DNA from: Escherichia phage a20 | Reading direction: 5' to 3' (one strand) | DNA: 64,000 bases | Sequence record: OQ067374.1 | Shown: positions 1 through 64,000 of the stretch, in pieces | Position numbering within the stretch: the stretch's first letter is position 1 | Layout of the letters: every line of letters begins with the position of its first letter | Position numbers and translations under genes: made by a program | Notes under the pieces: model-generated | What the model saw: the letters and a program-made list of their open reading frames with translations, nothing else | Told to the model about the DNA's origin: nothing | Database searches by the model: none

Positions 1-2178
1 TTTAAGCTTAGGTTCAGCGTATCTGGTTCCTTCCATATCCCACACGTTTAATGCATAACGTTTCTTACCAGTCCAGAATCCACCAATACCTTTAGAACCG
101 AGCGGAGGACCAGCGATAGCTTCTCGGTCCATGAACATCAAATGTTGCTTATTATTCATGTATTCGCACATTTCACGGAAACCTCTATCAATAGCAGGTT
201 CCATACGTTCACGAGCGAACTTATCTAAGAAGTCTACCCAATGGTTGGTATCACGGAATTTAGATTCACCAACCTTATCGATAATTTTATCAGCAGATAC
301 GTAAATAGAGTCTGTATCACCATATAGAACGAAAGCTTCACCTTCTGTACCACAAACTTCATTCAGATATTCATTAACTTTACGTTCAATCCACTGTAAA
401 GCCATTTGACCAAATGTTGTGATTGCAGTAGCATTACGCAAATCATAATAACGGAACCAAACGTTGCCAAGTGCACCATAAAGTGAGTTGATAAGCAATT
501 TACGGTTAATCTGTGCAGTCATACCTGCAACTTCAGTACGTTGAGCTCTAAACAACATTTCATTAAGAGATTTAGCAGACAACTTTTTAATCTTTTCTTT
601 AATCTCATCACTGAAGTCGAAACGATAATCAACATCTAATGGTTCGTCAACAGAAAGATTAGGATTATGCAATGCCTCTTTAATTATTTCACCATTACGT
701 TGAGCTGCAAGCATGTAACCTTTATGTTCTTTACGTTGATTAAAGACCTTAGTGATTTCAGTTGGAACTACACCATCACGGTCTTTATAATACATCATGC
801 CGTTAGGAGAGCAACTGTACACATCTGAAGGACGTTCAGCGATTGCGTTAATATAATCATGCAGTGGAGCTACTTTAAACGTTCCTGCTATTGTTTCCGG
901 GCTAATATTCACTTGGCGAATAATACTTGGATACAGAGATGTAAGGTCGAAACTCATTACATATTTGTATCGATTTGGAATAGGTTCCTTAACAAAAGCG
1001 CCAGGATAAGGTTGAACCGGGTGAGAACGACCTTGTGGAATCACCTTGTTCTGCTCTTTAAGGCTATTAAAAATAATAGCATCCCATGTTTTAATTGGAC
1101 TGAACACAGATTGAATCTGAATTTTAGCATAATAACCCATGTCCAAGCTCAAGTTAATGAACTGGCGTTTAGCATCAATTTGCAATACACGATATACGTC
1201 GATGATGTTATAGCTTATATATCGTTGATGATTACTTTCGCGAAGTTTAGAAATAGGACCGTCATATTTCAGTTTACCAACGTTCAATTCAAATTCTGAA
1301 ATGTAATCCAGAGAATACGACGGTTGATTGGTAAAAGAGAATTTTTTGTAAAGGTCAATGTAATCAAGAACAGAGATACCGAACAATGTAATGATTTCAC
1401 GAGAACCATACATGTTTTCGATAACTTTAACACGAGTTTTACGATGCGGTGATAAACGTTTCGCAGTAGATTCGCCAAAAATATTCTTGATTCGGTTATA
1501 CACATATGGAATATCAAATGACTCAACGTTCCATCCAGTCAAAATGACAGGAGTTTTCTGTTGCCAGAAGTTGAGATATTCCATCAACAATTCTTTTTCG
1601 TTATCGAACGGCATATAAATGATTTTATCGATAATTTCAGATGGAACTTCATCACCGCCTTGTTCTTGAAGCTTAGCAGCGATTTCAATAGACCATTCTT
1701 CTACATTACCATACGGAGAATTCAATAGATCAAATACGTAGAACCTGTCGTCAATTGAGTCATAATGGGTGATAGCATCAATCGGATGTTTTGCTTGTGA
1801 CGGCTCAGGGAACCCATCCGGAGATGTTACTTCGATGTCGAAGTTAGCCACACGAATTTTTGTATGGTCGTATTTGATTTCATAGTTATAAGTGTCAGAC
1901 AAATACGCCAATTTGAAATCGTCCATGCCAAGTGCTTCAAGTCCGATATCTTCCATGCGTTTAATCCATTGGGAGGCATCACGCATATTAGCGAACAACT
2001 TACGAGTACACGGTTTACCGTAGATATCGAAATATTTCGTAGCCTGACTTTCTGGACAATGAGCAAACAGTGATGGTTTATATTCTACTTCACGAGTACG
2101 TTCACGGCCATTAGAATCGATGTAACGTTCAAAAATTGAATCACCAATCTGTTCAACCGTTAAGTAAAATTCTTTCAT
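1..2178 (-). CDS. 43: DNA polymerase gp43, N-terminal part (gene continues beyond window start)
   Basis: Reverse-strand translation from ATG at 2178 reads MKEFYLTVEQIGDSIFERYIDSNGRE, matching T4/RB69 gp43 N-terminus; SD AAGGAAA upstream; partial ORF not in ORF track. Confidence 0.9.
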   Translation of the reverse strand, partial: MKEFYLTVEQIGDSIFERYIDSNGRERTREVEYKPSLFAHCPESQATKYFDIYGKPCTRKLFANMRDASQWIKRMEDIGLEALGMDDFKLAYLSDTYNYEIKYDHTKIRVANFDIEVTSPDGFPEPSQAKHPIDAITHYDSIDDRFYVFDLLNSPYGNVEEWSIEIAAKLQEQGGDEVPSEIIDKIIYMPFDNEKELLMEYLNFWQQKTPVILTGWNVESFDIPYVYNRIKNIFGESTAKRLSPHRKTRVKVIENMYGSREIITLFGISVLDYIDLYKKFSFTNQPSYSLDYISEFELNVGKLKYDGPISKLRESNHQRYISYNIIDVYRVLQIDAKRQFINLSLDMGYYAKIQIQSVFSPIKTWDAIIFNSLKEQNKVIPQGRSHPVQPYPGAFVKEPIPNRYKYVMSFDLTSLYPSIIRQVNISPETIAGTFKVAPLHDYINAIAERPSDVYSCSPNGMMYYKDRDGVVPTEITKVFNQRKEHKGYMLAAQRNGEIIKEALHNPNLSVDEPLDVDYRFDFSDEIKEKIKKLSAKSLNEMLFRAQRTEVAGMTAQINRKLLINSLYGALGNVWFRYYDLRNATAITTFGQMALQWIERKVNEYLNEVCGTEGEAFVLYGDTDSIYVSADKIIDKVGESKFRDTNHWVDFLDKFARERMEPAIDRGFREMCEYMNNKQHLMFMDREAIAGPPLGSKGIGGFWTGKKRYALNVWDMEGTRYAEPKLK

Positions 2179-2206
2179 TTAATTTCCTTTAGACGAGTTA
2201 TTGTCT
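2179..2206 (-). promoter_or_regulatory. Candidate gp43 translational operator: AGAC/GUCU stem with AAUAACUC loop next to SD
   Basis: Minus-strand RNA AGAC-AAUAACUC-GUCU then AAAGGAAAUUAA-AUG; loop resembles remembered T4 gene 43 operator. Confidence 0.4.
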
Positions 2207-2236
2207 TTTGTTTGTTGATGAACTTATTATACTCCA

Positions 2237-2256
2237 AATGGGACCGAAGTCCCATT
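2237..2256 (-). other. RNA hairpin AAUGGGAC-UUCG-GUCCCAUU immediately 3' of regA stop
   Basis: Perfect 8-bp inverted repeat with UUCG tetraloop on minus strand; no U-tract follows. Confidence 0.5.
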
Positions 2257-2259
2257 GCT

Positions 2260-2628
2260 TTAATTACCAATTGTATATTTTGCTTTCAAAGTCCAGTCAT
2301 CTTTCTGTTTAAAAGAGATAACACGAAAGTTATTAGTCAGGCCAAACAGATCTTCACGAGCAGAGTCTTCAATAACAATCAAGCCCCAGTCTTCAAGCAA
2401 CTGGGCAATCGAATCACGTCGCTGATAGTCTTCACCGTCAATATCAACCTGACGTCCATCCATACGCAACATTTCTTTAAAGTGGACGATGTAATATTTA
2501 CCTTGCTTTTGGAGTATATGACAGGACTGATAAAGGACTTTATCCTTGTTATTAGCGATGCCCATACGGGTCAAAGTCTCTTTGACTTTCAGAAAATCTT
2601 CAGGGTTCTTCAATTTAATTTCGATCAT
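2260..2628 (-). CDS. regA: Translational repressor RegA
   Basis: MIEIKLKNPEDFLKVKETLTRMGIANNKDKVLYQSCHILQ matches T4 RegA; start taken at internal ATG 2628. Confidence 0.9.
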   Translation of the reverse strand: MIEIKLKNPEDFLKVKETLTRMGIANNKDKVLYQSCHILQKQGKYYIVHFKEMLRMDGRQVDIDGEDYQRRDSIAQLLEDWGLIVIEDSAREDLFGLTNNFRVISFKQKDDWTLKAKYTIGN

Positions 2629-2630
2629 TT

Positions 2631-3194
2631 TTACCATTCCAATGCTAATTTTTTAAATTGTTTTTGTTCTTTCACATTTTTTGTAACTTCTTTGAGAAAC
2701 TCATCAGTGACCATGGCCTTCAGTTCTTTAAGGACTATTGGCAACTTGTTATTTTTTTCAAGGAGCCGCTTATACTCGGTAGCATCATTCATGTTGATTG
2801 TGTAATGTTTCATCAACAGTTTGATAACTAGTAACTCTGAAGTGTCTTCAACTAGTTTAGCCCATTTAGAGAATCGACGACCACGCGGAATTGCCGCCAT
2901 CATATAGTTGAAGTGTGCTTCATCACTTAATTCAGAACCGACTAAGTTCATCATGTAAACAGCTGGCATACATTCCGGGAACTGGGATAATGAGTTCTCA
3001 ACCATAAATTTTGAGTAGTCGACCTGAGCAATTGACATAGATTTCTTTTCATTAATAGCATTAATGATTTTAAAGAATTCATTCTCAGGTTTTTCTTTAA
3101 ACATATCAGCACATTTTTGAATCGCATCAGCGTCATTAGACTTCCATGCAATTTGGTGCTCGTTAAGCCGGACGTCATCATCGAATAAGTTCAT
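2631..3194 (-). CDS. 62: Clamp loader small subunit gp62
   Basis: 187 aa, [17 protein letters not shown]...[16 protein letters not shown] matches T4 gp62. Confidence 0.9.
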
Positions 3195-3195
3195 A

Positions 3196-4158
3196 TTATT
3201 TCCAAGTCAGTTCACAAGTCAATTGAAGAAGCATATACATAACATGTAATTCAATATTACTAGCTAGTCCATGAAACTTATTATTTTCGCCTGCAATTTC
3301 GTAAAGCGAAATAATACTTTTACCAGGTGCAACTTGGTCATAACATTCTGAAACTAATTTATCGATGAACCATGAATAATCTGCAGCATATTTTGGAGCT
3401 AATGCACGAAGTTGTTTGATATCTTTGTTCTTCATTGCTTCGATAACATCAGAGACTGTGCCACGGTCATTAGTTACGATAGACAGAATACCTGCATCGA
3501 GAACACCTTTAGACGAGTACTGGTCTAATTGTCCAATTGTACGACGAAAGTCCGGGAAGTTCTTTTTAACCAGAGCTGCAACAACTTTCATATCAGCGAT
3601 TTCGATATTTTCGTTCTTACAGATTTCAACCATACGATGAATCATTTTCTTCATCATCGAGATTTTATCTTCTTCGGTTGGACGTCCGAATTCGATAACT
3701 CGACAACGACTACGTAATGGTTCAATAATTCCATCGATGTTGTTAGCAGTAATAATAATAGAACAGTTACTAGAGAATTCTTCCATGAATGTACGAAGGT
3801 GCCGTTGTGATTCAGCAAGGCCACTACGGTCAAATTCATCGATAACGATAACTTTCGGCTTGCCTTCCATTGAGACTGAACGAGCGAATGCAGTTAACGG
3901 ACCACGCACAAAATCAATCTTACAATCAGAACCGTTGACGAACATCATTTCAGCGTTGATATCGTTACATAATGCTTTTGCTACGGTTGTTTTACCTGTA
4001 CCAGGAGAAGGAGAGTGCAAAATAATATGAGGAAGTTTTCCTTTAGATACTAAAGACTTGAATGTTTCATGGTCATACGCAGGCAGAATACATTCGTCAA
4101 TGGAAGAAGGACGATATTTCTGTTCTAGAATGTGTTCTTTGGAATTGATAGTAATCAT
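3196..4158 (-). CDS. 44: Clamp loader large subunit gp44 (AAA+ ATPase)
   Basis: 320 aa, Walker [11 protein letters not shown], Walker [10 protein letters not shown]4 gp44-like. Confidence 0.92.
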
Positions 4159-4183
4159 GTAATTTTCCTCATTATCATTAAAC

Positions 4184-4201
4184 TGGAGGATTTCTCCTCC
4201 A
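4184..4201 (-). other. RNA hairpin UGGAGGA-GAAA-UCCUCCA in 45/44 intergenic region
   Basis: Perfect 7-bp inverted repeat with GNRA-type loop upstream of gene 44 SD. Confidence 0.45.
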
Positions 4202-4233
4202 TAATCGTACTACATTAAACGTAAAGCTTTGAC

Positions 4234-4920
4234 TTAGAAGTCGTGAGTAGAATCGGCTTCCATCGCAATAACATAACTTACTTGAGAGCTTTCAAACTTG
4301 GCTGCAACTTTATCACCAGCTCCCCACAACATTACTTTATAGTTACCTGGCTGGATTTTCATATTAGCCATATTGATTACGAAGTTAAAGTTGTTAGAAC
4401 CATCATAATCGGTAAGAGTCAAAGAATACTTAGGACGAGTTAGTCCAGAATCTTCAACTTTATTATAGCCGTTGATAACAATTTTACCATCTTTATTTGT
4501 AATAGCAATTGTATCAATCTGAAGACCACGTGAAACTCGAAGCAATTGTTGAAGGTCTTCGGCTTTAATTTCAGTAATCACAGAAGCCACTGGGAATTGA
4601 ATTGGCTTATTAGGAAAAACAATGGTGCTCTTGTCAGCGGCAGGCCAATAAACTGTGGAACGTGTGTCTGCAATTTTAATATTGCCATCAGTGTGCATTG
4701 AAATTTCAGCATCATCAGACACTAGACTCAAAATGCTTAAGAAGCTATTCAAATCATAAAGTGCTACGTCAAAATCAATTTCATCGGAGATATTTGCTTC
4801 CGCATAAGTGGTGCCATTAACTGCACGAGTCATAATAAATTTACCTTGACTCAGCAGAATGCCGGAGTTAATAGAGGCAAAGTTTTTCAGAATAGCGATA
4901 GTATCTTTAGACAGTTTCAT
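4234..4920 (-). CDS. 45: Sliding clamp gp45
   Basis: MKLSKDTIAILKNFASINSGILL...EADSTHDF matches T4 gp45; start at internal ATG 4920 (228 aa). Confidence 0.92.
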   Translation of the reverse strand: MKLSKDTIAILKNFASINSGILLSQGKFIMTRAVNGTTYAEANISDEIDFDVALYDLNSFLSILSLVSDDAEISMHTDGNIKIADTRSTVYWPAADKSTIVFPNKPIQFPVASVITEIKAEDLQQLLRVSRGLQIDTIAITNKDGKIVINGYNKVEDSGLTRPKYSLTLTDYDGSNNFNFVINMANMKIQPGNYKVMLWGAGDKVAAKFESSQVSYVIAMEADSTHDF

Positions 4921-4962
4921 TTTATTTCCTTTCAAGACAATTCAAAGTTTATAACAAATTTA

Positions 4963-5379
4963 TTATGCAGCAACCATCTGCTTTTTAATAGCTTCAGGCA
5001 GTGATTCAATATATTCTGGAATTTTAGAAGCAACAATTTCGCCAGCTGCAATTAGTTGTTCGTCGGCATCAACACAATAGAAATCTTCCAGACGCTCAGA
5101 ACCGTCTTTATCAAGAACGATTTTTCCGCCAGCTTCAATAGAATCTTTATAGTGCTTACGCATCAGATGAATCCACATATCAGATACATCGTTATCAATA
5201 AAACCATAAATCATAAAACGAGTTTCTTGTGGCAAAGATTGGAGTTTTTTAGCACTTGCGTCATCACAATGCAGGACCCATGCTTTACGAACACGATTAT
5301 GGTTATGTGGGTTAGCGTCAGTACGGATAGAAGTAACTTTCAGATCAGCAGCAGTGAAACCTTTAGCAGTAGTAAACAT
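4963..5379 (-). CDS. rpbA: RNA polymerase binding protein RpbA-like (by position and size)
   Basis: 138-aa ORF directly downstream of gene 45 as in T4; sequence not independently recognised. Confidence 0.5.
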   Translation of the reverse strand: MFTTAKGFTAADLKVTSIRTDANPHNHNRVRKAWVLHCDDASAKKLQSLPQETRFMIYGFIDNDVSDMWIHLMRKHYKDSIEAGGKIVLDKDGSERLEDFYCVDADEQLIAAGEIVASKIPEYIESLPEAIKKQMVAA

Positions 5380-5391
5380 ATTATTTCTCTC

Positions 5392-5583
5392 TTATTCGTA
5401 GAAGTCGGTAACTGTCCATGCGGAATTGCGATTAGACATTATTTTATTATACTCATCTTTAAAAGCAGATTTGAGCATTTGTTCAGTAACAATATGTTCT
5501 TCACCTGAAAACGTATTGGTCAAAACATATCTTTTAATTTCAGGGACAACGAGAAGATGTTGTCCGGTTGAATACTCCGCCAT
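5392..5583 (-). CDS. Hypothetical protein (45.2-like)
   Basis: 63-aa ORF in T4 45.2 position. Confidence 0.55.
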   Translation of the reverse strand: MAEYSTGQHLLVVPEIKRYVLTNTFSGEEHIVTEQMLKSAFKDEYNKIMSNRNSAWTVTDFYE

Positions 5584-5607
5584 TATAAATCTCCGTGATT
5601 AAAGCAA

Positions 5608-5615
5608 TATAAATA
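5608..5615 (+). promoter_or_regulatory. T4 late-promoter-like TATAAATA box upstream of HNH gene
   Basis: Exact TATAAATA 45 nt upstream of ATG 5661; SD AAGGA precedes the ATG. Confidence 0.4.
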
Positions 5616-5660
5616 GGTTTATCAATTTATCTGTTGCTGTATCAAATAAGGATTTAGTAA

Positions 5661-6377
5661 ATGAATTATAACTCAATATACGAAAAGCTTATCACCAATG
5701 CTAAATCAAGAAGTTTAGATGGTTATACAGAACGTCATCACATTATACCACAATGTTTAGGTGGAAGTGATGATGCTTTAAACTTAGTAGACTTAACACC
5801 GGAAGAACATTATTTGGCACATCAACTGTTGGTAAAAATCCATCCAGATAATGCCTCTTTAATATATGCCGCTCGTATGATGACCATATCATCTCCTAAA
5901 GCAGATAGAAGCAAAAACAAATTATTTGGATGGCTTCGACGTAAGAATCAAGAAGTTCAAAAGAATAAAGAATTCACTGCTGAAACCCGTAAGAAAATGT
6001 CCGAGTCTGCAAAAAATAAACCAAAGATTACCTGTCCACATTGTGGTTTAACTGGAACTGAAGGAAACATGCGACGTTGGCATTTTGATAATTGTAAACA
6101 AGGTCCAACGCCTAAAATAGTAAAACTTGATCAAGAAACAAAAGATAAAATAATTAAAACCATGGCCACGAAAATTTGGAAAGAAGATTCTTGCCCGTTT
6201 TGTGGCTTAACTACTAAGTTATCGGCGTTAAAGCCACATATAAAATTCTGTAAATCAAATCCTAACAGAAAGAAAAAAGAGGACAAGAAAATTAAATGTC
6301 CTCATTGCGATAAAATAGGGATCCCTGCTAATATGCATCGTTGGCATTTCGATAATTGTAAATATAAGCCTCATTAA
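5661..6377 (+). CDS. HNH homing endonuclease with three C-terminal zinc-finger-like repeats
   Basis: N-terminal HHIIPQCLGGSDDALNLVDLTPEEHYLAH (HNH motif); repeats CPHCG..RRWHFDNCK, CPFCG..HIKFCK, CPHCD..HRWHFDNCK. Confidence 0.85.
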   Translation: MNYNSIYEKLITNAKSRSLDGYTERHHIIPQCLGGSDDALNLVDLTPEEHYLAHQLLVKIHPDNASLIYAARMMTISSPKADRSKNKLFGWLRRKNQEVQKNKEFTAETRKKMSESAKNKPKITCPHCGLTGTEGNMRRWHFDNCKQGPTPKIVKLDQETKDKIIKTMATKIWKEDSCPFCGLTTKLSALKPHIKFCKSNPNRKKKEDKKIKCPHCDKIGIPANMHRWHFDNCKYKPH

Positions 6378-8062
6378 GAGGCTTTCATTACAGTAAATCG
6401 TCCAACTTTGCTCATTTGAAGATGTTGTCCATAAGCTTGTGGGTCATGGTCTCTGTGACTAATTATAAACACGTTTGCATCGGTTAGAGAGTTAAGAATT
6501 GTTGAAATAGCTTTAATACCTTCAGAATCAGTCGCGGAATCCATGACTTCGTCCATAATTAATGTATTGATTCTAACGCCAGAGACCTTTTCAGCGATAT
6601 CTCGCCATGTAAACAACAATGCGATATCGATACGTGCCTTTTCACCTTGACTAAACGAAGCATAACTGAATTCTTCACGTCCACGTGATTTTATAGATTC
6701 ATTGAATTCTTCGTCAATAGAAAACACATAATCAGCTTCCATGATTTTAAGATAATGGTTAATCTGCTTGTTGAACAGAGGCACATATTTTTTAATGATA
6801 GCACCTTTAATACCAGAATCTTTTAACATATCTGTGATAATACCGCGATGGTATTTTTCAAGAACGATATCCGATTTTGTTTTAATGATTTTATCAAGTT
6901 CTTTTTGAAGCAAAGCTATCTCATCGGCATGGTCGATAAATTCCGCCGAGGCTTGTTCTATTGCAGCTTTAACTTTCTTAGCTTTATCAATAGTGGCAAT
7001 CATTGCTTGTTTCTTGGTACGAATATCAGATGCAAGGTCCTGTTTAGTCTTAACATTAGCTCTATATTCGTCCACTAGGACACTCAGATTATCTCTGTGA
7101 CATGTAAGTTGCTCGAATGAGTGATTACATTCGTGAAGCTTATCGGTAATCTTAGAGACAATAGGATCACCCTGGTGCAACTGTGATGCACAAGTAGGAC
7201 ATGTACCGCCATCATGATACATCTTAATAACTTTGTTATATGAGTCAATTTTAGATTTAATCAAGAATGCTTCTTGTCCTATCTTGTTGAATGCCTCAGT
7301 AGGGTCTTCGTCAAGAACGATATTAAGTAGACGCTCGTTAGCTTCTTCGATTTCTGCTTTTAATGAACGAGCTTCTTTGGCTAGGTCGTCATACATATTC
7401 TGTAGACGCGCTACATTATCACCAGATAATTTCTTTTGGCGTTCGATATTCTCGTTATAAATCTTAATTTGTTGGATAACACCATCTTTCTTGGCATCGA
7501 GAACTTGTCCCTGGGAATTAAGTTCTCGAACTTGAGACTTATTGATTTTATCCATTTCAGCGAGTGTGCCGACTTCTAAAAGGTCTTCGACAAGTTTTCT
7601 ACGAGCAGGGGTGCTAAGAGCCATGAAAGGGGTATACCCTGCCGTCCCAAGCACAACGATTTGTTTAAAAGACGCGTATGACATTCCGATGCTACGTTCA
7701 AATTCTTCTTGGAAGTCACGACTGCTGGCAGATTCATCAAGACGAACACCGTCAACGGAGATTTCGAAAATATTGGGCTTTTGGCCACGTCTAATGAAGT
7801 ATTTTTTATCATCGAATTCCATCCAAAGCTCAACTAAGAGCTCTTTCTTGTTCGTGCTATTAATGATTTGTCCTTTCTTAACATCACGAAATGGTTTACC
7901 GAAAAGTCCGAAAGTAATGGCTTCTAACATCGTAGATTTACCACCGCCATTTTTACCAGTGATTAATGTCTTTTGGACTTTATCTAATTGGATATCAATA
8001 GGATTCCCACCTACCGACATGATGTTTTGATAACGAACACGATTTAATTTAAATGATTTCAT
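6374..8062 (-). CDS. 46: Recombination endonuclease subunit gp46 (Rad50/SbcC-like)
   Basis: 562 aa, Walker A GKNGGGKSTMLEAI, coiled-coil middle, zinc hook CPTC, T4 gp46-like. Confidence 0.92.
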   Translation of the reverse strand: MKSFKLNRVRYQNIMSVGGNPIDIQLDKVQKTLITGKNGGGKSTMLEAITFGLFGKPFRDVKKGQIINSTNKKELLVELWMEFDDKKYFIRRGQKPNIFEISVDGVRLDESASSRDFQEEFERSIGMSYASFKQIVVLGTAGYTPFMALSTPARRKLVEDLLEVGTLAEMDKINKSQVRELNSQGQVLDAKKDGVIQQIKIYNENIERQKKLSGDNVARLQNMYDDLAKEARSLKAEIEEANERLLNIVLDEDPTEAFNKIGQEAFLIKSKIDSYNKVIKMYHDGGTCPTCASQLHQGDPIVSKITDKLHECNHSFEQLTCHRDNLSVLVDEYRANVKTKQDLASDIRTKKQAMIATIDKAKKVKAAIEQASAEFIDHADEIALLQKELDKIIKTKSDIVLEKYHRGIITDMLKDSGIKGAIIKKYVPLFNKQINHYLKIMEADYVFSIDEEFNESIKSRGREEFSYASFSQGEKARIDIALLFTWRDIAEKVSGVRINTLIMDEVMDSATDSEGIKAISTILNSLTDANVFIISHRDHDPQAYGQHLQMSKVGRFTVMKAS

Positions 8063-8313
8063 ATGTATTCTCTTCGAATGAAGTCCTCTACATATTTTAA
8101 CATGTCATCCCTATCAGCAAAATATTCATCTAGTTCTGCATACATAACAACACCTGGTGCGTACTCACAGGTAACATACATTGTTCCAAAGAAACGAGGA
8201 GTTGATTCCTCGTAATTCTCAGTCCATTCAACGATACCAATATAACCGTCACCAATACTAAATTCATGACGATGGATTTCATAATCAGTCTTCGTCATTA
8301 TACGCATCCTCAA
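8059..8313 (-). CDS. Hypothetical protein (46.1 position)
   Basis: 84-aa ORF overlapping gene 46 start by 4 nt. Confidence 0.6.
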   Translation of the reverse strand: MRMRIMTKTDYEIHRHEFSIGDGYIGIVEWTENYEESTPRFFGTMYVTCEYAPGVVMYAELDEYFADRDDMLKYVEDFIRREYI

Positions 8314-8542
8314 TACACGCTTCAGCCATTTTAAGAATAGAGCCAGGAGTATCGTTGTCCATTATATTAAAGCTAAATTCAATAGCCCAGTCGGTGCAGA
8401 CATGAACTGCTTTAACTTCATTGCCTTCAACGCGTAATGGCTCAATCCAATACTTGATAGTGTTCTCGAATCCATCATCATCTTTAACGTCCATTTCAAC
8501 TTCAAGCCTGAGTCCAGCATTGTTAAATTCATCTAAAGTCAT
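8285..8542 (-). CDS. Hypothetical protein (46.2 position)
   Basis: 85-aa acidic ORF between 47 and 46. Confidence 0.6.
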   Translation of the reverse strand: MTLDEFNNAGLRLEVEMDVKDDDGFENTIKYWIEPLRVEGNEVKAVHVCTDWAIEFSFNIMDNDTPGSILKMAEACIEDAYNDED

Positions 8543-9558
8543 TGTGTTGCCTCAATATAAAGTTCGTTGGAATATTTGACCAGCGCTTCTCTGTCTTCGT
8601 CTGAGATATCTGGAATCGCGTCAATATATTCTTTAATGATATCTTGAAGTGATTTAATCTCGATTTCCTGGTCGTCATCAGATTCAACACTGTTATCAAC
8701 TTTAGAAACCATACGAAGAGAGTGAACTACTTTTTCAAGTTCAGATTCAAACTTAGTCAACTCTGAATCAATTTCTGATACTATAACACGTACAGCTAGA
8801 TTAGTATAATCAGAATAATTGATTTTGCCTTTAAACGGATAAGTGATTCGTCGATGCCATGTTGTTTCATTAGGAATAAATTCCATACGTTCAACATCAG
8901 TGTCAAATACCCAGAATCCGCGCGGGTCGTTCTCATCACCTGCAGTAAGGGTCCATGGTGTCCCAATATATTTGACGTTAGCAGCTTCAGAGATTGTGTG
9001 GAAGTGGCCAGACCAGACTTGTTTATAAGTCTTTAAGAAATCAGGTTCAAGCCCATGAGACTTCATCCCTTTATAGAAATAAAAGCCATTCAGTTCCCAG
9101 TGCCCAACACAATACGCTGCAGAAGAAGTCTTGATGTGCTCTAAGATTTCACCTGTATTTTCTTCACACATCCATGGAACGATATCAATCAGACATCCGT
9201 CAAAATCTACAGTAGTTGGATGCTCGTAAATAGTAAAGTTTTCAAATTGAGTTAACAATTCAGAAACAGTGTTAGGTGTTATTGTATTCTTAAACGCCAT
9301 GTCATGGTTTCCTATCGTGACATGAACGTGAATGCCTGCTTTAGAAATCATATCAACGATTTCACGATTGAATTCCATTGTACGATGTGTTATTGCTTTA
9401 CGGACGTCGAACCAATCACCGTACTGAATCCAAGTTTTAATCCCGTGTTTCTTAGAGTATTCAATTGCTTGACGAATACCATCACGTTGAATATCTTGAA
9501 CCCATGGGTCGTCTTGTTTGACTCCGATATGGAAGTCGCCTAAGTGCAAAATTTTCAT
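8539..9558 (-). CDS. 47: Recombination endonuclease subunit gp47 (Mre11/SbcD-like)
   Basis: 339 aa, MKILHLGDFHIG phosphoesterase motif I, GNHD motif, T4 gp47-like. Confidence 0.92.
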   Translation of the reverse strand: MKILHLGDFHIGVKQDDPWVQDIQRDGIRQAIEYSKKHGIKTWIQYGDWFDVRKAITHRTMEFNREIVDMISKAGIHVHVTIGNHDMAFKNTITPNTVSELLTQFENFTIYEHPTTVDFDGCLIDIVPWMCEENTGEILEHIKTSSAAYCVGHWELNGFYFYKGMKSHGLEPDFLKTYKQVWSGHFHTISEAANVKYIGTPWTLTAGDENDPRGFWVFDTDVERMEFIPNETTWHRRITYPFKGKINYSDYTNLAVRVIVSEIDSELTKFESELEKVVHSLRMVSKVDNSVESDDDQEIEIKSLQDIIKEYIDAIPDISDEDREALVKYSNELYIEATQ

Positions 9559-9581
9559 ATTATTTCCTCATTAGTTAATTC

Positions 9582-9605
9582 ATTTTATCATCCGTTTATA
9601 AAGCA
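9582..9605 (-). promoter_or_regulatory. Middle-promoter-like element (MotA-box TGCTTTA, 11 nt, TAAAAT)
   Basis: Minus-strand TTTTGCTTTAtaaacggatgaTAAAAT upstream of gene 47. Confidence 0.3.
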
Positions 9606-9628
9606 AAAAAGGAACTCCGAAGAGTTCC
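9603..9628 (-). terminator. Rho-independent terminator (GGAACUC-UUCG-GAGUUCC, then U6)
   Basis: Perfect 7-bp stem, UUCG loop, followed by UUUUUU on minus strand. Confidence 0.6.
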
Positions 9629-9801
9629 TATCCACATAGTACACCGTACAGAGGCTCATTTGAACTTTTAAATCGAATGGGCTTGTACGTAATAGTTCCT
9701 TCGGCTTTAGCTTTATCATAAGACTCTTTAAAACGTCTCGTTCTTTCTGCTTTGCCTTTACGGATTTTATCGAAATTTTCAGAAGTCGGGATGTTCGTCA
9801 T
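9628..9801 (-). CDS. Hypothetical small basic protein (57 aa)
   Basis: ORF MTNIPTSENFDKIRKGKAERTRRFKESYDKAK... with SD GAGAGGTG; below ORF-track size cutoff. Confidence 0.45.
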   Translation of the reverse strand: MTNIPTSENFDKIRKGKAERTRRFKESYDKAKAEGTITYKPIRFKSSNEPLYGVLCG

Positions 9802-9840
9802 GCATAAGCACCTCTCAGAAAATGCCTAAATCAATTTCTC

Positions 9841-10062
9841 TCATCGTTTCCACCATTTCTTAACTTGAAATGAATCGACCCACACGAGTTGTTTTGGGTC
9901 TGCCTTTACAATAGGCGGACAAATTTCTGTAATAGAACCGTCGTGATATTCCTTTTCAGAAATTTTAACACAAAGAGGACCTCCCAATTTAAGGGTGAAC
10001 CCTGCGTTCAGCTTCAGACGTTTAAACTTTGTTTGAACTAGCGCCATTAATGATGTCCTCAA
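9841..10062 (-). CDS. Hypothetical protein
   Basis: 73-aa ORF; start uncertain, overlaps upstream ORF. Confidence 0.4.
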   Translation of the reverse strand: MRTSLMALVQTKFKRLKLNAGFTLKLGGPLCVKISEKEYHDGSITEICPPIVKADPKQLVWVDSFQVKKWWKR

Positions 10063-10345
10063 TAGCCTGACGAGTAGTAACCCACTGGATTTTAATTAAC
10101 TTGTCATTATATGGTTGTCGTAGAATATCCCGAGATTTCTTAATAGCATATTCGTAAGCTTCGAAGTTGTTTTGAATTGCTGCTTCTTGAGCATGAGCAT
10201 AAAGACGGTTTAGTTCAAAACGATTCTTTTTAAGAATCTTTTCGGATTTTTTACGTGCTTCAGCTTCATTTTTCTTTTGGATTTCTTGTAGCATTTTAGC
10301 TACTGCATCTTCTGCTTCTTTATTTTCAATAATCTCGGTAGTCAT
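10022..10345 (-). CDS. Hypothetical helical protein
   Basis: 107-aa ORF MTTEIIENKEAEDAVAKMLQEIQKK... Confidence 0.55.
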   Translation of the reverse strand: MTTEIIENKEAEDAVAKMLQEIQKKNEAEARKKSEKILKKNRFELNRLYAHAQEAAIQNNFEAYEYAIKKSRDILRQPYNDKLIKIQWVTTRQAIEDIINGASSNKV

Positions 10346-10346
10346 A

Positions 10347-10562
10347 TTATCTCATTAAATTAAAATAAAAACGTCCATCCTCTTCAATACAGAACTCATA
10401 CTCAACCGGAGTCCCATTTATCGAAAATGACACGTCATGTGGGTTCAAAGGGTCGATGTCAAAATTAATTTTAAATTCACGACCCAACAGTTTTACCAAA
10501 TAAGGGATTGCTTCGTCAAAAGGTTCTTCTAAGTAGTTAGAGATGTCAATTGTCATCCTCAT
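10347..10562 (-). CDS. Hypothetical protein
   Basis: ORF track start 10640 overlaps gene 55 by 95 nt; internal ATG 10562 ([13 protein letters not shown]) preferred. Confidence 0.5.
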
Positions 10563-11103
10563 ATAAAAAATCCAAACTAGGCGAATCGCTAACAACTTCC
10601 TTCTTTTCAGCCCCAGGAGCTTTATAAGCGGATTCTTCATAATGCGTCATTTTATCGTAGATGTCTTGAATAAACGTTTCATCTACCAACGCTACCATAT
10701 CATCGTCATGACTGTCGTAGACATTATGAACGAAGTAACTATATTTCTTTGCAACTTCCTTACGTTCTTTTTTGATACGTTGGACAAAAGCATTAAAACA
10801 AGCTCGAGTTATGTATGCATGTGGGTTATTGTACTTAGTTTCGTCGAAATTATGAAGTCCCTTAATAGAGGCTTCAATCCCATCTGCAATCATCTCCTGC
10901 TTCCAAGACTGGGTATATCCTGAAAAGTTGAAACGTTTGGACAGGCCTTCGGCGATAAGCATAATTGCTAAACCGATGGTATCATTCTGACGAATAATTT
11001 TGTTTGGGTCTTTATTATTTAAGAGCTCCTTTTTCCACTCGATTATAGCGGCGAGAAGCTCTTTATTATTCACATAGTTATTTTTAGGTTTTTGTTCAGT
11101 CAT
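10546..11103 (-). CDS. 55: Late sigma factor gp55
   Basis: 185 aa, [20 protein letters not shown]...[48 protein letters not shown] matches T4 gp55. Confidence 0.92.
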
Positions 11104-11175
11104 AAGTACCTCTTAGCTCAATTCATAGGTCTATTATATCATAATATTTAGAGACCTATCTTAAAGCACGAGATA

Positions 11176-11445
11176 CTATCGGAGCAAACAATAAGCCTGA
11201 AACACTTTTTCCATTAAACGTTTGAACTCATGGATATCGATATAAAGCTCAGTAAGACCGGCATTATAAAGAAAATCTAAAAAGTTCTCATGTGTTTCGT
11301 TATAGTCGCCTTCGTTTAATTGAGATACATGAGTTTCCCAAAAACCAACACCTTTAACGAATGGAAAATACGTGACTTTCATGTATTCGTCAACATAAAA
11401 TTCGCCCAGCTTTTCTTCAGTTATACTGATTCGAGTTAATTTCAT
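11176..11445 (-). CDS. Hypothetical protein
   Basis: 89-aa ORF, 4-nt overlap coupling with the next ORF. Confidence 0.6.
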   Translation of the reverse strand: MKLTRISITEEKLGEFYVDEYMKVTYFPFVKGVGFWETHVSQLNEGDYNETHENFLDFLYNAGLTELYIDIHEFKRLMEKVFQAYCLLR

Positions 11446-11669
11446 TCTAGTTCCTTTGCTGCTTCAAGAGCAGCATCCAGCGAATCAAATTGGTCAACGA
11501 AATCAATATTCAACGCATCGTCAACCGTAGCATATAACCACCATTGTTTGAATTCATATTCTAGGATAAATCCAGGCCCTTCAATCTGAGGAAGACCTAG
11601 GCTATTTGTACCAACTTCGTAACCAGCTAGACGCAGGTCATTAATCAAAGTTTCTGTTAATACGCTCAT
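11442..11669 (-). CDS. Hypothetical acidic protein
   Basis: 75-aa ORF. Confidence 0.6.
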   Translation of the reverse strand: MSVLTETLINDLRLAGYEVGTNSLGLPQIEGPGFILEYEFKQWWLYATVDDALNIDFVDQFDSLDAALEAAKELE

Positions 11670-11998
11670 TTTACCGCCTTAACAATTTTCAGGTCAACGA
11701 ATTTTTTCTTACGTTGATTTTTCATACGACGGATAGTCTTTTCAGAGATTTCATGTTTCTGATAAGCTTTAGATTCAACACCAAATGCAGTAACGTCAAA
11801 TTCAGAAAGAATATATTGTACTAGAATTTCACGAATAGAATTACGTCCAATTTTCTGGTCGTGTTTTTGCATGATTTCATAAAGACGGAATTCCCACGCG
11901 TCAAGAACTTGAGGAGTAACAATATTGCCGGATTCCAGAAGAGCAACAACTTTATCGAAAGCGAAAGAATTAACTACGTTTTTGATTTTAGTAGACAT
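11666..11998 (-). CDS. Hypothetical protein
   Basis: Start moved to ATG 11998 (MSTKIKN) with SD GAGGAAAA; longer ORF-track start lies inside promoter hairpin. Confidence 0.55.
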   Translation of the reverse strand: MSTKIKNVVNSFAFDKVVALLESGNIVTPQVLDAWEFRLYEIMQKHDQKIGRNSIREILVQYILSEFDVTAFGVESKAYQKHEISEKTIRRMKNQRKKKFVDLKIVKAVK

Positions 11999-12064
11999 AT
12001 TATTTTCCTCGGTTATTTTATTATCCAACGAGAGAATTATACTCATCTCTCAAGAGTTTGTATA

Positions 12065-12304
12065 CTATTTTTTAAGCATGAAAAGTAAGTAATTTGTATC
12101 ACGTGGAGTAATATCAACACCCATATCAAAGATGCCTTTATAGATTGGGTATTTGTTTTCGGTTGTATCGAAGCTGAAACTATTTCCATCACAACTAACA
12201 GTAATAGCATCTGTTAAAATGTCATACTCAATCCTAACAATTGAATCCCCAATTTTAACGTCGAGGTGTTTTTTGAATTTGATAAAATCTAATTCTTGGG
12301 CCAT
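12065..12304 (-). CDS. Hypothetical protein
   Basis: 79-aa ORF. Confidence 0.6.
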   Translation of the reverse strand: MAQELDFIKFKKHLDVKIGDSIVRIEYDILTDAITVSCDGNSFSFDTTENKYPIYKGIFDMGVDITPRDTNYLLFMLKK

Positions 12305-12367
12305 GATATTTTCCTCATTTTAAGACGATAGGAAGATAATAACATGACTTCCTATCGTTGTACATTA

Positions 12368-12568
12368 TTAACCGAACTTTTTAGCGCCTTTCCAGCCTTC
12401 GTACATAACTGCACAAGTCAGTAGTACAGCGTGCTGGCATTCTTTGTATTTGTAAATCCAGAACCAGCGTAAGAAGTCTTCATCCTCAACGCCGTTGAGT
12501 TTCATATTGGCAAAGAATTCGGCACGTTCTTCACGAAGTTTTTGAGATAACATAGATTCAGGATTCAT
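12368..12568 (-). CDS. Hypothetical protein
   Basis: 66-aa ORF. Confidence 0.55.
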   Translation of the reverse strand: MNPESMLSQKLREERAEFFANMKLNGVEDEDFLRWFWIYKYKECQHAVLLTCAVMYEGWKGAKKFG

Positions 12569-12792
12569 TTTATATTCCAGACCCCATTTTCATCGATGAA
12601 CTTAATCCAGTCATTTACAGACCATTTAGTTGTATCACCCTTTGGATTAACATTTAAAGTGTAGAACCCTTGCTTAAAAAGCCAGCGTTTGATATTCATA
12701 ATTTCCTCAACTGTAACGATAACATTCGTTAGCTTTACGTTTGGCTTCAGTATGAGAAGTATTATAATCATAATCTTCTTTACTGTAAACAT
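12565..12792 (-). CDS. Hypothetical protein (start probably internal, MNIKRW)
   Basis: 75-aa ORF; overlaps next ORF if full length. Confidence 0.4.
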   Translation of the reverse strand: MFTVKKIMIIILLILKPNVKLTNVIVTVEEIMNIKRWLFKQGFYTLNVNPKGDTTKWSVNDWIKFIDENGVWNIK

Positions 12793-13000
12793 CTTTTTTC
12801 AACTTACGAACTTCTTTGCGGAGTTGTCGATTCATTTCATTCTTGACTTCAGAATCAACGCCTTTCATACGTTTCCATTTATCTGAGCGGAAAATGTTTT
12901 CAACCATGTCTTTGTGGCTAACACCGTCAGGAGCTTTACGCTTACCAAAATAGTCGTAATCGCGAACTTTCAAATCTTTACGACGATATGTTTTACCCAT
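12707..13000 (-). CDS. Hypothetical basic protein
   Basis: Start at ATG 13000 (MGKTYRRKD) with SD GAGGTACTT. Confidence 0.55.
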   Translation of the reverse strand: MGKTYRRKDLKVRDYDYFGKRKAPDGVSHKDMVENIFRSDKWKRMKGVDSEVKNEMNRQLRKEVRKLKKDVYSKEDYDYNTSHTEAKRKANECYRYS

Positions 13001-13007
13001 AAGTACC

Positions 13008-13256
13008 TCAGAGGTTGATTGATACAATGCGTTTGATAAAATTCACTTCACTTACTGAAAGGTCTTTAAGGCCAATTGCTTCTAAACGCTGAGTAAGCGT
13101 CAACATCGGGATATAATCCCATTGAGTTTTATTTGCTTGATAAGTACGAACGCCATTAGCAATTTCAACATGCAAATCGGAAATGGTAACGAATACCGGT
13201 CGCTCGTCATTAACTTTAAGGGTTAGAACAACTTTCTTTGAATCTAAACTAATCAT
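13008..13256 (-). CDS. Hypothetical protein
   Basis: 82-aa ORF. Confidence 0.55.
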   Translation of the reverse strand: MISLDSKKVVLTLKVNDERPVFVTISDLHVEIANGVRTYQANKTQWDYIPMLTLTQRLEAIGLKDLSVSEVNFIKRIVSINL

Positions 13257-13555
13257 GGCTTAATTTCCTTCGCAATTGAACAGAAGATACCACGGTCACA
13301 AAGCATTTCGCCAATTTCTGGATATTTGATTGAACGGTACCAAACATCCAGGCTTGAAACTCTGGTTATCTGTACTGCATTACCGTTGACGGAATAGTAC
13401 TGGTCAACCTTAATTTCTTTATCTTCAATTGTCATTTTATTTTCCTCTATAGTAGATGGTTTAATCTTAACACGTCTATTGAGGATGTAAACTGTTTTAT
13501 GAAAATATTTTCGATTTGAGAGGGGCACAAGGAGATAGTGAAGTGAAGATTCCAA
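13253..13555 (-). CDS. Hypothetical protein (true start may be internal, MTIEDKEIK)
   Basis: 100-aa ORF. Confidence 0.45.
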   Translation of the reverse strand: MESSLHYLLVPLSNRKYFHKTVYILNRRVKIKPSTIEENKMTIEDKEIKVDQYYSVNGNAVQITRVSSLDVWYRSIKYPEIGEMLCDRGIFCSIAKEIKP

Positions 13556-13600
13556 TGGATTATATTAGAAATGAGATAAAGAAGACCAGGCGGCACCTGG

Positions 13601-13909
13601 TCAATCTTCTATGATATCAGAGTCATATCCTAATGAAATCAAGGACTTTTTAAACTCTGCAATATTCTTTTGTTTCTTATCATTTAAAAATATGACAGGA
13701 TAACGAATATTAAGTGAAGTGAATCCTGCACGTTTAGCAAGAGATACGATTAAAGGACGGTCATATTCAATCTTACCATTATTAGTGAGGACTTTATAAA
13801 ATGTATAAGGAGCATTGAGCTCCTTTAAAAGTTTTGTAACAGTATAACATCCTGGACAACGTCCTACTTCTTCAGGGATGCCATAAATTTCAATCTTGTT
13901 GTGTTCCAC
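13601..13909 (-). CDS. nrdH: Glutaredoxin-like NrdH
   Basis: 102 aa, CPGC redox motif, YGIPEEVGRCPGCYTVTKLL, T4 nrdH-like, next to nrdG/nrdD. Confidence 0.8.
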   Translation of the reverse strand: MEHNKIEIYGIPEEVGRCPGCYTVTKLLKELNAPYTFYKVLTNNGKIEYDRPLIVSLAKRAGFTSLNIRYPVIFLNDKKQKNIAEFKKSLISLGYDSDIIED

Positions 13910-13911
13910 AA

Positions 13912-14124
13912 TTATTCCTTGCCAAGAACAGAATTCAGTTTATTAGTAATTTTGTCCAAACGTTCATTGAATTCGCTGGAGGATAAACCCTTTTCCGGAG
14001 AAATTAAACTAATCACGAAAAATACAACAGTAAAAGGAATAAGAAAAATAGCTCCAACTGCCATAAACAAAAAGAATGTTACAGTTGTAAGAAAATCAGC
14101 TAAACCTTTACGAAATTTATACAT
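13912..14124 (-). CDS. Hypothetical membrane protein
   Basis: 70 aa with hydrophobic segment FLFMAVGAIFLIPFTVVFFVISLI. Confidence 0.55.
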   Translation of the reverse strand: MYKFRKGLADFLTTVTFFLFMAVGAIFLIPFTVVFFVISLISPEKGLSSSEFNERLDKITNKLNSVLGKE

Positions 14125-14234
14125 ATTTACCCTTAATTAACTAAGCATTGATAAGCACTAAACTATATTGGGAATAAAATTCTGGACCAAAATGAAAAAT
14201 CATATCATTTATAGTATCCATAATATAATTCAAT

Positions 14235-14705
14235 TTAATCATGTTTCCACACCCCATCGGTATTTGTCCAAAGTCGCTGATTATCTGATCCTCGCCACAG
14301 CTTTTTAGTCGGAAGATTTTTCTCATACTTCCCATCAATAATAACATCAACATATTTAAGCATTTCTAGCTGTTTAATATCTTCAAACTTATATCCTGTC
14401 CACAACCAAATGCTTTTATTTGGATAAAGATTTTTTACTGTTTGAGCAATGCAATGAATAACATCTCGATTGTCAGGATAGAGAGGGTCTCCTCCAGTTA
14501 TAGTCAATCCTTCTATATAATCATTATTCAAACATTCAATTAATTGTTCTAGTGTTTCACCGGTGAATGGAATACCATTTCTAGCATTCCATGTTGATTT
14601 ATTATAACACCCTTCGCATTTATGCAAACAACCTGTAACGAAAAGAACGACCCTGCAACCAGGGCCATTCACAAAATCGCAAGGATAAAATCTATCATAA
14701 TTCAT
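14235..14705 (-). CDS. nrdG: Anaerobic ribonucleotide reductase activating protein NrdG (radical SAM)
   Basis: 156 aa, CLHKCEGC cluster motif, T4 NrdG-like. Confidence 0.9.
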   Translation of the reverse strand: MNYDRFYPCDFVNGPGCRVVLFVTGCLHKCEGCYNKSTWNARNGIPFTGETLEQLIECLNNDYIEGLTITGGDPLYPDNRDVIHCIAQTVKNLYPNKSIWLWTGYKFEDIKQLEMLKYVDVIIDGKYEKNLPTKKLWRGSDNQRLWTNTDGVWKHD

Positions 14706-16519
14706 TGGTGTTTAACCCTATGCATGATTTCTTTATTTTTGCCTAGATTAAATCCGCGTTCGTTCGGATTTCCAAGATAACCGCATGTTCTTCTTATGGT
14801 GTTCATCTTTTTAGGATCAGTTTCTCCACAAACTGAACAAACAAATCCGTTTTCAGTAGGAGTCATTTCATGGGTACTTCCGCATGTAAAACATTTATCT
14901 ACTGGCATATTAACACCAAAATAATCTAAATGTTGTGCAGCATAATCCCATACAGCCTCAAGTCCTTTTAAGTTATTTTTCATATCAGGAAGTTCAACAT
15001 AAGAAATATGACCGCCGGTCGCTATGAAATGATATGGCGCTTCACGAGAAATCTTTTCAAACGGAGTAATATTTTCTTCTACTGAAACATGGAAACTATT
15101 AGTGTACCAGCCTTTATCAGTGACATCCTTTACACTTCCATATTTTTCTGTGTCGAGTTTACAGAAACGATAACACAAGTTTTCGGCAGGAGTAGAATAT
15201 AAACTAAAAGCAAAACCGGTTCTTTCGGTCCACTGCTTAAGACGAGCATTCATTTTAGTTAAAATTTCCTGTCCAATATCACGACCGACAAGAATATTCA
15301 ATTCGTGAATACCAATGTATCCTAGGGACACTGAACTTCTACCGTTTTTAAATAACTCAATTATATCGTCATCAGGTTTAAGACGAACCCCGAATGCACC
15401 TTCTTGGTAAAGAATAGGAGCAACAGTCGCTTTAACTCCTTTTAAGGAACTAATTCTACACATCAAGGCTTCAAAACACAGGTCCATTCGTTCGTTAAAT
15501 AGCTCAACAAATTTCTGTTCATTGAACTGTGTTCCAATATAAGAATCTAATGCTATACGAGGAAGATTCAGTGTTACAACGCCAAGATTATTACGACCGT
15601 CAAGAATTTCATTTCCAGTTGAATCTTTCCATACACTCAAGAAACTACGGCAGCCCATTGGAGAAACAGGAACAGATGAACCGGTAATAGCTTTATTATT
15701 CTTAACCGAAATAACGTCAGGATACATTCTTTTGCTTGCACATTCTAACGCAAGTTGTTTAATATCATAGTTTGGATCGTCTTTATAAAGATTAACACCT
15801 TCTTCAATGAACATAACAAGCTTAGGGAAAATAGGAGTTATCCCATCACGACCAAGACCTTTAATACGATTTTTCAGAATTGCTTTCTGAATCATTCGTT
15901 CAGTCCAGTCAGTTCCCGTACCAAATGTAATTGTTACAAAAGGCGTTTGTCCGTTTGAACTAAAGAGAGTGTTTACTTCATATTCATAAGCTTGGAATGC
16001 GTCATAGACATCTTTTTCTGTTTTGGATTGAGCATAATTCAACGCATCAGCGATTTGCCATTTTTCTGCATCTTCAATATGTTTTGCATAGGTGCGTTTA
16101 ACATAAGGAGAAAGTACTTTATCTACATTAGCAAAAGTCGTTCCGCCGTATTGGTGAGAAGCAACCTGTGCAGTAATTTGTGCCATAATTGCAGTAGCAA
16201 CGCCAATTGATTTAGGAGTTTCAATCTGCGCATTACCTAGCTTAAATCCGTTTTCAAGCATTCCTTTTAAATCTACTAAACAACAATTAGTAAATGGAAG
16301 AGCAGGGGAATAATCAATATCATGGAAATGGATAATTCCGCTTTCATGTGCTTTCATAATAAAAGACGGGACCATATTTTTGGCAATGTGTTTAGACACA
16401 ATACCAGCCATAAGGTCCCGTTGAGTTGGAAAAACACGAGAATCTTTATTAGCATTCTCGTTTAAAAGGTCTTTATTAGTTTTATGAATCAATCCTTCAA
16501 TTTCTTTTTCAATTGTCAT
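14702..16519 (-). CDS. nrdD: Anaerobic ribonucleoside-triphosphate reductase NrdD
   Basis: 605 aa, C-terminal glycyl radical motif RRTCGYLG, zinc ribbon CFTCGS...CSVCG; uninterrupted ORF. Confidence 0.95.
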   Translation of the reverse strand: MTIEKEIEGLIHKTNKDLLNENANKDSRVFPTQRDLMAGIVSKHIAKNMVPSFIMKAHESGIIHFHDIDYSPALPFTNCCLVDLKGMLENGFKLGNAQIETPKSIGVATAIMAQITAQVASHQYGGTTFANVDKVLSPYVKRTYAKHIEDAEKWQIADALNYAQSKTEKDVYDAFQAYEYEVNTLFSSNGQTPFVTITFGTGTDWTERMIQKAILKNRIKGLGRDGITPIFPKLVMFIEEGVNLYKDDPNYDIKQLALECASKRMYPDVISVKNNKAITGSSVPVSPMGCRSFLSVWKDSTGNEILDGRNNLGVVTLNLPRIALDSYIGTQFNEQKFVELFNERMDLCFEALMCRISSLKGVKATVAPILYQEGAFGVRLKPDDDIIELFKNGRSSVSLGYIGIHELNILVGRDIGQEILTKMNARLKQWTERTGFAFSLYSTPAENLCYRFCKLDTEKYGSVKDVTDKGWYTNSFHVSVEENITPFEKISREAPYHFIATGGHISYVELPDMKNNLKGLEAVWDYAAQHLDYFGVNMPVDKCFTCGSTHEMTPTENGFVCSVCGETDPKKMNTIRRTCGYLGNPNERGFNLGKNKEIMHRVKHQ

Positions 16520-16989
16520 TTTAAACTCTTTCTAAGTTGCTTCTTAAATGAAGCTATTAACTGTGTTTTGGTGTCAGATTCATTATATTCAAATCCTCTT
16601 TGAAGCATCTCAGCCATCATTTCCTCTTTACCTAGTCTTGAGAACTCTTTAGTTTTGTCTGGAACAAAATTAGGATGGATATTATTATAAGAATAATCTT
16701 GTTTCAAATAAGCAAGAAGAGCTTCAAGCCATTCGAGGTAGTCAACATCACGTCCTTTAAGACCGGAACGGTTGAACTTATGCTTCATTTGACCTTCTGC
16801 TGCGTTGCACAGATTACAGAGTAATCCACGAACTCTACCGGCTTTTGGCCCGTTTAATTCGTGGTCGTGGTCAAGATGGTTACCTTGAACATCAGGGTCT
16901 AATTCACGGTGGCAAATAGGACACTTACCATTCTGTGCATCATAAAATTTTTGTTTTTCTTCTTTATATTTTGCGCCTGATAATAACAT
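16516..16989 (-). CDS. 49: Endonuclease VII (Holliday junction resolvase) gp49
   Basis: 157 aa, KYKEEKQKFYDAQNGKCPICHREL...HLDHDHELNGPKAG...LLCNLCNAAEGQ matches T4 endo VII. Confidence 0.92.
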   Translation of the reverse strand: MLLSGAKYKEEKQKFYDAQNGKCPICHRELDPDVQGNHLDHDHELNGPKAGRVRGLLCNLCNAAEGQMKHKFNRSGLKGRDVDYLEWLEALLAYLKQDYSYNNIHPNFVPDKTKEFSRLGKEEMMAEMLQRGFEYNESDTKTQLIASFKKQLRKSLK

Positions 16990-17028
16990 GATAAACCCTT
17001 ACCTTAAATAGATAAGGGTATTTATAAT

Positions 17029-17199
17029 TTAGTAAACGTTATAAAAGTTACGATGAGAACGTTTAGCTTTGCGAAGCTGACGTTTAGTAGGACGAACTGT
17101 AAATGGTTGTCCGGAGAAAAAATTCGGATCGGTTTTAATAAGCAAATACCAATCATGCTTGCCATTTTTTAATAAACGGTACAATAATTTAACTTGCAT
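17029..17199 (-). CDS. Hypothetical small basic protein (56 aa)
   Basis: ORF MQVKLLYRLLKNGKHDWYLL...; below ORF-track cutoff. Confidence 0.4.
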   Translation of the reverse strand: MQVKLLYRLLKNGKHDWYLLIKTDPNFFSGQPFTVRPTKRQLRKAKRSHRNFYNVY

Positions 17200-17327
17200 A
17201 ATAATCTCTTCCCATTTCCATATTAATTAATTCATTTATTGAAGGTTCATCATAACACGTTTCTTCGTCGTTGTAAACTGTTTCGACGTCTGGCTCGACT
17301 GTCTCCCATCGAGCCGAATACCACGGT

Positions 17328-17663
17328 TTAACCGCGGAGCTTATCGAGCTCTTCATAATCAATCCAGGATTCTAGTCCGGACGGCAAATCAGATTCAACA
17401 TTCCACAGAAGCTCTTCGATGGCTTGTAGGCGATTATATTCTTCAACAGTAATAGTAACCATTGTTTCAGGCTTTTTAACCATCATGTCATTCATCAGAA
17501 TGTACAGGTCTTCACAAACAGCTGGGTCGTCCCATGTCCATATTTCAGCATCTCGAACCAATGAAGCCGGAATCAAATTTAAAACTTCAAGCTTAGTAGG
17601 AGCGTCAGGGCCGAGAAGAGTTGCTACAAATTTATATGCTTTGGCGAAATCAATATTGTTCAT
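17328..17663 (-). CDS. Hypothetical acidic protein
   Basis: 111-aa ORF coupled to nrdC by 4-nt overlap. Confidence 0.6.
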   Translation of the reverse strand: MNNIDFAKAYKFVATLLGPDAPTKLEVLNLIPASLVRDAEIWTWDDPAVCEDLYILMNDMMVKKPETMVTITVEEYNRLQAIEELLWNVESDLPSGLESWIDYEELDKLRG

Positions 17664-17923
17664 TTAAAATATTCTCGCAGTTGGTCAAATCCACCAATGT
17701 GACTTCCGTCAGGAGCAAACACTTGAGGCATAGTCAATCCGACTTGTGATTCACGACCAAGCTTAACCAGAAGCTCAGCAATTTTCTCATCATCGAACAC
17801 ACCTTTTTCTGGCATAACATTAATGAATTCGAATGGCTGTTTCTTAACAGTCAGCAATCTTTTCGCATTATCACAGAAAACACAACGGTGAATAGTAGAG
17901 TCATACCCGTACACTTTAAACAT
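17660..17923 (-). CDS. nrdC: Thioredoxin/glutaredoxin NrdC
   Basis: MFKVYGYDSTIHRCVFCDNAKRLL...GGFDQLREYFK matches T4 NrdC; start at internal ATG 17923. Confidence 0.9.
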   Translation of the reverse strand: MFKVYGYDSTIHRCVFCDNAKRLLTVKKQPFEFINVMPEKGVFDDEKIAELLVKLGRESQVGLTMPQVFAPDGSHIGGFDQLREYFK

Positions 17924-18329
17924 TATTTTTCCTTTCATCGATTAAATATGCAACACCAAATACAATACATGTAATAAAACCTGTGATACCGATAGAGAAC
18001 ATCAACACTGTACCAAAGAACCAAATCAGGTTATCTTTAGTAGTTTGTTTGATATCCATCTCACGAATTTCTATAGCTATCGTATCACCTTTATTCAGAA
18101 GCGTATAAAACGACGGTGATACACGCCTGTCAAAAACTCGTCCTTGCTCATCTTTATAGACGGCAATAAATTCTAATTTAGAATATTTTCCTGTAGATTG
18201 ACCTGAAATTAATTCCACTACCTCCACAGGAATTACTTTAGTTTCCATGTAAGTATTCTGGCTGTTCCAAATGAATGGAATGATGGCAAAAACTAAAGCT
18301 GCAATAAAACAACGAAGGCTATATCTCAT
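17916..18329 (-). CDS. Hypothetical membrane protein
   Basis: 137 aa with N- and C-terminal hydrophobic helices. Confidence 0.6.
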   Translation of the reverse strand: MRYSLRCFIAALVFAIIPFIWNSQNTYMETKVIPVEVVELISGQSTGKYSKLEFIAVYKDEQGRVFDRRVSPSFYTLLNKGDTIAIEIREMDIKQTTKDNLIWFFGTVLMFSIGITGFITCIVFGVAYLIDERKNNV

Positions 18330-18634
18330 TATAATGTTCTCTCAAATTTGTGGAAGCATTTACGGCATTTCAATTTCAAGTTATCAGTGGTCCAGTTAAC
18401 CAGTTGGACTTGGATAGTTCCACATTCTGGGCATGGATGTTTTGCTGCCGATTTGGCAGCATTTTCACGTCGTTCAACCATTTTCATGATTTCGTTCCAT
18501 GCCGGAGGAACGAACTCTTCTTCACCGTGGATTTTATCTCGCTGAACAAATTCAATCTTTGAACTATCATCAATAAACTTAACCAAGTCATGATTAGTGC
18601 TCATATCAATATCCTCTAAAAGACGTAGTTTCAT
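18329..18634 (-). CDS. Hypothetical zinc-ribbon protein
   Basis: 101 aa, CPECG...CRKC motif. Confidence 0.6.
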   Translation of the reverse strand: MKLRLLEDIDMSTNHDLVKFIDDSSKIEFVQRDKIHGEEEFVPPAWNEIMKMVERRENAAKSAAKHPCPECGTIQVQLVNWTTDNLKLKCRKCFHKFERTL

Positions 18635-19584
18635 TATAAAACCTCAATGGCATTTCGTAAACCATCCGCTTTCGCATTCAGAGCTTTTAACGATTTAGTT
18701 TGTTCTGCAATCTGGGCTTCGACTTCTTTCAGACGAGATTTGAGATATTCGCGTTCTTCTCTTAAGTTATCAACTTTTTCTGCTTTAGGCTCTTTAATAG
18801 GCTTAGGTTTATACGTATTAGGGTTCTTCAGTTTAATTTGAATTCGAGAACTGAATAACATTGAACCGTTATCTTCGGTTTCACTGTGTATTTCTACCAC
18901 GTCCATGATTCTTAACATCATGCGAAGTTTATAAGACAGCGAACGAACGGTTTTATTGTGCTTCTTAATTTCTTCAGCTTTCATGGTGCCGAGATTACGT
19001 GAGTAGTAATAAGGAACCTGAATATCAATTGATAATGATGCGGTACCATTACCGGTTGGTTTGAACACTGCAGTAACCCAATCTTTAGCATGAACTGTAT
19101 TTGTACGATCATCGCCGCCTGTGAATAATTTACGAGAATGTTTAAAAAGCATATTCACTTGGTTATTGAATTCACAAGCAAATTTATCAGCAAATTTAGT
19201 TTCAGGAATGGTAGTTAACCAATCAGCCAAATGAGTCTTTTTAACATCATTAACAATAGTGAATTCAACCAAATCGGTTTTAGATGTCACAGATTTAATA
19301 AAGCTCGGCTTCATAAAGTTTTTAATGTTATCGCGAGCTACAGTAGAAGATAATAAACGAGAACGTTTGAACCATTGAAGCAACGTCCCTAACGAATGAG
19401 AATACGCATTTTGAGTATCTTTACAGATATGATTTTCTTGGCCTATGTATGTACCAAAATCGCGAAGAATACCACTTACTACATCTCGGTGTGGAACATC
19501 AAATCCTAGTGCACCAGAAGCACGTTGGGCATGAACGTTAGCGATAAGACCTGCAAAGTATTCAATGTAATGTGAACGTGTCAT
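18634..19584 (-). CDS. Hypothetical protein, paralog family member A with C-terminal coiled coil
   Basis: 316 aa; shares motifs such as RDNIKNF with the next two genes; heptad-like C-terminus. Confidence 0.7.
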   Translation of the reverse strand: MTRSHYIEYFAGLIANVHAQRASGALGFDVPHRDVVSGILRDFGTYIGQENHICKDTQNAYSHSLGTLLQWFKRSRLLSSTVARDNIKNFMKPSFIKSVTSKTDLVEFTIVNDVKKTHLADWLTTIPETKFADKFACEFNNQVNMLFKHSRKLFTGGDDRTNTVHAKDWVTAVFKPTGNGTASLSIDIQVPYYYSRNLGTMKAEEIKKHNKTVRSLSYKLRMMLRIMDVVEIHSETEDNGSMLFSSRIQIKLKNPNTYKPKPIKEPKAEKVDNLREEREYLKSRLKEVEAQIAEQTKSLKALNAKADGLRNAIEVL

Positions 19585-19612
19585 AATATTTTCCTCTCGT
19601 TAAGATAGATTC

Positions 19613-19642
19613 ATTATACTCCAACCATCCTTGGTTGTAAAC
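19613..19642 (-). promoter_or_regulatory. T4-early-type promoter (GTTTAC-N18-TATAAT) with CAACCA/TGGTTG palindrome in spacer
   Basis: Minus-strand GTTTACaaccaaggatggttggagTATAAT, then SD GAGAGGAAA and ATG 19584. Confidence 0.45.
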
Positions 19643-19646
19643 TATT

Positions 19647-20606
19647 TTATGATTTTAACGCATTCATTGCGTTAAAAAGTTTAGAATACTGCAACTGGAG
19701 ATTCGTTACAACACTTTGAGCATCACGAAGCTTAGCTTGTGCTTTGTCAAGTTCAACAGACAGTTGGTCCATAGTGGCCTTGATTTGATTGTAACGGTAA
19801 TCTTCGGCCGGAAGAAGGTCATTAGAAACATTTAGTTTTACTGCAGACAGTTTGCACACATTTGGCAAACCTTTAAACATTGATTTACCCGAAGTAGAAT
19901 AAGCACTTAGGACTTCGGCCTGTTCAATTGGGGTCCCAGTAAGCGATGCTTCAAACAATGCATTTTCCTTTTTAAGATTTTGATAATATTCGGAGTCTTT
20001 GTGCCACCATGGCGCAGGAACCTTTTTACCAATAGATACACGAGCCTGGATAGCGATATGGCCCTTATTCTTGATAGGGTCGATAATATTAAGCTCACGA
20101 GAATAAATTGCTTTAATCTGGTGGATATTATCACCTAAAACTTCCAACGCTTGGTGGAATACACGAGCAACGTTATCATTCTTAGGTTTATACGTAAGAG
20201 TGAACTCGTTCTCACTGATAACCATGATTTCTAACTTATCGTAAGTATATTTCAAATGTTTCATGTTAATTGCTTGAGGACGAATACGAGAAGCAATGGC
20301 CATCAGATTGTTAAGGTTATTCCGGAACTGCTTAGCGAAATATTGTCCTTCACCACCAATACAAAAATTACGAAGTTTCTGTTTGGCTAATAAACGGCTG
20401 AACTCACCATTTTTAATGAACTCTTTAACGGGTGTGTTAGTAACGCATTCAAATTGAGTAAACTTACGAGAAGTAATCCCATAATATGAACAGATTTCCT
20501 CAATCTCTTCAGGAGTCTTTACAGGCATACGGATAGGATTAGGTCCTGGAGTATATGCGTTCGAGGTAAATTCTTTGATAAGTTCTCTACGTGTAATAAA
20601 AGCCAT
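19647..20606 (-). CDS. Hypothetical protein, paralog family member B with C-terminal coiled coil
   Basis: 319 aa; motif FRNNLNNL; near-identical upstream promoter element to member A. Confidence 0.7.
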   Translation of the reverse strand: MAFITRRELIKEFTSNAYTPGPNPIRMPVKTPEEIEEICSYYGITSRKFTQFECVTNTPVKEFIKNGEFSRLLAKQKLRNFCIGGEGQYFAKQFRNNLNNLMAIASRIRPQAINMKHLKYTYDKLEIMVISENEFTLTYKPKNDNVARVFHQALEVLGDNIHQIKAIYSRELNIIDPIKNKGHIAIQARVSIGKKVPAPWWHKDSEYYQNLKKENALFEASLTGTPIEQAEVLSAYSTSGKSMFKGLPNVCKLSAVKLNVSNDLLPAEDYRYNQIKATMDQLSVELDKAQAKLRDAQSVVTNLQLQYSKLFNAMNALKS

Positions 20607-20661
20607 TTTATATTCCTCATGTTGAAAAATTTATTATACTCCAACCATCCTTGGTTGTACA

Positions 20662-21657
20662 TCATTCCTTAAGAAGTTTTACTACTTGAATAAGATTAGC
20701 TCGTTCTGTTTTATTTTTACCGTTTAAGCCTGCTAATCGTGAGATTTCATCGTCAGTCTGTTGAATAGTTACATTAAGTTCGTTAATCAAAGCTTCAAAG
20801 TATTTGATTTGCTCAGCATGTTTTGATTCAAATTTCTGAACCGGAATAACGTCTTGATTCAGTTCATCAATAAGGTCTTTAAGAGCATCTTCTTGGTTGA
20901 TATCATATTCAACTTCTTTTATTTCTTCAACGAGCTCGTCTTTATATCTAACGTCTTTTAGTCCTGGAGCTGGTCCTAAAATCTCTTCTTTAAGAGTACA
21001 AACATATCCAATACGATATCCAGTGCCGTCTCGCTTGATATCAACTTCGTCGATAAATCCACAATGTTTAAGACCAGAGCCGATTAGGTTAAAATATCCT
21101 TGACGTCGTCCTTCAAACGTTACACGAACTACTAAGACGGTTTTGCCACTGACCTTTTGAAGCTCACATTTATAAAAGTCTGTTGAACCTGAATAACATG
21201 GATGAGTTTTAAAGTTCATCTGACGATCTAGACCCATTTGTAAGCGTGCTGATACGGCCATAAAACGTGTTTGGTTCTCGTTAAGATGAGCAACAATCCA
21301 TTTCAAAGGCATTTTACACTGTTCACGACCGAACAAATCAGTACGTCCTAGATTACGCAGGATGTTGTTAGAGTTAATCATCGACAGAACGTTAAGTTTA
21401 TTCAGCGCGCTGAAGATTCCATCAGCCATTGATTTTCCGTAACCTTTACACGCTTTAATAAGCGCTCGCGGCAGATTAGTATAGATTTCAGACGGCATAT
21501 GAAAATCAAATTTACTAGTCAGTAATTGATGAACTTGGATAGCAATTTGCTCATAATTAAGTGCTCTGCGATCATTATGGTCTTTAAACCACACTTTAAT
21601 CTGTGAAGCACATAAACCGTTAATTTCATGTTTTACCGCATCAGATGTAATGCTCAT
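20662..21657 (-). CDS. Hypothetical protein, paralog family member C with C-terminal coiled coil
   Basis: 331 aa; motif NNILRNLGRTD; same promoter element upstream. Confidence 0.7.
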   Translation of the reverse strand: MSITSDAVKHEINGLCASQIKVWFKDHNDRRALNYEQIAIQVHQLLTSKFDFHMPSEIYTNLPRALIKACKGYGKSMADGIFSALNKLNVLSMINSNNILRNLGRTDLFGREQCKMPLKWIVAHLNENQTRFMAVSARLQMGLDRQMNFKTHPCYSGSTDFYKCELQKVSGKTVLVVRVTFEGRRQGYFNLIGSGLKHCGFIDEVDIKRDGTGYRIGYVCTLKEEILGPAPGLKDVRYKDELVEEIKEVEYDINQEDALKDLIDELNQDVIPVQKFESKHAEQIKYFEALINELNVTIQQTDDEISRLAGLNGKNKTERANLIQVVKLLKE

Positions 21658-21719
21658 AACTATTTCCTCAGATTGAATTGGAACTCAAAACCATTATAAC
21701 CCGTCCTTGGGTAAAGCGT

Positions 21720-22247
21720 TTATGCGTGAACCGTCTTTAAACGTTCTTCAAATTTCCGAAGAGTACTAATACGTTCTGCTTTCTGTTTTGTATAGTTTGC
21801 AATACGTTCTGAAGTGAGAGCGTATCGTTCGTTTACTGTTTCTTTCATGAAGTCAGGGATTTCACGAGAAGCTTTAATTTCATCAAACTTATCGAGTACT
21901 GCCTGGTCTTCAGCGATTAAATTTTCGTACATCTCGATATCTTTCTTGATAAACTCGATATCTTCCTGGGTTACTTTGGATAAACGAGACGCTTTATCCT
22001 TTTTGTACTGCTCGTTAGTTTCACGAGACCAGAATAATGTACGTTTTTTGTTAGTGTTTTTGTAGACTTCCACAATTCCAACTGAATCGATGATAGCAAT
22101 CCAATTCCAGCGAGATTTGAAAATCTGACCTCCATCCACGGTAATCTCGTTACCATAAGCAACGTCATTAAAGAACTTGCTTTGTGCTTCAGATTTAAAT
22201 TTACCGTCGTTATAATTTACCAGGTTGAAAATATCTTTAGCGTTCAT
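21720..22247 (-). CDS. Hypothetical protein with C-terminal coiled coil
   Basis: 175-aa ORF, SD TGGAGGT. Confidence 0.65.
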   Translation of the reverse strand: MNAKDIFNLVNYNDGKFKSEAQSKFFNDVAYGNEITVDGGQIFKSRWNWIAIIDSVGIVEVYKNTNKKRTLFWSRETNEQYKKDKASRLSKVTQEDIEFIKKDIEMYENLIAEDQAVLDKFDEIKASREIPDFMKETVNERYALTSERIANYTKQKAERISTLRKFEERLKTVHA

Positions 22248-22274
22248 GTTTTACCTCCAGTAGTTGATAGGTCT

Positions 22275-22303
22275 ATAATAACATAACCATAGACCTTGTA
22301 AAC
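22275..22303 (-). promoter_or_regulatory. T4-early-type promoter (GTTTAC-N17-TATTAT with TG extension) inside GGTCTAT/ATAGACC inverted repeat
   Basis: Minus-strand GTTTACaaggtctatggttatgtTATTATagacctatcaactac. Confidence 0.4.
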
Positions 22304-22305
22304 AA

Positions 22306-22593
22306 CTAAAAGAAACTTTTTTCGGTATTTTTTCCACTGAACCAAACAGACTTCGGTATTTTTTGTAATTTTTCAGATTTAAGTTTCTCTTCCTGTTCTT
22401 TCTTATATGCATCCTTGTCGTACTGGAACAACTCTAGGGCATTCTTTTGTAGACGGTCTAAGGTAATTAAGGCTTTAGTTTTTCCTTTCAAGGAAGAGTC
22501 CTGGCGAACCTCCTCGCTATATTGCATCGTAGAACTAACCATACGATGAGCATACAGTTCGACTGCGGCTTTAATTTTTTGCATAAAATCCAT
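22306..22593 (-). CDS. Hypothetical protein
   Basis: 95-aa ORF with SD AAGAGGA. Confidence 0.55.
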   Translation of the reverse strand: MDFMQKIKAAVELYAHRMVSSTMQYSEEVRQDSSLKGKTKALITLDRLQKNALELFQYDKDAYKKEQEEKLKSEKLQKIPKSVWFSGKNTEKSFF

Positions 22594-22731
22594 AACATAT
22601 CCTCTTTGATTTGTACACCATTATTTTTAAATATTTCTATGCCCTCAGTAAGTTCCTGGTGTCCTTCTTTGAGGTAAGCCATATGATTATTCATCTTTAT
22701 GGCTTTTGTTACCTCAGAACTTCCTATAAGC

Positions 22732-23712
22732 TTATTTCAGTAAAGTTACTTCAGAGATTTCCTCCCAACCATCTTTATCAGTTGAAATAAAATCCGCTAC
22801 ATAAAGAGCCGTACGTAATGATACATTGCGAAGACGAGATACGTTAGCCTTCATCCAGGACAATGCTTTATACGTTTCTGCATCCGTCAGGCCACGTTTC
22901 TGCATCATGTCAGTAGATAATATTACATCTTCAACTCGAACCATAATCTCTTCATTAGAGTGTACTCCAAGGTCCAAATACACTGAACGAGATACTAAAG
23001 CTTGAAGGTGCGGAGCAAGTTTCGAACCGCGTTCTAACTCTTTATCGATATCAACGTTTGTAATGAAAACGATAGTACCTTCAAACTCAAATTCTTTATC
23101 AATACCCTTATCATCGAGATAAGATGACGCAGTGCTCCAACAAACTTTGCGTTTATCTCCGGTATCTAATGCTGCTTTAAGAAGGTTCAAGATGTCCATA
23201 TCTGAGAATACATCAACGTCGTCGATTAAGAGAACGCTGTATGCATCACGGTTGAGCCAAAGTTGTTCGTAAAGGCCAATACCAGAGATTTTACCATTAA
23301 TGCTTTTGTATTTGATGAAACCATTATCATTAGCATTATTAAGTGCTTTATCCAGAGAATACGTCTTACCAATACCAGCTGCACCTGAAATAATGAGTGA
23401 ACGAATTTTGCCATCGATAATGCCGTTCGTCATCATGTTCATTACTTTAAAGCGTTTGTTGATACGAGTTTTCATATCTTCAGTGCTTTCAACAACTGCA
23501 ACTGGTGATGTCTCAACTCCTTCCATTACGATGTCTGATTTGAAGACCCATACTCCACGTTCAGAACCATCAATCATAACGAAAATTTTACCATCACCTA
23601 AGTGGGAACATTCAGGATTAAGCTTTGCCGGGAACCAGGTCTTTGTGGCAACATAAGAACCAGAGATTTCGTTATTACGATAGATACCTTTTTTGATTTG
23701 AACGTTGAACAT
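22732..23712 (-). CDS. P-loop NTPase (AAA-like) of unknown function
   Basis: Walker A ISGAAGIGKTYS, Walker B VLLIDDVD, TIVFITN; start at ATG 23712 (MFNV) with SD GGAG. Confidence 0.65.
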   Translation of the reverse strand: MFNVQIKKGIYRNNEISGSYVATKTWFPAKLNPECSHLGDGKIFVMIDGSERGVWVFKSDIVMEGVETSPVAVVESTEDMKTRINKRFKVMNMMTNGIIDGKIRSLIISGAAGIGKTYSLDKALNNANDNGFIKYKSINGKISGIGLYEQLWLNRDAYSVLLIDDVDVFSDMDILNLLKAALDTGDKRKVCWSTASSYLDDKGIDKEFEFEGTIVFITNVDIDKELERGSKLAPHLQALVSRSVYLDLGVHSNEEIMVRVEDVILSTDMMQKRGLTDAETYKALSWMKANVSRLRNVSLRTALYVADFISTDKDGWEEISEVTLLK

Positions 23713-23829
23713 TTTATTCTCCAATTTACTCATTTCGTTTCGATAGGTCTATAATAACATATCCTAAAAGCATGTACACTACTTTTTTAAATATTTTAAC
23801 CCCCTAAAGGGACCCGAAGGTCCCCACAT

Positions 23830-24096
23830 TTACTTATCGCACTTAGCAACATAATTAGGCATATCACAGAATACAGAGCGAGTAACTACTCGGCCCTTTG
23901 ACCATGCTTCAGTTGCTTGTCCGGCCGTGCTATTAATATAGCTTGATTTAATGTTCTCAATACCCTGAGAATGTGATGCATTTACCGAACCGTTGGAAGG
24001 CCCAGAAGACTGGTTACCACCAGCTCCTGCACCTGTGGTAGCACCAACAGAGAATGCCATCATTACTGCGAATAAACCAATTACTAATTTTTTCAT
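23830..24096 (-). CDS. Small secreted protein (signal peptide)
   Basis: 88 aa, MKKLVIGLFAVMMAFSVGA signal, Gly/Ser/Asn-rich mature part. Confidence 0.6.
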   Translation of the reverse strand: MKKLVIGLFAVMMAFSVGATTGAGAGGNQSSGPSNGSVNASHSQGIENIKSSYINSTAGQATEAWSKGRVVTRSVFCDMPNYVAKCDK

Positions 24097-24127
24097 ATTT
24101 ACCTCAAGTTAAGGGTTATTTATCTAT

Positions 24128-25114
24128 TTATTTATAGTAAGAATTATGATTTTCGAGATAGACTTGCTCAAGGAAATCATCCCAGAAACTCATATCTACT
24201 TTTTGTTGCATACCGTTCTTAGCGGCTTGTTCCGATGCTTGTTCAACTTGGTCAACGATATCTTCTAGGAATTCTTGTACAGTTTTAAACGTATGTTTAC
24301 CAAGCTTAACATCGAGAATAAATGGAGCATCCTGAAGTGGGTAAACTAAGTCGCCGGTTTTGTAAATTTCCAATAGTTGAAGTCCACCACGACATGCATG
24401 ACTCAATGCTTTCCAGTCAATACCTTCGTTGGCTTCCGCCTTACGAGCACGTTCACCGTAGTTCTCTTCCAGTTTAACCAGGATGGCATTGAACTCTTTA
24501 TTGGTTAACGTATCTTGGAATTTACGGTCTAACAGATTATAGAATGTTTGCTTACCTGTTTTCTCGTTTTCGGTTTCAACCCACGAAGCAAATTCACCTA
24601 TAGGCAGAACATTCTTCATATGTGATAAACGAATTACTGCACCATTATCAAAGTATTGTCCCCATTCATTAGAACGTTTAAGGGCTTGACGAAGAACAGC
24701 CAGTCGAGAACCCTTGACACCGTATTTAGAAGCTTGCTTACGGACATACCCTAAATAAGATTTCATGTTAGTGGTATAGAAACGAGACCTGTTATCTTGA
24801 ATATACTTCCATACATCAGGCAAATCAGATTTAACTACTAGACTTTGTGGAGTGTGAAGCATATCTAATGCGACGGTTTCACCATCTGCAGCTAGTTTAA
24901 AGAAATATTTGAGACTATATAACTCATGGTCTACGTCGTCTTTTGTGTTCTTAGAAGATGTGTTATTCGTGTTCTTGCTCATGTGTTCTTTAACGTTACC
25001 GGTCAAGATATCACGAGCATGAGGGACATAAATTTCTTTAAAATCAACGTCAGATTCAGGGGTAGACGTTCCATAAAGGTGGCTACCAAAGTAAGCCTTA
25101 ACAATCGTTTTCAT
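24128..25114 (-). CDS. Pol-beta-superfamily nucleotidyltransferase-like protein
   Basis: N-terminal FGSHLYGTSTPESDVDF fits the hG[GS]...D.[DE] NTase motif; 328 aa. Confidence 0.6.
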   Translation of the reverse strand: MKTIVKAYFGSHLYGTSTPESDVDFKEIYVPHARDILTGNVKEHMSKNTNNTSSKNTKDDVDHELYSLKYFFKLAADGETVALDMLHTPQSLVVKSDLPDVWKYIQDNRSRFYTTNMKSYLGYVRKQASKYGVKGSRLAVLRQALKRSNEWGQYFDNGAVIRLSHMKNVLPIGEFASWVETENEKTGKQTFYNLLDRKFQDTLTNKEFNAILVKLEENYGERARKAEANEGIDWKALSHACRGGLQLLEIYKTGDLVYPLQDAPFILDVKLGKHTFKTVQEFLEDIVDQVEQASEQAAKNGMQQKVDMSFWDDFLEQVYLENHNSYYK

Positions 25115-25880
25115 TATTCACTTTCCTTTCATAATCTTCAATGAACTGTAATATTAAGCGTTGGTAATTTGATTTAGGATAACCCATTTTACTAATATGG
25201 GTTCCGAAAGCCCCACGCTTAGGTCGATTCAATTTAATCCAAAGTTCGTAAAGCATATCATAATCTTCCCAGTGTTTACCAGTTCGTTGTCTAGCTTTAG
25301 ACGCTTCAGACTGTCTCTTTTTAGTTTCTGGATTATCTAGGGCCTTTTTAACAGCTCTTGAATGCCGTTCTTTAACATCATCTCTCTTAAAGGCCTCTTT
25401 GATAGCAGTAGATATTTTTGCTTTAACTTCAGGTCTATTCTGTGCCTCTATTTGAGAATCTGACATTTTAGCCTTTATCTCAGGGAGGCTCATGGTCGCT
25501 GAACGCTTATCACGATATTCTTGTGATTCCCATATATCTTTCATTCTATTAGAGTGAATTTCTGAAAACTTTTCCCTTACGTCTTTATAGCCTCTTGAGG
25601 TTAATTTAAGATTTCGTCCTAAAGCATCTTCGCCTAAATTATAGAACGCCCAGTAAGCGTAAATCAATCCTTCAGAGTTTGGGTGAATTTTTGATAATAA
25701 CCAATGAGCGATAAAATGTTCCCTGGCAGTCAATAAAACTTTATTACTCGGGTCATCACTCCCTCCAATACATGAAGGGATTATGTGATGGGATTCAGTA
25801 TAATAATTCAACTCAGACTTATCACTGCCTCTAAGTTTTCCTCGTTGAATTATTGCATCATAACATTTGATATAATTCAT
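25098..25880 (-). CDS. HNH homing endonuclease (MobD-like by position)
   Basis: SHHIIPSCIGGSDDPSNKVLLTAREHFIAH HNH motif; paralog of ORF 5661-6377; Lys/Arg-rich C-terminus. Confidence 0.8.
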   Translation of the reverse strand: MNYIKCYDAIIQRGKLRGSDKSELNYYTESHHIIPSCIGGSDDPSNKVLLTAREHFIAHWLLSKIHPNSEGLIYAYWAFYNLGEDALGRNLKLTSRGYKDVREKFSEIHSNRMKDIWESQEYRDKRSATMSLPEIKAKMSDSQIEAQNRPEVKAKISTAIKEAFKRDDVKERHSRAVKKALDNPETKKRQSEASKARQRTGKHWEDYDMLYELWIKLNRPKRGAFGTHISKMGYPKSNYQRLILQFIEDYERKVNNENDC

Positions 25881-26353
25881 TTGCCTGGCTTGTATTCAAG
25901 AGTAGGACACACTTTAGCTTTACGAGCTTTTAAAAATTCAACGATAATCGATTTCTTACGTTCAATAGGCTCAAGTCCATTTTTAATTCGTTCTTGGTTT
26001 TGTGCAATGAGCTCAATTTCTTTATAATATTTTCTGTCGTTATATTTGTCTAACAACCAAGACGGACCAATTACCAACCCGGTAGCAATAAAAGCCATGA
26101 CTGCTACCATTAAAATGCCTACACCAATTGAAGCCAGAACTAATGTCCATAGACTGCTAAAAACAAAGAATTTAGTTAAAATTTCCTGGCCAATGATTGT
26201 GACTGCTGCTAAAATCGCAAATCCAATAATTGAAGCAGCCAATACCGGGAGAAACGTTTTCCAAAAATAAGCACACAACGTTTTCGGACGATTCCATGTA
26301 CTATTGAACGCGGCATAAATTTTAAAATGCCAAGAGTTTTCATTGATAATCAT
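25877..26353 (-). CDS. Hypothetical integral membrane protein
   Basis: 158 aa with 3-4 hydrophobic helices. Confidence 0.6.
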   Translation of the reverse strand: MIINENSWHFKIYAAFNSTWNRPKTLCAYFWKTFLPVLAASIIGFAILAAVTIIGQEILTKFFVFSSLWTLVLASIGVGILMVAVMAFIATGLVIGPSWLLDKYNDRKYYKEIELIAQNQERIKNGLEPIERKKSIIVEFLKARKAKVCPTLEYKPGK

Positions 26354-26362
26354 AATAATTCC

Positions 26363-26893
26363 TTATTTCAAAGTTGGGATAATAGAATCGAGATAAGCTT
26401 TAAGAGCAACTGCTTCATCTTTGTCTAATGTAATGATATGTTGACGAAGGTCATCAATTTGGCGAATAACTACGACATCACCGTCTTCATAAGAAGGATT
26501 AACTCCCAGGACTGTTGTATAGTCAGGGCGATCCTGATTTGTAATAAAAGCATTACGGCATTTAGCCCATTGAAGTTTGGCCTTTTTGGCTGTTTCAGAT
26601 TCCATGAATTCTTTCACCTTAGTGACAAATGTTTTCCAATTATTAATAGAAAAACATTCATCTTCGGTTTCGATATTAACCCCACTATAAAGTCCGTGAT
26701 AAAAACGAACTTGAAGGTCTTCGTCAATGTTAATTACAGATGCATGACCTGGTGGATTGAGTTTCAAAATCTTGTCTAGTTCCATAGGAAGAATAGTAAC
26801 AACATCATCTTCTTGCGTCAGAACGTACGCATAACCACGTTTTTCGATACATAAATCACCAAACAACTCAGTCGTTTCAATTACAGTTTTCAT
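26363..26893 (-). CDS. Hypothetical protein
   Basis: ATG 26893 (MKTVIETTELF) preferred over TTG 26905. Confidence 0.55.
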   Translation of the reverse strand: MKTVIETTELFGDLCIEKRGYAYVLTQEDDVVTILPMELDKILKLNPPGHASVINIDEDLQVRFYHGLYSGVNIETEDECFSINNWKTFVTKVKEFMESETAKKAKLQWAKCRNAFITNQDRPDYTTVLGVNPSYEDGDVVVIRQIDDLRQHIITLDKDEAVALKAYLDSIIPTLK

Positions 26894-27158
26894 ATTATTC
26901 ACCAATTAAAGTTTCAACAAAATTCACCAAATCATTCTGACGAGCATCAACCTGATTTCTATAAAAATTAAATAAGATCCATTTCACAGGTCATTTTACC
27001 ATACTCGCTTCAATAAGATTCATTACACCATTTACCATGTTATACGTAAACATCGGATAATTGTATTGTACTACAACATAAGCGATAAGCAAAAGTTTCA
27101 TTTTGTTCTCCATTTGTTTTGGTAGGACTACTATAACATAGTCCTACCAAGTTGTAAA

Positions 27159-27365
27159 CTACCGATTGTGTTTTAAATGTTGATAAAGTTCTTCAACTTG
27201 TTTAGGGTCCAAAACAATTAAGTCATTTTCTTGACGAAGATAAATCCATCCCTTATCCCCAGGGCCATTTTTACAAAACATCGCCACCATATCATCATCT
27301 TCAGCGCTTTCAGGTAAAAGTTCAAGTACACCGTCTTCAGATTTTCCAGTATAATCGTAAAGCAT
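27159..27365 (-). CDS. Hypothetical protein
   Basis: Start at ATG 27365 (MLYDYTGK) with SD GTGAGGAT, 8 nt after upstream stop. Confidence 0.5.
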   Translation of the reverse strand: MLYDYTGKSEDGVLELLPESAEDDDMVAMFCKNGPGDKGWIYLRQENDLIVLDPKQVEELYQHLKHNR

Positions 27366-27372
27366 AATATCC

Positions 27373-27552
27373 TCACATAATCTCGTTAACATACATTTGC
27401 AATTCGGTGTGGGCATCAGCCATCTTTTTCATAGCTCTGTTAATGTCGATGTCTCCATCTTCGCAACCATGAGCATTTTCCCAATCAGATACCGCATTAG
27501 CGTACTCTTCAATCAAAAACATTAACTTAGAAATTTTTTCTTTACGTGTCAT
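27373..27552 (-). CDS. Hypothetical small protein (59 aa)
   Basis: ATG 27552 (MTRKEKISKLMFLIEEY) with SD GAGGAGAA; ORF-track TTG start lies inside the duplication. Confidence 0.5.
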   Translation of the reverse strand: MTRKEKISKLMFLIEEYANAVSDWENAHGCEDGDIDINRAMKKMADAHTELQMYVNEIM

Positions 27553-27756
27553 AACGTTCTCCTCTAGTAAGTAAGGTTTACTATAACACAACCTGAGGAG
27601 AAGTAAACTGATAGATGCCAAAAAGCCCCTACTCTTCAATCAAAAACATTAACTTAGAAATTTTTTCTTTACGTGTCATAACGTTCTCCTCTAGTAAGTA
27701 AGGTTTACTATAACACAACCTGAGGAGAAGTAAACTGATAGATGCCAAAAAGCCCC
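27503..27756. repeat. Perfect 127-bp tandem duplication (2 copies) of promoter/SD/5' gene-end/terminator-stub cassette
   Basis: 27503-27629 and 27630-27756 identical base for base on my reading; no flanking microhomology. Confidence 0.9.
27580..27608 (-). promoter_or_regulatory. T4-early-type promoter (GTTTAC-N17-TATAGT); second copy at 27707-27735
   Basis: Minus-strand GTTTACttctcctcaggttgtgtTATAGT; upstream arm TTCTCCTC complementary to downstream SD GAGGAGAA. Confidence 0.45.
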
Positions 27757-27774
27757 AACCTTTCGGAAGGGGCT
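27745..27774 (-). terminator. Rho-independent terminator downstream of rI
   Basis: Minus-strand AGCCCCUUCCGAAAGGUUGGGGCU followed by UUUUU. Confidence 0.6.
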
Positions 27775-27780
27775 AGTAAA

Positions 27781-28083
27781 TTAGATAGATGTAGGCTCTA
27801 ATTTTATTTTCATGAACTCGGCAAATTGTCTGGCAGTTTTTATGCCTTGTTCGTGACATTCAAATGCATCATCACAGGGGCTATTTTTGTAATGCTTTGC
27901 CATATACTTATAGAATTTTTCAGAATTCTCGACATTTTGAATTTCAAACAAAGTATATACGTTTTTAATCCCTGATTCCATAAAGTTATCAAAATATGGG
28001 TCGATATATGCAGTACCAACGATAGGAGTTGTTGCTGCAAAAAACCCCAGCATCGCCATGACAGCTATCGCTCTTAAGGCCAT
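27781..28083 (-). CDS. rI: Lysis inhibition regulator RI-like membrane-anchored protein
   Basis: 100 aa, MALRAIAVMAMLGFFA anchor, DPYFDNFMESGIKNVYTLFE...YKNSPCDDAFEC resembles T4 RI; position upstream of tk. Confidence 0.7.
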   Translation of the reverse strand: MALRAIAVMAMLGFFAATTPIVGTAYIDPYFDNFMESGIKNVYTLFEIQNVENSEKFYKYMAKHYKNSPCDDAFECHEQGIKTARQFAEFMKIKLEPTSI

Positions 28084-28095
28084 ATAGGCCTCCTG

Positions 28096-28308
28096 TTAAT
28101 TTTGGCCAGTATTTATTTTTCGCCTTTGGACGGCCTTAACATCTGTGAGGTATTTTTCCAGCTTGCGCTTGCGTGTATAATCAGCTTTAGAACCAGTTTG
28201 ACGGATATCCTCGTTTAAATGAGAAATAGAATGTCCTAATTCTCTTCGGATTTCATCCAATTGGGTTACAGTAAGATTACGAAGTTGTCTTTCGTTTAAT
28301 TGCTGCAT
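28096..28308 (-). CDS. Hypothetical protein
   Basis: 70-aa ORF. Confidence 0.55.
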
Positions 28309-28335
28309 ATATACCTCTTGGTTAGATATTAGTAT

Positions 28336-28917
28336 TTATAACAATCCTGTCAAATCATTCCAATGCTTCCGGCATAATGACACATATCTATCAGTATCAC
28401 CAATTTCAATTTGACTGCCATCTGTAATTGGAAGTCCGTCTTCCGTGACTCTAGCTACCATTGTGGCCTTTTTACCACAATGACAGACACCTTTAAGTTC
28501 AACAAGCTTATCGGCAATAGCCATTAATGCTTGAGAACCTTCAAATAGATTACCTTTAAAATCTGTTCGTAGTCCATATGCCATTACCGGCACATTGTAT
28601 ACGTCAACAATACGACTAAGTTGATACACCTTTTCAGTAGTTAAGAACTGAGCTTCGTCAACAAATACGCAGTGAATATCCTTTTGTGCTGCAGCCCATT
28701 TATAGAATTCAAAGATATCCATGTCTTTTGTAATTATATTGGCATCTTGACGAATACCAATACGGGAGACTATTTCACCCTTTGAATCACGAGTATCAAT
28801 AGCCGGTTTAAGAACTAATACACCCATGCCACGTTCTTTATAGTTATGTGCGGCAGTAAGTAATGAAGCAGACTTACCAGCGTTCATAGCGGCATAGGTA
28901 AAAATTAAACTAGCCAT
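28336..28917 (-). CDS. tk: Thymidine kinase
   Basis: 193 aa, P-loop AAMNAGKSASLL, FVDEAQF, zinc ribbon CHCGKKA...CRKH. Confidence 0.92.
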   Translation of the reverse strand: MASLIFTYAAMNAGKSASLLTAAHNYKERGMGVLVLKPAIDTRDSKGEIVSRIGIRQDANIITKDMDIFEFYKWAAAQKDIHCVFVDEAQFLTTEKVYQLSRIVDVYNVPVMAYGLRTDFKGNLFEGSQALMAIADKLVELKGVCHCGKKATMVARVTEDGLPITDGSQIEIGDTDRYVSLCRKHWNDLTGLL

Positions 28918-28926
28918 AAGAGTCCT

Positions 28927-29109
28927 TTATAGTGAATTCACGTAGTCAATGAGTTCTTGTTCTTTCCTGTCAAATGATTCCATCAATGCGTGATATTCTT
29001 CATCTGTTAAAGGAGCATATTCATCGTACGCATTGGTGGCTGCTTGCTCATCCAATAGGTCATGGATAAGTTCGAACAGTTTAGCTTTCTCTTCTTTAGT
29101 TAATTTCAT
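28927..29109 (-). CDS. Hypothetical acidic protein
   Basis: 60-aa ORF. Confidence 0.5.
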   Translation of the reverse strand: MKLTKEEKAKLFELIHDLLDEQAATNAYDEYAPLTDEEYHALMESFDRKEQELIDYVNSL

Positions 29110-29333
29110 TTAGGTTCACCTTCTTTAACGAAATCTGGGTAAGGGTAAAATCCTGAGTAAAACCCTTCACCTTTATGATTGCTACAACCTTTGTTTGAAC
29201 AGTAACACCAATAATCAAAATCACAGGCCATTTCGTCATTGCATAGAGCAAATACTACAGGCCATTCACACTTTTCGCATTTAGCGCCTTTAATAATTTT
29301 TGTTTGACTCATAACCATTTGACCTGCATGCAA
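29106..29333 (-). CDS. Hypothetical Cys-rich protein
   Basis: 75 aa with multiple Cys pairs. Confidence 0.5.
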   Translation of the reverse strand: MHAGQMVMSQTKIIKGAKCEKCEWPVVFALCNDEMACDFDYWCYCSNKGCSNHKGEGFYSGFYPYPDFVKEGEPK

Positions 29334-29521
29334 TATTCTTCGACATGCTTTTTACGACCTTTCTTATCAATAAAGGTATATTCCATAAAGCGTCCATGAT
29401 AACGACGTTCAACATCGTGAGGGGTGTTAATAGGACACTTAGTCTGACGAATTTCTTCCCATTCACGAATAATAACTGCTTTATTCTTTGGGTCATACGG
29501 GTGAGGATAATGCACATTCAT
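29309..29521 (-). CDS. Hypothetical protein
   Basis: Start probably at MNVHYPHPYD; preferred over overlapping frame 29290-29517. Confidence 0.45.
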   Translation of the reverse strand: MNVHYPHPYDPKNKAVIIREWEEIRQTKCPINTPHDVERRYHGRFMEYTFIDKKGRKKHVEEYCMQVKWL

Positions 29522-30015
29522 AACAATGGTTCCCAATCAACAATCACAATTTCTAGTTTAGTGGAATATGTATCAAGAATTTCTTCAATGATATCCCAGT
29601 TTCCACCACCTATACCTGCTCCAATTCTTGGCATGTAAATCACAGGCTTTGCTATCTTATTCTTTCCGAATTTATTTAATTCTATTATACAATTCATTAA
29701 AGCAGAGTACTCAAAATTAGGTCCGGGCTCAAACTGTGTATAAAGATTAAAGCAATAAGCTTTATGGGTCTTAAAATATTTTTCATAAACCGAATAGGAA
29801 CCGAGTTTAGACTCGTCTCCGAATTCGGTTTGAAGTTTATCGGCTTCTAAAATTTTTGGATAAGCCTTTGCTAATTGGCCTGCTACACCGGCGCCCATTG
29901 TATGAAAACAATTACACCCATGAGCAATATTATTACCTTTAGAAAACAGGGCGACAATATCGCCCTTGATATAGTTTTTAATCACTTGCTGCAAGTCCTC
30001 TATTATAAGAGTCAA
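29518..30015 (-). CDS. Macro-domain-like protein (putative ADP-ribose binding/hydrolase)
   Basis: NIAHGCNCFHTMGAGVAGQLAKA resembles the macrodomain NAAN...GGGVAGAL signature; 165 aa. Confidence 0.6.
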   Translation of the reverse strand: MTLIIEDLQQVIKNYIKGDIVALFSKGNNIAHGCNCFHTMGAGVAGQLAKAYPKILEADKLQTEFGDESKLGSYSVYEKYFKTHKAYCFNLYTQFEPGPNFEYSALMNCIIELNKFGKNKIAKPVIYMPRIGAGIGGGNWDIIEEILDTYSTKLEIVIVDWEPLL

Positions 30016-30325
30016 CTAGACGGTCCACCATAGAATTGCATGCTGCCTTATCTTTAGGTTCCGCCACCGAGCATTCTAATATTTGCCATTTTTTATAGTA
30101 TCTTTTAATTAAGGTAGACGCCTTGAACCTACTAGACGCCCCATCTTTTTCTCCGTCTTTATACGCATATAACAATTTTTGTGAAAAATCTACTTTACAC
30201 TCTTGACTTTTACCACAATAATCAGACGCCGTTCTGTTTGTATACTCCGTTACATCAGTATATGTAGTATTAGCAAGAGCGTTAAATGAAACCAAGCCAA
30301 CTATTAAAGCCAACATTTTGGTCAT
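29978..30325 (-). CDS. Hypothetical secreted protein
   Basis: 115 aa, signal peptide MTKMLALIVGLVSFNALA. Confidence 0.55.
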   Translation of the reverse strand: MTKMLALIVGLVSFNALANTTYTDVTEYTNRTASDYCGKSQECKVDFSQKLLYAYKDGEKDGASSRFKASTLIKRYYKKWQILECSVAEPKDKAACNSMVDRLVDSYNRGLAASD

Positions 30326-30864
30326 TCTTTTATTTCCAGTAGTTTATTTGATTTAAGGTAATTAGCCTTTTCTAGGACTTCAGAAGCATATTTACTTCCA
30401 GCACTTGTCTTCCATCCCGCATTATATGAGGATATAGCTTTTCTTATATCCCCGTTATGTATATTTAACCAGTAAGAAAATTCGATATAAGCCCATCTGG
30501 TTGAATTAGACCGCTTAGATAGCATTTTCTTAATTTGGGCATCAGTCATATTATAACCAAGCTGGTTAATTCTTGCCCTCATTGTTGGTAGATAATTTTG
30601 GAACATTCCATACGCATGGTGACCTTTCTTATCTTTAAGATTAATGCCGGCAGATGATTCTTGCCATAGTATTGCGGCCATTATGTATCCAAGTCCTTTC
30701 TTATGCATATTTTCATGCGTTTTAAATTTTCCGTCCTTAGAAAACTGTTCCCCAAACTGATAAGCATAATTCAAGTTATCGAGTTGGACATTACTAAAAG
30801 TATGCTCGGAGCTATGTGCTGATAATGAAAGAGCAAATAGACCAGCGAGTAGTGCTTTTCTCAT
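30322..30864 (-). CDS. Secreted lytic-transglycosylase-like protein
   Basis: Signal peptide MRKALLAGLFALSLSA; AAILWQESS...YGMFQ resembles SLT catalytic ES...GLMQ motif. Confidence 0.6.
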   Translation of the reverse strand: MRKALLAGLFALSLSAHSSEHTFSNVQLDNLNYAYQFGEQFSKDGKFKTHENMHKKGLGYIMAAILWQESSAGINLKDKKGHHAYGMFQNYLPTMRARINQLGYNMTDAQIKKMLSKRSNSTRWAYIEFSYWLNIHNGDIRKAISSYNAGWKTSAGSKYASEVLEKANYLKSNKLLEIKE

Positions 30865-30872
30865 GTTTACCT

Positions 30873-31331
30873 CTAGATTTTAATCACTGCTTTAGAAGCT
30901 TTTCCTGGTAGTCGTTTACTGTTAATAATAGCCATTCTGCATTGAAGAGTCTTCATTTTGAATGCCGGATTTTCGCGACAAACTGTAAGTCCCAACCAAA
31001 GATTTCCATCAGTTATTTCTAAACGGCCTGGACGGTATTCGACACCTTCGACAAAATCTTCATCAACATCTGGACGTGCCGGCATTGATAAAAATTCTGC
31101 AACTTCTTTAACATGATTTTTTACTTTACGAAATAATTCAAAAACGTAATTCTCATCTATTTCTCTCTGGATGGCACGATCTAAGAGATGTTGAGAATAC
31201 TTGATATGAAAGCCTGGTAGTCCAAGAGACTTTGCAGCATCTTTTATACTGGCATTTATTTTGCGGAACTCCGTTTCAAAGATTCGACGGAGTTTATTAC
31301 GGCGGATAAAAACGTCTGAATTGATAGTCAT
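30873..31331 (-). CDS. regB: Endoribonuclease RegB
   Basis: 152 aa, MTINSDVFIRRNKLRR...LQCRMAIINSKRLPGKASKAVIK matches T4 RegB. Confidence 0.9.
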   Translation of the reverse strand: MTINSDVFIRRNKLRRIFETEFRKINASIKDAAKSLGLPGFHIKYSQHLLDRAIQREIDENYVFELFRKVKNHVKEVAEFLSMPARPDVDEDFVEGVEYRPGRLEITDGNLWLGLTVCRENPAFKMKTLQCRMAIINSKRLPGKASKAVIKI

Positions 31332-31359
31332 TTTGATTTCTCCTCTAGTTGACAGGTCT

Positions 31360-31388
31360 ATAGTAACACAACTAGAGGAGAAGTAAAC
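31360..31388 (-). promoter_or_regulatory. T4-early-type promoter (GTTTAC-N17-TACTAT) nested in 12-bp inverted repeat that includes the regB SD
   Basis: Arms TCTCCTCTAGTT / AACTAGAGGAGA at 31339-31381 flank the -10. Confidence 0.45.
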
Positions 31389-31392
31389 TACT

Positions 31393-31608
31393 TTATTGAT
31401 AAAATGGAGTTAAAGCCCAAGATTCTTTAGATACCATATTGGCGAAATGCCTCATCTCTTCGATTTGGCGACGACGCTGGTCAGCATAGTCTTCTTCGCC
31501 TTCTTCCTTACAATCTTCAAGGTCTTCTTCAAGATACTTTAAGTATTCACTACAAATTTTGTTGACTTTTTCTTGGAAGTCCAATAACCCAGTAATAGTA
31601 GAAGCCAT
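31393..31608 (-). CDS. Hypothetical acidic protein
   Basis: 71-aa ORF. Confidence 0.55.
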   Translation of the reverse strand: MASTITGLLDFQEKVNKICSEYLKYLEEDLEDCKEEGEEDYADQRRRQIEEMRHFANMVSKESWALTPFYQ

Positions 31609-31853
31609 TAGTATTTTTCCTCAGGCTGAAATACTGCGCGGCAAGCCCACATACTAGCTTCCTTTAGACGCTCTTTAGCACAGTTAAGTTGGGACAAAGC
31701 CGTCAGAGCTTCAGGAGTATTTGCTGATAATGCTTCTTCTGCCAGGGCGTCCAGAATAAGTCCTAAACGAACTTCAGCATCTTTGATAGCATTCACTTTA
31801 CCGATTTTATCATCGGTATGCGGCTTGTAGCCTTTGATGTCTTCAATCGACAT
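31608..31853 (-). CDS. Hypothetical protein
   Basis: Start at ATG 31853 (MSIEDIKGY) with SD GAGGAAAT. Confidence 0.5.
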   Translation of the reverse strand: MSIEDIKGYKPHTDDKIGKVNAIKDAEVRLGLILDALAEEALSANTPEALTALSQLNCAKERLKEASMWACRAVFQPEEKY

Positions 31854-32067
31854 AAGGAATTTCCTCATCGGTGGCAAGGTCATATTCGACCAATTGGATA
31901 GGCTCATTAATACCATATCCACGTACAGTGATATCAGTTGTCGGATAGTTTCCAGTAATATCACCCGTTCTAAATGCTTCAATGAATGATTGCTCGCCTG
32001 AGCAACTAAACCAGGCGGCAAAACATTTTAAAACATCTTCAGACCCTTCTATAATCAATTTAGCCAT
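31843..32067 (-). CDS. Hypothetical protein
   Basis: 74-aa ORF. Confidence 0.5.
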   Translation of the reverse strand: MAKLIIEGSEDVLKCFAAWFSCSGEQSFIEAFRTGDITGNYPTTDITVRGYGINEPIQLVEYDLATDEEIPYVD

Positions 32068-32429
32068 TATAGACTCTCAGTAAAGGTACGAGCGATAACG
32101 TCGCGCTGCTGTTCCGGAGTCAGAGAGTTAAAGCGAACTGCATATCCGGATACACGGATGGTCAGCTGCGGATATTTTTCCGGATGCTTAACTGCATCTT
32201 CCAGAGTTTCACGACGCAGAACGTTAACGTTCAGGTGTTGACCACCTTCAATTTTAACTTTAGGTTGATGTTCAATTTCAATTTCACGAGCATGCAAACC
32301 GTAGAAAATTTCCGGGTCTACAATAGCGTCTTCTTTAAAAGTCTTAGAGACAATAATCCGGGCTTGAGTACTGTCTTCAAAATAAATAGTGCCTTTATGT
32401 GCACCTTCAAGAATTTGATATGCTTTCAT
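32067..32429 (-). CDS. Autonomous glycyl radical cofactor (GrcA/YfiD-like)
   Basis: [28 protein letters not shown] is the glycyl-radical signature of PFL C-terminus/YfiD; T4 is known to encode such a protein. Confidence 0.8.
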
Positions 32430-32435
32430 ATAACC

Positions 32436-32744
32436 TCAATTAGAAAATAAATTTATCCAAGATTTTTCTTTAATCAAAAATGGGTCGGAATTAAACGCCA
32501 TTAAACTTTGAGTGATTAATCCCTTAAATGGCCCATCAATAAATTCCATTTTGAAATGCGGAATACTAGTCATCAACCGTGCATTAGGAGCAGTACAAAG
32601 AACCTGCTGCCCTGCGAACGGACCTTTAGTCAAACGATATCGTTTAGGTTTAAAATGGTAAATCTCATAATTTTCTACAAGAGCCCTTTTATTGCATACT
32701 GGGCTGTTATAACAATACTCAAAAACTTCAATAGTGGTCATCAT
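32436..32744 (-). CDS. Hypothetical protein
   Basis: 102-aa ORF. Confidence 0.55.
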   Translation of the reverse strand: MMTTIEVFEYCYNSPVCNKRALVENYEIYHFKPKRYRLTKGPFAGQQVLCTAPNARLMTSIPHFKMEFIDGPFKGLITQSLMAFNSDPFLIKEKSWINLFSN

Positions 32745-33280
32745 TGCATTCCAATCACAAAAAATTGAGGACGAGCATTACCGCCGATGCAATATTTGCT
32801 TTTGCAGCAGTGCTGTACTGTTTTAATGTGGACATTGTAAATCTTATCCATATCAGGAGCTTTAATAGGCTCGTCAATTATATACAGAATACGAGAAAGC
32901 GTTAATCCACGAAATTTAGAACCTTCATTGCCAATAAAACTACGAACAGAATCAGTAAATAAACGGAATCGAATATCATCGCTAGAATAACGAGAAAATT
33001 CTTTTTCAATGTTGCCAGCAGAAATTTTAGCGTAAGCTGAAGTATTAGAAAGAACAATAACTGTTCCACCATCATACAGCCAATTAACAGCAAAATTAGT
33101 TACTGCGGTCGATTTACCTGATTGTCTGCCGCCGTCTAAACGAAGTGTACAGTACTGCTTGAGTACGTCTTCAAATGGTGGGGCATAACCGTTCTTACAA
33201 ATTTCTTCTACTCTAGCATCAGAATGGTGTGTAAAAGCATTCATCAGGGATAGATAAGGACCAGTTAAAAATGTTCTCAT
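32741..33280 (-). CDS. Hypothetical P-loop protein
   Basis: GGRQSGKSTA Walker A-like motif; 179 aa. Confidence 0.55.
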   Translation of the reverse strand: MRTFLTGPYLSLMNAFTHHSDARVEEICKNGYAPPFEDVLKQYCTLRLDGGRQSGKSTAVTNFAVNWLYDGGTVIVLSNTSAYAKISAGNIEKEFSRYSSDDIRFRLFTDSVRSFIGNEGSKFRGLTLSRILYIIDEPIKAPDMDKIYNVHIKTVQHCCKSKYCIGGNARPQFFVIGMQ

Positions 33281-33452
33281 TTAGTTTCTCTTTTAGGTTG
33301 GGCCATTCCGTGGCACATGTTAGGTCCTTCGACTCGCTATGTAAACCCATTACCGCATTGCGCTCGACCTTATTACAGGTTGGAAAAGGTACATCACTCA
33401 GAGGACTCGACGTTCATGAGGAGAGGTTGCGTTTCCCTTTATTAGGCAAGAA

Positions 33453-33782
33453 TTATACTCTAGGCTTTTGAGCTTGTTTGGTATTGGATTCCCATGCGGC
33501 TTTGGTAATTTTGTTAGCGGCATAACCAAAGGCATTAGATAGAACACCTTTAGAGTTGAATACATCCAATCCAATAAGTACACCGGCTGTGTTAAATTTA
33601 GGAGCAAAGTACGCATTAGTTTTAGAAAGAGCTTTTTTCAATTCAGGGTCTTGAACCAAGCCATCAAAAACGCCTTTACTATTTACTTTGTATGTTACTT
33701 TGGGATTTTTACCTTCTTCGATAGCAGCTTTCTGTTCCGCAGATAATGTAACTTCAGTGATAAACTCCTGATATGTTTTCAT
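33453..33782 (-). CDS. Internal-protein-like (capsid-targeting N-terminus MKTYQEFITE)
   Basis: N-terminus matches T4 IP capsid targeting sequence MKTYQEFIAE; variable C-terminus. Confidence 0.7.
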   Translation of the reverse strand: MKTYQEFITEVTLSAEQKAAIEEGKNPKVTYKVNSKGVFDGLVQDPELKKALSKTNAYFAPKFNTAGVLIGLDVFNSKGVLSNAFGYAANKITKAAWESNTKQAQKPRV

Positions 33783-33807
33783 TTTGTTCCTATTGTTTTA
33801 ATTTATG

Positions 33808-34122
33808 TTATTCTTTAGGGAAGTTTTTAGAGTATGCATCATAAAGTTTATTACCAATACGACGGAAGACTTTAGCTGCAAAACGGTTTTCAGGGTTTTT
33901 AATCATGATTTGCATCATGTAAGTTCCTGCATCCGAAAGAGCTTCTTCATAGTACCCATTAATTTCTTTAAGAGTCCTACGTTTACCACCAGGACCGTCA
34001 ACAGTAATTTTCCATTTACCTGTAGAAGTGCGGCTCGGTGGCTCAACTTGTTCAATCCAAATATAACCACCTTCAACGCGTTGGTTGGCGGATTCTGCAA
34101 TAAATTCTTTATACGTTTTCAT
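33808..34122 (-). CDS. Internal-protein-like (MKTYKEFIAE N-terminus)
   Basis: CTS-like N-terminus; early promoter GTTTAC-N18-TATAAT upstream. Confidence 0.7.
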   Translation of the reverse strand: MKTYKEFIAESANQRVEGGYIWIEQVEPPSRTSTGKWKITVDGPGGKRRTLKEINGYYEEALSDAGTYMMQIMIKNPENRFAAKVFRRIGNKLYDAYSKNFPKE

Positions 34123-34185
34123 TTTTGTTTCCTTGTTTGTTTTGATAGAGTAATTATACCATATTAATACTTAAGCGTAAACAAT

Positions 34186-34446
34186 TTAAGCTTTACCGCC
34201 AGAAATAATTCCGAAGTTGTTAAAATCATATCCAATATCGTCAACATCTACTTTAGGACTTGCTACAACATAAGCAATTTCACTACGTTTTGCATAGGTG
34301 TTGATTTCTTTACCATCGCCACCTAAGAAAGAATACCCATTACGTTTTAATGAGCCAAAGTCTTCCGCATCACCAATGAAAGCTTTAACTTTAAATTTAG
34401 GACCTTTGGCATCTGCTTCAATGATAAATTCTTGATACATTTTCAT
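34186..34446 (-). CDS. Internal-protein-like (MKMYQEFIIE N-terminus)
   Basis: CTS-like N-terminus, 86 aa. Confidence 0.65.
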   Translation of the reverse strand: MKMYQEFIIEADAKGPKFKVKAFIGDAEDFGSLKRNGYSFLGGDGKEINTYAKRSEIAYVVASPKVDVDDIGYDFNNFGIISGGKA

Positions 34447-34452
34447 TTTTCC

Positions 34453-34866
34453 TTAGTAAATTGATTTACCATAGTATTTGTACCAAGTCGGACGTTGAGC
34501 AATTTTTTCATCTAAGCGTGCTTGACTTATCGCAATGGACGCTTCGGACGGGACATAATTATTACGAAATTCGGCAGGGATGTCGGAAATATCCTGGACT
34601 GTCGTGTCCTTGATTTTGAAACCACGTTTCAAACATTCAGCGATTAGCTCGATTTGACGTAAACGTAAAAATTCGAGTTTGTCGTAAAAGAATGTTACGT
34701 GACCTGTGCCTAAGATAAATGTTGGAGAGATTTTAAAATCCTTTACACGTTTACCGTTTTGAACATGTTTACGGACTGCACCAAATACGCGTGGTAATTC
34801 ACGATACTCAGCCATAAGATGTTGGTCGGACAGTTCAGAAACAAGTGTTAAATTGATACGAGTCAT
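34453..34866 (-). CDS. denV: Endonuclease V (pyrimidine dimer DNA glycosylase) DenV
   Basis: [34 protein letters not shown]... matches T4 endo V; ATG 34866 with SD GGAGGAAA. Confidence 0.92.
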
Positions 34867-34893
34867 AATTTCCTCCAAGTAGTTGATGAATGT

Positions 34894-34922
34894 ATAGTAT
34901 CAAAGTCCTTGGAGGAAGTAAA
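34894..34922 (-). promoter_or_regulatory. T4-early-type promoter (GTTTAC-N17-TACTAT) nested in 10-bp inverted repeat that includes the denV SD
   Basis: Arms TTCCTCCAAG (34870-34879) / CTTGGAGGAA (34908-34917). Confidence 0.45.
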
Positions 34923-34924
34923 CA

Positions 34925-35206
34925 CTATTTTTCTGAAGCGCCTGAAATATATTTTTCAAGACGTTGTTTCATTAGCGAGCCGTTCTTAGCGATTTCTTCC
35001 GGTTTATCGCACATACGCAACAATGCTTCAAGCTTAACGATATCGCTGGTGCGCTCAAATTTGCGAGTGTCTATCTTACTAGCAAGTTCAGAAATACGTG
35101 CTAATAGACTTTCAGCTTCAACCAAAGCTGCACCTAGCTTAGTTGCAAATGTGTCAGTAGCTTCATTAAGAATAGATTCTGATAAAAATTCACTATATGT
35201 TTTCAT
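34925..35206 (-). CDS. Internal-protein-like ([11 protein letters not shown]-terminus)
   Basis: CTS-like start at ATG 35206; helical C-terminal region. Confidence 0.6.
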
Positions 35207-35691
35207 ATATACGCTTTCCAAGTTCCTGTTTTAAATGTTGAGATTACGCGTTTCGCGCGATTAGGTGTCTGACGATACCATTTAGATTGGGCGAGATTTA
35301 CTGCCGCCTCGTCCCAACGTTTCTGTTGAAGCATACGAAGAGAATTAGTAAAACCAGCGACGCCTGCTACACCCATTTGGAAGACCATATTGACCAATGC
35401 ACATCGACGAACCGCATCTAAAGAATCATATACCGGTTTAAGTTTAGCATTACCCAAGATTCCGCGAACGGCTTTATCAACGTCTTCATTAAATAGCTTT
35501 TCAGCCTCATCAAGGGTAATTGTACCGTTGCATTTACGACCGATCATTCTGTCAAGTTCAGCTTTAGCTACGGCTAAAGACGGATTCTTTGTTACTAAAT
35601 GGCCTATGCCAATCGTCCAAAAGCCTTCAGTGTCTTTGTATAAAGTCAGTCTAAGACCTTCGTCATTACGAAGCATTTCAAATATATTCAT
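35203..35691 (-). CDS. e: Endolysin (T4 lysozyme)
   Basis: [32 protein letters not shown]...; catalytic E11/D20/T26 context conserved. Confidence 0.95.
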
Positions 35692-35694
35692 AAT

Positions 35695-35730
35695 ACCTCC
35701 CACGTTTATAGGAGGTATTTATTACTTATA
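35695..35730 (-). promoter_or_regulatory. SD-sequestering hairpin with embedded late-promoter-like box upstream of e
   Basis: Minus-strand AATAAATA then ACCUCC-UAUAAACGUG-GGAGGU-AUUAUG; same arrangement as described for T4 gene e. Confidence 0.5.
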
Positions 35731-36184
35731 GGAGGGTAGTGAGCACCTTATATAATGATTTGCCCATTACATATTCCCATTGAGAAGGTTTAATTAAAGC
35801 GAATGCATCAAATTCAGGAATCTGACGTCCGTCTGGGAATGTATGATAGGAATTACAAACACTATTTCTGAATTGCTCGTGCTCTACAGGGATGGTATAT
35901 AAGAACAGATGAATATTCTTATTGTCTGAGTAATGATGTTCACCTAGGTCTTTCAGGAAGGCAGGGTCATATTGTGTAAACCCAGTTTCTTCTTCGCATT
36001 CACGAATAGCGGCTTCAATAGGAGATTCGCCAGGTTCGACACGGCCTTTAGGAATATCCCACCGATGAGCTAAAGAACCTTTAGGACGAGAACCAGTTAC
36101 ACGCCCCATGAATAATTCTTTATCTTCGGTAAGGAAAATAATACCGGCTGATAGTTCTTTCACTTTATTTTTCTTACTCATCAT
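35726..36184 (-). CDS. nudE: Nudix hydrolase NudE
   Basis: Nudix box GRVEPGESPIEAAIRECEEETG; 152 aa. Confidence 0.85.
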   Translation of the reverse strand: MMSKKNKVKELSAGIIFLTEDKELFMGRVTGSRPKGSLAHRWDIPKGRVEPGESPIEAAIRECEEETGFTQYDPAFLKDLGEHHYSDNKNIHLFLYTIPVEHEQFRNSVCNSYHTFPDGRQIPEFDAFALIKPSQWEYVMGKSLYKVLTTLL

Positions 36185-36425
36185 CTCGGTCCCATGATTT
36201 GGCCATTAATTCGGACATAAATTCTTCAATGCGCGTTTCTTTAGATGGACTTTCACTATTAGAGACCGCAAGTTTGTAATCTGCAATAGGACAGAACATA
36301 TCAAGGTCCATATTAAGATCGTCTTTGATTTTTTCTTCTGACACATCTTTATCGTATGTGTACAGATAACTATCACATGATTCTGATTTAATGTAAATTG
36401 CTATACTCATCTCAAATTCCTGCAT
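36174..36425 (-). CDS. Hypothetical acidic protein
   Basis: 83-aa ORF. Confidence 0.55.
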   Translation of the reverse strand: MQEFEMSIAIYIKSESCDSYLYTYDKDVSEEKIKDDLNMDLDMFCPIADYKLAVSNSESPSKETRIEEFMSELMAKSWDRDDE

Positions 36426-36886
36426 TCGGTAATAAAACGTTCAACTTCATTATTCTTGGCCTTTATCTTGTCTTTACGTTCTTGTAAACTACTTTTAACA
36501 AGATTAATAATGATGCCTACAGTACCTCCACCAATAATACCACCAATAATACTTACAATAGTAGATGCTAATAAGATAGCGATAATATCTAGTACAGCAA
36601 AGGCACTTACTTTAGTACTAAAAAACCATACCGACGGTACAAATATAATCCATCCTGTTATCCATTGGCACTTATTGAAAAACTTTTCAAGCTCAGCTTG
36701 GGTTGTTCGTATTACTTCATCGATAGGTTGATATCCATTAATGTATCTGTTCACGATAATACCTGCTGGCTGGTTGATTTTAAATTCTTGGCAAATATGT
36801 TTCACTAAGTAGGATGGACATCCTGTCCAATCTACTGAATAGTATGAAATACCTTCGTCGCCATCGTCTATATTATTGTTAATCAT
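36407..36886 (-). CDS. Hypothetical membrane protein
   Basis: 159 aa, hydrophobic helices with GG-rich segment IIGGIIGGGTVGII. Confidence 0.6.
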   Translation of the reverse strand: MINNNIDDGDEGISYYSVDWTGCPSYLVKHICQEFKINQPAGIIVNRYINGYQPIDEVIRTTQAELEKFFNKCQWITGWIIFVPSVWFFSTKVSAFAVLDIIAILLASTIVSIIGGIIGGGTVGIIINLVKSSLQERKDKIKAKNNEVERFITECRNLR

Positions 36887-37368
36887 TACCAGCCTTCCAT
36901 AGGGAATTCCAGATAAACTTGGGCATTGACACGAATTTCATTGGTAATCTTTTTAACTCGGTCTGTATTACGAGATACACGTCCGAACCAACGCCATCCG
37001 TTACTAATTGCACGAGAACCAGTGTGCCATGTTTGCCAATCAAACTGAAGAAGAGTACGATCTGGAGCTTCCCATTCAGTGTTTAAACAACAAACAGACC
37101 ATGTAGGAGCAACGAAATCGGTGAATCTAATATCATGGTCTGCAACTAGTTTAGCAATAGCTCCGATATCATGAATCATAATACCTGGGGCTAATAAAGA
37201 TTTTCTGCTATGGCTAGCCGTTTTCTCGGTGGTCTCATAAGAAGACGACCAGTACCATTTACGTCCAGTTGCAACATATCGTAATGAATCAACTAAAGAC
37301 GTAGGTGGATTTACCTTATCTCGGAACTCTTCGAACATTGAGTCAATATCATTATTTTGGTTTCGCAT
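36886..37368 (-). CDS. Hypothetical protein
   Basis: Start at ATG 37368 (MRNQNN) with SD AAGGAG; Trp-rich. Confidence 0.55.
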   Translation of the reverse strand: MRNQNNDIDSMFEEFRDKVNPPTSLVDSLRYVATGRKWYWSSSYETTEKTASHSRKSLLAPGIMIHDIGAIAKLVADHDIRFTDFVAPTWSVCCLNTEWEAPDRTLLQFDWQTWHTGSRAISNGWRWFGRVSRNTDRVKKITNEIRVNAQVYLEFPMEGW

Positions 37369-37417
37369 GTTAACTCCTTTATTATCCAAAAGGAGGACCG
37401 GAGTCCTCCGTATTATT

Positions 37418-38010
37418 TTATTTCAAAGAGTTAATATATTCTTGTACATCAGCAGAAGTGGTTTCGACGCCGGCTGGAGTGCCATTGAACGTTTCAACAC
37501 GAGTCAGAGTGTCTTCGATATCAACCTTAGTCAGTGCAGCTATTTCAATTACATCATCGGCCGTAGAGATACCAAGGGCATTGGCTGCTCGAGTTTCACG
37601 AATGTATTCGAGTTTGATTGCCAGGTTCTGACGAGCATCGTCAAGTTCAACCACCTTACGAGCAATTTCAATTCGCATAGCGGCATACCCGTCAGCCTTT
37701 GTATTAAGTTGTTCGGCAGTTCGACGATACAGAAGACCAAGCTTAGCATGCATGGTAACATCTTGTCCTTCAGCCAGGAGCTTACGAATTTCACGTTCCT
37801 TAGAAGCGGCTTGCTTGTTCTTTTCATTAACAAGTTCGCGAATACGTTTTTCTTCATTAATAGATTTAACAGAAGCCGTTTTTAGTTCTTTGATTTGGGT
37901 AATCAACTTATCTGCAGCTGCGTTATACTGTTCTTCGACAGTCAGATTTTTAGCCATAGCAGTACCCAGTTTAGTGCGGATGAATTCGACAAGTTTCTTC
38001 AGTGTGTTCA
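37418..38010 (-). CDS. Hypothetical coiled-coil protein (possibly PspA/IM30-like)
   Basis: 197 aa, long helical heptad-like sequence; ATG 38010 (MNTLKK) with SD AAGGT. Confidence 0.5.
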
Positions 38011-38081
38011 TATTATTACCTTTCAATTGGTGGTTTATTATCCAACGAGAGCATTATACTCTGCTCTCAAGAGTTTGTAAA

Positions 38082-38309
38082 TTATTTTTTAATCAAATTG
38101 ACATAAAACTTGGCGTCTTCGGGGTGCATGCCTTCGCAGTATTCTTCAACCATGAACTTCTTAACAGCTTCATAAGGACCACTCAGATTAAGCTCAGTTG
38201 TCCAGAACTTGGAATCTTGGACTGAATCGATACGAACTTCAGGGTGTCGGTTGCGAATAACTTCTTCGGTGTATTCATAATCAACGACATCAATACTAAC
38301 TTTAGCCAT
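38082..38309 (-). CDS. Hypothetical acidic protein
   Basis: 75-aa ORF. Confidence 0.55.
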   Translation of the reverse strand: MAKVSIDVVDYEYTEEVIRNRHPEVRIDSVQDSKFWTTELNLSGPYEAVKKFMVEEYCEGMHPEDAKFYVNLIKK

Positions 38310-38355
38310 TTTGTTTTCCTCTTGATTTGATAGGACTACTATAACATAAACTTAC

Positions 38356-38520
38356 TTAGATGTAAATTATTTCAACGTCACCTTTAGCTGCTTTATAACC
38401 TTCAGCCCAAGATACAACAGAGTTTTTATCTGAGGATTCAAATTCAGGCATTGGACTTTCACCAATATTCACACAGTATGTTTCTTCATTTTCATCGAAC
38501 CAAATAATTAAAGTAGTCAT
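38356..38520 (-). CDS. Hypothetical small protein (54 aa)
   Basis: ORF MTTLIIWFDENEETYCVNIG... with SD GAGGAG; below ORF-track cutoff. Confidence 0.45.
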   Translation of the reverse strand: MTTLIIWFDENEETYCVNIGESPMPEFESSDKNSVVSWAEGYKAAKGDVEIIYI

Positions 38521-38588
38521 TTTGTTTACTCCTCTGTAGTTGATAAGTCTATAGTATCACCATCCTTGGTGCTTGTACATCATTATTT

Positions 38589-38894
38589 TTAATTTTTCCA
38601 ACTTAACAACTTGTAGTGTCCTTCATTCATACGTGGTTTATCCCAAGAAATACTAATATATGATTCACTGTCAATAGAAATCGCCGGGTTTTTCTCTACC
38701 GTAAGACCTTCACTTTCCAGCCATTCAATAGTATTTGCGCATAAATCGGAAGAACACCTCATCGGGAACCGGCAAGATTTTTCACCTTTAGCTGCAGTGT
38801 TATACATCTTTTCTAAAATACGCTTTTGCACGTTTTTAAAAATAGTTTCAGCAGATTCTTCAGATTTTTTATTCAGTTCAGTGTAAAGACTCAT
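38589..38894 (-). CDS. Hypothetical protein
   Basis: 101-aa ORF. Confidence 0.55.
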   Translation of the reverse strand: MSLYTELNKKSEESAETIFKNVQKRILEKMYNTAAKGEKSCRFPMRCSSDLCANTIEWLESEGLTVEKNPAISIDSESYISISWDKPRMNEGHYKLLSWKN

Positions 38895-38982
38895 AATATT
38901 CTCCTCTGTGGTTGATAAGTCTATAGTATCATGTCCTTAGAAGAAGTAAACATCTTTATGAAATATTTTTATGCCCTAGATG

Positions 38983-39011
38983 CCAAAAAGCCCCAACCAT
39001 AAGGAAGGGGC
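38983..39011 (-). terminator. Rho-independent terminator (repeat family)
   Basis: Minus-strand GCCCCUUCCUUAUGGUUGGGGC followed by UUUUU. Confidence 0.55.
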
Positions 39012-39017
39012 ATTCTA

Positions 39018-39482
39018 TTATTTAATTTGTTTAGCAGACCAGATACGGTCTTTAATAAGTTTTTGGATATCTTCAACATACTCAAGGCTATGAGCGTGAG
39101 GATTATCTTTGAAGCTATGTGCTCGTGCCAGTTTCTGTCCTTCTGTTTTGATTACTAAAAGCTCTTTAAGAATTGCTTCATACTTAGAAATAATTCCTTT
39201 GGCGATATTTTTTTCTTGAGCTGCTTTAGGGTCCGCTTTTGGCGCAGGTGCTTTACCTGTAGCTTTCTGGAACAATTCACCTGATGCAGCTAGGCTTTTA
39301 AAAACTCGGCTAACAGTATTAGCATTAGTAAAACCTTCGGCTTTAAAATCTCTAATAAAACGGAAACGTTCTTCATCAGAGGCGTCTTTGTAAGAATATT
39401 TACCTGCTTGAATTGCTGCAATCGCAGCGGCTTTTACATCTGAACTAGATTGTTCAGTCAAAAATTCAGCGTATGATTTCAT
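39018..39482 (-). CDS. Internal-protein-like (MKSYAEFLTE N-terminus)
   Basis: CTS-like N-terminus; 154 aa, Lys/Ala-rich. Confidence 0.6.
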   Translation of the reverse strand: MKSYAEFLTEQSSSDVKAAAIAAIQAGKYSYKDASDEERFRFIRDFKAEGFTNANTVSRVFKSLAASGELFQKATGKAPAPKADPKAAQEKNIAKGIISKYEAILKELLVIKTEGQKLARAHSFKDNPHAHSLEYVEDIQKLIKDRIWSAKQIK

Positions 39483-39526
39483 GTTGCTTTTCCTAAGTTA
39501 ATTAACTTATCTATTTATTATTATGC

Positions 39527-39555
39527 CAAAAAGCCCCAACCTTTCGGAAGGGGCT
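39527..39555 (-). terminator. Rho-independent terminator (repeat family)
   Basis: Minus-strand AGCCCCUUCCGAAAGUUGGGGCU followed by UUUUU. Confidence 0.55.
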
Positions 39556-39599
39556 AAGCCTTGCGGCAACCTTGTCGGGGTTTCCACCTGCTAAGGCAA

Positions 39600-39860
39600 G
39601 TGTTTGTACGAAACGCCGGGATTCGAACCCGGTTATTAAGCAGTTGACGCTACTCAATATTTTTAAAAGGCCATATCTCGACCATATCCGAACGTTCCGT
39701 CAAAAACGCTACTCGGCTTACGGCAAAGATATTTCCTCGAATCGATAATTCTGTGCGCCGTTTCTGCTGTGATGTAAGGGGATATTAACAAATCGTAAAG
39801 ATTTATTAAGACCAGTCCTTACTCAGGGAACATCAGTCCGACGACTTACCGGTAGCGACC
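39600..39860 (-). ncRNA. Candidate stable small RNA / tRNA-like locus
   Basis: 385-bp ORF-free gap next to tRNA cluster; CCGGGUUCGAAUCCCGG T-arm motif at 39616-39632; no full cloverleaf found. Confidence 0.3.
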
Positions 39861-39867
39861 CGGCTTC

Positions 39868-40212
39868 TTATTTTGGCATATCATCAATTTGCTCTCGACG
39901 CCGACGCCATAGATTAATCGCTTCATTAACACATTCGGCGTTTGGTATATGACGGCAATAATATAATGATTCGCGTTTCTGGAATCGATGTTGCAATGGG
40001 ATTTCGTTTAAAAGGTCTTTACGGTCAAAGTATTCAAAACTAGTTAACCCGTAACGATTTTTAATGAACTTCCAATGTCCAAATTCATTTTGAACATAAA
40101 TGTAATCGGCATGCTGATACAGCGAATTAATCAATCGATGAGAAATAACTGTATCATATTCGTTAAAATAAAACGTTAAATCATGAACTACCAGATAAAT
40201 ATTGCCTTTCAT
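39868..40212 (-). CDS. Hypothetical protein
   Basis: Start at ATG 40212 (MKGNIYLVVHD) with SD GAGGAAAAT; ORF-track start would overlap tRNA-Arg. Confidence 0.55.
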   Translation of the reverse strand: MKGNIYLVVHDLTFYFNEYDTVISHRLINSLYQHADYIYVQNEFGHWKFIKNRYGLTSFEYFDRKDLLNEIPLQHRFQKRESLYYCRHIPNAECVNEAINLWRRRREQIDDMPK

Positions 40213-40230
40213 ATTTTCCTCACTTAAAGT

Positions 40231-40306
40231 TGGTCGAGACAGAAGGATTCTAACCTTCAACCTACGGATTAGAAGTCCGTTGCTCCATACAATTGAGCTA
40301 TGCCTC
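40231..40306 (-). tRNA. tRNA-Arg (anticodon UCU), CCA encoded
   Basis: Hand-folded cloverleaf: acceptor CGAGGCA/TGTCTCG, anticodon stem ACGGA/TCCGT, loop CTTCTAA, T-arm GAAGG-TTAGAAT-CCTTC. Confidence 0.8.
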
Positions 40307-40312
40307 GAATAT

Positions 40313-40386
40313 ATGACCCAGACCAGATTCGAACTGGTAACCTTTCCCTTATGAGGGGACTGCTGCTAACCATTGAGCTACAGGGC
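40313..40386 (-). tRNA. tRNA with anticodon CAU (Met or Ile2), CCA not encoded
   Basis: Hand-folded: T-arm ACCAG-TTCGAAT-CTGGT, anticodon loop CTCATAA, acceptor with one U-U mismatch and one G-U. Confidence 0.65.
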
Positions 40387-40448
40387 CTAAATAACTTTCT
40401 ATTATGAAAGGCACTTTAGAGCACCTTTGGTAATAGAGGGTACGAATT

Positions 40449-40474
40449 AATAATAACACATAATTCTTAAAGCA
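40449..40474 (-). promoter_or_regulatory. Middle-promoter-like element upstream of tRNA genes
   Basis: Minus-strand TGCTTTA, 12 nt, TATTAT. Confidence 0.3.
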
Positions 40475-40982
40475 AATCAATCATTTTAACAGTCGGCAAA
40501 ACAATTTCTTCTTCAATATAAGCGAATTCAACACGTTCAACTACACGCAAGAAATCATAGTCGTAGTATTCAGAAGCATAGCCAAGAATATCAATAAGTC
40601 CTTGAGATATCTCATCGCCTTTCACAAAGAACAGGTCGAATACACGCGATTCGTCTTCTTCAGATTTATTACCAAGGTCGACTTCAATATCAAAGACCTT
40701 TTTAATGAATTCTGGATAAAGCTGGTCTGAGAACAGCCCTTCAACCAAGTATTCATAGATTAAAAGCGAGCAATCACTGAATGGTGTATTACCACAGTAA
40801 CGTTCAGCTTTAGTGCTGGAATGACGACTCTTAAATTTCTTCAAGAGATATTTAAACTGTTGGAGCTCATGCTCTTCCACACCAAATAATGTTTTGGTTT
40901 TATAGTTGTCGCCGTCATTTTCCCAAGTAGTGACATCAATTACGTAACCCTTAGGAATTGTACTGCCTAAACAAATATTCAT
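40467..40982 (-). CDS. Hypothetical acidic protein
   Basis: 171-aa ORF with SD GGTGAG. Confidence 0.6.
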   Translation of the reverse strand: MNICLGSTIPKGYVIDVTTWENDGDNYKTKTLFGVEEHELQQFKYLLKKFKSRHSSTKAERYCGNTPFSDCSLLIYEYLVEGLFSDQLYPEFIKKVFDIEVDLGNKSEEDESRVFDLFFVKGDEISQGLIDILGYASEYYDYDFLRVVERVEFAYIEEEIVLPTVKMIDLL

Positions 40983-40986
40983 TTAC

Positions 40987-41277
40987 TCACCGTACCATAT
41001 TAATGTAATTATATTCAATGCAACGTAATTTCAAAGGATTCTTGAAAATATCATATTCAAGAGGGCCTTTTTCTGTTTCAATAAAGAAATCAAAGTTAAC
41101 TGTGTTAAATTTATCATCTTCACAGAGTAATTTAACCTGTGAAGATGAACGGTCGATATAAACCTTTTCAACCTCAAAGTTAGTCAGAATACCGTAGTCA
41201 TCGACTAGTGCTTTAGCTGCACGTTGATCGCTTTCATATCCATTCTCAATGGACGATACTTTAGCATAAAGAATCAT
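40987..41277 (-). CDS. Hypothetical protein
   Basis: 96-aa ORF. Confidence 0.55.
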   Translation of the reverse strand: MILYAKVSSIENGYESDQRAAKALVDDYGILTNFEVEKVYIDRSSSQVKLLCEDDKFNTVNFDFFIETEKGPLEYDIFKNPLKLRCIEYNYINMVR

Positions 41278-41636
41278 GAATGTTCCACCACTTCAAAAGT
41301 ATGTGCACTGACAATCTGGTACCAGTCAAAATTTTCTTCAGCATTTTTGTAGATTTCACGAAGAGCTTCAACAGTTTTTCCTGTAGCAACAAGATCGTCA
41401 ATACCGCCAAGAGGATAACAGTCGTAACCAGCAAACAGAAGGAAATTAATAGTTTCTGTAGGTTCTGGATGCAGAATACCGTTATCATCTACCACTTCAA
41501 AGAAAGTGTAAGAAGGAGTACAAGTTTTAATCCAAGCCCATGCTTGAGCCGCTGAATCAAATGGTCTGCGTATCAAACGACAATCATGGTCTTTAGAAGG
41601 ATTTGCTTCAAAATCCGCATATACATGATATTTCAT
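41274..41636 (-). CDS. Hypothetical protein
   Basis: Start at ATG 41636 (MKYHVYADFE) with SD AAGGTGGG. Confidence 0.55.
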   Translation of the reverse strand: MKYHVYADFEANPSKDHDCRLIRRPFDSAAQAWAWIKTCTPSYTFFEVVDDNGILHPEPTETINFLLFAGYDCYPLGGIDDLVATGKTVEALREIYKNAEENFDWYQIVSAHTFEVVEHS

Positions 41637-41637
41637 T

Positions 41638-41844
41638 TTACCCACCTTTTGCAATTTTATCCATAACGATAGCGATTAAGCCGATTAGAAATGCTACTAC
41701 CAATGAGATAGAATTTTCTGTTGTTGTCAGTAGTCCACAAATGAATCCTACAAACATCGAAAAACTAAAAGCCATTGAAGCAATTACTACAGCAACATTA
41801 CGAATCAGTTCAGCGCGTTTCATTTTATTTCTCCATTTACTCAT
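41638..41844 (-). CDS. Hypothetical small membrane protein
   Basis: 68 aa with two hydrophobic helices. Confidence 0.55.
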   Translation of the reverse strand: MSKWRNKMKRAELIRNVAVVIASMAFSFSMFVGFICGLLTTTENSISLVVAFLIGLIAIVMDKIAKGG

Positions 41845-41860
41845 TTGTTTTGATAGGACT

Positions 41861-41890
41861 ACTATAACATAGTCCTATCAGCATGTAAAC
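41861..41890 (-). promoter_or_regulatory. T4-early-type promoter (GTTTAC-N18-TATAGT) inside perfect 10-bp inverted repeat
   Basis: Arms GATAGGACTA (41852-41861) / TAGTCCTATC (41870-41879) flank the -10. Confidence 0.45.
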
Positions 41891-41893
41891 TAC

Positions 41894-42181
41894 TTACAGA
41901 AGAGTTTTTGCAATAATTTTAAGCTGAGCTACAGAAATATGCTTAGCTTTAAACAGTGCAGTCTCTTCAGCCGGAGAGATAACAATAGTAGCGCCATCTT
42001 TCTTAGCAGACCATCCATCCCCTAAGTAAACAGTACCTTTTACTTCTTCGCCGTCAACCAGGCCGATCATTGGTTTACCCTCACGTCCTTTATTTGCTTT
42101 AATAACTTCGGAAGTAAGGGTTGCTTCGGTTAGAGTAGAAACGTTAGCATCAGGTGATATAAATTCTTTATAGGTTTTCAT
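41894..42181 (-). CDS. Internal-protein-like (MKTYKEFISP N-terminus; ipI-locus position)
   Basis: CTS-like N-terminus; directly upstream of 57B as ipI is in T4. Confidence 0.65.
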   Translation of the reverse strand: MKTYKEFISPDANVSTLTEATLTSEVIKANKGREGKPMIGLVDGEEVKGTVYLGDGWSAKKDGATIVISPAEETALFKAKHISVAQLKIIAKTLL

Positions 42182-42215
42182 TTTATTTCCTTGAGGTCGT
42201 TTATTTGATAGGATG

Positions 42216-42245
42216 ATAGTAACACGCCATCATCCTTATGTAAAC
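42216..42245 (-). promoter_or_regulatory. T4-early-type promoter (GTTTAC-N18-TACTAT) inside 8-bp inverted repeat
   Basis: Arms AGGATGAT (42210-42217) / ATCATCCT (42229-42236). Confidence 0.45.
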
Positions 42246-42257
42246 TGTTTTGTGAAA

Positions 42258-42943
<686 letters not shown>

Positions 42944-42947
42944 TTTA

Positions 42948-43682
42948 TTACCTTAAGATTGTTTCAATTTTAGAATAAAGCTCTTCTAAAGAGCCGTCGT
43001 TTGTAATAACTAAATCGCCTTCTTCAATAGGCAACCCAGCTTCTGTAATATGTTTATCTGTGGATTCCGTACCAGAGCGAACCACATGAATAACTGTAGC
43101 ACCCATCGCTCTAGCGGTTTCCATTTCATGGACTTGGCGTGTATCGGTTACAACATAGTAATCGAAATCACTTCCAATATAATCCATATAGTTTAATGCA
43201 AAAAGTTTAACCCAATACATACGGTCAAATAAATTAACGACAACATCCGTACCGAGGGCTTGCATAAGACGGCGGATTGACCATGTGTCGTTGATATTAT
43301 TTATAGCTTCACGCAGGGCTTCATATGGTTTAATATCTAGATATGAATACCCACCTTCTAATGATGATAATACTTTAACATTATTAATTGGTAAATATTG
43401 ACTTTGTAAATAAATTAGCGCTTCTTCCATTAATTCAATAACATCCAACTTATTGAGATTTAATGGTGTTTCACGGTCGTATCCAATGCCTTCAAAGTAT
43501 TCGTATTTCAACTCTGTGAATACATCAGGATCTTCAGCATGTTTACGTCCCCAGGCTATTGCTAGAGCGTCTTTAATCGGATATGCCAATTGGTATTTTA
43601 CGGATTTAAAGTTTGAATTGATGTAATCAGCAGTAGTGTCTTTACCACTACGTTTGATGCCACTTAAAAAGATTAGCTCCAT
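42948..43682 (-). CDS. 1: Deoxynucleoside monophosphate kinase gp1
   Basis: MELIFLSGIKRSGKDTTADYI P-loop; RRLMQALGTD, MYWVKLFAL, T4 gp1-like. Confidence 0.9.
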   Translation of the reverse strand: MELIFLSGIKRSGKDTTADYINSNFKSVKYQLAYPIKDALAIAWGRKHAEDPDVFTELKYEYFEGIGYDRETPLNLNKLDVIELMEEALIYLQSQYLPINNVKVLSSLEGGYSYLDIKPYEALREAINNINDTWSIRRLMQALGTDVVVNLFDRMYWVKLFALNYMDYIGSDFDYYVVTDTRQVHEMETARAMGATVIHVVRSGTESTDKHITEAGLPIEEGDLVITNDGSLEELYSKIETILR

Positions 43683-43735
43683 AGGTTTTCCTCATATAAT
43701 TTATGAGTGATTATAACATACGGAGCTAGAAGCGA

Positions 43736-44320
43736 TTAACGCAAAGAAGGGTGTCTAGAAATGGATTTAGATTCGACCGCTTGTCGTGGTTGTTGAGATA
43801 CAATGACTTCGCCATCTTTTTCTATCGTCATATACGCATAGTGAATAGTTGCTACGCACGTAACGGCAGGGTCAGAGTCTTCAGTGTAACTAAATTCAAT
43901 TTCACTCAAATCAGAAATCCATGGTTTATAGAAATTTGCCGTCAAAACGACTTCAGTCTTATTGTTGTTTAAAATGTGCAAAGTAACAAACTCAGGACCA
44001 TCGGAGTGGGCCGTATTATGTCCGGTTATATAGTTATTAGTGCTGAGCATCCATTTATACATGTTCATCCAGGACGTCATGTCTTCATCAACTATAAATC
44101 GTACAATAAAAGGGTCATATTCAAATGTGGTGCCTGCACGCATTGCACGTCCTAACCCCATTGTGCCTGTCACAGTTTCAACAACAGGAATTCTCACACC
44201 TGGCAGTGGAGCCGTTTGGGCATTGAGCACAAAACCTGAAGTTCGTGTACTATCCGGGATATCCACAACAAAGTTTGTTATATTTGTTTGGTTAAAAATC
44301 TGTCTCGTTGGACGAGTCAT
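43736..44320 (-). CDS. 3: Tail completion/sheath stabilizer protein gp3
   Basis: 194-aa ORF between genes 1 and 2 as in T4; start at ATG 44320 with SD GAGGTG. Confidence 0.7.
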   Translation of the reverse strand: MTRPTRQIFNQTNITNFVVDIPDSTRTSGFVLNAQTAPLPGVRIPVVETVTGTMGLGRAMRAGTTFEYDPFIVRFIVDEDMTSWMNMYKWMLSTNNYITGHNTAHSDGPEFVTLHILNNNKTEVVLTANFYKPWISDLSEIEFSYTEDSDPAVTCVATIHYAYMTIEKDGEVIVSQQPRQAVESKSISRHPSLR

Positions 44321-44422
44321 AAGCACCTCAAAAACGCTTTAATAAAAATGCAGTATAATGGTTTTAGGTCTCTTCCATTAATCTGGTTCAACAGAATATC
44401 AGAAGAACGGAAGAGAATAGAA

Positions 44423-45244
44423 TTAAGATTTCCAAACAGTATTCGCAGAGAAACGTTTTCCTTTTGACATAAACTGCTGAGTAGGTAACATGATTATGTT
44501 GGCCCAGTCTTTAGGAGCTATTTCTGTTATTGTTCCTCTAATGTGGCCTGGCAGGTATGCTTTAATCATTTTGTCCGCACCTTGAAATCCTTTCACCTTG
44601 CTCCAGTCTATCTTCAACTTTGTGTTATTAGTAATAGTAGTTGTGCTAGCATATTGCTTCAGCAATTCTTCAAGAAACTGTTGTCGTGCTTTAGGTGGGA
44701 TATAGTGCAAGTTTAACCCATACATCAAATTATGTTTACCTAATCCTAAATAAATAATCAAAGGATATCTGTCCCAATACGGCAGAGTATCTTTATGTTT
44801 AGCATCATACACGTAAGTATAAATTTTGCCTGGCGTAGGCTTGACTACTTTATGACCTTTTACACTTTTCTTAATTGTTTCAACAAACCACTTAGATGAT
44901 TTGTTGTTTACTGCTGCGCCTTCATTTCTAATCTTTTCTCGTATTGAACTGCGAAACGAGTTTATCATCAGAAGTTGACGTTCTTGCTTATTGAGTTTAT
45001 TTTTAGGTTTAGATTCAAGCGTTTCAATTTTCTGTGCAGTCTTAATAGATGATGCATATCTAGACATTGCAGATGTAAACGACGAGTATTTTATTCCTTT
45101 TGATTCTGCAAATGCTTTTGCAGTGATTCCTTTCTCTTTAGCTTTCTTGTATTCTAATCCTATCTCAATCCATTTTCTTTCATTCATAGACTGAGCAATC
45201 TTAGGGGCTTGTACGCCTTCAGATATAATTTGGAATATGCTCAT
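44423..45244 (-). CDS. 2: DNA end protector protein gp2
   Basis: 273-aa basic protein in T4 gene 2 position. Confidence 0.8.
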
Positions 45245-45246
45245 AA

Positions 45247-45696
45247 TTACCCCTTGTATCCGAGTTTTCTAAGTCCGTCTTCGGTTAGAACTCGAAATTT
45301 TATATTTCTCTTTTCAGCAACAGCTGAGGCAGCTTTCCATTTATCACAGTTCACAGACCACACGTAGATCTCGTTCATATAACGTTTCTTTGCTGCAGTC
45401 GTAAGATTTGCAGGCTTAATAGGTGGTTGAGTTTCTTTCTTTGGTTTTATTTCTACAAAGAACTCTTGACCTGATGCATCTTTCATCCATATGTCCATAT
45501 AGTATCGACGTTTCTTACCTTCAGCATTACAAAAATATGGAATTACTGCTGTTTCACTACCCCATGCAATAATTTCTGGATTTTTATCCAACCATTCGAA
45601 AAAGAATTTTTCCCAGTTTGAACGATACGTTATTTTGGTATGGTCTCCACGGTATTTTTTTAAATTTTTTGGGACCCATTTACCAGAGTAGGCCAT
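45247..45696 (-). CDS. 4: Head completion protein gp4
   Basis: Start at ATG 45696 ([17 protein letters not shown]) with SD AGGAGG, 150 aa as T4 gp4; longer ORF-track start rejected. Confidence 0.8.
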
Positions 45697-45757
45697 GTTG
45701 TCCTCCTTATAAATAGTATTATTATTTATACCAATTTCATATTGGAAGGAGACTATC

Positions 45758-46333
45758 TTGTTATTTACATTCTTCGACCCAATAGGATATAGTGCTAAAA
45801 CAGTTAATAAGAATGCACCTACTATTCCTATGACAGACATATTTCGTAACTATAAAGAGTACTTTAAGCGTGTTGCTGCCAATTATAGATTACGTTCTTA
45901 TTATATTAAAGGCTCTCCGCGTCCTGAAGAACTAGCAAACATAATTTATGGCAACCCTCAATTATACTGGGTCCTTTTGATGTGTAATGATAACTATGAT
46001 CCGTATTATGGTTGGATTACATCTCAGGAAGCAGCGTATCAAGCTTCTATTCAGAAATATGCTAATGCAGGCGGAGACCAAATTCTTTATCATATTAACG
46101 AGAACCGTGAGAAATTTTACAATTTGGTTTCATATCCAGACGAGCCTTTAGTGTGGTACGATAAAGGTGATGAAGCTCGTAAGTATCCGCAATATAAAGG
46201 ACCTTTAGCTGCAGTAGATACTTATGAAGCGGCAGTATTAGATAATGAAAAACTTCGTAAAATAAAAATTGTTGCAAAAGAAGATATAAACTCGTTTATT
46301 ACTGATTTGATTCGTGAGATGGAGATTGCATAA
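45758..46333 (+). CDS. 53: Baseplate wedge protein gp53
   Basis: MLFTFFDPIGYSAKTVNKNAPTIPMTDIFRNYK matches T4 gp53; apparent TTG start with SD GGAAGGAG. Confidence 0.9.
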   Translation: MLFTFFDPIGYSAKTVNKNAPTIPMTDIFRNYKEYFKRVAANYRLRSYYIKGSPRPEELANIIYGNPQLYWVLLMCNDNYDPYYGWITSQEAAYQASIQKYANAGGDQILYHINENREKFYNLVSYPDEPLVWYDKGDEARKYPQYKGPLAAVDTYEAAVLDNEKLRKIKIVAKEDINSFITDLIREMEIA

Positions 46334-48066
46334 TGGAAATGATTAGCAGTAGCCTTAATTGGTTCGTGGGTGTTGTCGAGGACAGAATGGACCCATTAAA
46401 ACAAGGGCGAGTTCGAGTGCGAGTAGTTGGGCTTCATACCGCACAGAGAGTACAAGGCGATGTGCAGGGTATTCCTACAGAAAAACTTCCATGGATGACT
46501 GTTATTCAACCTATTACGTCTGCATCAATGTCAGGTATTGGTGGTTCTGTTACAGGTCCTGTTGAAGGAACTCGAGTATATGGTCATTTCTTAGACAAAT
46601 GGAAAACAAACGGTATTGTACTTGGTACATATGGCGGAATCGTACGTGAAAAGCCTAATAGACTTGAAGGTTTTTCAGACCCGACGGGCCAGTATCCACG
46701 ACGTTTAGGTAATGATACGAACGTATTAAACCAAGGTGGTGAAGCTGGTTATTATTCGAACTCTAACGTAATTCAAGATAACAACTTAGATTATGGTATA
46801 AACCCAGACGATACAGATTTAGCAAATATTCCAGAAGATGACGACCCTAATTTTACAATAACAGAAATGTTACGTCGTGACGAAGGTCTTCGTGATAAAG
46901 TGTATTGGGACCATCTCGGGTATCCTACAGTAGGTATTGGACACCTTATCGTAATGGAAAAGACCCGAGATATGTCTCGAATTAATAAATTGTTATCTGA
47001 TCAAGTAGGGCGTGAAGTAACAGGAAATCCGGGAACTATTACATTAGAAGAAGCAACAGCGTTATTTGAGAAGGACCTTGCTAAGATGCAGAAAGACATT
47101 CGTTCTAATTCTAAAGTAGGTCCTGTTTATGCTAAAATGAACAGATCTCGCCAAATGGCATTAGAAAACATGTGCTTCCAAATGGGCGTTGGTGGTGTAG
47201 CAAAATTCAATACTATGCTTAAAGCAATGGCCGAAGGTGATTGGAAAACTGCATACAAATCCGGGCGCGATTCATTATGGTTCCAACAGACTAAAGGACG
47301 CGCTTCACGTGTAACAACAATTATTTTAACCGGTAACATGGAATCATACGGTGTTCCTGTTAAAACACCGCCTTCACCAGGAGTTGGTGCCGATTTAGTT
47401 ACTAGAAATACCGATTCAGAAGACCCGGCTGGTCCTCCTGTTCCATTAGATTCACGCATCCTTTTTAAAGAACCGGAATCAAGTTATCGTGGTGAGTATC
47501 CATATGTTCATGCTATGGAAACAGAAAGCGGTCATATCCAAGAATTTGACGATACTCCAGGTAATGAACGTTATCGTTTAGTTCATCCAACAGGGTCATA
47601 TGAGGAAGTTTCTCCGTCTGGGCGTCGTACTCGTAAAACTGTAGAAGACCTTTTTGACATCACTAATGGTGATGGGAACTTCTTGATTTCTGGCGATAAG
47701 CTTGTTAACGTTGGTGCTAATGAAATATATTATAACATGGCAGACCGCCTCCATCAAATAGACGGCAATGACACAATCTTTATTCGTGGTAACCAATCTA
47801 AAACTGTTGAAGGCGATGGAACTCTTTACGTTAAGGGTAATATCAAAATAGTTGTTGACGGAAATGCAGATATTCTTGTTAAAGGTGATGCTAAAACTCA
47901 GGTCGAAGGGAATCATGATTACACCGTCAACGGAAACGTTAAATGGACTGTTAATGGTAATGTTGATATGACTGTTGCCGGGGATTGGGCAGAAACAATG
48001 TCTACAATGAGCTCAGTAGCTTCAGGACAATACACTGTTGACGGATCTCGTATTGATATTGGGTAA
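46333..48066 (+). CDS. 5: Baseplate hub / tail lysozyme gp5
   Basis: MEMISSSLNWFVGVVEDRMDP...; lysozyme domain DEGLRDKVYWDHLGYPTVGIGH; C-terminal VxG beta-helix repeats. Confidence 0.95.
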   Translation: MEMISSSLNWFVGVVEDRMDPLKQGRVRVRVVGLHTAQRVQGDVQGIPTEKLPWMTVIQPITSASMSGIGGSVTGPVEGTRVYGHFLDKWKTNGIVLGTYGGIVREKPNRLEGFSDPTGQYPRRLGNDTNVLNQGGEAGYYSNSNVIQDNNLDYGINPDDTDLANIPEDDDPNFTITEMLRRDEGLRDKVYWDHLGYPTVGIGHLIVMEKTRDMSRINKLLSDQVGREVTGNPGTITLEEATALFEKDLAKMQKDIRSNSKVGPVYAKMNRSRQMALENMCFQMGVGGVAKFNTMLKAMAEGDWKTAYKSGRDSLWFQQTKGRASRVTTIILTGNMESYGVPVKTPPSPGVGADLVTRNTDSEDPAGPPVPLDSRILFKEPESSYRGEYPYVHAMETESGHIQEFDDTPGNERYRLVHPTGSYEEVSPSGRRTRKTVEDLFDITNGDGNFLISGDKLVNVGANEIYYNMADRLHQIDGNDTIFIRGNQSKTVEGDGTLYVKGNIKIVVDGNADILVKGDAKTQVEGNHDYTVNGNVKWTVNGNVDMTVAGDWAETMSTMSSVASGQYTVDGSRIDIG

Positions 48067-48069
48067 TAT

Positions 48070-48585
48070 ATGGCACAAATACTTCCTTTAAATACCGACT
48101 TAGGAGAAGACATGGAAGGGGCGTCTATTGACGTCCTTTTTACTCCACAGTTAGAAACAACCGAAACTTTAGTGTCAATAAATATAACAGATTATGAACC
48201 GACACAAGGCATTACGGTAGATGGTAATCGTTTATATGGAACATATGAAAGTGTGTTTAGCTTTTCTTCGGACGCATTGAAATACCGATTAAATGACGAT
48301 TTTGAAACCGCATCTTCATGGGATGATTTACCAAAAGATGAGTCCACACAGTTATATTTGTGGAGAGCTCCTCAGAATCTTCGTAAAGTGTTTAGTTATA
48401 CGGTTGAAATGATTTATAACTACCAAGAAGAAAGTTCATCAGGCGGTTCTAGAAGTGACTCTGGTACAGAACCTCCACCGGCTCCAGTACAAAAAACTCT
48501 TACTAAGGTTTATACAAAAACTATAGTAGGAAATTGGAGCAAATGGGCTCATCAATTACGAAACTATGTTTATGTGAGGCCGTGA
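48070..48585 (+). CDS. 5.1: Hypothetical baseplate-associated protein (5.1 position)
   Basis: 171-aa ORF directly after gene 5. Confidence 0.6.
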
Positions 48586-48587
48586 AA

Positions 48588-48881
48588 ATGTCTGGCTTAA
48601 GTTACGACAAGTGCGTTACAACAGGTCATGAAGCATGGCCTCCTACTGTAATAAATGCTTCCCAATCTAAAGTGTTCACCGGCGGTATTCCTGTTCTTGT
48701 AGCAGGAGACCAAATAACACCTCATACAGAAATTAAAAAACCATACGAGACTCATGGAGGTGTTACTGAACCTCGTACATCTAAAGTATACGTCACCGGT
48801 AAAAAGGCCGTTCAAATGGCTGACCCAATTTCATGCGGGGATACTGTTTCTCAGGCCTCGTCAAAAGTCTTTATCAAATAG
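48588..48881 (+). CDS. 5.4: PAAR-like spike tip protein (gp5.4-like)
   Basis: 97-aa ORF from ATG 48588; PAAR-like motifs ([15 protein letters not shown]); position before gene 6. Confidence 0.6.
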
Positions 48882-48889
48882 GAATTAAA

Positions 48890-50863
48890 ATGGCAAACAC
48901 TCCTGTAAATTATCAATTAACCCGAACAGCGAATGCTATTCCCGAGATTTTTATCGGGGGCACATTTGCCGAAATCAAACAGAACATTATCGAATGGCTT
49001 AATGGGCAGAATGAATTTCTTGATTATGATTTTGAAGGTTCACGCTTAAACGTATTGTGCGACCTTTTAGCATATAACACTCTTTACATCCAACAGTTCA
49101 GTAATAGTGCAGTGTATGAAAGTTTTATGCGTACTGCAAACTTGCGTAGTTCTGTTGTACAAGCGGCTCAAGATAACGGATATCTGCCTTCATCTAAATC
49201 AGCAGCACAAACAGAAATTATGCTCACATGTACGGATGCATTAAATAGAAACTATATCACCATTCCACGTGGCACTCGTTTCTTAGCATACGCTAAAGAT
49301 ACTTCTGTTAACCCGTATAACTTTGTTTCTACTGAAGATGTCATTGTAGTTAAAGACAAAAATAACCAATATTTTCCACGTCTTCGATTAGCTCAAGGAC
49401 GTATTGTTCGCACTGAATTAACATTTGATAAATTAAAACCTATCATTATTCGTGATAAGAATATTGACCGTAATTTGGTTAAGTTGTATGTTGACGGAGC
49501 AGAATGGATTAACTGGACTCGTAAGTCGATGGTTCACGCTGGTTCTACGTCAACAATCTATTATATGCGTGAAACAGTTGACGGGAACACCGAATTTTAT
49601 TTTGGTGAAGGCGAAATCTCTATTAACACGTCAGAAGGTGCGTTAACGTCTAACTATATTGGTGGCCTTAAACCTGTTCAGGGTTCTAAAATCGTAATTG
49701 AGTATATTTCTACTAATGGCGCAGATGCTAACGGTGCTGTAGGATTTTCTTATGCTGATACATTAGCTAATATCACTGTAATCGGTATTAACGAGAACCC
49801 TAGCAATAACCCAGACTTTGTTGGGGCCGATGGTGGTGGTGACCCTGAAGATATTGAACGTATCCGCGAATTAGGCACAATTAAACGCGAAACTCAACAA
49901 CGTTGTGTAACCGCTTCCGACTATGACACATTCGTCTCTGAGCGGTTTGGTTCTATTATTCAAGCGGTTCAAACATTCACAGATTCATCTAAACCAGGGT
50001 ACGCATATATTGCTGCTAAGCCTAAATCTGGATTGTATTTGACTTCTGTCCAACGCGATGATATCAAAAACTATTTGAATGATTATAACTTAGGGACTAT
50101 TACACCTGTTGTTATTTCGCCTGATTATTTGTTTATCAAAATGAATATCAAAGTTACATACGCGTTGAATAAACTCCAAGAATCAGAACAATATCTTGAA
50201 GGGCAGATTATTAATAAAATAGACCGATATTATATTGAAGATGTAGAAATTTTTAACTCATCGTTTGCAAAATCTAAAATGCTAACTTATGTCGATGATG
50301 CAGATATTTCTATTATTGGTTCTTCAGCTACCATTCAAATGGTTCGCGAAGTACAAAACTTCTATAAAACGCCTGAGGCCGGTATTAAATACAATAATCA
50401 GATTAAAGATAGATCGATGGAATCTAATATATTCTCGTTTGATTCGCACAGACCTAATCCAGAAAATGCAAACGAAACTATTAAATACGGTGTTCGCATA
50501 GTATCTTCCGACCGTAATGACCGTGGCATAGGTCAAGTTATTATTGGTCCATTTGCAGACGGTGATGTTGTTGAAAACGAAAATATACAACCTTATACAG
50601 GTAATGATTTTAATAAACTTACTGTTACTGACGGACGAAACAAATACTATTCAATTGGTGAAGTGAATTATCCTGCCGATTCGATTTATTGGAACATTGC
50701 TAAAATTGACCTCACTTCAGACCGTTTTGAAGTTCAAACAATTGAACTTTATTCCGACCCTGCAGATGATATTATTTTTACAAAGGATGGTTCTTTAATC
50801 GTATTCGAAAATGACTTACGTCCTCAGTACTTAACTATAGATTTGGAGCCTATTTCACAATGA
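48890..50863 (+). CDS. 6: Baseplate wedge protein gp6
   Basis: MANTPVNYQLTRTANAIPEIFIGGTFAEIKQNIIEWLNGQ matches T4 gp6; start at ATG 48890. Confidence 0.95.
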   Translation: MANTPVNYQLTRTANAIPEIFIGGTFAEIKQNIIEWLNGQNEFLDYDFEGSRLNVLCDLLAYNTLYIQQFSNSAVYESFMRTANLRSSVVQAAQDNGYLPSSKSAAQTEIMLTCTDALNRNYITIPRGTRFLAYAKDTSVNPYNFVSTEDVIVVKDKNNQYFPRLRLAQGRIVRTELTFDKLKPIIIRDKNIDRNLVKLYVDGAEWINWTRKSMVHAGSTSTIYYMRETVDGNTEFYFGEGEISINTSEGALTSNYIGGLKPVQGSKIVIEYISTNGADANGAVGFSYADTLANITVIGINENPSNNPDFVGADGGGDPEDIERIRELGTIKRETQQRCVTASDYDTFVSERFGSIIQAVQTFTDSSKPGYAYIAAKPKSGLYLTSVQRDDIKNYLNDYNLGTITPVVISPDYLFIKMNIKVTYALNKLQESEQYLEGQIINKIDRYYIEDVEIFNSSFAKSKMLTYVDDADISIIGSSATIQMVREVQNFYKTPEAGIKYNNQIKDRSMESNIFSFDSHRPNPENANETIKYGVRIVSSDRNDRGIGQVIIGPFADGDVVENENIQPYTGNDFNKLTVTDGRNKYYSIGEVNYPADSIYWNIAKIDLTSDRFEVQTIELYSDPADDIIFTKDGSLIVFENDLRPQYLTIDLEPISQ

Positions 50864-53800
50864 CAGTAAAAGCGCCAGCAGTCACAAGTCTCAGAATATC
50901 CAAGTTGTCCGCTAACCAAGTTCAAATACGCTGGGATGACGTTGGTGCTAATTTCTACTATTTCGTAGAAATCGCTGAGACTAAAACGGCAGACGGGGAG
51001 ATAATTCCACCTGCCAGCTACAGATGGATAAATTTAGGATATACTCCTAATAGCAACTGGTTCGAAAGTAGCTTAGACCCATTAACTTCTTATATTATTC
51101 GTGTATCAACTGCCGCCGAAGGCTTCGAGAGATCTGATTGGGTATATACCGAAATATTTGAATCATTTCAGACTAACGCGTATACATTTCAACATATGAT
51201 TGAAATGCAATTGGCTAACACTTTTATTAGAGAAAAATTTACAAATAACAACATGGCTTATGTCGATTTTAATAACGACACTATAATGGCAGCTCTAATG
51301 AATGAATCGTTCCAATTTAGCCCTGCTTATGCAGATATTTCATCTATTAAAAATTTCATTATTGGCGAAAATGAGTATCATGAAATTCAAGGTTCGATTC
51401 AACAGGTGTGTCATGATATAAACCGTGTTTATTTGATGGAATCCGAAGGAATTCTTTATTTGTTTGAACGGTATCAGCCTGTGGTTAAAGTCTCTAATGA
51501 TAAGGGACAAACCTGGAAATCGGTTAAATTGTTTAATGACCGTGTAGGGTACCCTGTATCAAGAACAGTGTATTACCAGACAGATTACACCACGTATGTT
51601 CTTGGGTATGATAAATTATTTTACGGCCGTAAATCAACTGACGTTCGTTGGTCTGCTGATGATGTGAGATTTAGTTCTCAAGATATAACATTTGCTAAAG
51701 TTGGTGACCAGTTAAATTTAGGATTTGATGTAGAAATATTTGGTAACTATGCATCATTACCTGCTAACGTATCACGTATTGCAGAAGCTATCGTTTGCAA
51801 TGACGATTATGTATACGTTGCTGCTCGAGATAAAGTTCGTTTTATTAAAACTAGTAATGCCCCTATTGATTCAGACCCGTTATCTCCGACATATTCCGAA
51901 CGTTTGTTTGAACAAGAAACATTTAACATCACAGGTAACCCTAAGGCAGTTTGCTATAAAATGGATTCTGTCGGTGGTAAAATATTTGCACTGATTATCG
52001 GTGAAGTTGTTAATCTTAATGACGACCCGAGGACTACTCCTATTGTTGATTCTGCTGATAAGGGTGTTTACGTTCTAGACCATGATGCTGGCACATTTAA
52101 ACGTGTGTTTGGTAATACTGAAGAAGAACGCCGTCGTATTGAACCTGGGTACACCAGTATGTCTACTGATGGTGTTGAGTTATCTATTTCATCTAGTAAT
52201 TTTAAATTTTTAGAATCAGATATTGTTAATGACCCAAAAACACAAATCAAGTACGGTTTAATCGGTGCTGTTAAATATGAGTATCCTCGCGAATGGTTGG
52301 CTGATAAACATTATCATATGATGGCATTTATTTCAACTGAAGACTCTCAATGGGAATCGTTCACTCCTCAACCGATGGAATACTATGCCGAGCCATTCTT
52401 TAGTTATTCTAGAAAGTCTGGTACTCGATGTTGGATTAATAACTCAGACAAGGCCGTTGTAATTTATTCTGATTTACTTTACACTAAGGTTATTGAGAAT
52501 CATCCACTTAGTTCTTCAGACCGTGAAGTTCATGAATATTGGAAGGACGGTGACTGTACAATAGTGATGCCTAACGTAGATTTCACCGGATTTAAAAAAT
52601 ATGCATCCGGCATGATTTTCTATAAATCATCAGGTGAGATTATTTCTTATTATGATTTTAGTTATCGTGTTAGAGATAATGTTTCTATAATTTGGAAGCC
52701 TACTAATATATTCTTAACAGCATCGTTACAAAACCAAGAAAAAGATACCACATGGACTCCTGTAGAAGAGAATGGTATTGCAGACCCAGATTTACGACCA
52801 TTGCTCACTACAATGATGCCAGAGTCTTATCTTTTAGATAATACAAACTTCGAAGCATTCTGCGAGGCTTATATTCAGTATCTTTCTGACGGTTATGGGA
52901 CCCATTATAACAACCTTTTGAATCTTATTAAAAATCAATATCCGCGCGAAGAACATGCGTGGGAATATTTATGGTCTGAGATTTATAAACGAAACATTTA
53001 CTTAAACGCCGAAAAACGCGACTTAGTGTCTCGTTTCTTTGAATCAAGAAGTTATGACTTCTATTCAACTAAAGGAACTGAAGCATCATATAAATTCTTG
53101 TTTAAAGTGCTTTATAACGAAGATGTTGAAATTGAAATTGAATCTAGTTCCGGGACCGAATATGATATCATCATTGAATCTGATTCGTTGACAGAAGATT
53201 TGGTCGGACAAACCATATACACCGCGACAGGACGTTGTAATGTGACGTATATCGAGAGAAGTTACTCTAAAGGTAAATTACAATGGACTGTAACAATTCA
53301 CAACCTCTTAGGACGTTTAATCCAAGGACAGGAAGTTAAAGCTGAAAGACTCCCTGGTTTTGAAGGTGAAATTGTTCGTGGTATTAAAGGTAAAGAGCTT
53401 TCTCAGAACAACATCGATTACATAAATCGTGGTAGAGCATACTACGTAATGAAGATTAAATCTAAACTTCCATCATCTCGTTGGAAATCAGACGTATTAC
53501 GTTTTGTTCATCCGGTTGGATTTGGATTTATCGCAATTACCCTTCTCACAATGTTTATTAACACCGGATTAACACTTAAACATGTTGAAACCATTATTAA
53601 TAAATACAAAAACTATAAGTGGGATTCTGGATTACCGACTAAATATGCAGACCGAGTGGCTAAATTAGACCCACAAGGAAATGTTGAGTTTGACCCTATT
53701 ACAGGTAAAGCGATATATGAAATAGGCCCTATGGCTGGTCAAGATTATCCATTACCTGAAGATTATAACGCTGAAAACAATAACTCCATATTTCAAGGTC

Positions 53801-53958
53801 AACTTCCATCGGAACGACGTAAACTGATGAGCCCATTATTTGATGCGTCCGGAACAACATTCTCTAGATTTAGAGATTTGGTTGAACAACGGTTAATCGA
53901 TAATGTAGGAAATCCAAGAGACCCCGTGAATCCACCACAGGTTAAATTAGATGAATGA
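50860..53958 (+). CDS. 7: Baseplate wedge protein gp7
   Basis: 1032-aa ORF in T4 gene 7 position, 4-nt overlap with gene 6. Confidence 0.9.
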   Translation: MTVKAPAVTSLRISKLSANQVQIRWDDVGANFYYFVEIAETKTADGEIIPPASYRWINLGYTPNSNWFESSLDPLTSYIIRVSTAAEGFERSDWVYTEIFESFQTNAYTFQHMIEMQLANTFIREKFTNNNMAYVDFNNDTIMAALMNESFQFSPAYADISSIKNFIIGENEYHEIQGSIQQVCHDINRVYLMESEGILYLFERYQPVVKVSNDKGQTWKSVKLFNDRVGYPVSRTVYYQTDYTTYVLGYDKLFYGRKSTDVRWSADDVRFSSQDITFAKVGDQLNLGFDVEIFGNYASLPANVSRIAEAIVCNDDYVYVAARDKVRFIKTSNAPIDSDPLSPTYSERLFEQETFNITGNPKAVCYKMDSVGGKIFALIIGEVVNLNDDPRTTPIVDSADKGVYVLDHDAGTFKRVFGNTEEERRRIEPGYTSMSTDGVELSISSSNFKFLESDIVNDPKTQIKYGLIGAVKYEYPREWLADKHYHMMAFISTEDSQWESFTPQPMEYYAEPFFSYSRKSGTRCWINNSDKAVVIYSDLLYTKVIENHPLSSSDREVHEYWKDGDCTIVMPNVDFTGFKKYASGMIFYKSSGEIISYYDFSYRVRDNVSIIWKPTNIFLTASLQNQEKDTTWTPVEENGIADPDLRPLLTTMMPESYLLDNTNFEAFCEAYIQYLSDGYGTHYNNLLNLIKNQYPREEHAWEYLWSEIYKRNIYLNAEKRDLVSRFFESRSYDFYSTKGTEASYKFLFKVLYNEDVEIEIESSSGTEYDIIIESDSLTEDLVGQTIYTATGRCNVTYIERSYSKGKLQWTVTIHNLLGRLIQGQEVKAERLPGFEGEIVRGIKGKELSQNNIDYINRGRAYYVMKIKSKLPSSRWKSDVLRFVHPVGFGFIAITLLTMFINTGLTLKHVETIINKYKNYKWDSGLPTKYADRVAKLDPQGNVEFDPITGKAIYEIGPMAGQDYPLPEDYNAENNNSIFQGQLPSERRKLMSPLFDASGTTFSRFRDLVEQRLIDNVGNPRDPVNPPQVKLDE

Positions 53959-54955
53959 TTCAAGTGTTATCTATCGTGCAATAGTTACATCAAAATTTAG
54001 AACAGAGAAAATGCTGAATTTTTATAATTCAGTTGGGGATGGAGATGATAAGAACTCCATTTATATTACGTTTGGACGTTCAGAGCCTTGGGCGTCAAAT
54101 GAAAATGAGGTGGGCTTCGCCCCACCTTATCCTACAGATTCTGTTCTTGGTGTTACTGATATGTGGACCCATATGATGGGTACCGTTAAAGTTTTACCTT
54201 CAATGTTAGATTCTGTTATTCCTAGACGTGATTGGGGAGATGTGCGATATCCAGACCCTTACACGTTTAGAATTAACGATATAGTCGCATGTAATACTGC
54301 TCCGTACAACGCGACAGAAGTTGGAGCCGGTTGGTTAATTTACCGTTGTTTAGATGTCCCTGACGTAGGGCTCTGTTCAATAGAATCTTTAGATAATAAA
54401 GATGAATGTCTTAAATTAGGTGGTAAATGGACTCCGTCTGTTCGTTCTATGTCTCCTCCTGAAGGCAGAGGCGATGCTAATGGGGTTATCGAAACCGGTG
54501 ATGGATATATTTGGGAATATCTTTATGAGATTCCTGCCGATGTGTCAATTAACCGTTGCACTAACGAATATCTTGTAGTTCCATGGCCCGAAGAAATTAA
54601 AGAAGACCCCACCCGTTGGGGATATGAAAATAACTTAACTTGGCAACAAGATGACTACGGTTTGATTTACCGTGTTAAAGCTAATACGATGCGGTTTAAA
54701 GCATATTTTGATTCTGTTTATTTCCCTGAGGCAGCTTTGCCTGGTAACAAGGGTTTTAGACAGATATCAATTATCGCAAACCCGTTAGAAGCTAAGAAAA
54801 ATCCAAATGACCCTAATGTTAAAGCAGAAAAGGATTATTACGACCCTAGAGACCTGCAACGTCATTCCGGTGAAATGATTTATATGGAAAACCGACCACC
54901 TGTTATTATGGCAATGGACCAAACAGAAGAAATTAACATTTTGTTTATGTTTTAA
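53951..54955 (+). CDS. 8: Baseplate wedge protein gp8
   Basis: 334 aa, T4 gp8 size and position. Confidence 0.9.
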   Translation: MNDSSVIYRAIVTSKFRTEKMLNFYNSVGDGDDKNSIYITFGRSEPWASNENEVGFAPPYPTDSVLGVTDMWTHMMGTVKVLPSMLDSVIPRRDWGDVRYPDPYTFRINDIVACNTAPYNATEVGAGWLIYRCLDVPDVGLCSIESLDNKDECLKLGGKWTPSVRSMSPPEGRGDANGVIETGDGYIWEYLYEIPADVSINRCTNEYLVVPWPEEIKEDPTRWGYENNLTWQQDDYGLIYRVKANTMRFKAYFDSVYFPEAALPGNKGFRQISIIANPLEAKKNPNDPNVKAEKDYYDPRDLQRHSGEMIYMENRPPVIMAMDQTEEINILFMF

Positions 54956-54958
54956 TTA

Positions 54959-54983
54959 GGGAGCCTTCGGGCTCCCATTTTTG
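54959..54983 (+). terminator. Rho-independent terminator (GGGAGCC-UUCG-GGCUCCC, AUUUUUG)
   Basis: Perfect 7-bp stem, UUCG loop, U-tract, 4 nt after gene 8 stop. Confidence 0.7.
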
Positions 54984-54987
54984 TATC

Positions 54988-54995
54988 TATAAATA
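54988..54995 (+). promoter_or_regulatory. T4 late promoter TATAAATA upstream of gene 9
   Basis: Exact TATAAATA 33 nt upstream of ATG 55028. Confidence 0.5.
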
Positions 54996-55027
54996 GAATA
55001 TAATATCGGACAACAAAAGGCAGAATT

Positions 55028-55900
55028 ATGGCATTTTTTAAGCAAACTCCTAAACAATTAATTGATACCGGCGAAATTGGTAATGCCTCAACAGGTGATA
55101 TCTTATTCGACGGTGGTAATAAAATAAATGACGATATCAACGCTATTTACAATGCATTTGGCGATCAACGTAAAATGGCCGTAGCAGATGGAACCGGACC
55201 TACAGGTCAAACTATTCATGCCACAGGTTATTATCAAAAAGGAAAGGCGGTCGATTATCAAACTCCTATTAAACCAGGCACTATGCATGATATTGATGCT
55301 TCTGATGGTGGTGTGATTGTTATTATTGACCGTCCTGAATTAGGTGACTCTGTAGAATTCATAAACTCTAATGGGTCTATTTCTGTTAACAATCCTTTAA
55401 GTATCCAAGTAACCGACGGTTCGATTAAAGGTGTTCTTAATAATCTTGTTATTTCAACCCCTTATACCCATGTTGTTCTTCGCTGTGTTGAAATTAATGG
55501 GCCAACTTCAGTATGGAATTATTCTACCGATAGCATGTTTGGGCAGAAAGAATCTCCTGTCGATGGGACTTGGAGTCTTACAGGAAACACAGTTTCTATT
55601 CCTCTGTTTTATCGCACAGATTATAACACGGCTAAATTGCTTGTTACATGCCAATCCGCTGACGGTAGAAAAATAAAAACATGCGAAATAAATATTCTAA
55701 TAGATACAATTAACTCAGAAGTTCTTTCTACCGAATTTGCAGTAATGCGAGTTGGTAATGTAGATGAAACCGACGAGATTGCTAATATTAGCTTTAGTAT
55801 TATTAACAACTTTGCTACTATGACGATTACATCCGATATTATTGGATTACGTTCAGCAGTTAAAATTATCTCAACTCAGAAAATTGGGGTCGCTCAATAA
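55028..55900 (+). CDS. 9: Baseplate wedge / long tail fiber connector gp9
   Basis: KQLIDTGEIGNASTGDILFDGGNKINDDINAIYNAFGDQRKMAV matches T4 gp9. Confidence 0.92.
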   Translation: MAFFKQTPKQLIDTGEIGNASTGDILFDGGNKINDDINAIYNAFGDQRKMAVADGTGPTGQTIHATGYYQKGKAVDYQTPIKPGTMHDIDASDGGVIVIIDRPELGDSVEFINSNGSISVNNPLSIQVTDGSIKGVLNNLVISTPYTHVVLRCVEINGPTSVWNYSTDSMFGQKESPVDGTWSLTGNTVSIPLFYRTDYNTAKLLVTCQSADGRKIKTCEINILIDTINSEVLSTEFAVMRVGNVDETDEIANISFSIINNFATMTITSDIIGLRSAVKIISTQKIGVAQ

Positions 55901-57705
55901 TGAAACAAAATATTAAAATTGGTAACGTCGTTGATGACGGACAAGGCGATTACCTTCGTCGAGGTGGTGAAAAAATAAATGAGAACTTTGACGAAATCTA
56001 TTATGAATTAGGTGACGGTGAAGTTCCTTATGCCGCTGGCGCATGGAAGACTTATGATGCGGCTGATGGTCTTAATCTTAAGGCTGCTTGGGGTAAATCT
56101 TATGCAATTAATACTACTTCTGGACGAGTTTCGGTAAATCTTCCTAAAGGGACAATTGCAGACTATAATAAAGTTATTCGTGCCCGTGACGTATTTGCAA
56201 CTTGGAACATTAACCCTGTTACTTTAATTCCGGCAAACGGAGACACGATTAAAGGTTCTTCATCTCCGGTGGAAATTAACGTTCAGTTCTCTGATTTAGA
56301 ATTAGTTTATTGTGCTCCTGGACGTTGGGAATACATCAAGAACAAACAAATTGACAAAATAGTTAGCTCTGACATTAGTAACGTTGCTCGTAGAGAATAT
56401 CTGGTTGAAACCCAAGGTCAGACCGATTTCATGGATGTTTTTAACGGGACCTCTTATAATGTTAACAACATTCGCGTAAAACATCGTGGCAACGAATTGT
56501 ACTATGGTGATGTATTCAGTGATAATAGTGATTTTGGTTCTCCAGGCGCTAATCCTGGTGAACTGGTTGCACTCGATGGATTTAATATTAGATTACGCCA
56601 ACCGTGTAATGTTGGGGACACTGTACAAATTGAGACATTCCTAGATGGTGTTTCTCAGTGGCGTAGTTCATATACTCGTCGCCAAGTTCGCATTTTAGAT
56701 AGTAAATTGACTGCTAAAAAGTCTATTGATGGAAGTATTTACGTCACTGATTTGAGTACGTTCCGGTCTATTCCATTTACAGCATTTGGTATTAATCCTA
56801 CGGAACCACCTAACCCGAATTCTTTAGAAGTTCGCTTCAATGGTATTCTCCAAGAATTAGCTGGTACTGTTGGAACTCCTATTTTCCGTTGTGAAGGCGT
56901 GGATGCTGATTCTGAAGAGTCATGCGCTAATCTCGGTGGGACATGGACTCAATCGTATACAGATTACGCGATTGAATATACTGATAATATCCCTAGCGCA
57001 ATTCTGTTTGACCGTCAATTTGAAGACCAAGACATTATTACCATCACATGGTTTAATAACGATTTAGGAACTCTTCTTGAAATGGAAGAAATCCTTGATG
57101 TCGCTGATGAGAAATATGTTTCTCAAGGGTCTAACATTGAAATTACTGGTGACGTTGCATTAACCGATTTCGATAAAATTGGATGGCCTAATGTAGAACC
57201 TGTTCCTAAGTATGAACGTGAATTCTCGACTATCTCAGCAATATTTGATACAATTTATCCTGTCGGGACTATTTACGAAAATGCGGTTAACCCTAATAAT
57301 CCGGCAACTTATTTAGGTTTTGGTTTGTGGAAAATTTGGGGACAAGGCAAAGTATTAGCAGGTTGGAATGACGACGCATCCGATCCTAATTTTGCATTAA
57401 ATAATAATGACCTTGACGTCAATGGTAACCCTACTCATACCGCAGGTGGTACCGTTGGTGTAACAACCATCACATTAGAAAATGCTGATTTACCAGCTAC
57501 ACAAACCGATGAAAAGGTTCTTATTTCTGATGATAATGGTACAGTAATTATAGGCGGTTGCCAATATGACCCGGATGAAGAAGGTCCTATTTACACTAAA
57601 TATCGTGAAGACCATGCAAAGACTAATGGATCTCATGTTCCAGCGCGTTCTATAACTAATATTCAGCCATCTATAACTGTATACCGTTGGGTAAGGATTG
57701 CATAA
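55900..57705 (+). CDS. 10: Baseplate wedge / tail pin protein gp10
   Basis: 601 aa, T4 gp10 size and position. Confidence 0.9.
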
Positions 57706-58364
57706 TGACTGTACTTAATACAAAGGCGGGAGTTATTTCCCGTCATGCTGATTTTTTGAATTACAGAAAAAATCCAGCTCAAATTGATGTTTTAAACAAC
57801 CAAGCTGTAGGTTCCGTGACTATTTCTCAGTTAGCTCGCGGTTTTTATGATGCTAACGTAGAATCTGCAATAAATGATGTCCATAATATGGCACGAGCTG
57901 ATATTGGTACTGTTGTCACAAACACTTCAGGCGTATCGCCTGAAGGTACAGCACAAGTTGATTATTGGACTTTTTCTGGTGATGTTCTCGACGATACTTT
58001 GACCACTGGAACGCCAGTCGTTATTAACGTATTTGGACTTGCTGTTAAAGCAACAATCGGTATGACTGATAACGAATTAACGGCACAAGTTCGTATAGCT
58101 TTACAAGAAGCCATTGCTAATCAAATCGCTATTTCTTCTTATAAAGACCATCCATCCGAAGGTAATAAACTTCAGGTGACATATTTAGATAACCAACGTC
58201 ATGTGTTGCCAACATATGCTTCGTTTGGTGTAACAATTTCGCAAGAAATTTTGTCTGAAGCAAAATCCGGATACGGAACATGGAATTTATTAGGTGCCCA
58301 AACGGTTACTCTTGATAACCATAGTACTCCTACCGTTTTCTACCACTTTGTGAGAGCCTCATGA
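57705..58364 (+). CDS. 11: Baseplate wedge / tail pin protein gp11
   Basis: ATG 57705 overlaps gene 10 stop; [17 protein letters not shown]...[14 protein letters not shown]...TPTVFYHF matches T4 gp11. Confidence 0.9.
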
Positions 58365-59944
58365 GTAATAACAATACATACCAACACGTTTCAAATGAAT
58401 CTATTTACGTTGAATTCGACCCTACTGGGTCGAATTTTCCAGATACAGTCACTAATGTCCAAGCCGCATTAGCTGCTATTTCTCCTTCAGGTGTTAATGG
58501 TGTACCGGAAGCAACAACTACTACACCTGGAATTATTCAAATAGCTACTCCACAAGAAGTTATTGATGGATTAGATAATAGTAAAGCTGTTACTCCGGCA
58601 ACACTGAATGCTCGTCTACAATATCCTAATGCAACCGAAACTCAATATGGCTTAACTCGTTATGCTACTGAAGATGAAGCAGTAACTGGAGCTATTGACG
58701 ATGCATCAATTACTCCGCTTAAATTGAATCAAAAAATAGACAATGTATTTCAGACAAAAGTGTCAACAGAAGCAACAAATGGTGTAATTAAAATTTCAAC
58801 TTCTGCTGCGGCATTAGCTGGTTCTGACGATACAACGGCAATGACCCCGTTAAAAACCCAGCAATTAGCAATTAAACTTATTTCACAAATTGCTCCAAAT
58901 AATAGTGACGCCAGCGAATCTATTACCGGTGTTGTTCGTTTGGCTACAGTTGCTCAAGCACAACAAGGCACCCTGCGTGAAGGCTATGCAATTTCACCTT
59001 ATACCTTTATGAATTCAGTAGCATCAGAAACTAATAAAGGTGTCGTTAAACTAGGGACACAGACTGAAGTAAATAGTAACAACTCTTCAGTTGTAGTGAC
59101 CGGCGCAACATTAAACGGGCGTGGGGCTACAACTTCTTTACGTGGAGTTGTTCGTTTAACTACACAAGCGGGTAGCCAATCAGGTGGTGATGGTTCTTCT
59201 GCCCTTGCTTGGAATGCTGATGTTATCCACCAACGAGGCGGTCAAACTATTAATGGCACGCTTCGCATTAATAATACGTTGACGGTTGGTTCTGGTGGTG
59301 CTAATATAACGGGTAATGTCAATATGACCGGTGGTTATATTCAAGGCAATCGTATTGTGACTCAAAATGAATTAGACCGAATTCTTCCAGTTGGCGCTAT
59401 TACAATGTGGGCTGCAGATAGTTTACCGAGTTCTGACTGGCGCTTCTGCCACGGTGGGACCGTTTCTGCTTCAGAATGTCCGGTATATGCTTCTAGAATT
59501 GGGACACGATATGGTGGTAGTTCTTCTAACCCAGGCTTGCCTGATATGCGTGGATTATTTGTTCGCGGCTCAGGTCGTGGTAACCATTTAACTAACCCTA
59601 ATGTTAATGGTAATGACCAATTCGGTAAGCCTCGTCTGGCGGTAGGTTGTACTGGTGGATATGTCGGTGAAGTGCAAAAACAACAGATGTCGTATCATAA
59701 GCATGCTGGTGGTTTTGGCGAACATGACGATTCCGGTGCATTTGGTAATACTCGTCGTTCAAACTTTGTTGGTACTCGTAAAGGACTTGACTGGGATAAC
59801 CGTTCATATTTTACTAACGAAGGATATGAAATTGATCCAGCGTCTCAGCGTAACTCTAAATATACCATGAATCGCCCAGAATTAATTGGAAATGAAACTC
59901 GTCCATGGAATATTTCTTTAAACTATATCATTAAGGTAAAATAA
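58361..59944 (+). CDS. 12: Short tail fiber protein gp12
   Basis: 527 aa, [23 protein letters not shown]..., C-terminal [24 protein letters not shown] matches T4 gp12. Confidence 0.95.
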
Positions 59945-61392
59945 TGGCTGATATAACTCTGGTAGATTTACCATATGTTGACGGCCCGCCAGACGCGGGT
60001 CAGAGTCGTATTGAATGGATTAAAAACGATGAAGAAATAACAGGTGCTGACACAAAATACGGTTCTGAAGGTGTAATGAACCGTCCTATTGTTGAAGTTC
60101 AACGTAACGTAGAAGCGTTAGATGTTAATATTAAAACTATAGCATCTTCTTTGAATACGGCCAATGAAGATATCAAAGTTATTCAAGGTATTTTAGATGT
60201 TTCTGGGGATGTTGATGCTCTTGCACAGATAGGCCAGAACACCCAAGATATCGATGTCATTAAAGTCACAGTTCAAACCCATGCCAGTGAATTGAATGAT
60301 TTGAATGAACATATTGATGCGAATACTGATGATATTGGTGTTTATAATCAGGAAACGGATTCAGTTTATAGAACGGTTCGTAATGACCTGCTTTGGATTA
60401 AAAATGAATTAGGACAATATACTGGTCAAGATATTAATGGGGTTCCTACTCCAGGAAATGATAGCACTGGTATGAAACGCCGTATTATGACTAATAGCTC
60501 CGTAATTGTTGACCACGGTGTTCGATTAACCGATTTAGAAACTAAATTTGCTGATTCTGACGTCGGCTCTTTAACTATTGAAGTCGAACACTTGCGCGAA
60601 GAAATGGGGCCTCGTACTTCTTTCACTACTCCAGTGTTTAGTCGTCTTTCCAGTATTGATTTAACTTTGTCGCGTCAAAATGCTGACTTGGATGGCATTA
60701 AACAGTCTATTGGGTATCCTAATACGACTTCTATTATTACTACAACTAATGCGAATAGTTCAGCAATAAACGACATTAATCTTGAGCTCAATCAATCCGG
60801 TGGTATTAAACCTCGTTTGACTACAGTAGAAACTGCCATTGGCGCTGATGATTTGCCTACTACAATCCAAGGACGTATTAAACTCAATACTGATGCTATC
60901 GGAGCATTGAACACTGTTGTCGGCTCTGATTCTTCGTCAGGATTGCGTTTTAATGTGTCATGGTTAAATAACGTAGTTGGTGTTGACGCTTCAGGTGGGA
61001 AACCGGAACCAGACGGCTCTTTGCTTTATCGTACTCGAGAGCTTGAAGGAACTATCAGTGGGATGAGTAATGACATTCAGAACATTCAAACTGATGTTGG
61101 GACTAATTCCACAGGAATTAAGGGTTCTGTAAACACATTAAATACTCTTATAAATGGCACCAACCCAAATGGTTCAACTGTTGAAGAACGCGGTATATTG
61201 CCTACAGTTAAAAGTCATGATACGACAATTAATGGTTTAACTTCTAGAATTGCTACTCTTGAAACTGATTTGGCCGCTGCAGAAGCTGAAATCCAAACTC
61301 TTAAGGACGCTGGATATATTGAAGATGCTCCTTCAGACGGTAAATTCTATGTTCGCAAAGATGGCGCATGGGTTGAACTTCCTACAGCTTAA
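59944..61392 (+). CDS. wac: Fibritin (whisker) Wac
   Basis: 482 aa coiled coil; C-terminal foldon-like GYIEDAPSDGKFYVRKDGAWVELPTA. Confidence 0.92.
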   Translation: MADITLVDLPYVDGPPDAGQSRIEWIKNDEEITGADTKYGSEGVMNRPIVEVQRNVEALDVNIKTIASSLNTANEDIKVIQGILDVSGDVDALAQIGQNTQDIDVIKVTVQTHASELNDLNEHIDANTDDIGVYNQETDSVYRTVRNDLLWIKNELGQYTGQDINGVPTPGNDSTGMKRRIMTNSSVIVDHGVRLTDLETKFADSDVGSLTIEVEHLREEMGPRTSFTTPVFSRLSSIDLTLSRQNADLDGIKQSIGYPNTTSIITTTNANSSAINDINLELNQSGGIKPRLTTVETAIGADDLPTTIQGRIKLNTDAIGALNTVVGSDSSSGLRFNVSWLNNVVGVDASGGKPEPDGSLLYRTRELEGTISGMSNDIQNIQTDVGTNSTGIKGSVNTLNTLINGTNPNGSTVEERGILPTVKSHDTTINGLTSRIATLETDLAAAEAEIQTLKDAGYIEDAPSDGKFYVRKDGAWVELPTA

Positions 61393-61397
61393 TGAAA

Positions 61398-61413
61398 AGG
61401 GCCTTCGGGCCCT
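61398..61413 (+). other. GC hairpin AGGGCC-UUCG-GGCCCU between wac and gene 13
   Basis: 6-bp stem with UUCG loop; no strong U-tract. Confidence 0.45.
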
Positions 61414-61424
61414 AAAGGATTTAT

Positions 61425-62351
61425 ATGTCAGGTTATAATGCACAAAACCCTAAAGAATTAAAGGACGTAATATTACGTCGTTTAGGCGCTCCTATTGTAA
61501 ATGTTGAATTAACTACAGACCAAATTTATGATTGTATTTCACGAGCGTTAGAACTTTATGGCGAATACCATTTTGACGGGTTGAATAAAGGGTTCCATGT
61601 ATTTTTTGTTGATGACGAAGAAAAATACCGTCACGGCGTATTTGATATGCGTGGTTCTAACGTATTTGCTGTAACAAGAATTATAAGAACAAATGTTGGC
61701 TCTATTACTTCAATGGATGGTAATGCAACTTATCCATGGTTCACTGATTTCCTTTTAGGAATGGCTGGTGTTTCAGGTGGTATGGGTAGTAATTGTGGTA
61801 AATTCTACGGCCCGAACGCTTTTGGCGCTGATCTTGGGTATTATTCTCAATTAGTATCTTATATGGGTATGCTTCAAGATATGATTGCTCCTCTTCCAGA
61901 TTTTTGGTTTAACTCTGCAAACGAGCAATTAAAAGTAATGGGTAACTTTAGACAGAAAGATGTCATTATCGTTGAATCGTACGTTCGCTCTTATATCGAG
62001 ACCCATAAGATGGTAGGAAATACAGTAGGGTACGGTCAGGTTGGTCCTCGTGATTCATGGACTATTTCTGAACGTTATGATAATCCAGACCATAATTTGG
62101 TCGGACGCCGAGTTGGTGAAGATCCTGCAACCAAACAAGGCGCATATAACAACCGCTGGGTTAAAGATTATGCAACTGCATTAGCTAAAGAGCTTAATGG
62201 ACAAATTCTTGCTAAACATCAAGGTATGATGTTACCAGGCGGCGTCACTGTTGATGGTGTTCGATTAATTGAAGAAGCTCGTTTAGAGAAAGAAGCTTTA
62301 CGAGAAGAGTTATATTTACTGGACCCTCCTGCAGGTATTTTGGTAGGTTAA
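61425..62351 (+). CDS. 13: Neck protein gp13
   Basis: 308 aa, T4 gp13 size and position. Confidence 0.9.
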
Positions 62352-62352
62352 T

Positions 62353-63117
62353 ATGGCAACTTATGATAAAAATCTTTTCGCCAAACTAGAAAATCGTGGT
62401 GGCTATTCTAAAACTAATGAAACCGAGATTTTAAACAAATACGTGAACTTCAACAAATACGAAAATAGTCAAACCCTAGCTGATGTGTTAGTAGCAGAAA
62501 GCATACAGATGCGCGGTATTGAATGTTTTTATGTTCCACGTGAATATGTTGCCGTGGACCTTATCTTTGGTGAGGACCTTAAAAATAAATTTACTAAAGC
62601 ATGGAAATTTGCTGCATATCTGAACTCTTTTGAAGGTTATGAAGGAGCGAAATCGTTCTTCAGCAACTTCGGAATGCAAGTTCAAGACGAAGTTACATTA
62701 TCTATTAACCCGGGTCTTTTCAAACACCAGGTCAACAATCAGGAGCCCAAGGAAGGTGATTTAATATACTTCCCAATGGATAACAGTTTGTTTGAGATTA
62801 ACTGGGTTGAACCATATGACCCATTCTATCAAGTAGGTAAAAATGCGATTCGTAAAATTACTGCAGGCAAGTTTATTTACTCTGGCGAAGAAATCAATCC
62901 GGTGCTTCAGAAAAATGAAGGTATCAATATACCTGAATTTAGTGACTTGGAACTTAACCCTGTTAGAAATCTTGACGGTATCCATGACATTAATATCGAT
63001 GAATATTCTGAAGTTGAGCAAATCAATTCAGAGGCAAGTGAATACGTTGAACCGTACGTAGTAGTTAACAACCGTGGTAGACAAAATTCACCATTTGACG
63101 ATGGGTTTATGAATTAA
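62353..63117 (+). CDS. 14: Neck protein gp14
   Basis: 254 aa, T4 gp14 size and position. Confidence 0.9.
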
Positions 63118-63169
63118 TAAATAGATAAGATAAAGCAAACACCGGTCGAAAGGCCGGTTAGGAGAAATG

Positions 63170-63991
63170 ATGTTTGGCTATTTTTACAACTCGTCGTTCA
63201 GGCGATATATCACAATGATGGGCGATTTGTTTTCAAATATCCAAGTTAACCGTCAATTGTCTACAGGCAATAAATTAATTAGAGTTCCTATTACGTATGC
63301 ATCTAAAGAGCACTTTATGATGAAACTTAATAAATGGACCTCTATAAACTCACAAGAAGATGTGGCTAAAGTCGAAACTATTCTACCACGTATAAATCTC
63401 CAAATGGTAGATTTCGTTTATAACCCAACGTTTAAAACGAATATATTGAATAACTCTCTTTTGAGTAAATCAACTAAGGATATTGTAGACCAATACAACC
63501 CATCACCAATTAAAATGATTTTTGAACTGAGCATCTTTACTCGTTATGAAGATGATATGTTCCAAATCGTTGAGCAAATTATTCCATATTTTCAGCCGCA
63601 TTTTAATACGACTATGATTGAGCAATATGGGCAGGATATTCCATTTGAAAGGGATATTAAAGTCGTATGGATGGCAGCAGCAATGGATGAACAAATAGAC
63701 GGTGATAATTTATCCCGTCGACGTTTAGAGTGGTCATTAACATTTGAAGTAAATGGATGGATGTATCCTCCGGTAGGCGCAGCTGAAGGCCTTATTAAAA
63801 CGACTTATCTTGATTTTCATGCTAATGAACGAGACCTTCAAACAGCCGCCAGTGTTTTTGAATCAGTTGATACAGAAATTAAACCGAGAGACGTTGAAGC
63901 ACAAGATTGGAATGGTGAAGTTGAACAAACTTATACTCATGATATTCCAATCCCGACTCCACCAACCCCTCCTGGTCCTAGAAAACAATAA
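63170..63991 (+). CDS. 15: Tail sheath stabilizer / tail terminator gp15
   Basis: MFGYFYNSSFRRYITMMGDLFSNIQVNRQL matches T4 gp15; start at second ATG 63170. Confidence 0.92.
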   Translation: MFGYFYNSSFRRYITMMGDLFSNIQVNRQLSTGNKLIRVPITYASKEHFMMKLNKWTSINSQEDVAKVETILPRINLQMVDFVYNPTFKTNILNNSLLSKSTKDIVDQYNPSPIKMIFELSIFTRYEDDMFQIVEQIIPYFQPHFNTTMIEQYGQDIPFERDIKVVWMAAAMDEQIDGDNLSRRRLEWSLTFEVNGWMYPPVGAAEGLIKTTYLDFHANERDLQTAASVFESVDTEIKPRDVEAQDWNGEVEQTYTHDIPIPTPPTPPGPRKQ

Positions 63992-64000
63992 GAGGTAAAT

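Follow-up and report, generated by a model that had tools for sequence, protein, structure and literature searches.

A perfect 127-nt tandem repeat beside rI in a T4-like phage genome is very probably an assembly artefact

T4-like phages package their DNA by a headful mechanism, whereby their genomes are circularly permuted and have no fixed ends. Such genomes thus assemble as circles and are prone to carry an overlap at the contig ends. Headful packaging and circular permutation of T4-like phages are also stated in a study on T4 amplifications (PMC9391042). An end overlap of 127 bp has been reported for SPAdes contigs of circular or circularly permuted phage genomes (PMC5923482, PMC13245101, PMC8104045). 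In one of these reports the 127-bp overlaps at the SPAdes contig ends were named “Assembly artifacts” and removed (PMC13245101), and in another the genome was “reopened” once the 127-bp terminal repeats had been removed (PMC8104045); the general principle of such end overlaps is given in the CheckV paper (PMC8116208). Tandem amplifications are documented for T4 itself, whereby the amplified units comprise whole selectable genes and their boundaries lie on microhomologies of 6–10 bp, or more broadly 2–10 bp (PMC9391042). A third described system are the promoter-early stem-loops (PeSLs) of T4-type phages, which consist of a stop codon, a stem-loop terminator, a sigma-70-like early promoter, a Shine-Dalgarno sequence (SD), and a start codon. 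The T4/PST-type PeSL promoters follow the pattern TTTACW-N17-TAYWAT, and PeSL shuffling takes place by homologous exchange between PeSLs (PMC2839356, PMC4122927), so that its products should be bounded by PeSL homology.

The window, i.e., the whole 64-kb stretch of DNA that was analyzed, is on sequence grounds assigned to a T4-like phage of the genus Mosigvirus (Tevenvirinae) and includes the tk–rI region. A 1.5-kb query around the locus described below matched 167 phage records with 95–99.7% identity, in which thymidine kinase, the rI lysis-inhibition regulator, and small hypothetical proteins are annotated. Within this region TRF found a perfect tandem repeat at 27503–27756 (period 127, 2.0 copies, 100% matches, 0% indels, score 508). 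A repeat search and a script comparing both strings likewise gave 100% identity between 27503–27629 and 27630–27756, as claimed in the original prediction. The base that precedes copy 1 is G, whereas the 127-nt unit ends with C, and the base that comes after copy 2 is A, whereas the unit begins with T (script). Since the flanking bases differ from the end bases of the unit, there are exactly 2.0 copies with zero microhomology; it had been predicted correctly that the junction shows neither microhomology nor divergence. In the whole 64-kb window this is the only exact direct repeat of at least 40 nt and the only tandem repeat with a score of at least 60. A chance origin was ruled out, as 127 identical bases have p ~4^-127. 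The features of the locus and its neighborhood are as follows:

27503..27629, minus strand: copy 1 of the 127-nt unit, of which the low-coordinate side runs on into the remainder of the 59-aa ORF
27630..27756, minus strand: copy 2 of the 127-nt unit, of which the high-coordinate side runs on into the 5' arm of the rI terminator
27610..27649, no strand: surroundings of the junction 27629/27630, ...AAAAAGCCCC / TACTCTTCAA..., with zero bases in common
27751..27774, minus strand: the sole complete rI terminator hairpin, AGCCCC-TT-CC-GAAA-GG-TT-GGGGCT (fold -16 kcal/mol, z = -2.1)
27707..27734, minus strand: early-type promoter of copy 2, TTTACT-16 nt-TATAGT, with TG upstream of the -10 (consensus scan)
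27580..27607, minus strand: the same early-type promoter in copy 1 (consensus scan)
27629..27679, minus strand: 16-codon ORF MTRKEKISKLMFLIEE plus TAG (sequence reading); the TAG (27631–27629) spans the junction
27373..27552, minus strand: intact 59-aa gene of the DUF7438 family, RB69 MobD.2a-like (PF24219, E = 1.4e-16), with SD GAGGAG at 27559–27564
27781..28083, minus strand: rI antiholin gene (PF24205 Antiholin, E = 4.4e-24), the upstream neighbor, whose terminator is clipped by the repeat
28336–28917, minus strand: tk (annotation in relatives)
28096–28308, minus strand: 70-aa gene (ORF map)
27159–27365, minus strand: DUF7189 gene (Pfam)

On the minus strand the elements follow each other, 5' to 3', in the order rI stop codon, hairpin, T-tract (27747–27751), early-type promoter, SD GAGGAG, and ATG. 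The 127-nt unit starts on this strand with GGGGCT of the hairpin 3' arm (27756) and extends to two bases into codon 17, which corresponds to 27630 in copy 2 and 27503 in copy 1. Each unit thereby contains the 3' arm GGGGCT and the T-tract of the rI terminator, the early-type promoter, the SD GAGGAG, the ATG, and 16 codons MTRKEKISKLMFLIEE plus “TA”. Sequence reading, promoter scan, and fold hence agree with the cassette of terminator stub, early promoter, SD, and 16 codons that had been described before. The breakpoints ignore functional boundaries: the repeat edge at 27756/27757 splits the 3' arm of the rI terminator hairpin, codon 17 is cut at the other end, and there is no base in common. 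At the junction, the second GGGGCT-T5 has no 5' partner, and the terminator hairpin was not formed in the fold. Copy 2 gives the 16-codon ORF ending in the junction TAG that had been predicted; this ORF is a by-product of the repeat, and a look-up found no recorded gene product that corresponds to an extended 39-aa version of it starting from TTG. The homologous elements are annotated in the record of phage SA79RD as rho-independent terminator, T4 early-like promoter, and RB69 MobD.2a-like CDS. OL960576 annotates the homologous promoter site as “similar to phage T4 early promoter”, and the rI homologue is annotated in relatives as rI or lysis inhibition regulator. For the repeat region there was no match to an Rfam family of structured RNA. 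The only Rfam/ARAGORN matches in the window are the adjacent genes for tRNA-Arg(tct) and tRNA-Met(cat) at 40231–40387 (minus strand).

The comparison with closely related phage genomes, which had been proposed as a check, was carried out with 24 distinct loci that were obtained from exact-protein look-ups or BLAST matches (GenBank, ENA, Logan). All of the relatives fetched across the site (24/24) are single-copy, with one leader and start each versus two in the window. The distance from the rI stop to the ATG amounts to 101 nt in the relatives versus 228 nt (101 + 127) in the window, and removal of either 127-nt copy gives back the sequence of the relatives. BLAST alignments of relatives against the window all break at 27629/27630, whereby the same 127 nt of the relative align to both copies. 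NRG-P0074, the annotated relative closest to the window, shows no base difference across the region and has one unit; the closest contig (L027) has 99.3–99.5% identity and is single-copy as well. The best match from the phage collection, BEU50, shows 98.6% identity over 20 kb on each side of the repeat, and look-ups of exact proteins (the 59-aa protein, the homing endonuclease, Tk, and the 176-aa protein) gave only relatives with an identity of at most 99.5%. The exact 59-aa protein occurs in 127 blocks of the assembly collection, with a single-copy leader in every contig read. In the 3.9 kb from 25200 to 29100, five runs of 21-mers are private to the window with respect to the fetched relatives; four of them reflect differences at the SNP level and one corresponds to the junction. 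A 40-nt junction probe (20 nt from each side) had no match in a phage collection of 50,697 records, where single-copy genomes cannot seed megablast with it, in the GTDB species genomes, in the JGI metagenome contigs, or in IMG/VR. A search of IMG/VR with a 32-mer from inside the unit gave no match either and was uninformative. A 40-mer of tk that is private to the window likewise had no match in IMG/VR, the JGI metagenomes, or the GTDB genomes.

We conclude, with a probability of roughly 0.93, that the 127-nt repeat is an assembly artefact of the kind of the SPAdes end overlap on circular phage contigs and does not represent a duplication in the phage. Under this reading, the length of 127, the perfect identity, the arbitrary and homology-free breakpoints, and the unique junction are all to be expected. 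The observed length corresponds to a final k of 127 and is present in exactly 2.0 copies, which are identical at 100% with 0 indels. The template is a circularly permuted genome (Mosigvirus), and the break lies at an arbitrary position, as it cuts a hairpin arm and codon 17 at sites that have no boundary homology. The original prediction had spoken of a recent event that could equally be an assembly or cloning artefact. The artefact had thus rightly been named as a possibility, whereas the equal weighting did not hold and the significance of the number 127 had been missed.

The repeat might have arisen in the following way. The T4-like, circularly permuted genome would assemble as a circle, most likely in a de Bruijn-graph assembler with k = 127 (SPAdes). 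This circle would be opened at an arbitrary vertex, whereby the respective 127-mer (U) would be written at both contig ends, yielding [U]-genome-[U]. The overlap may then have been left untrimmed when the sequence was re-opened or rotated to a conventional start. Instead of a re-opening, it could also be that graph-adjacent contigs were joined end to end or that the record was treated as circular. In each case the result would be [U][U], two identical 127-mers in direct succession at an arbitrary site.

As a positive control, four Mosigvirus records from GenBank that lack annotation (OQ031495, MT446423, PQ301181, and OM632671) were examined over 400 nt at either end, and no terminal overlap was found in them. 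The generality of the artefact is thus taken from the literature and not from an example within Mosigvirus. Two assemblies of this group are conspicuous by their length. OM632671.1 (BEU50, UNVERIFIED_ORG) has 193,190 bp, which is ~24 kb above the typical Mosigvirus size of ~168–170 kb, and ENA ERZ28564815 scaffold_4 (L017) has 336,591 bp, which is ~2x the genome length. Both are probably over-long or concatemeric assemblies and would represent other assembly artefacts in the group.

A real and very recent tandem duplication, which would have occurred in the phage stock by illegitimate recombination or replication slippage, is very unlikely. The DUF7438 gene would then be preceded by two tandem early promoters and a 16-codon upstream ORF. 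Such an arrangement is coherent at the sequence level, since the 59-aa gene is intact and the extra copy has a full promoter, SD, and start. As there is no hairpin between the copies, read-through would be possible and the duplicated segment would be viable. T4 tandem amplifications do arise under selection (PMC9391042), and real duplications without microhomology occasionally occur. However, the length would then have come out as exactly 127 by chance, for which the odds are roughly 1 in several hundred, and the junction was found in no other sequence of the four collections, while every fetched relative is single-copy. Moreover, perfect direct repeats of 127 bp would be expected to be unstable in a T4-type phage owing to T4 recombination. 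The boundaries have zero bases in common versus 2–10 bp in the documented T4 events (PMC9391042), and instead of a complete selectable gene the unit has 16 of the 59 codons. Absent microhomology, which had been taken as a sign of recency, hence counts against a real T4 duplication (PMC9391042).

Even less probable is a technical artefact of another type, such as a chimera from cloning or PCR, or an error of polishing or scaffolding that has nothing to do with k-mer overlap. The unique junction and the perfect identity would fit such events too, and cloning had been raised in the original prediction, but none of them predicts a length of exactly 127. Furthermore, such phages are normally assembled from whole-genome shotgun data. 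Two other technical readings were rejected. A window that reads across the ends of a known record does not apply, as no record of at least 99% identity ends at these coordinates, and a real fixed terminal repeat does not apply either, as T4-like headful packaging leaves no fixed ends.

A rearrangement by the PeSL of the locus itself, i.e., recombination between two PeSL copies, is scarcely credible and was rejected on the breakpoint positions: the single-copy rI/DUF7438 intergenic region does have the PeSL layout with stop codon, stem-loop, TTTACT-N16-TATAGT, SD, and ATG, and the site is polymorphic in relatives, where a 185-aa ORF is flanked by stem-loop copies, but one breakpoint of the repeat lies within the 3' arm of the stem-loop and the other 50 nt into the coding sequence, without a base in common, and no gene cargo is gained. 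Thus, it is the single-copy intergenic region which, as a plastic region with an early promoter and a stem-loop terminator, agrees with the PeSL definition (PMC2839356), while the endpoints of the 127-nt repeat do not lie in homologous flanking PeSLs.

The polymorphism at this site was found in three relatives, in which a 185-aa DUF7338 ORF is located between rI and the 59-aa DUF7438 gene (L015:5125–5870, L018:5125–5872, and L023:5125–5873, homologous to window 27552–27781). A complete stem-loop of the rI terminator is present on each side of the DUF7338 ORF, whereby the two are identical in 36/36 nt in L015. After the first stem-loop copy comes TATAAATA, a motif that resembles a T4 late promoter. 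The presence or absence of the DUF7338 ORF looks like a polymorphism by insertion or deletion of a PeSL-type cassette. As this genuine polymorphism is bounded by complete stem-loops, in contrast to the halved stem-loop of the repeat, we counted it in favor of the assembly artefact. In L018 (5137–5165), the inner part of the stem-loop upstream of the inserted ORF is flipped, with AGCCCCAACCGTAAGGAAGGGGCT versus AGCCCCTTCCGAAAGGTTGGGGCT, and the hairpin is kept; possibly, the same terminator is present here as an inverted or compensated variant.

Further observations concern the wider neighborhood. A second early-type promoter, TTTACA-17-TATAGT, is located at 27158..27130 on the minus strand (region 27121–27159). 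A perfect 10-bp inverted repeat, GGTAGGACTA / TAGTCCTACC, at 27121–27148 encloses the -10 of this promoter in its 8-nt loop, which fits a published subclass of PeSLs whose stem-loop and -10 box overlap. DUF7438 paralogues are found around tk and rI, e.g., at 27373–27552 and 28927–29109 (minus strand), with 2 to 4 copies within few kb among the relatives (L003–L024), and this varying copy number suggests ongoing gain and loss in a hyperplastic region. At 25098–25880 (minus strand), between a membrane-protein gene and a RlaP-type nucleotidyltransferase gene, there is a gene for a 260-aa homing endonuclease, which is so annotated in NRG-P0074. Only 4 contigs of a large assembly collection carry the exact protein, and most relatives lack the gene at that position; judged from these sequences, the gene probably represents a mobile insertion.

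An untrimmed overlap would mean that the genome length is overstated by 127 bp and that a second promoter, a 16-codon ORF, and a terminator fragment, all of them spurious, could spread into annotation, promoter counts, and comparative analyses. The value of the observation thus lies mainly in data quality, and the repeat should be trimmed. As a general rule, perfect repeats, whether tandem or terminal, that have the length of a common assembler k (55, 77, 99, 127, or 141) in a circular or circularly permuted genome should be presumed to be artefacts until reads disagree. A real repeat would be a modest case of promoter duplication in a T-even phage, whereby early expression of the DUF7438 small-gene cluster beside rI would possibly be raised, e.g., selected by host-defence pressure.

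Compared to the known systems, the repeat shares with the k-mer terminal overlaps (127 bp for SPAdes; 55, 77, or 99 bp with other settings) the length, the identity, the arbitrary position, the lack of boundary homology, and the origin from a circularly permuted phage. It differs from them in that the overlaps sit at the two contig ends, whereas the copies are adjacent inside the sequence here, for which one more step would have to be assumed. With the T4 amplifications (dmd-tifA under toxIN selection, rII, and gene 16-18), it has in common the head-to-tail arrangement, the T-even genome, and the inclusion of a promoter together with the beginning of an early gene. However, the T4 amplifications have larger units with whole genes, microhomology, and compensating deletions (PMC9391042), in contrast to 127 nt, no microhomology, and no complete gene in the present case. 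The PeSL cassettes (Arbiol et al., 2010; Comeau et al., 2014) share the terminator stem-loop upstream of a sigma-70-like early promoter in front of a small ORF; unlike in PeSL shuffling, the 127-nt repeat leaves the PeSL homology unused and halves the stem-loop.

Follow-up and report, generated by a model that had tools for sequence, protein, structure and literature searches.

The minus-strand gene at positions 29518..29985 of the window analyzed here, a stretch of 64,000 nucleotides from Escherichia phage a20 (OQ067374.1), is the ortholog of phage T4 tk.4, which has been renamed adfM (anti-DarT factor, macrodomain), and the source of the window is a T-even phage. The gene encodes a stand-alone macrodomain of 155 amino acids. 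It is likely that this T4-type product is an ALC1-like macrodomain that counters DarTG2 by hydrolysis of thymidine-ADP-ribose, using an active site of the SCO6735 type.

The tk.4 gene as such is already known, as it is annotated in hundreds of phage genomes and its action against DarTG2 in T4 was described in 2025. What our analysis adds is a corrected start codon and the placement of the T-even AdfM among the Gln-type, SCO6735-like macrodomains, with a short loop, and not among the Lys-type, DarG-like ones. The discovery value is small, and the result is mainly useful as annotation, for example in host-range prediction.

Gene start, locus and annotation

We confirmed an open reading frame at 29518..30015 on the minus strand, whose translation includes NIAHGCNCFHTMGAGVAGQLAKA. 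The preliminary description had taken the full 165 amino acids of this frame, counted from the first in-frame TTG (30015), as the length of the protein. However, homology to T4, the spacing of the ribosome-binding site and existing annotations lead to a protein of 155 amino acids, which is 10 codons shorter and runs from a GTG at 29985 to a TGA stop. T4 Tk.4 (NP_049723, 155 aa) is 85% identical to the window protein over all 155 residues and begins at residue 11 of the long frame; its ATG start aligns base-for-base with the GTG of the window. A Shine-Dalgarno-like GAGGA (29996..30000, minus strand) is found 10 nt upstream of the GTG and at the same distance before the T4 ATG. In addition, the RefSeq CDS of phage phiC120 is the 468-nt version, mapping to 29518..29985, the proteins of the 99%-identical cluster (184 member sequences) have 155 amino acids, with clusters overall spanning 150–157, and the tblastn alignments of more distant homologs begin only at residue 11 of the long frame. 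Based on these observations, GTG 29985 was taken as the start, and all residue numbers below follow the 155-aa numbering. The coding sequence thus defined is supported by the open reading frame, T4 homology, the phiC120 annotation, and the macro profile and fold described below.

The additional 10 codons (29986..30015, minus strand) lie inside the gene vs and are absent from all homologs; judged by sequence, they are probably not translated as part of the tk.4 protein. A start at TTG 30015 would create a 38-nt overlap with vs, as opposed to 8 nt for GTG 29985. Both this TTG and a further in-frame TTG at 29994 were ruled out as starts by T4 homology, ribosome-binding-site spacing and the existing annotations. 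Three plus-strand open reading frames in the same region (29345..29638, 29628..29720 and 29875..30033) were likewise set aside, being antisense to the well-supported tk.4.

The locus follows the order tk, tk.1, tk.2, tk.3, tk.4, vs, vs.1, regB, which is the same in the window, the T4 reference record and phiC120. The immediate neighbours of tk.4 are vs upstream (29978..30325, minus strand), which overlaps its 5' end, and tk.3 downstream. PHROG scans of the neighbouring genes in the window identified the thymidine kinase, the valyl-tRNA synthetase modifier and the RegB endoribonuclease; tk.1, tk.2, tk.3 and vs.1 gave only PHROG matches of unknown function. The stop codon of tk.4 (TGA) and the start codon of tk.3 (ATG) share an ATGA at 29518..29521 on the minus strand (tcat on the plus strand), and the same 4-nt overlap is present in T4 and phiC120. 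This arrangement suggests translational coupling of tk.4 and tk.3, as in T4. Of the genes in T4, vs was the one most strongly depleted in minimal medium in the HIDEN-SEQ preprint (bioRxiv 10.1101/2025.11.20.689424).

The names given to the gene vary between databases. The T4 reference record calls tk.4 'phosphatase; contains A1pp phosphatase motif', and other records use 'macro domain protein', 'ADP-ribose binding module' or 'T4-like phage protein with Macro domain, Poa1p_like family'. AdfM was chosen independently as a name for T4 Tk.4, which is Gln-type, and for PhiKZ gp104, which is Lys-type, and these belong to remotely related clades. Annotation transfer by the name AdfM alone would therefore conflate the two.

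Macrodomain class and active site

The macrodomain call of the preliminary description, for which a profile search and a fold prediction had been set as tests, stands on both. The Pfam Macro profile (PF01661) matched with E=2.2e-6 and 28.1 bits, compared with a curated gathering cut-off of 22, and covered 116/118 profile positions; PHROG 335 ('phosphatase') matched with an E of 4e-66. An AlphaFold2 model built on an alignment of 90 homologs reached a pLDDT of 95.2 and a pTM of 0.90 and displays the three-layer alpha/beta/alpha macro fold. The top matches of a sequence search against the PDB were macrodomains only, namely Bt_1257 (2e-11), yeast Poa1p (7e-9), SCO6735 (6e-5), TARG1 (1e-3) and DarG (2-4e-3), and a profile made from the 90 homologs sharpened these matches to 3e-17 for TARG1 and Bt_1257, 2e-14 for SCO6735 and 1e-13 to 5e-12 for DarG. 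By structure as well as sequence, the nearest neighbours belong to the ALC1-like class (TARG1/DarG/SCO6735/Poa1p) and not to MacroD, PARG or viral nsp3. The 'NAAN...GGG' signature by which the domain had been recognized is of the MacroD type and did not hold up; the protein instead carries the TARG1/DarG-class pattern HGCNC...MGAG...PRIGAGIGGG. MacroD-class fold neighbours and NAAN...GGG motifs, as expected of a MacroD/YmdB-type protein, were looked for in the protein and were absent.

DarG-specific models covered only the macro part of the DarG protein. The PADLOC DarG model matched with 1.8e-8 over positions 4-145 of 329, and the NCBIfam DarG equivalog NF048014 scored 30.7 bits against a cut-off of 250 over model positions 4-146 of 338 only. 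According to both models, the C-terminal DarT-binding domain of DarG is absent from the 155-aa protein; moreover, no darT toxin gene lies next to tk.4, where the neighbours are vs and tk.3. On these comparisons, the tk.4 product is not a DarG and presents itself as a stand-alone, 'orphan antitoxin-like' enzyme. Since the DarT-binding domain is missing, the protein probably acts as an enzyme only.

We assessed conservation in a set of 121 sequences, comprising the window protein and 120 homologs. Gly33, Ala35, Asp49, Gly62, Asn80, Tyr82 and Gln84 are invariant (121/121), and Pro119, Ile121, Gly122 and Gly124 are kept in 119/119 of the sequences covering these positions. His22, Gly23 and Asn25 are nearly invariant, with Asn25 retained in 119/121. 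With every invariant residue intact, the window allele is very probably functional. The predicted ADP-ribose-binding set, namely an N-terminal Asp, a distal-ribose Asn and two Gly-rich phosphate loops, appears complete and conserved. The N-terminal residue, Asp9, lies in a KGD motif that TARG1 also has at the aligned position, and we take its role to be the contact with adenine. Asn25 (codon 29911..29913, minus strand), the distal-ribose Asn, corresponds in profile alignments to N27 of SCO6735, N22 of T. aquaticus DarG and N23 of the PhiKZ AdfM. The first phosphate-binding loop (GxG), Gly31-Ala32-Gly33 (29887..29895, minus strand), aligns with MGAG of TARG1 and GKG of DarG and SCO6735, with Gly33 as its invariant residue. 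The second, Gly122-Ala-Gly124-Ile-Gly-Gly-Gly128 (29602..29622, minus strand), places Gly122 and Gly124 at G126 and G128 of SCO6735.

The active-site position is occupied by Gln84 (codon 29734..29736, minus strand), which is equivalent in profile alignments to Q85 of SCO6735, K84 of TARG1 and K80 of DarG and also aligns with the Gln of Bt_1257. The catalytic Lys of TARG1 and DarG is thus absent, and Gln84 takes its place in 121/121 sequences; we found no mention of an invariant Gln at this position in the literature searched. Gly126 aligns with D125 of TARG1, so that the catalytic dyad K84/D125 of the human enzyme (TARG1/OARD1, 4J5R/4J5S) is replaced by Gln84/Gly126. In the DarG proteins of T. 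aquaticus (5M31/5M3E) and M. tuberculosis (5M3I), whose sequences were taken from PDB alignments, catalytic Lys80 corresponds to the phage Gln; the Lys of the FPTK motif is at position 90 of the 5M31 chain and becomes Lys80 under an assumed 10-residue offset from an N-terminal tag. All these equivalences rest on mutually agreeing profile alignments, as MAFFT (with Bt_1257, SCO6735 and TARG1) misplaced the strand of the catalytic position. A Lys of Bt_1257 placed opposite Gln84 by single-sequence HMMER was also discarded, because the profile alignment pairs Gln with Gln and a loop insertion.

The closest active sites are those of SCO6735 from Streptomyces coelicolor (PDB 5E3B) and Bt_1257 from Bacteroides (2FG1/2AFC), which are Gln-type ALC1-like macrodomains with only 21-28% identity to the phage protein. 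The profile alignment matches Q84 to Q85, N25 to N27 and G124 to G128 of SCO6735. In SCO6735, Q85A abolishes activity, N27S nearly abolishes it and G128E reduces it substantially (PMC9411070), and the Asn25-equivalent has been mutated in homologs (PMC9411070, PMC13309987). For the phage family, suitable targets of mutagenesis are accordingly Gln84 and Asn25 and not a lysine. However, the resemblance has limits. A mobile loop about 5 residues longer than in DarG and TARG1 is a hallmark of the SCO6735 subclass (PMC9411070), whereas the phage family lacks the 5-6 additional residues that SCO6735 and Bt_1257 carry after the Gln and has the loop length of TARG1. The DNA-positioning lysines of SCO6735, K34 and K89, are not kept either: K34 corresponds to Ala32, and the loop of K89 is missing, which counts against a reading as hydrolase.

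Two further invariant residues, Asp49 (codon 29839..29841, minus strand) and Tyr82 (codon 29740..29742, minus strand), have no counterpart in TARG1, DarG or SCO6735, and an Asp of Poa1p aligns with Asp49. Because of these two residues, the chemistry or substrate range may differ from that of TARG1, DarG and SCO6735. It is conceivable, if rather unlikely, that the T4-type Tk.4/AdfM represents a third, phage-specific ALC1-like subclass with a broader or different substrate range or chemistry, and that, separately, the hairpin described below may regulate the amount of protein. If so, activity on other nucleic-acid or small-molecule ADP-ribose adducts from undescribed defences would be possible.

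DarTG2 counter-defence and alternative functions

The suggestion of the preliminary description that the protein could reverse DarT-type DNA ADP-ribosylation matches the genetics of the T4 ortholog, as the T4 tk.4 knockout is DarTG2-sensitive (bioRxiv 10.1101/2025.11.20.689424). In the HIDEN-SEQ study, a preprint of November 2025, a T4 transposon library was screened on E. coli with DarTG2, and tk.4 was the single significant hit; a clean T4 tk.4 knockout was sensitised to DarTG2, and the gene was dispensable on plain K-12. The authors noted a structural similarity of Tk.4 to the M. tuberculosis DarG macrodomain, and renamed the gene adfM; in their words, it 'seems likely' that ADP-ribose is removed from DNA enzymatically (bioRxiv 10.1101/2025.11.20.689424). 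This DarTG2 role of Tk.4/AdfM complements AdfN (T4 30.3), a NADAR enzyme that reverses the guanine ADP-ribosylation of DarT1 (PMC11825919). With respect to activity, SCO6735 is quicker than DarG and TARG1 at removing from DNA the thymidine-ADP-ribose that DarT produces, is inactive on guanine-ADP-ribose and rescues E. coli from DarT (PMC9411070). The literature searched contained no biochemical assay either of T4 Tk.4 or of any other Gln-type phage family member. We infer both that the T4-type protein hydrolyses thymidine-ADP-ribose and that the phenotype carries over to the window ortholog, as the DarTG2 phenotype was measured for T4 and the window allele differs at 15% of positions.

The window gene and its T4 ortholog both lie between tk.3 and vs, and they share the 4-nt gene overlaps, a hairpin at the 5' end and all family-invariant residues. 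Among the 15% of residues that differ are those of loop 1, which reads GAG in the window and GSG in T4, and of loop 2, with GIGGG in the window and GIGKG in T4. By analogy with T4, the source phage very probably resists DarTG2. A functional parallel is provided by the PhiKZ gp104 'AdfM', which is also a phage-encoded stand-alone macrodomain countering DarTG2 and removes DarT2-made ADP-ribose from DNA in vitro (Cell Rep 2026, PMC13309987). However, gp104 belongs to a different clade: it is DarG-like, with an E of 1e-24 to M. tuberculosis DarG and an FPTK catalytic Lys, and its similarity to the window protein is limited to a 23-residue BLAST match. Furthermore, gp104 is imported into the phage nucleus, whereas T-even phages have no phage nucleus.

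In the mechanism we propose, DarT2 would ADP-ribosylate thymidines of single-stranded phage DNA once a T-even phage has infected a DarTG2 host, and replication would be blocked. The macro cleft of Tk.4/AdfM would then take up the ADP-ribose adduct, with Asp9 contacting the adenine, the GAG and GAGIGGG loops the diphosphate and Asn25 the distal ribose. Hydrolysis of the N-glycosidic bond between ribose and thymine would release ADP-ribose and restore the base, with Gln84, held by Asn25, in place of the catalytic Lys of TARG1 and DarG. As an 'orphan antitoxin', Tk.4/AdfM would work as an enzyme only. Because of the invariant Gln84 at the position of the catalytic Lys, catalysis would probably depend on substrate positioning and an activated water, not on a lysine, in analogy to the mechanism proposed for SCO6735, in which the Gln positions the distal ribose together with an activated water (PMC9411070).

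Several other activities were considered. Following the historic GenBank label, the protein might be a Poa1p-like ADP-ribose-1''-phosphate phosphatase that clears Appr-1''-p formed by the KptA/Tpt1 2'-phosphotransferase in RNA repair, with DarTG2 protection as a side activity or absent, but we regard this as improbable. Poa1p is structurally as close as DarG in the fold comparison, which does count against thymidine-ADP-ribose hydrolysis. On the other hand, the A1pp phosphatase annotation is motif-based and not experimental, and Poa1p has Ser, not Gln, at the position of Gln84 in the alignment. When Pnkp/Rnl1 repair tRNA in T4, no 2'-phosphate remains and no Appr-1''-p is therefore expected, which we counted against the phosphatase. 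Moreover, DarTG2 sensitivity is the sole reported phenotype of T4 tk.4, a gene that plain K-12 does not require (bioRxiv 10.1101/2025.11.20.689424). A survey of viral NAD and ADP-ribose systems leaned towards small molecules as the substrates of phage Macro domains generally and left room for DNA de-ADP-ribosylation (PMC9503650); for the Tk.4 family, the T4 genetics supports the latter.

Just as doubtful, or slightly more so, is an O-acetyl-ADP-ribose deacetylase or a protein Glu/Asp mono-ADP-ribosyl hydrolase with host or phage proteins as its targets, including an editing of Alt/ModA/ModB modifications. The modifications set by Alt and Mod are arginine-linked ADP-ribose, and their reversal by the tk.4 product is unlikely because of this linkage; we know of no TARG1/DarG-class macrodomain that cleaves arginine-linked ADP-ribose. 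In favour of such an activity, several homologs are named 'O-acetyl-ADP-ribose deacetylase (regulator of RNase III)' by JGI/UniRef, and Glu/Asp-linked ADP-ribose on proteins is a further substrate of both TARG1 (OARD1) and SCO6735 (PMC9411070).

We consider it very improbable that Tk.4 acts on immune signals derived from ADP-ribose (Thoeris gcADPR, His-ADPR), by degrading or sequestering them, or that it reverses the ADP-ribosylation of RNA, for example by CmdT. The literature searched contained nothing on Thoeris signal hydrolysis and no other experimental link to such signals, the ThsA-type macro domain is far more distant in the fold comparison than the DarG/TARG1 class, and the T4 screen linked tk.4 only with DarTG2 (bioRxiv 10.1101/2025.11.20.689424). 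In addition, T-even phages carry tk.4 and are nevertheless robustly restricted by CmdTAC (PMC11618068), so that Tk.4 evidently fails to neutralise N6-adenine mRNA ADP-ribosylation.

Finally, a neutralisation of DarT2 mainly through binding or inhibition of the toxin and not through catalysis deserves hardly any credence: catalytically dead SCO6735 (Q85A), DarG and TARG1 do all inhibit DarT in vitro, SCO6735 most strongly (PMC9411070), but the phage protein has no DarG C-terminal domain, the main DarT contact, and the catalytic-site residues are all invariant across Escherichia, Acinetobacter, Campylobacter and Vibrio phages, a pattern more in keeping with an enzyme than with a toxin-specific binder.

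Distribution, hairpin and further features of the window

A tblastn search with the window protein gave a match in 2,791/50,697 phage records, mostly of large virulent phages of Escherichia, Klebsiella, Salmonella, Pseudomonas, Vibrio, Acinetobacter, Aeromonas and Campylobacter. At the nucleotide level, the surrounding 3.1-kb block (28300..31400) shares 98.2% identity with Escherichia phage FP43 and 97.7% with both phiC120 and Av-05, and at least 80% of the block is covered by 150 phage records. Among RefSeq genomes, phiC120 (97.7%) comes closest and belongs to Mosigvirus; T4, fPS-2 and fPS-65 are members of Tequatrovirus. At 95-99% identity, the window allele groups with those of about 150 phages, FP43 and phiC120 among them, and this group is distinct from the T4 allele group. 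Overall, the Tk.4 alleles fall into bands of 95-99% (151 records), 80-90% (222 records) and under 60% identity (2,402 records), a pattern consistent with mosaic exchange of the tk-regB accessory block. In Edwardsiella phage PEi20 (201..656), tk.4 is annotated as a 138-nt CDS only, and tblastn aligns residues 11-162 (numbered as in the 165-aa frame) in one piece. The short CDS is probably an annotation error; since the tblastn alignment is unbroken, any frameshift or internal stop would need to be in-frame.

A strong, GC-rich and terminator-like hairpin is located inside tk.4 at 29948..29966 on the minus strand. It reads AGGGCGAT-ATT-GTCGCCCT and is followed by GTTTTCT, with the T-run extending to about 29939. 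The element lies 20 nt into the coding sequence (codons 7-13), just past the end of vs, and has a predicted stability of dG -13 to -18 kcal/mol (z -2.4 to -3.4). The same nucleotides occur in T4, in fPS-65 and in fPS-2, which has a protein of only 58% identity, and the element is labelled 'terminator' in fPS-2 and fPS-65. The hairpin is absent in the more distant T4-like phages PEi20, F48 and Konradin. We did not accept the invariant nucleotides as proof of selection on RNA structure, since fPS-2 equals T4 across the whole vs/tk.4 junction and the distant phages have no hairpin. The identity of fPS-2 and T4 at this junction rather suggests a recombination mosaic. From its sequence and position, the hairpin may act as an attenuator of transcription that proceeds from vs into tk.4-tk; alternatively, it may be no more than the mark of a recombination junction.

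Elsewhere in the 64-kb window, ARAGORN detected two tRNA genes only, tRNA-Arg(tct) at 40231..40307 and tRNA-Met(cat) at 40314..40387, both on the minus strand. The corresponding region of T4 presumably carries eight tRNA genes, and the tRNA cluster of the source phage thus seems reduced in comparison. A 151-aa open reading frame at 42258..42713 (minus strand) matched PHROG 755 ('RNA ligase') and lies near the dNMP kinase gene at 42948..43682, which is the position of T4 57B. This T4 gene is cited as the anti-CBASS nuclease Acb1 (HIDEN-SEQ, bioRxiv 10.1101/2025.11.20.689424); if the reading frame is indeed Acb1, it would be a second counter-defence gene in the window.

Follow-up and report, generated by a model that had tools for sequence, protein, structure and literature searches.

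Six genes with T4-type capsid targeting signals and mutually unrelated payloads in a Mosigvirus (RB69-like) phage

Signal-bearing T4-type internal protein genes have been known as a class since the 1990s. The DNA analysed here, a 64,000-nucleotide stretch of Escherichia phage a20 (the window), carries six ORFs with a T4-type capsid targeting signal (CTS), all on the minus strand: 33453–33782 (109 aa), 33808–34122 (104 aa), 34186–34446 (86 aa), 34925–35206 (93 aa counted from its ATG, the mechanical ORF list having set the start at an upstream TTG at 35221), 39018–39482 (154 aa) and 41894–42181 (95 aa). Each begins with MK(T/M/S)Y(Q/K/S/A)EF(I/L), as a first-pass annotation of the sequence had reported. 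Four of the genes are grouped around denV in the vs.8–e interval, and one adjoins 57B, so that five of the six occupy the two T4 internal-protein loci (denV/e and 57B), the exception being 39018–39482. An Rfam scan of 33000–42500 returned two tRNAs and nothing else.

Over the segment compared, the window is 98.5% identical to RB69, also a Mosigvirus; the nearest complete genome, BEU50, is collinear with it in blocks that are 97.6–99.1% identical, and a scan of the whole BEU50 genome returned the identical six signal ORFs and no further ones. The six ORFs probably represent the full T4-type internal protein gene set of a Mosigvirus (RB69-like) phage. The large repertoire claimed in the annotation is indeed twice the three genes of T4, but it is matched by RB69, where five CTS genes were found in the region scanned and gp155, an IPI homolog known from the literature, brings the count to six.

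In the denV/e region, the ATG of 34925–35206 shares bases with the stop codon of e, the lysozyme gene (ATGA). This gene encodes an Ip5-like internal protein, with a match to PHROG phrog_3499 ‘internal head protein’ (E=1e-46), 91.6% identity to the phage VR20 ‘ip5’ product, and an RB69 ortholog that RefSeq labels ‘internal head protein’; its payload is found in 496 phage genomes, and a second L-N-E stands at residues 13–15, beyond the signal's own motif. The 86-aa internal protein of 34186–34446, which begins 6 nt past the denV stop codon, has the signal MKMYQEFIIE and a predicted mature form of 76 aa (pI 6.4). It matches phrog_2667 ‘internal head protein’ (E=7e-21), its RB69 counterpart ORF125c carries that same name in RefSeq, and its payload is found in 217 phage genomes. 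The product of 33808–34122 (signal MKTYKEFIAE, predicted cut after Glu10, mature form 94 aa, pI 9.6) clusters at 90% identity with ‘Ip10 [Enterobacteria phage Pol]’ (CAA84455.1), a name that comes from the GenBank record and was carried into a 2026 protein collection, and this sequence match identifies it as Ip10. It shares 72% identity with Ip10 of Shigella phage SP18, and 189 phage genomes have its payload, among them Tequatrovirus phages and, at 48–55% identity, the Enterobacter phages CC31 and PG7.

The neighbouring ORF 33453–33782 (signal MKTYQEFITE, predicted mature form 99 aa, pI 9.7) has the signal only, with no Pfam or NCBIfam match. All named members of its cluster are ‘hypothetical’, as are the matches listed for it save one 32%-identical ‘RNA polymerase ADP-ribosylase’, and its payload is found in 90 phage genomes, nearly all Mosigvirus. 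A HMMER scan of 1.84 billion representatives with this payload yielded one real relative, the other matches being to long repetitive proteins hit at many short stretches (e.g. MBG-domain repeats), which we set aside as compositional.

The gene directly downstream of 57B, 41894–42181, sits in the same place as ipI of T4, and by sequence it is the ortholog of T4 internal protein I, to which it is 92.7% identical. Residues 20–95 match Pfam PF11634 (IPI_T4) with E=1e-49 and 166.8 bits against a cut-off of 25, covering profile positions 1–76 of 76, a family that none of the other five ORFs fits; the same residues align end to end with residues 1–76 of PDB 2JUB chain A, with five substitutions (E=2e-41). 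The predicted gp21 cut, after Leu17-Thr18-Glu19, would yield a 76-aa mature IPI*. While the annotation had put forward all six payloads as candidate effectors, five are candidates in that sense, and this one is already known as a nuclease inhibitor with a solved structure.

The remaining gene, 39018–39482, lies between the tRNA genes and e.8 and encodes a protein (signal MKSYAEFLTE; predicted mature form 144 aa, pI 9.6) that is a ‘hypothetical protein’ in every match listed. Its payload is found in 511 phage genomes, in 397 of them at 60–80% identity, mainly Tequatrovirus, and the RB27 homolog is located between rnaC and e.8. Structure prediction, suggested for each mature domain, gave here an AlphaFold model of pLDDT 74, in which an all-helical bundle at the N-terminus is followed by a disordered Ala/Pro/Lys linker and then by a helical hairpin at the C-terminus, but the Ip10 model (pLDDT 49) was unusable and was set aside. 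Searches with the 39018–39482 model retrieved just ferritin-like helical bundles from the PDB (E>0.5, TM at most 0.31) and its own family only from a viral structure library.

A direct repeat brackets this gene, each copy a terminator-like GC hairpin followed by U5 on the minus strand (39523–39554 upstream, 38980–39011 downstream; 91% identical to each other); the hairpins were missed by a simple terminator scan and have modest folding z-scores (–1.8 and –1.1). Between the upstream copy and the gene, 37 nt from the start, is a late-promoter-like octamer on the minus strand, AATAAATA (39512–39519), which matches the T4 late promoter TATAAATA at 7/8 positions; the same variant stands 32 nt upstream of gene e. 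The stretch 38906–39528 has no DNA match in RB69, which carries at this site a different signal-bearing gene, ORF149c (its family in 165 phage genomes), between flanks that are 95–99% identical. Cassettes have therefore been swapped here between related phages. Published work recognises two internal-protein loci. The three loci of the annotation hold, and the interval from the tRNA genes to e.8 is a modest addition, a third variable site for signal-bearing genes.

To ask how specific the common N-terminus is, we scanned all six frames of the 64 kb with a more permissive pattern, M[KR].[YFW].[ED][FWY][ILVM], and this matched the six ORFs alone. The stricter MK.Y.EF[IL] was observed six times against 0.002 expected from amino-acid frequencies and had no occurrence in 200 shuffles, in agreement with the earlier reading of these N-termini as resembling those that target the T4 internal proteins to the capsid. 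Met1, Lys2, Tyr4, Glu6, Phe7 and Ile/Leu8 are present in all six, Tyr4 and Phe7 being invariant; in T4, mutagenesis has assigned targeting to residues 4 and 7 and processing to residues 8 and 10, and fusions have established that the ten residues alone bring foreign proteins into heads (PMC9026906). In five ORFs (I/L)8-x-Glu10 forms a gp21-type (I/L)-x-Glu motif ending at residue 10, and 41894–42181 has I-S-P at residues 8–10 and L-T-E at 17–19, the same arrangement as T4 IPI. At the DNA level a family of direct repeats, 61–83% identical, covers the ribosome-binding site plus the first 30 nt, with synonymous variation within the motif (ACA/ACG/ACC, TAT/TAC, GAA/GAG, ATA/ATC/ATT); pairwise codon differences over codons 1–8 comprise 22 synonymous and 30 non-synonymous changes.

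The signal also persists in relatives whose payloads share just 33% identity, as in P0084, such a relative of 33453–33782, which retains it as MKTYQQFITESTQRINE. Despite insertions, relatives of 33453–33782 and 39018–39482 keep a gp21-type cleavage motif at the end of the propeptide; in those of 39018–39482 the insertions vary and the end is always (L/M)-x-E. In the RB69 reference, the signal of ORF127c is scrambled with the payload frame kept, and ORF123c has Ala in place of Glu10, so the signal may be dispensable for some of the six; at the orthologs in the window and in NRG-P0074 the signals are intact. Judged on these patterns, the capsid targeting signal is real and constrained.

The payloads, in contrast to the signal, are unrelated to one another, as had been claimed: with the first 10 residues trimmed, all pairwise BLASTP E-values among the six were at least 3. 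A single PHROGs family unites 33453–33782 with Ip10, but profile-profile and BLASTP alignments covered signal residues 1–12 only, and we rejected paralogy for this reason. Pfam and NCBIfam gave no above-threshold match for the five payloads other than that of the IPI ortholog, sub-threshold Pfam matches (CsgH, NUMOD1, GemA, MerR) being noise, and the homolog searches supplied 2–10 close relatives per query, making the alignments shallow. Since none of the non-IPI payloads has a known fold or family, any target named for them is a guess. Four of the six mature forms are basic (pI 9.0–9.7) and two are near neutral (pI 6.3 and 6.4). Each payload family recurs in dozens to hundreds of phage genomes at 95–100% identity, and is retained at 30–75% in other genera.

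The exact T4 late promoter was not found upstream of any of the six genes, 7/8 variants being all that occur there; T4 ipI, ipII and ipIII are likewise without an exact late promoter directly upstream. Two sigma-70/early-type promoter-like sites lie on the minus strand, one upstream of Ip10 and 33453–33782 (34153–34181; TTTACG, 17 nt spacer, TATAAT) and the other upstream of ipI (42216–42244; TTTACA, 17 nt spacer, TACTAT).

The explanation that best accounts for these features, and one that we hold with good confidence, is that the six products are packaged, gp21-processed and injected anti-defence proteins. The first ten residues (M-K-T-Y-x-E-F-I/L-x-E) would bind the precursor to the prohead scaffolding core, and gp21 would cut after (I/L)-x-Glu, at residue 10 in five of the proteins and residue 19 in the IPI ortholog; the freed mature domain of 76–144 residues would remain in the head with the DNA, be ejected into the cell at infection before phage gene expression, and there bind and disable a host defence, thereby sparing the modified DNA from destruction as it enters. 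The components for such a pathway are encoded by BEU50 (gp21, 88% identical to that of T4; gp22, 77%; gp68, 81%; gp67, 60%), from which they were taken, their genes lying outside the window. A literature search found no virion proteomics for this phage or close relatives. The common 5′ coding block, together with flanking promoters and terminators, would allow payloads to be swapped by recombination, and the terminator repeats around 39018–39482 fit the promoter/stem-loop shuffling model proposed for T4-type cassettes (PMC2839356).

That proteins of this class are injected anti-defence effectors, as the annotation had stated, is an experimental result for all three T4 internal proteins: Ip1, Ip2 and Ip3 block a single GmrSD variant apiece, a different one in each case, and do not protect against one another's targets (PMC12373910), and IPIII is required for infection of strain ECOR17 (PMC9391042 preprint). 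The most likely target for inhibition by the IPI ortholog is a modification-dependent restriction enzyme of the GmrSD type; GmrSD cuts the DNA of RB69, whose own IPI reportedly protects against this restriction (PMC6024577). The DNA of this phage is most likely arabinosylated, as in other Mosigvirus and unlike the glucosylated DNA of T4, and the range of enzymes that the ortholog inhibits may therefore differ from that in T4. The single Mosigvirus tested proved sensitive to BrxU, an enzyme of the GmrSD family, which cut the arabinosylated DNA of that phage in vitro (PMC13390438). While homology to a tested protein backs the defence-blocking role of the Ip1 ortholog, the other five payloads, with no homology to any tested inhibitor, are assigned that role by inference, each most likely inhibiting a different variant of the GmrSD family or another first-line defence.

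An unlikely alternative is that all six are packaged and injected, but that the five other than IPI serve as DNA-associated filler that condenses, neutralises or ejects the DNA, such that their sequence matters little. The small, basic mature forms of four of the six would suit this role, as would the match of IPI alone to a known fold or family and the free interchange of payloads among phages. The three T4 internal proteins, however, were once viewed likewise and proved to be specific enzyme inhibitors (PMC12373910), the near-neutral pI of two mature forms does not suit filler, and the conservation of the payload families within and beyond the genus argues for a specific folded function.

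Some of the six might instead act in the cytoplasm after fresh synthesis, unpackaged, with the motif a relic of descent or of recombination at the 5′ end, a reading that we regard as improbable. It would accord with the early-type promoters directly upstream of Ip10 (33453–33782 being next) and of ipI, with the close spacing of 34186–34446 behind denV, an early gene in T4, and with the altered signals of RB69 ORF127c and ORF123c. In addition, signal-less T4 IPIII is active when expressed in the host (PMC9391042 preprint). Against it, the amino-acid motif is conserved across synonymous changes and persists in distant relatives, it is intact in the window and NRG-P0074 where that of RB69 is not, and T4 ipI, which encodes a packaged protein, likewise lacks an exact late promoter directly upstream. 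That the 30 nt common to the six genes serve as a nucleic-acid element instead of encoding a protein signal, either as a translation-initiation region or a recombination linker with conserved flanks that could drive shuffling, is highly unlikely despite the repeated ribosome-binding site and 30 nt, because synonymous substitutions are frequent while the residues are fixed and ten residues suffice to target foreign proteins to T4 heads (PMC9026906); a linker role would in any case be compatible with packaged, injected anti-defence proteins and is no true alternative to them.

If the six products are packaged and injected in this way, they would act before phage gene expression and so help to decide which strains can be infected. 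A restriction enzyme has now been matched to each T4 internal protein, Ip2 and Ip3 in 2025 (PMC12373910), and further payloads would therefore be probes for new defence variants in wild E. coli. The window offers five such candidates, two of which are without an internal-protein annotation in any record listed. We suggest, tentatively and at somewhat less than even odds, that the tRNA (or rnaC)/e.8 junction is an unrecognised third variable injected-protein site in T-even phages, with at least two unrelated payload families, both labelled ‘hypothetical’ in every record listed, and that these, with the 33453–33782 family, are injected inhibitors of defences not yet matched to phage counter-measures, such as restriction enzymes for arabinosylated DNA. 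As a whole, the observation is right and largely unremarkable. Concept, signal and evolutionary pattern were all known before, and what it contributes is therefore a set of candidate genes and improved annotation, not new biology.

Compared with known systems, the IPI ortholog resembles T4 IPI in its length of 95 aa, its position adjacent to 57B and its 19-residue propeptide (MKTYKEFISPDANVSTLTE here and MKTFKEFTSTTTPVSTITE in T4); this ends in (L/I)-T-E in both, and the predicted mature N-terminus is therefore the same. The genes around denV and e share with T4 IPII and IPIII the N-terminal signal, the size class, the neighbourhood and the variation of payloads between phages, but no payload of this phage is homologous to either (best BLASTP E 0.19), and both T4 genes lie between denV and e, whereas in the window denV separates three of the genes from e. 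The T4 internal proteins are basic, from which the two near-neutral mature forms of this phage differ. Among T-even proteins of the Ip4–Ip13 type (Repoila et al., 1994, cited in PMC12373910), 33808–34122 (Ip10 cluster) and 34925–35206 (ip5, 91.6%) have clear counterparts, whereas 33453–33782 and 39018–39482 carry no internal-protein name among the records listed. Repoila and colleagues reportedly described in 1994 polymorphic T-even internal proteins with a conserved leader, conserved flanking signals and shuffling between phages. Finally, like the PeSL cassettes (Arbiol et al., 2010; PMC2839356), 39018–39482 is bracketed by near-identical stem-loops, comes with a promoter-like site of its own and gives way to other genes in RB69; those cassettes are of the early-promoter type, however, whereas the site upstream of 39018–39482 resembles a late promoter.

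Six minus-strand ORFs open with MK(T/M/S)Y(Q/K/S/A)EF(I/L), the start of a ten-residue N-terminal capsid targeting sequence (the signal), at exactly the coordinates claimed for them in the first-pass annotation: 33453-33782, 33808-34122, 34186-34446, 34925-35206, 39018-39482 and 41894-42181. A tighter signal pattern is expected to match 0.002 times by chance and matched none of 200 shuffles, against six matches observed, and a six-frame scan of the 64-kb window with a looser pattern returned the same six ORFs and no seventh. Tyr4 and Phe7 are invariant in all six. Residues 8-10 read (I/L)-x-Glu in five of them and I-S-P in the sixth, 41894-42181, whose residues 17-19 are L-T-E. Because the signal residues stay fixed despite synonymous codon changes, the constraint acts on the protein. 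Beyond residue 10 the remainders of the proteins (payloads) share no similarity in any pair (BLASTP E > 3), as had been claimed for the C-terminal regions. PHROGs (phage protein families) groups 33453-33782 with 33808-34122, but residues 1-12 are all that a profile-profile comparison aligns, and the grouping is therefore due to the shared signal alone. Mature forms have masses of 8-16 kDa; four are basic and two near neutral.

One ORF, 41894-42181 (ipI), encodes the T4 internal protein I ortholog: it matches Pfam IPI_T4 at E=1e-49, and its mature domain is 92.7% identical to T4 IPI. Its residues 20-95 align over the full length of the solved mature IPI* (PDB 2JUB), and the predicted cut is therefore after Glu19, as in T4. 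Among the others, 33808-34122 is Ip10 (in a 90% cluster with 'Ip10' of phage Pol, and 72% identical to SP18 Ip10), 34925-35206 is Ip5-like (91.6% identical to annotated ip5), and both it and 34186-34446 are named internal head protein in RefSeq and PHROGs. The last two are unnamed: 39018-39482 is 'hypothetical' in all matches listed, as is 33453-33782 among its matches listed, except for one 32%-identical match labelled ADP-ribosylase. T4 IPII and IPIII have no relative among the five non-IPI payloads. In a full HMMER scan, payload residues ~60-95 of 33453-33782 weakly matched long bacterial short-repeat proteins, one of MBG domains and another with recurring N-x-x-G-x-L motifs, of which type the payload carries two (FNTAGVL, FNSKGVL); this resemblance is probably compositional. 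A structure model of 39018-39482 (pLDDT 74) is all-helical, its N-terminal bundle joined by a disordered Ala/Pro/Lys linker to a C-terminal hairpin, and matches no known fold beyond its own family; the Ip10 model was too poor for use.

The five payload families other than IPI occur in 90 (33453-33782), 189 (33808-34122), 217 (34186-34446), 496 (34925-35206) and 511 (39018-39482) phage records, each at 95-100% identity across many genomes, and some reach other T4-like genera at 30-75% identity. Distant relatives retain the signal: for 33453-33782, one at 33% identity begins MKTYQQFITESTQRINE. In relatives of 39018-39482 the propeptide has 10, 11 or 15 residues, always ending (L/M)-x-E and followed at once by the conserved mature domain, a pattern that would be expected of a cleaved targeting peptide.

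The window belongs to a Mosigvirus (33300-35300 shares 99.5% identity with phage NRG-P0074 and 98.5% with RB69) and follows the T4 gene order. In ascending plus-strand coordinates, against transcription, lie vs.8, three signal-bearing genes, denV, one signal-bearing gene, the lysozyme gene e and nudE, and further along two tRNA genes, ipI, 57B, 57A and gene 1. Between nudE and the tRNA genes (38906-39528, 36000-38000) gene content differs from RB69 and NRG-P0074 by inserted or replaced small ORFs, as is typical of T4-type variable regions. The closest complete genome, BEU50, is collinear with the window at 97.6-99.1% identity over nearly its full length; since its whole-genome scan yielded the same six ORFs and none besides, these represent the phage's full set. 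The repertoire called large in the first-pass annotation is indeed twice that of T4, yet RB69 has as many identified. In BEU50, genes for the prohead protease gp21 and for gp22, gp67 and gp68 of the core are also present (60-88% identity to T4). The 193-kb BEU50 record, flagged UNVERIFIED_ORG, holds a second copy (136424-137922, 76% identity) of the vs.1/regB region at window 29845-31346, which suggests that the record mixes two T4-like phages; the window is unaffected.

All six genes lack an exact T4 late promoter upstream, which is no argument against packaging, since T4's own ip genes likewise have none directly upstream. The start of 34925-35206 overlaps the e stop codon (ATGA), the two should be translated together, and 34186-34446 starts 6 nt after denV. 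AATAAATA sits 37 nt upstream of 39018-39482, and the identical variant upstream of e. Strong early-type promoter-like sites precede Ip10 and ipI; such minus-strand sites (TTTAC(A/G), 17-nt spacer, TAnnnT) lie at 34153-34181, 38053-38081, 38338-38366, 41861-41889 and 42216-42244. This family recurs in intergenic gaps of the variable region, and its members are also picked up as 51-nt direct repeats (63-78% identity).

Two RB69 orthologs (reference NC_004928, L001) carry frameshifts. ORF127c (L001 11341-11426; window 35177-35206) lacks 1 nt in codon 5 and gains 1 nt a further 22 nt on, changes that together scramble signal residues 5-12 but restore the payload frame; the signal is intact in the window and NRG-P0074, and the scrambling may reflect either a sequencing error or genuine loss of targeting. 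In ORF124c (Ip10; L001 10000-10120; window 33808-33900) an extra G near the 3' end alters and shortens the C-terminus (90 aa versus 104).

The first ten residues of T4 IPIII suffice to bring foreign proteins into the head, and in the T4 signal residues 4 and 7 are important in targeting and 8 and 10 in gp21 cleavage (PMC9026906). T4 Ip1, Ip2 and Ip3 are injected alongside the DNA, each blocking one GmrSD-type restriction enzyme without cross-protection (PMC12373910), and infection of strain ECOR17 requires IPIII (PMC9391042). The arabinose-bearing DNA of RB69 is cut by GmrSD, restriction that RB69 IPI reportedly prevents (PMC6024577), and a 2026 test found one Mosigvirus sensitive to the GmrSD-family enzyme BrxU (PMC13390438). 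From this published work we infer that all six proteins would be directed to the prohead core, processed by gp21, enclosed in the head and later injected, and that the ipI ortholog would inhibit a GmrSD-type enzyme; the other five payloads would most likely inhibit other GmrSD variants or other first-line defences. The six signal-bearing genes are confirmed, and their interpretation as coding for injected internal proteins is supported. The finding restates established knowledge, with modest novelty in two widespread payload families that merit annotation as internal proteins and in evidence for a third variable site.

Internal-protein loci have been published at two places, beside denV and e and beside 57B (PMC12373910), and 39018-39482 lies outside both, in the interval from the tRNA genes to e.8. 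RB69 has no DNA match to segment 38906-39528; at this site, between flanks 95-99% identical, it has e.8 and a different signal-bearing gene, ORF149c, of a family found in 165 phage genomes. RB69 ORF149c and ORF148c (L001 19632-20194) look like the two parts of a single signal-bearing gene broken by a frameshift, since relatives match ORF149c payload residues 1-94 only. RB27 has a 39018-39482 homolog between rnaC and e.8; T4 has neither this homolog nor the ORF149c family. Two 32-nt minus-strand direct repeats (38980-39011 and 39523-39554; 91% identical), each a GC hairpin then U5, bracket 39018-39482. RB69 has a sequence resembling these repeats upstream of rI as well (L001 4332-4368). Repoila and colleagues reportedly proposed, as early as 1994, that internal-protein genes are shuffled by way of conserved flanks. 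The hairpin-bracketed, exchanged 39018-39482 cassette is consistent with the model of stem-loop-mediated shuffling in T4-type phages, and resembles the stem-loop cassettes described there in both its near-identical bracketing hairpins and its replacement in RB69 (PMC2839356).

Follow-up and report, generated by a model that had tools for sequence, protein, structure and literature searches.

Hairpins that sequester the ribosome-binding site and enclose a nested late promoter have been reviewed for the genes e, soc, 49 and I-TevI (PMC3014915), and it has been stated that the genes so regulated 'are all late genes' (PMC2988022). At these loci the long transcripts from upstream are silent and the promoter-proximal ones are translated (PMC3014915, PMC2988022). 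A further group of described elements, the PeSLs, carries stems in which their authors saw terminators or attenuators and also sites of recombination (PMC2839356, PMC4122927). Neither of the two PeSL papers describes a pairing between the promoter spacer and the Shine-Dalgarno (SD) sequence, and the word 'translation' is absent from the 2010 paper. Fold-back inhibition of the insertion sequences IS10 and IS50, on which Davis, Simons and Kleckner (1985) and Schulz and Reznikoff (1991) reportedly worked, is said to depend on outside transcripts with a segment complementary to the transposase translation initiation region. The elements' own sigma-70 promoter reportedly starts inside the hairpin and only its RNA is translated, which insulates the mobile gene from its context. 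Stem-loops ahead of denV and orf61.9 (regB) are said to have been noted by Valerie et al. in 1986. In the literature searched, we found no explicit earlier statement of such regulation for early promoters; a description may be contained in the 1986 or 2003 T4 papers. The orthologous denV and regB promoters of T4 are active early promoters, and the output of regB is tightly limited in that phage (PMC1702504, PMC3014915).

The window analysed here comprises 64,000 nucleotides of Escherichia phage a20 (OQ067374.1), an RB69-like Mosigvirus; over the 4 kb around the finding it shares 97-99% identity with RB69 and further Mosigvirus phages. Named by synteny with the RB69 record, the minus-strand open reading frame (ORF) 34453-34866 is denV and 30873-31331 is regB, while an ORF of 59 amino acids with its start at 27552 (minus strand) is a mobD.2a homologue. 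The cassettes preceding all three are read on the minus strand, and their coordinates are given in that direction. For denV, regB and the cassette at 27553-27610, the earlier note had assigned the upstream arm of a hairpin to the promoter spacer and the downstream arm to the gene's own SD; all of these arms were located. At denV, the TAG stop codon of the upstream ORF, an RB69ORF127c homologue (34927-34925), precedes the -35 element GTTTAC (34923-34918) and the 5′ arm TTCCTCCAAG (34917-34908), which lies within the 17-nt promoter spacer. The putative -10 element TACTAT (34899-34894), assigned by motif, is located in the hairpin loop, and the start site (+1) predicted from it falls near 34887. 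The 3′ arm CTTGGAGGAA (34879-34870) includes the SD sequence GGAGG (34876-34872) and is followed by the ATG at 34866, so that a stem of 10 bp closes a loop of 28 nt.

The regB cassette consists of GTTTAC (31388-31383), the 5′ arm TTCTCCTCTAGTTG (31382-31369), TACTAT (31365-31360) with a predicted +1 near 31353, and the 3′ arm CAACTAGAGGAGAA (31351-31338), which contains GGAG (31343-31340) and precedes the ATG at 31331. Its stem of 14 bp, with a loop of 17 nt, is longer than the 8-12 bp given in the earlier note, a range into which the denV stem and the 8-bp stem of the mobD.2a-like cassette (loop 30 nt) do fall. The latter cassette exists in two identical copies, the second of which the earlier note does not mention. 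Copy B (GTTTAC 27608-27603, 5′ arm TTCTCCTC 27602-27595, -10 element TATAGT 27585-27580, 3′ arm GAGGAGAA 27564-27557) leads to the ATG at 27552 and the full 59-aa ORF. Copy A (27735-27684, arms 27729-27722 and 27691-27684) leads to an ATG at 27679 that opens an ORF of only 16 codons; it belongs to an exact 127-nt tandem duplication (27630-27756), which is absent from the closest relatives and has its end points outside the hairpin arms. In the denV, regB and mobD.2a-like cassettes alike, GTTTAC abuts the 5′ arm, a TAnnnT hexamer follows in the loop 16-17 nt past the -35 element, and the 3′ arm presents GGAG(G) 4-7 nt ahead of the ATG. The cassettes display the PeSL layout of an intergenic sigma-70-like early promoter, a stem-loop, an SD sequence and an ATG. 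Since the 5′ arm lies within the promoter spacer, it is upstream of any start that this promoter could use and would be absent from its RNA.

Perfect 8-bp inverted repeats with loops of 15-50 nt are common in this AT-rich genome (72 per strand). A plain census of such repeats was rejected as non-discriminating for this reason, and the test was anchored on promoters instead. A perfect helix of at least 8 bp between spacer and SD is present in 3 of the 16 unique early-type cassettes, compared with 0.0045 expected from 2000 spacer shuffles; the counts for the three individual cassettes were 0/2000, 0/2000 and 1/2000. As predicted by folding from the -35 element, the minimum free energies (MFEs) are -17.8 (denV), -21.6 (regB) and -15.7 kcal/mol (27.6-kb cassette), and from the predicted +1 they are -2.1, -2.5 and -2.0 kcal/mol, respectively. 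Relative to dinucleotide shuffles, denV reaches a z-score of -4.39 and regB one of -3.29, the 27.6-kb cassette only -1.35. Opening the region from SD to AUG is predicted to cost 12.0 kcal/mol in the long RNA versus 3.7 in the short RNA of denV, 17.8 versus 4.6 for regB and 11.4 versus 5.9 for the 27.6-kb cassette. These values correspond to rises of 8.3, 13.2 and ~5 kcal/mol, respectively, as opposed to ~0 in most cassettes that lack SD pairing. The probability that the SD is unpaired is at most 0.003 when the context is extended by 120 or 300 nt upstream. The predicted MFEs and opening energies agree with the claim of the earlier note that the SD is buried in read-through RNA and free in promoter-initiated RNA, an effect which at this stage is a prediction.

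The hairpin of gene e in the same window served as a positive control. It is formed by AATACCTCC (35719-35711) and GGAGGTATT (35700-35692) on the minus strand, with late-promoter-like TATAAA motifs and the ATG at 35691, and its predicted MFE is -16.3 kcal/mol with a z-score of -4.2. The orthologous hairpin of T4 lowers lysozyme synthesis ~100-fold (PMC3014915). Judged by MFE, the denV and regB stems are predicted to be at least as strong as this validated one. We also ranked 94 candidate gene starts of the window in an unbiased manner by the energy (in kcal/mol) of opening SD to AUG. The top positions are taken by regB (19.0, early promoter) and gene e (17.4, late), followed by gene 1 (16.2, MotA-box-like promoter), gene 55 (13.2, MotA box TGCTTTA), the gene 49 homologue (12.5, late), denV (12.0, early), the plus-strand candidates 57082 (11.9) and 25788 (11.8), the 27.6-kb cassette (10.6, early) and a gp4-like ORF (9.2, late promoter). 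The candidate with the highest opening energy, 48543 on the plus strand, was discarded as a false start that falls within gene 5.4. According to these predictions, the strongest SD sequestration is mostly seen at genes whose hairpin encloses a promoter of one class or another; the window holds the gene e and the gene 49 versions of the late-gene hairpin as well.

For comparison across phages we collected loci from viral contigs, 80 for denV and 16 for regB, in addition to the T4 record, in which the same architecture is found at both genes. Between lineages the GGAG/CUCC core is constant, whereas the inner stem varies and yet pairs: variants are CAAG/CTTG, TGTAG/CTACA, CGTTTG/CAAACG and TGTG/CACA at denV, and TAGTTG/CAACTA, TTGACTG/CAGTTAA, TTTATG/CATAAA and TGTAAG/CTTACA at regB. 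Because the 3′ arms lost their register when entire cassettes were aligned with MAFFT, this alignment was replaced by one of 23 cassettes anchored on the GGAG core only. In this core-anchored alignment 75.7% of the cells are paired, a share that drops to 39-49% when the register is slid. Covariation reaches a score of 0.380 versus 0.139 ± 0.019 in shuffled controls (0/500) and 0.05-0.12 in slid registers, counts in which orthologues are pooled with paralogous cassettes that recombination can swap and which therefore represent fewer events than cells. One pair of alignment columns displays GC, CG, UA and AU. These sequence comparisons support the view that the pairing at denV and regB is maintained by compensatory changes in many T4-like phages. 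A chance match between a pyrimidine-rich spacer and a purine-rich SD might be suspected, given how frequent 8-bp repeats are and how modest the fold of the 27.6-kb cassette is; set against the three helices observed for 0.0045 expected and against the covariation across phages, coincidence is barely credible as a general explanation, and for denV and regB it is effectively refuted.

In other lineages, denV displays a second geometry. There the 5′ arm is formed by the -10 hexamer and the discriminator (for example, ATGATGTCTTCC/GGAGGACATCAT), again upstream of the predicted start, and the 3′ arm comprises the SD, often together with the AUG. The predicted opening energy is at least 7.4 kcal/mol in 27 of 27 unique denV cassettes of the GTTTAC type. 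In four denV cassettes from jumbo phages (L024, L026, L030 and L032) the predictions leave the SD open (2.8-5.7 kcal/mol), and an intrinsic terminator stem overlaps the -35 element. This suggests that denV is insulated in either of two ways, translational or transcriptional. A comparison of loci with and without a promoter was given little weight, as it is confounded by phylogeny and many of the distant loci start at the tblastn boundary with uncertain start codons. In T4 itself we surveyed 31 motif-defined early cassettes, counting the SD as closed if opening it costs at least 7 kcal/mol more in the long than in the short RNA. About 10 of the 31 showed such closure: alt.-3, ndd.4, regB, nrdC.8, modB, 30.8, alc, e.8 and denV; gene 49, already known as a late case, completes the list.

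Inverted repeats of this kind might also be maintained as DNA. When a transition hits a Watson-Crick pair, G·U and A·C are equally likely to result, and of these the sense RNA tolerates G·U only. The spacer-type set by itself yields 6 G·U versus 2 A·C, and the count became informative only once the T4 cassettes were added: with symmetric scoring, 20 internal G·U pairs are opposed to 4 A·C (p = 8e-4). Moreover, the sense strand is predicted to fold 3.4 kcal/mol better than the antisense strand (p = 3e-4, n = 29, the cassettes being partly non-independent). Both asymmetries favour selection on the mRNA strand. A palindrome acting as DNA, either as a hot spot of recombination and slippage or as a quasi-palindrome whose perfection is preserved by template switching, would require no role in RNA; it would be in keeping with the perfect Watson-Crick stems of the window, with the link of PeSLs to indels and to the formation of mini-circles (PMC2839356, PMC4122927) and with the tandem duplication that spans one of the cassettes. 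We nevertheless regard it as highly improbable, for besides the strand asymmetries it leaves unexplained that the 3′ arm coincides with the SD in particular, a sequence meaningful in mRNA only, and that the end points of the duplication lie outside the arms.

Sequestration of the SD is one form of a wider feature. Approximately 11 of the 19 motif-defined early promoters of the window are located inside a hairpin whose 5′ arm is in the spacer. The 3′ arm is the SD at denV, regB and the duplicated cassette; two further sites at 38.9 and 13.4 kb are marginal, perform no better than shuffles and are not claimed. In five other hairpins, at 42.2, 41.9, 38.08, 27.1 and 22.3 kb, the 3′ arm follows closely on the -10 element and ends before the SD, as it also does at ipII and ipIII of T4. 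These hairpins around the start site are similar in strength, and in most of them the predicted access to the SD is nearly equal in long and short RNA. The existence of these five, one reason why the interpretation of the earlier note is supported only in part, implies that promoter hairpins must have at least one other role, of which SD pairing might be a by-product.

An obvious candidate for such a role is that of a generic PeSL-type hairpin, which would act as an attenuator, pause site or terminator, or as a 3′ barrier protecting the preceding cistron, with the pairing of the SD being incidental. All the promoter hairpins start a few nucleotides past the upstream stop codon, and with about 5 of 10 in the window, as well as the two of T4, leaving the SD out, this possibility deserves consideration. 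However, no T-tract follows any of the stems, which instead continue with AAAUUAUG, AUCAAAAUG and CGUUAUG, and none of them was called terminator-like; an intrinsic (Rho-independent) terminator was rejected for these stems on the missing T-tract. Furthermore, the SD is covered in all 27 unique denV cassettes of the GTTTAC type by way of two geometries, which would be unexpected if the arm were free to vary. We therefore consider a generic function unlikely as the sole explanation. Rho-dependent polarity arising from an untranslated gene on read-through RNA is possible, however, and in that case a transcriptional role and the translational gate favoured here would perhaps describe a single insulator. 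At the gathering score, the hairpins have no match in Rfam, and a search of 10000-46000 returned two tRNAs only.

A translational gate presupposes that RNA from upstream crosses the cassette. We found no convincing minus-strand terminator between e and denV (37392-34923) or between denV and regB (34453-31388), which makes read-through into both genes plausible. Just upstream of the 27.6-kb cassette there is a terminator-like hairpin (AGCCCC 27774-27769/GGGGCTTTTT 27756-27747), so that masking would be partly redundant at this site. Lying behind a likely terminator and with its z-score of -1.35, this cassette is the weaker example. The proposal of the earlier note that the logic of gene e is applied at several early genes is partly supported, by the predicted energetics, the compensatory changes at denV and regB, the G·U excess and the ranking of sequestered SDs.

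The 5′ arm begins 7-8 nt (denV) or 10-11 nt (regB) after the upstream stop codon, a proximity that could point to translational coupling, in which denV and regB would be translated from read-through RNA once ribosomes on the upstream ORF melt the stem. A ribosome reaches ~11-13 nt 3′ of its P site. Compared with the gap of 7-11 nt, this leaves a terminating ribosome too distant to melt anything beyond the outermost pairs; on general grounds it would open at most 1-3 pairs of a helix of 10-14 bp, and the stem might thus be opened in part. Moreover, the SD is positioned 40-50 nt downstream of the stop codon, and the spacing appears to be set by the promoter rather than tuned for overlap. Coupling is accordingly a very unlikely basis for the arrangement.

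All 3′ arms contain GGAG, the core of the recognition sequence of the endoribonuclease RegB, and in the predicted folds only the short RNA has this GGAG unpaired. The 3′ context matches the RegB consensus GGAGRAYARAA only partially (in the window, GGAGAAATCAA at regB and GGAGGAAATTA at denV). For recognition by RegB, the GGA has to be unpaired and followed by A-rich sequence on its 3′ side (PMC1702504), and the regB mRNA is itself a target of RegB in T4 and RB69 (PMC3014915). The presence of GGAG in every 3′ arm could indicate that the hairpin primarily hides intergenic GGAG in polycistronic RNA and that translational silencing is secondary. We deem this quite improbable: the GGAG of T4 denV resists cleavage by its 3′ context and not by structure (PMC1702504), yet the hairpin is kept, and several of the stems built on the -10 element reach over the AUG, which shielding would not need. 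A T4 denV mutant carrying a good RegB site was 'cut efficiently in vivo' (PMC1702504), a result that fits abundant short transcripts and is silent on long ones. Protection from RegB is at any rate compatible with a translational gate and does not exclude it.

The observed anatomy, its departure from chance, the predicted energetics, the evolutionary maintenance of the pairing and its strand asymmetry lead us to propose that the cassettes probably function as promoter-specific translational gates in the sense-strand RNA. The remaining steps of the model are inferred from these data: where transcription starts in this phage, whether and how much RNA reads through from upstream, how translation responds and which biological end is served. 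A polymerase arriving from upstream would copy the promoter spacer, and with it the 5′ arm, and ~30-45 nt later the SD in the 3′ arm. The two arms would pair at once into a helix of 8-14 bp that blocks 30S binding, and the denV, regB or mobD.2a-like gene would be poorly translated from the read-through polycistronic RNA. Transcription from the nested sigma-70-type early promoter would start 3′ of the 5′ arm and yield a leader of ~21 nt with an open SD. Each gene would hence owe most of its translation to its own immediate-early transcripts, and synthesis would stop when the early promoters are shut off, even though delayed-early, middle and late read-through RNA crosses the gene. As a likely second consequence, the paired GGAG would be shielded from RegB cleavage in the long RNAs.

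More tentatively, the gates may exemplify a general rule of T4-type phages that extends over three temporal classes, according to which a gene is translated from the RNA of its own promoter, with the spacer or -10 element serving as anti-SD in about one-third of the early cassettes. If this possible rule is true, the genes concerned would be strictly immediate-early independently of their genomic context, and their GGAG would be shielded from RegB in polycistronic RNA. A translational layer would then underlie the classical distinction between immediate-early and delayed-early genes, and mobile accessory genes would be equipped with a plug-and-play insulator. Should the hairpins work as predicted, they would provide a post-transcriptional reason for the short burst in which some early proteins of T4-type phages, among them nucleases and enzymes of host takeover such as RegB, Alc and ModB, are synthesised despite long transcripts. 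A combined transcriptome and proteome study of T4 reported a decoupling of mRNA and protein and left its causes open (PMC9697503). The promoter sequence would perform a double duty as anti-SD, and the compact, portable design could be of use as an insulator in synthetic operons and engineered phages. As the same stems occur in T4, direct testing is possible there.

As objects the hairpins were known before, since PeSL cassettes have been published; what would be new is the extension of the late-gene principle to early promoters. With the PeSLs (Arbiol 2010; Comeau 2014) the cassettes share an AT-rich region, an early promoter of the form TTTACW-N17-TAYWAT (T4/PST), a stem-loop, an SD and a start codon. 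PeSLs are concentrated in plastic early regions and linked to indels, a feature that the 127-nt duplication recalls here. Their stems lie within the promoter in RB49 and 'just upstream' of it in PST and T4. The reading as terminators or attenuators differs from the present case, in which T-tracts are missing; if the gate operates as proposed, PeSL cassettes are to be read as translational plus transcriptional insulators. The terminator-promoter cassettes of the jumbo phages likewise insulate denV from upstream transcription and supply it with a dedicated promoter, but their insulation is transcriptional, by means of an intrinsic terminator. RegB target sites have GGAG in common with the stems described here, where the hairpin would block cleavage and not mediate it. 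IS10 and IS50 differ in that the device belongs to a bacterial insertion sequence, serves one gene and follows no temporal programme, whereas in the phages it is repeated at many genes and in three promoter classes. The closest resemblance in pairing is to the late-gene hairpins (e, soc, 49 and I-TevI; segB and Aeh1 mobE), in which the SD or AUG also pairs with sequence 5′ of the start of the nested promoter. In those hairpins the promoter is a late one (gp55-dependent, TATAAATA) and translation is switched on late. Here the promoter is an early sigma-70 promoter, the 5′ arm is its spacer or -10 element and the genes, such as denV and regB, are early, so that the predicted timing is reversed: translation would be on at once and off after promoter shut-off.

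Predicted closure of the Shine-Dalgarno (SD) sequence in read-through RNA extends to seven further early-type cassettes of phage T4 (AF158101), each comprising promoter, hairpin, SD and ATG. The SDs of alt.-3 (ATG 123032), alc (ATG 136278), ndd.4 (ATG 166749), nrdC.8 (ATG 53885), modB (ATG 13130), 30.8 (ATG 130253) and e.8 (ATG 70623) would be closed by 8-15 kcal/mol, and the alc and alt.-3 cassettes (CCTCGTGTTGTGTTA / TAACATAACATGAGG) are near-identical paralogues.

Upstream of denV, other T4-like phages display a second geometry, in which the SD and AUG are paired with the -10 hexamer and the discriminator in stems of 10-12 bp that include G·U pairs in several cases (loci L006, L011-L013, L021-L023, L025, L027, L028, L034 and L035; locus positions about 1440-1503). 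The jumbo phages (345-378 kb; L024, L026, L030 and L032) carry an intrinsic terminator 5' of denV at positions about 1430-1500. Its stem (AAAGGGTTGAC...GTCAGCCCTTTTT) includes the -35 element TTGAC of the following promoter, TATAAT comes next, and the denV SD at these four loci is predicted to be open.

Whereas in SD-type cassettes the 3' arm of the hairpin covers the SD, it ends before the SD in the TSS type. Five early-type promoters on the minus strand of the window (42236-42210, 41880-41851, 38068-38047, 27150-27119 and 22296-22269) are embedded in such TSS-type hairpins, with the 3' arm directly past the -10 element and the SD unpaired. The motif TATAGTAGTCCTATCAA is common to several of them, and these hairpins are candidate attenuators, 3' barriers for the message upstream, or elements of the published promoter-early stem-loop (PeSL) type.

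The two identical mobD.2a-like cassettes lie within an exact tandem duplication of 127 nt (27503-27756, where 27503-27629 equals 27630-27756). The repeated unit takes in the entire cassette of promoter and hairpin, the mobD.2a-like ORF as far as codon 16, and the 3' half of a hairpin that resembles a terminator. Just 5' of cassette copy A (27735-27684, minus strand), this hairpin reads AGCCCC-N12-GGGGCT followed by TTTTT (27774-27747, minus strand), and it is absent from the terminator scan output because its loop exceeds 8 nt. In the closest relatives the unit is single-copy, a query of 521 nt aligning to 394 nt; the duplication could have arisen recently by slippage or be an artefact of assembly.

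Elsewhere in the window, two strong perfect inverted repeats were observed, one of 11 bp (ACGATAGGAAG/CTTCCTATCGT, loop 12 nt) at 12358-12325 with an ATG directly 3', and one of 12 bp (TCATCTTCACAG/CTGTGAAGATGA, loop 11 nt) at 41148-41114. Rfam matches in 10-46 kb are confined to two neighbouring tRNA genes (40234-40387, minus strand), probably tRNA-Arg and tRNA-Met as judged from RB69 synteny.

Single-sequence folding on the minus strand predicts that a hairpin buries the AUG of gene 1 (dNMP kinase; TAGCTCCGTA/TATGGAGCTA, 43728-43674, ATG 43682) and another the SD of gene 55 (AGTATCTC/GAGGTACT, 11177-11105, ATG 11103). Both contain motifs resembling MotA-type middle promoters (CGCTTCTA or a TGCTTTA box, plus TATAAT), and would represent a possible middle-promoter counterpart of SD/AUG masking by nested promoters. 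The late-promoter motif TATAAATA is found in SD-sequestering hairpins, again on the minus strand, of a gp4-like ORF (149 aa; CTCCTT/AAGGAG, 45751-45703, ATG 45696) and of the gene 49 homologue (157 aa; ACCCTTA/TAAGGGT, 17026-16995, ATG 16989), gene 49 being an already known example of a late-promoter hairpin that sequesters the ribosome-binding site (PMC3014915).
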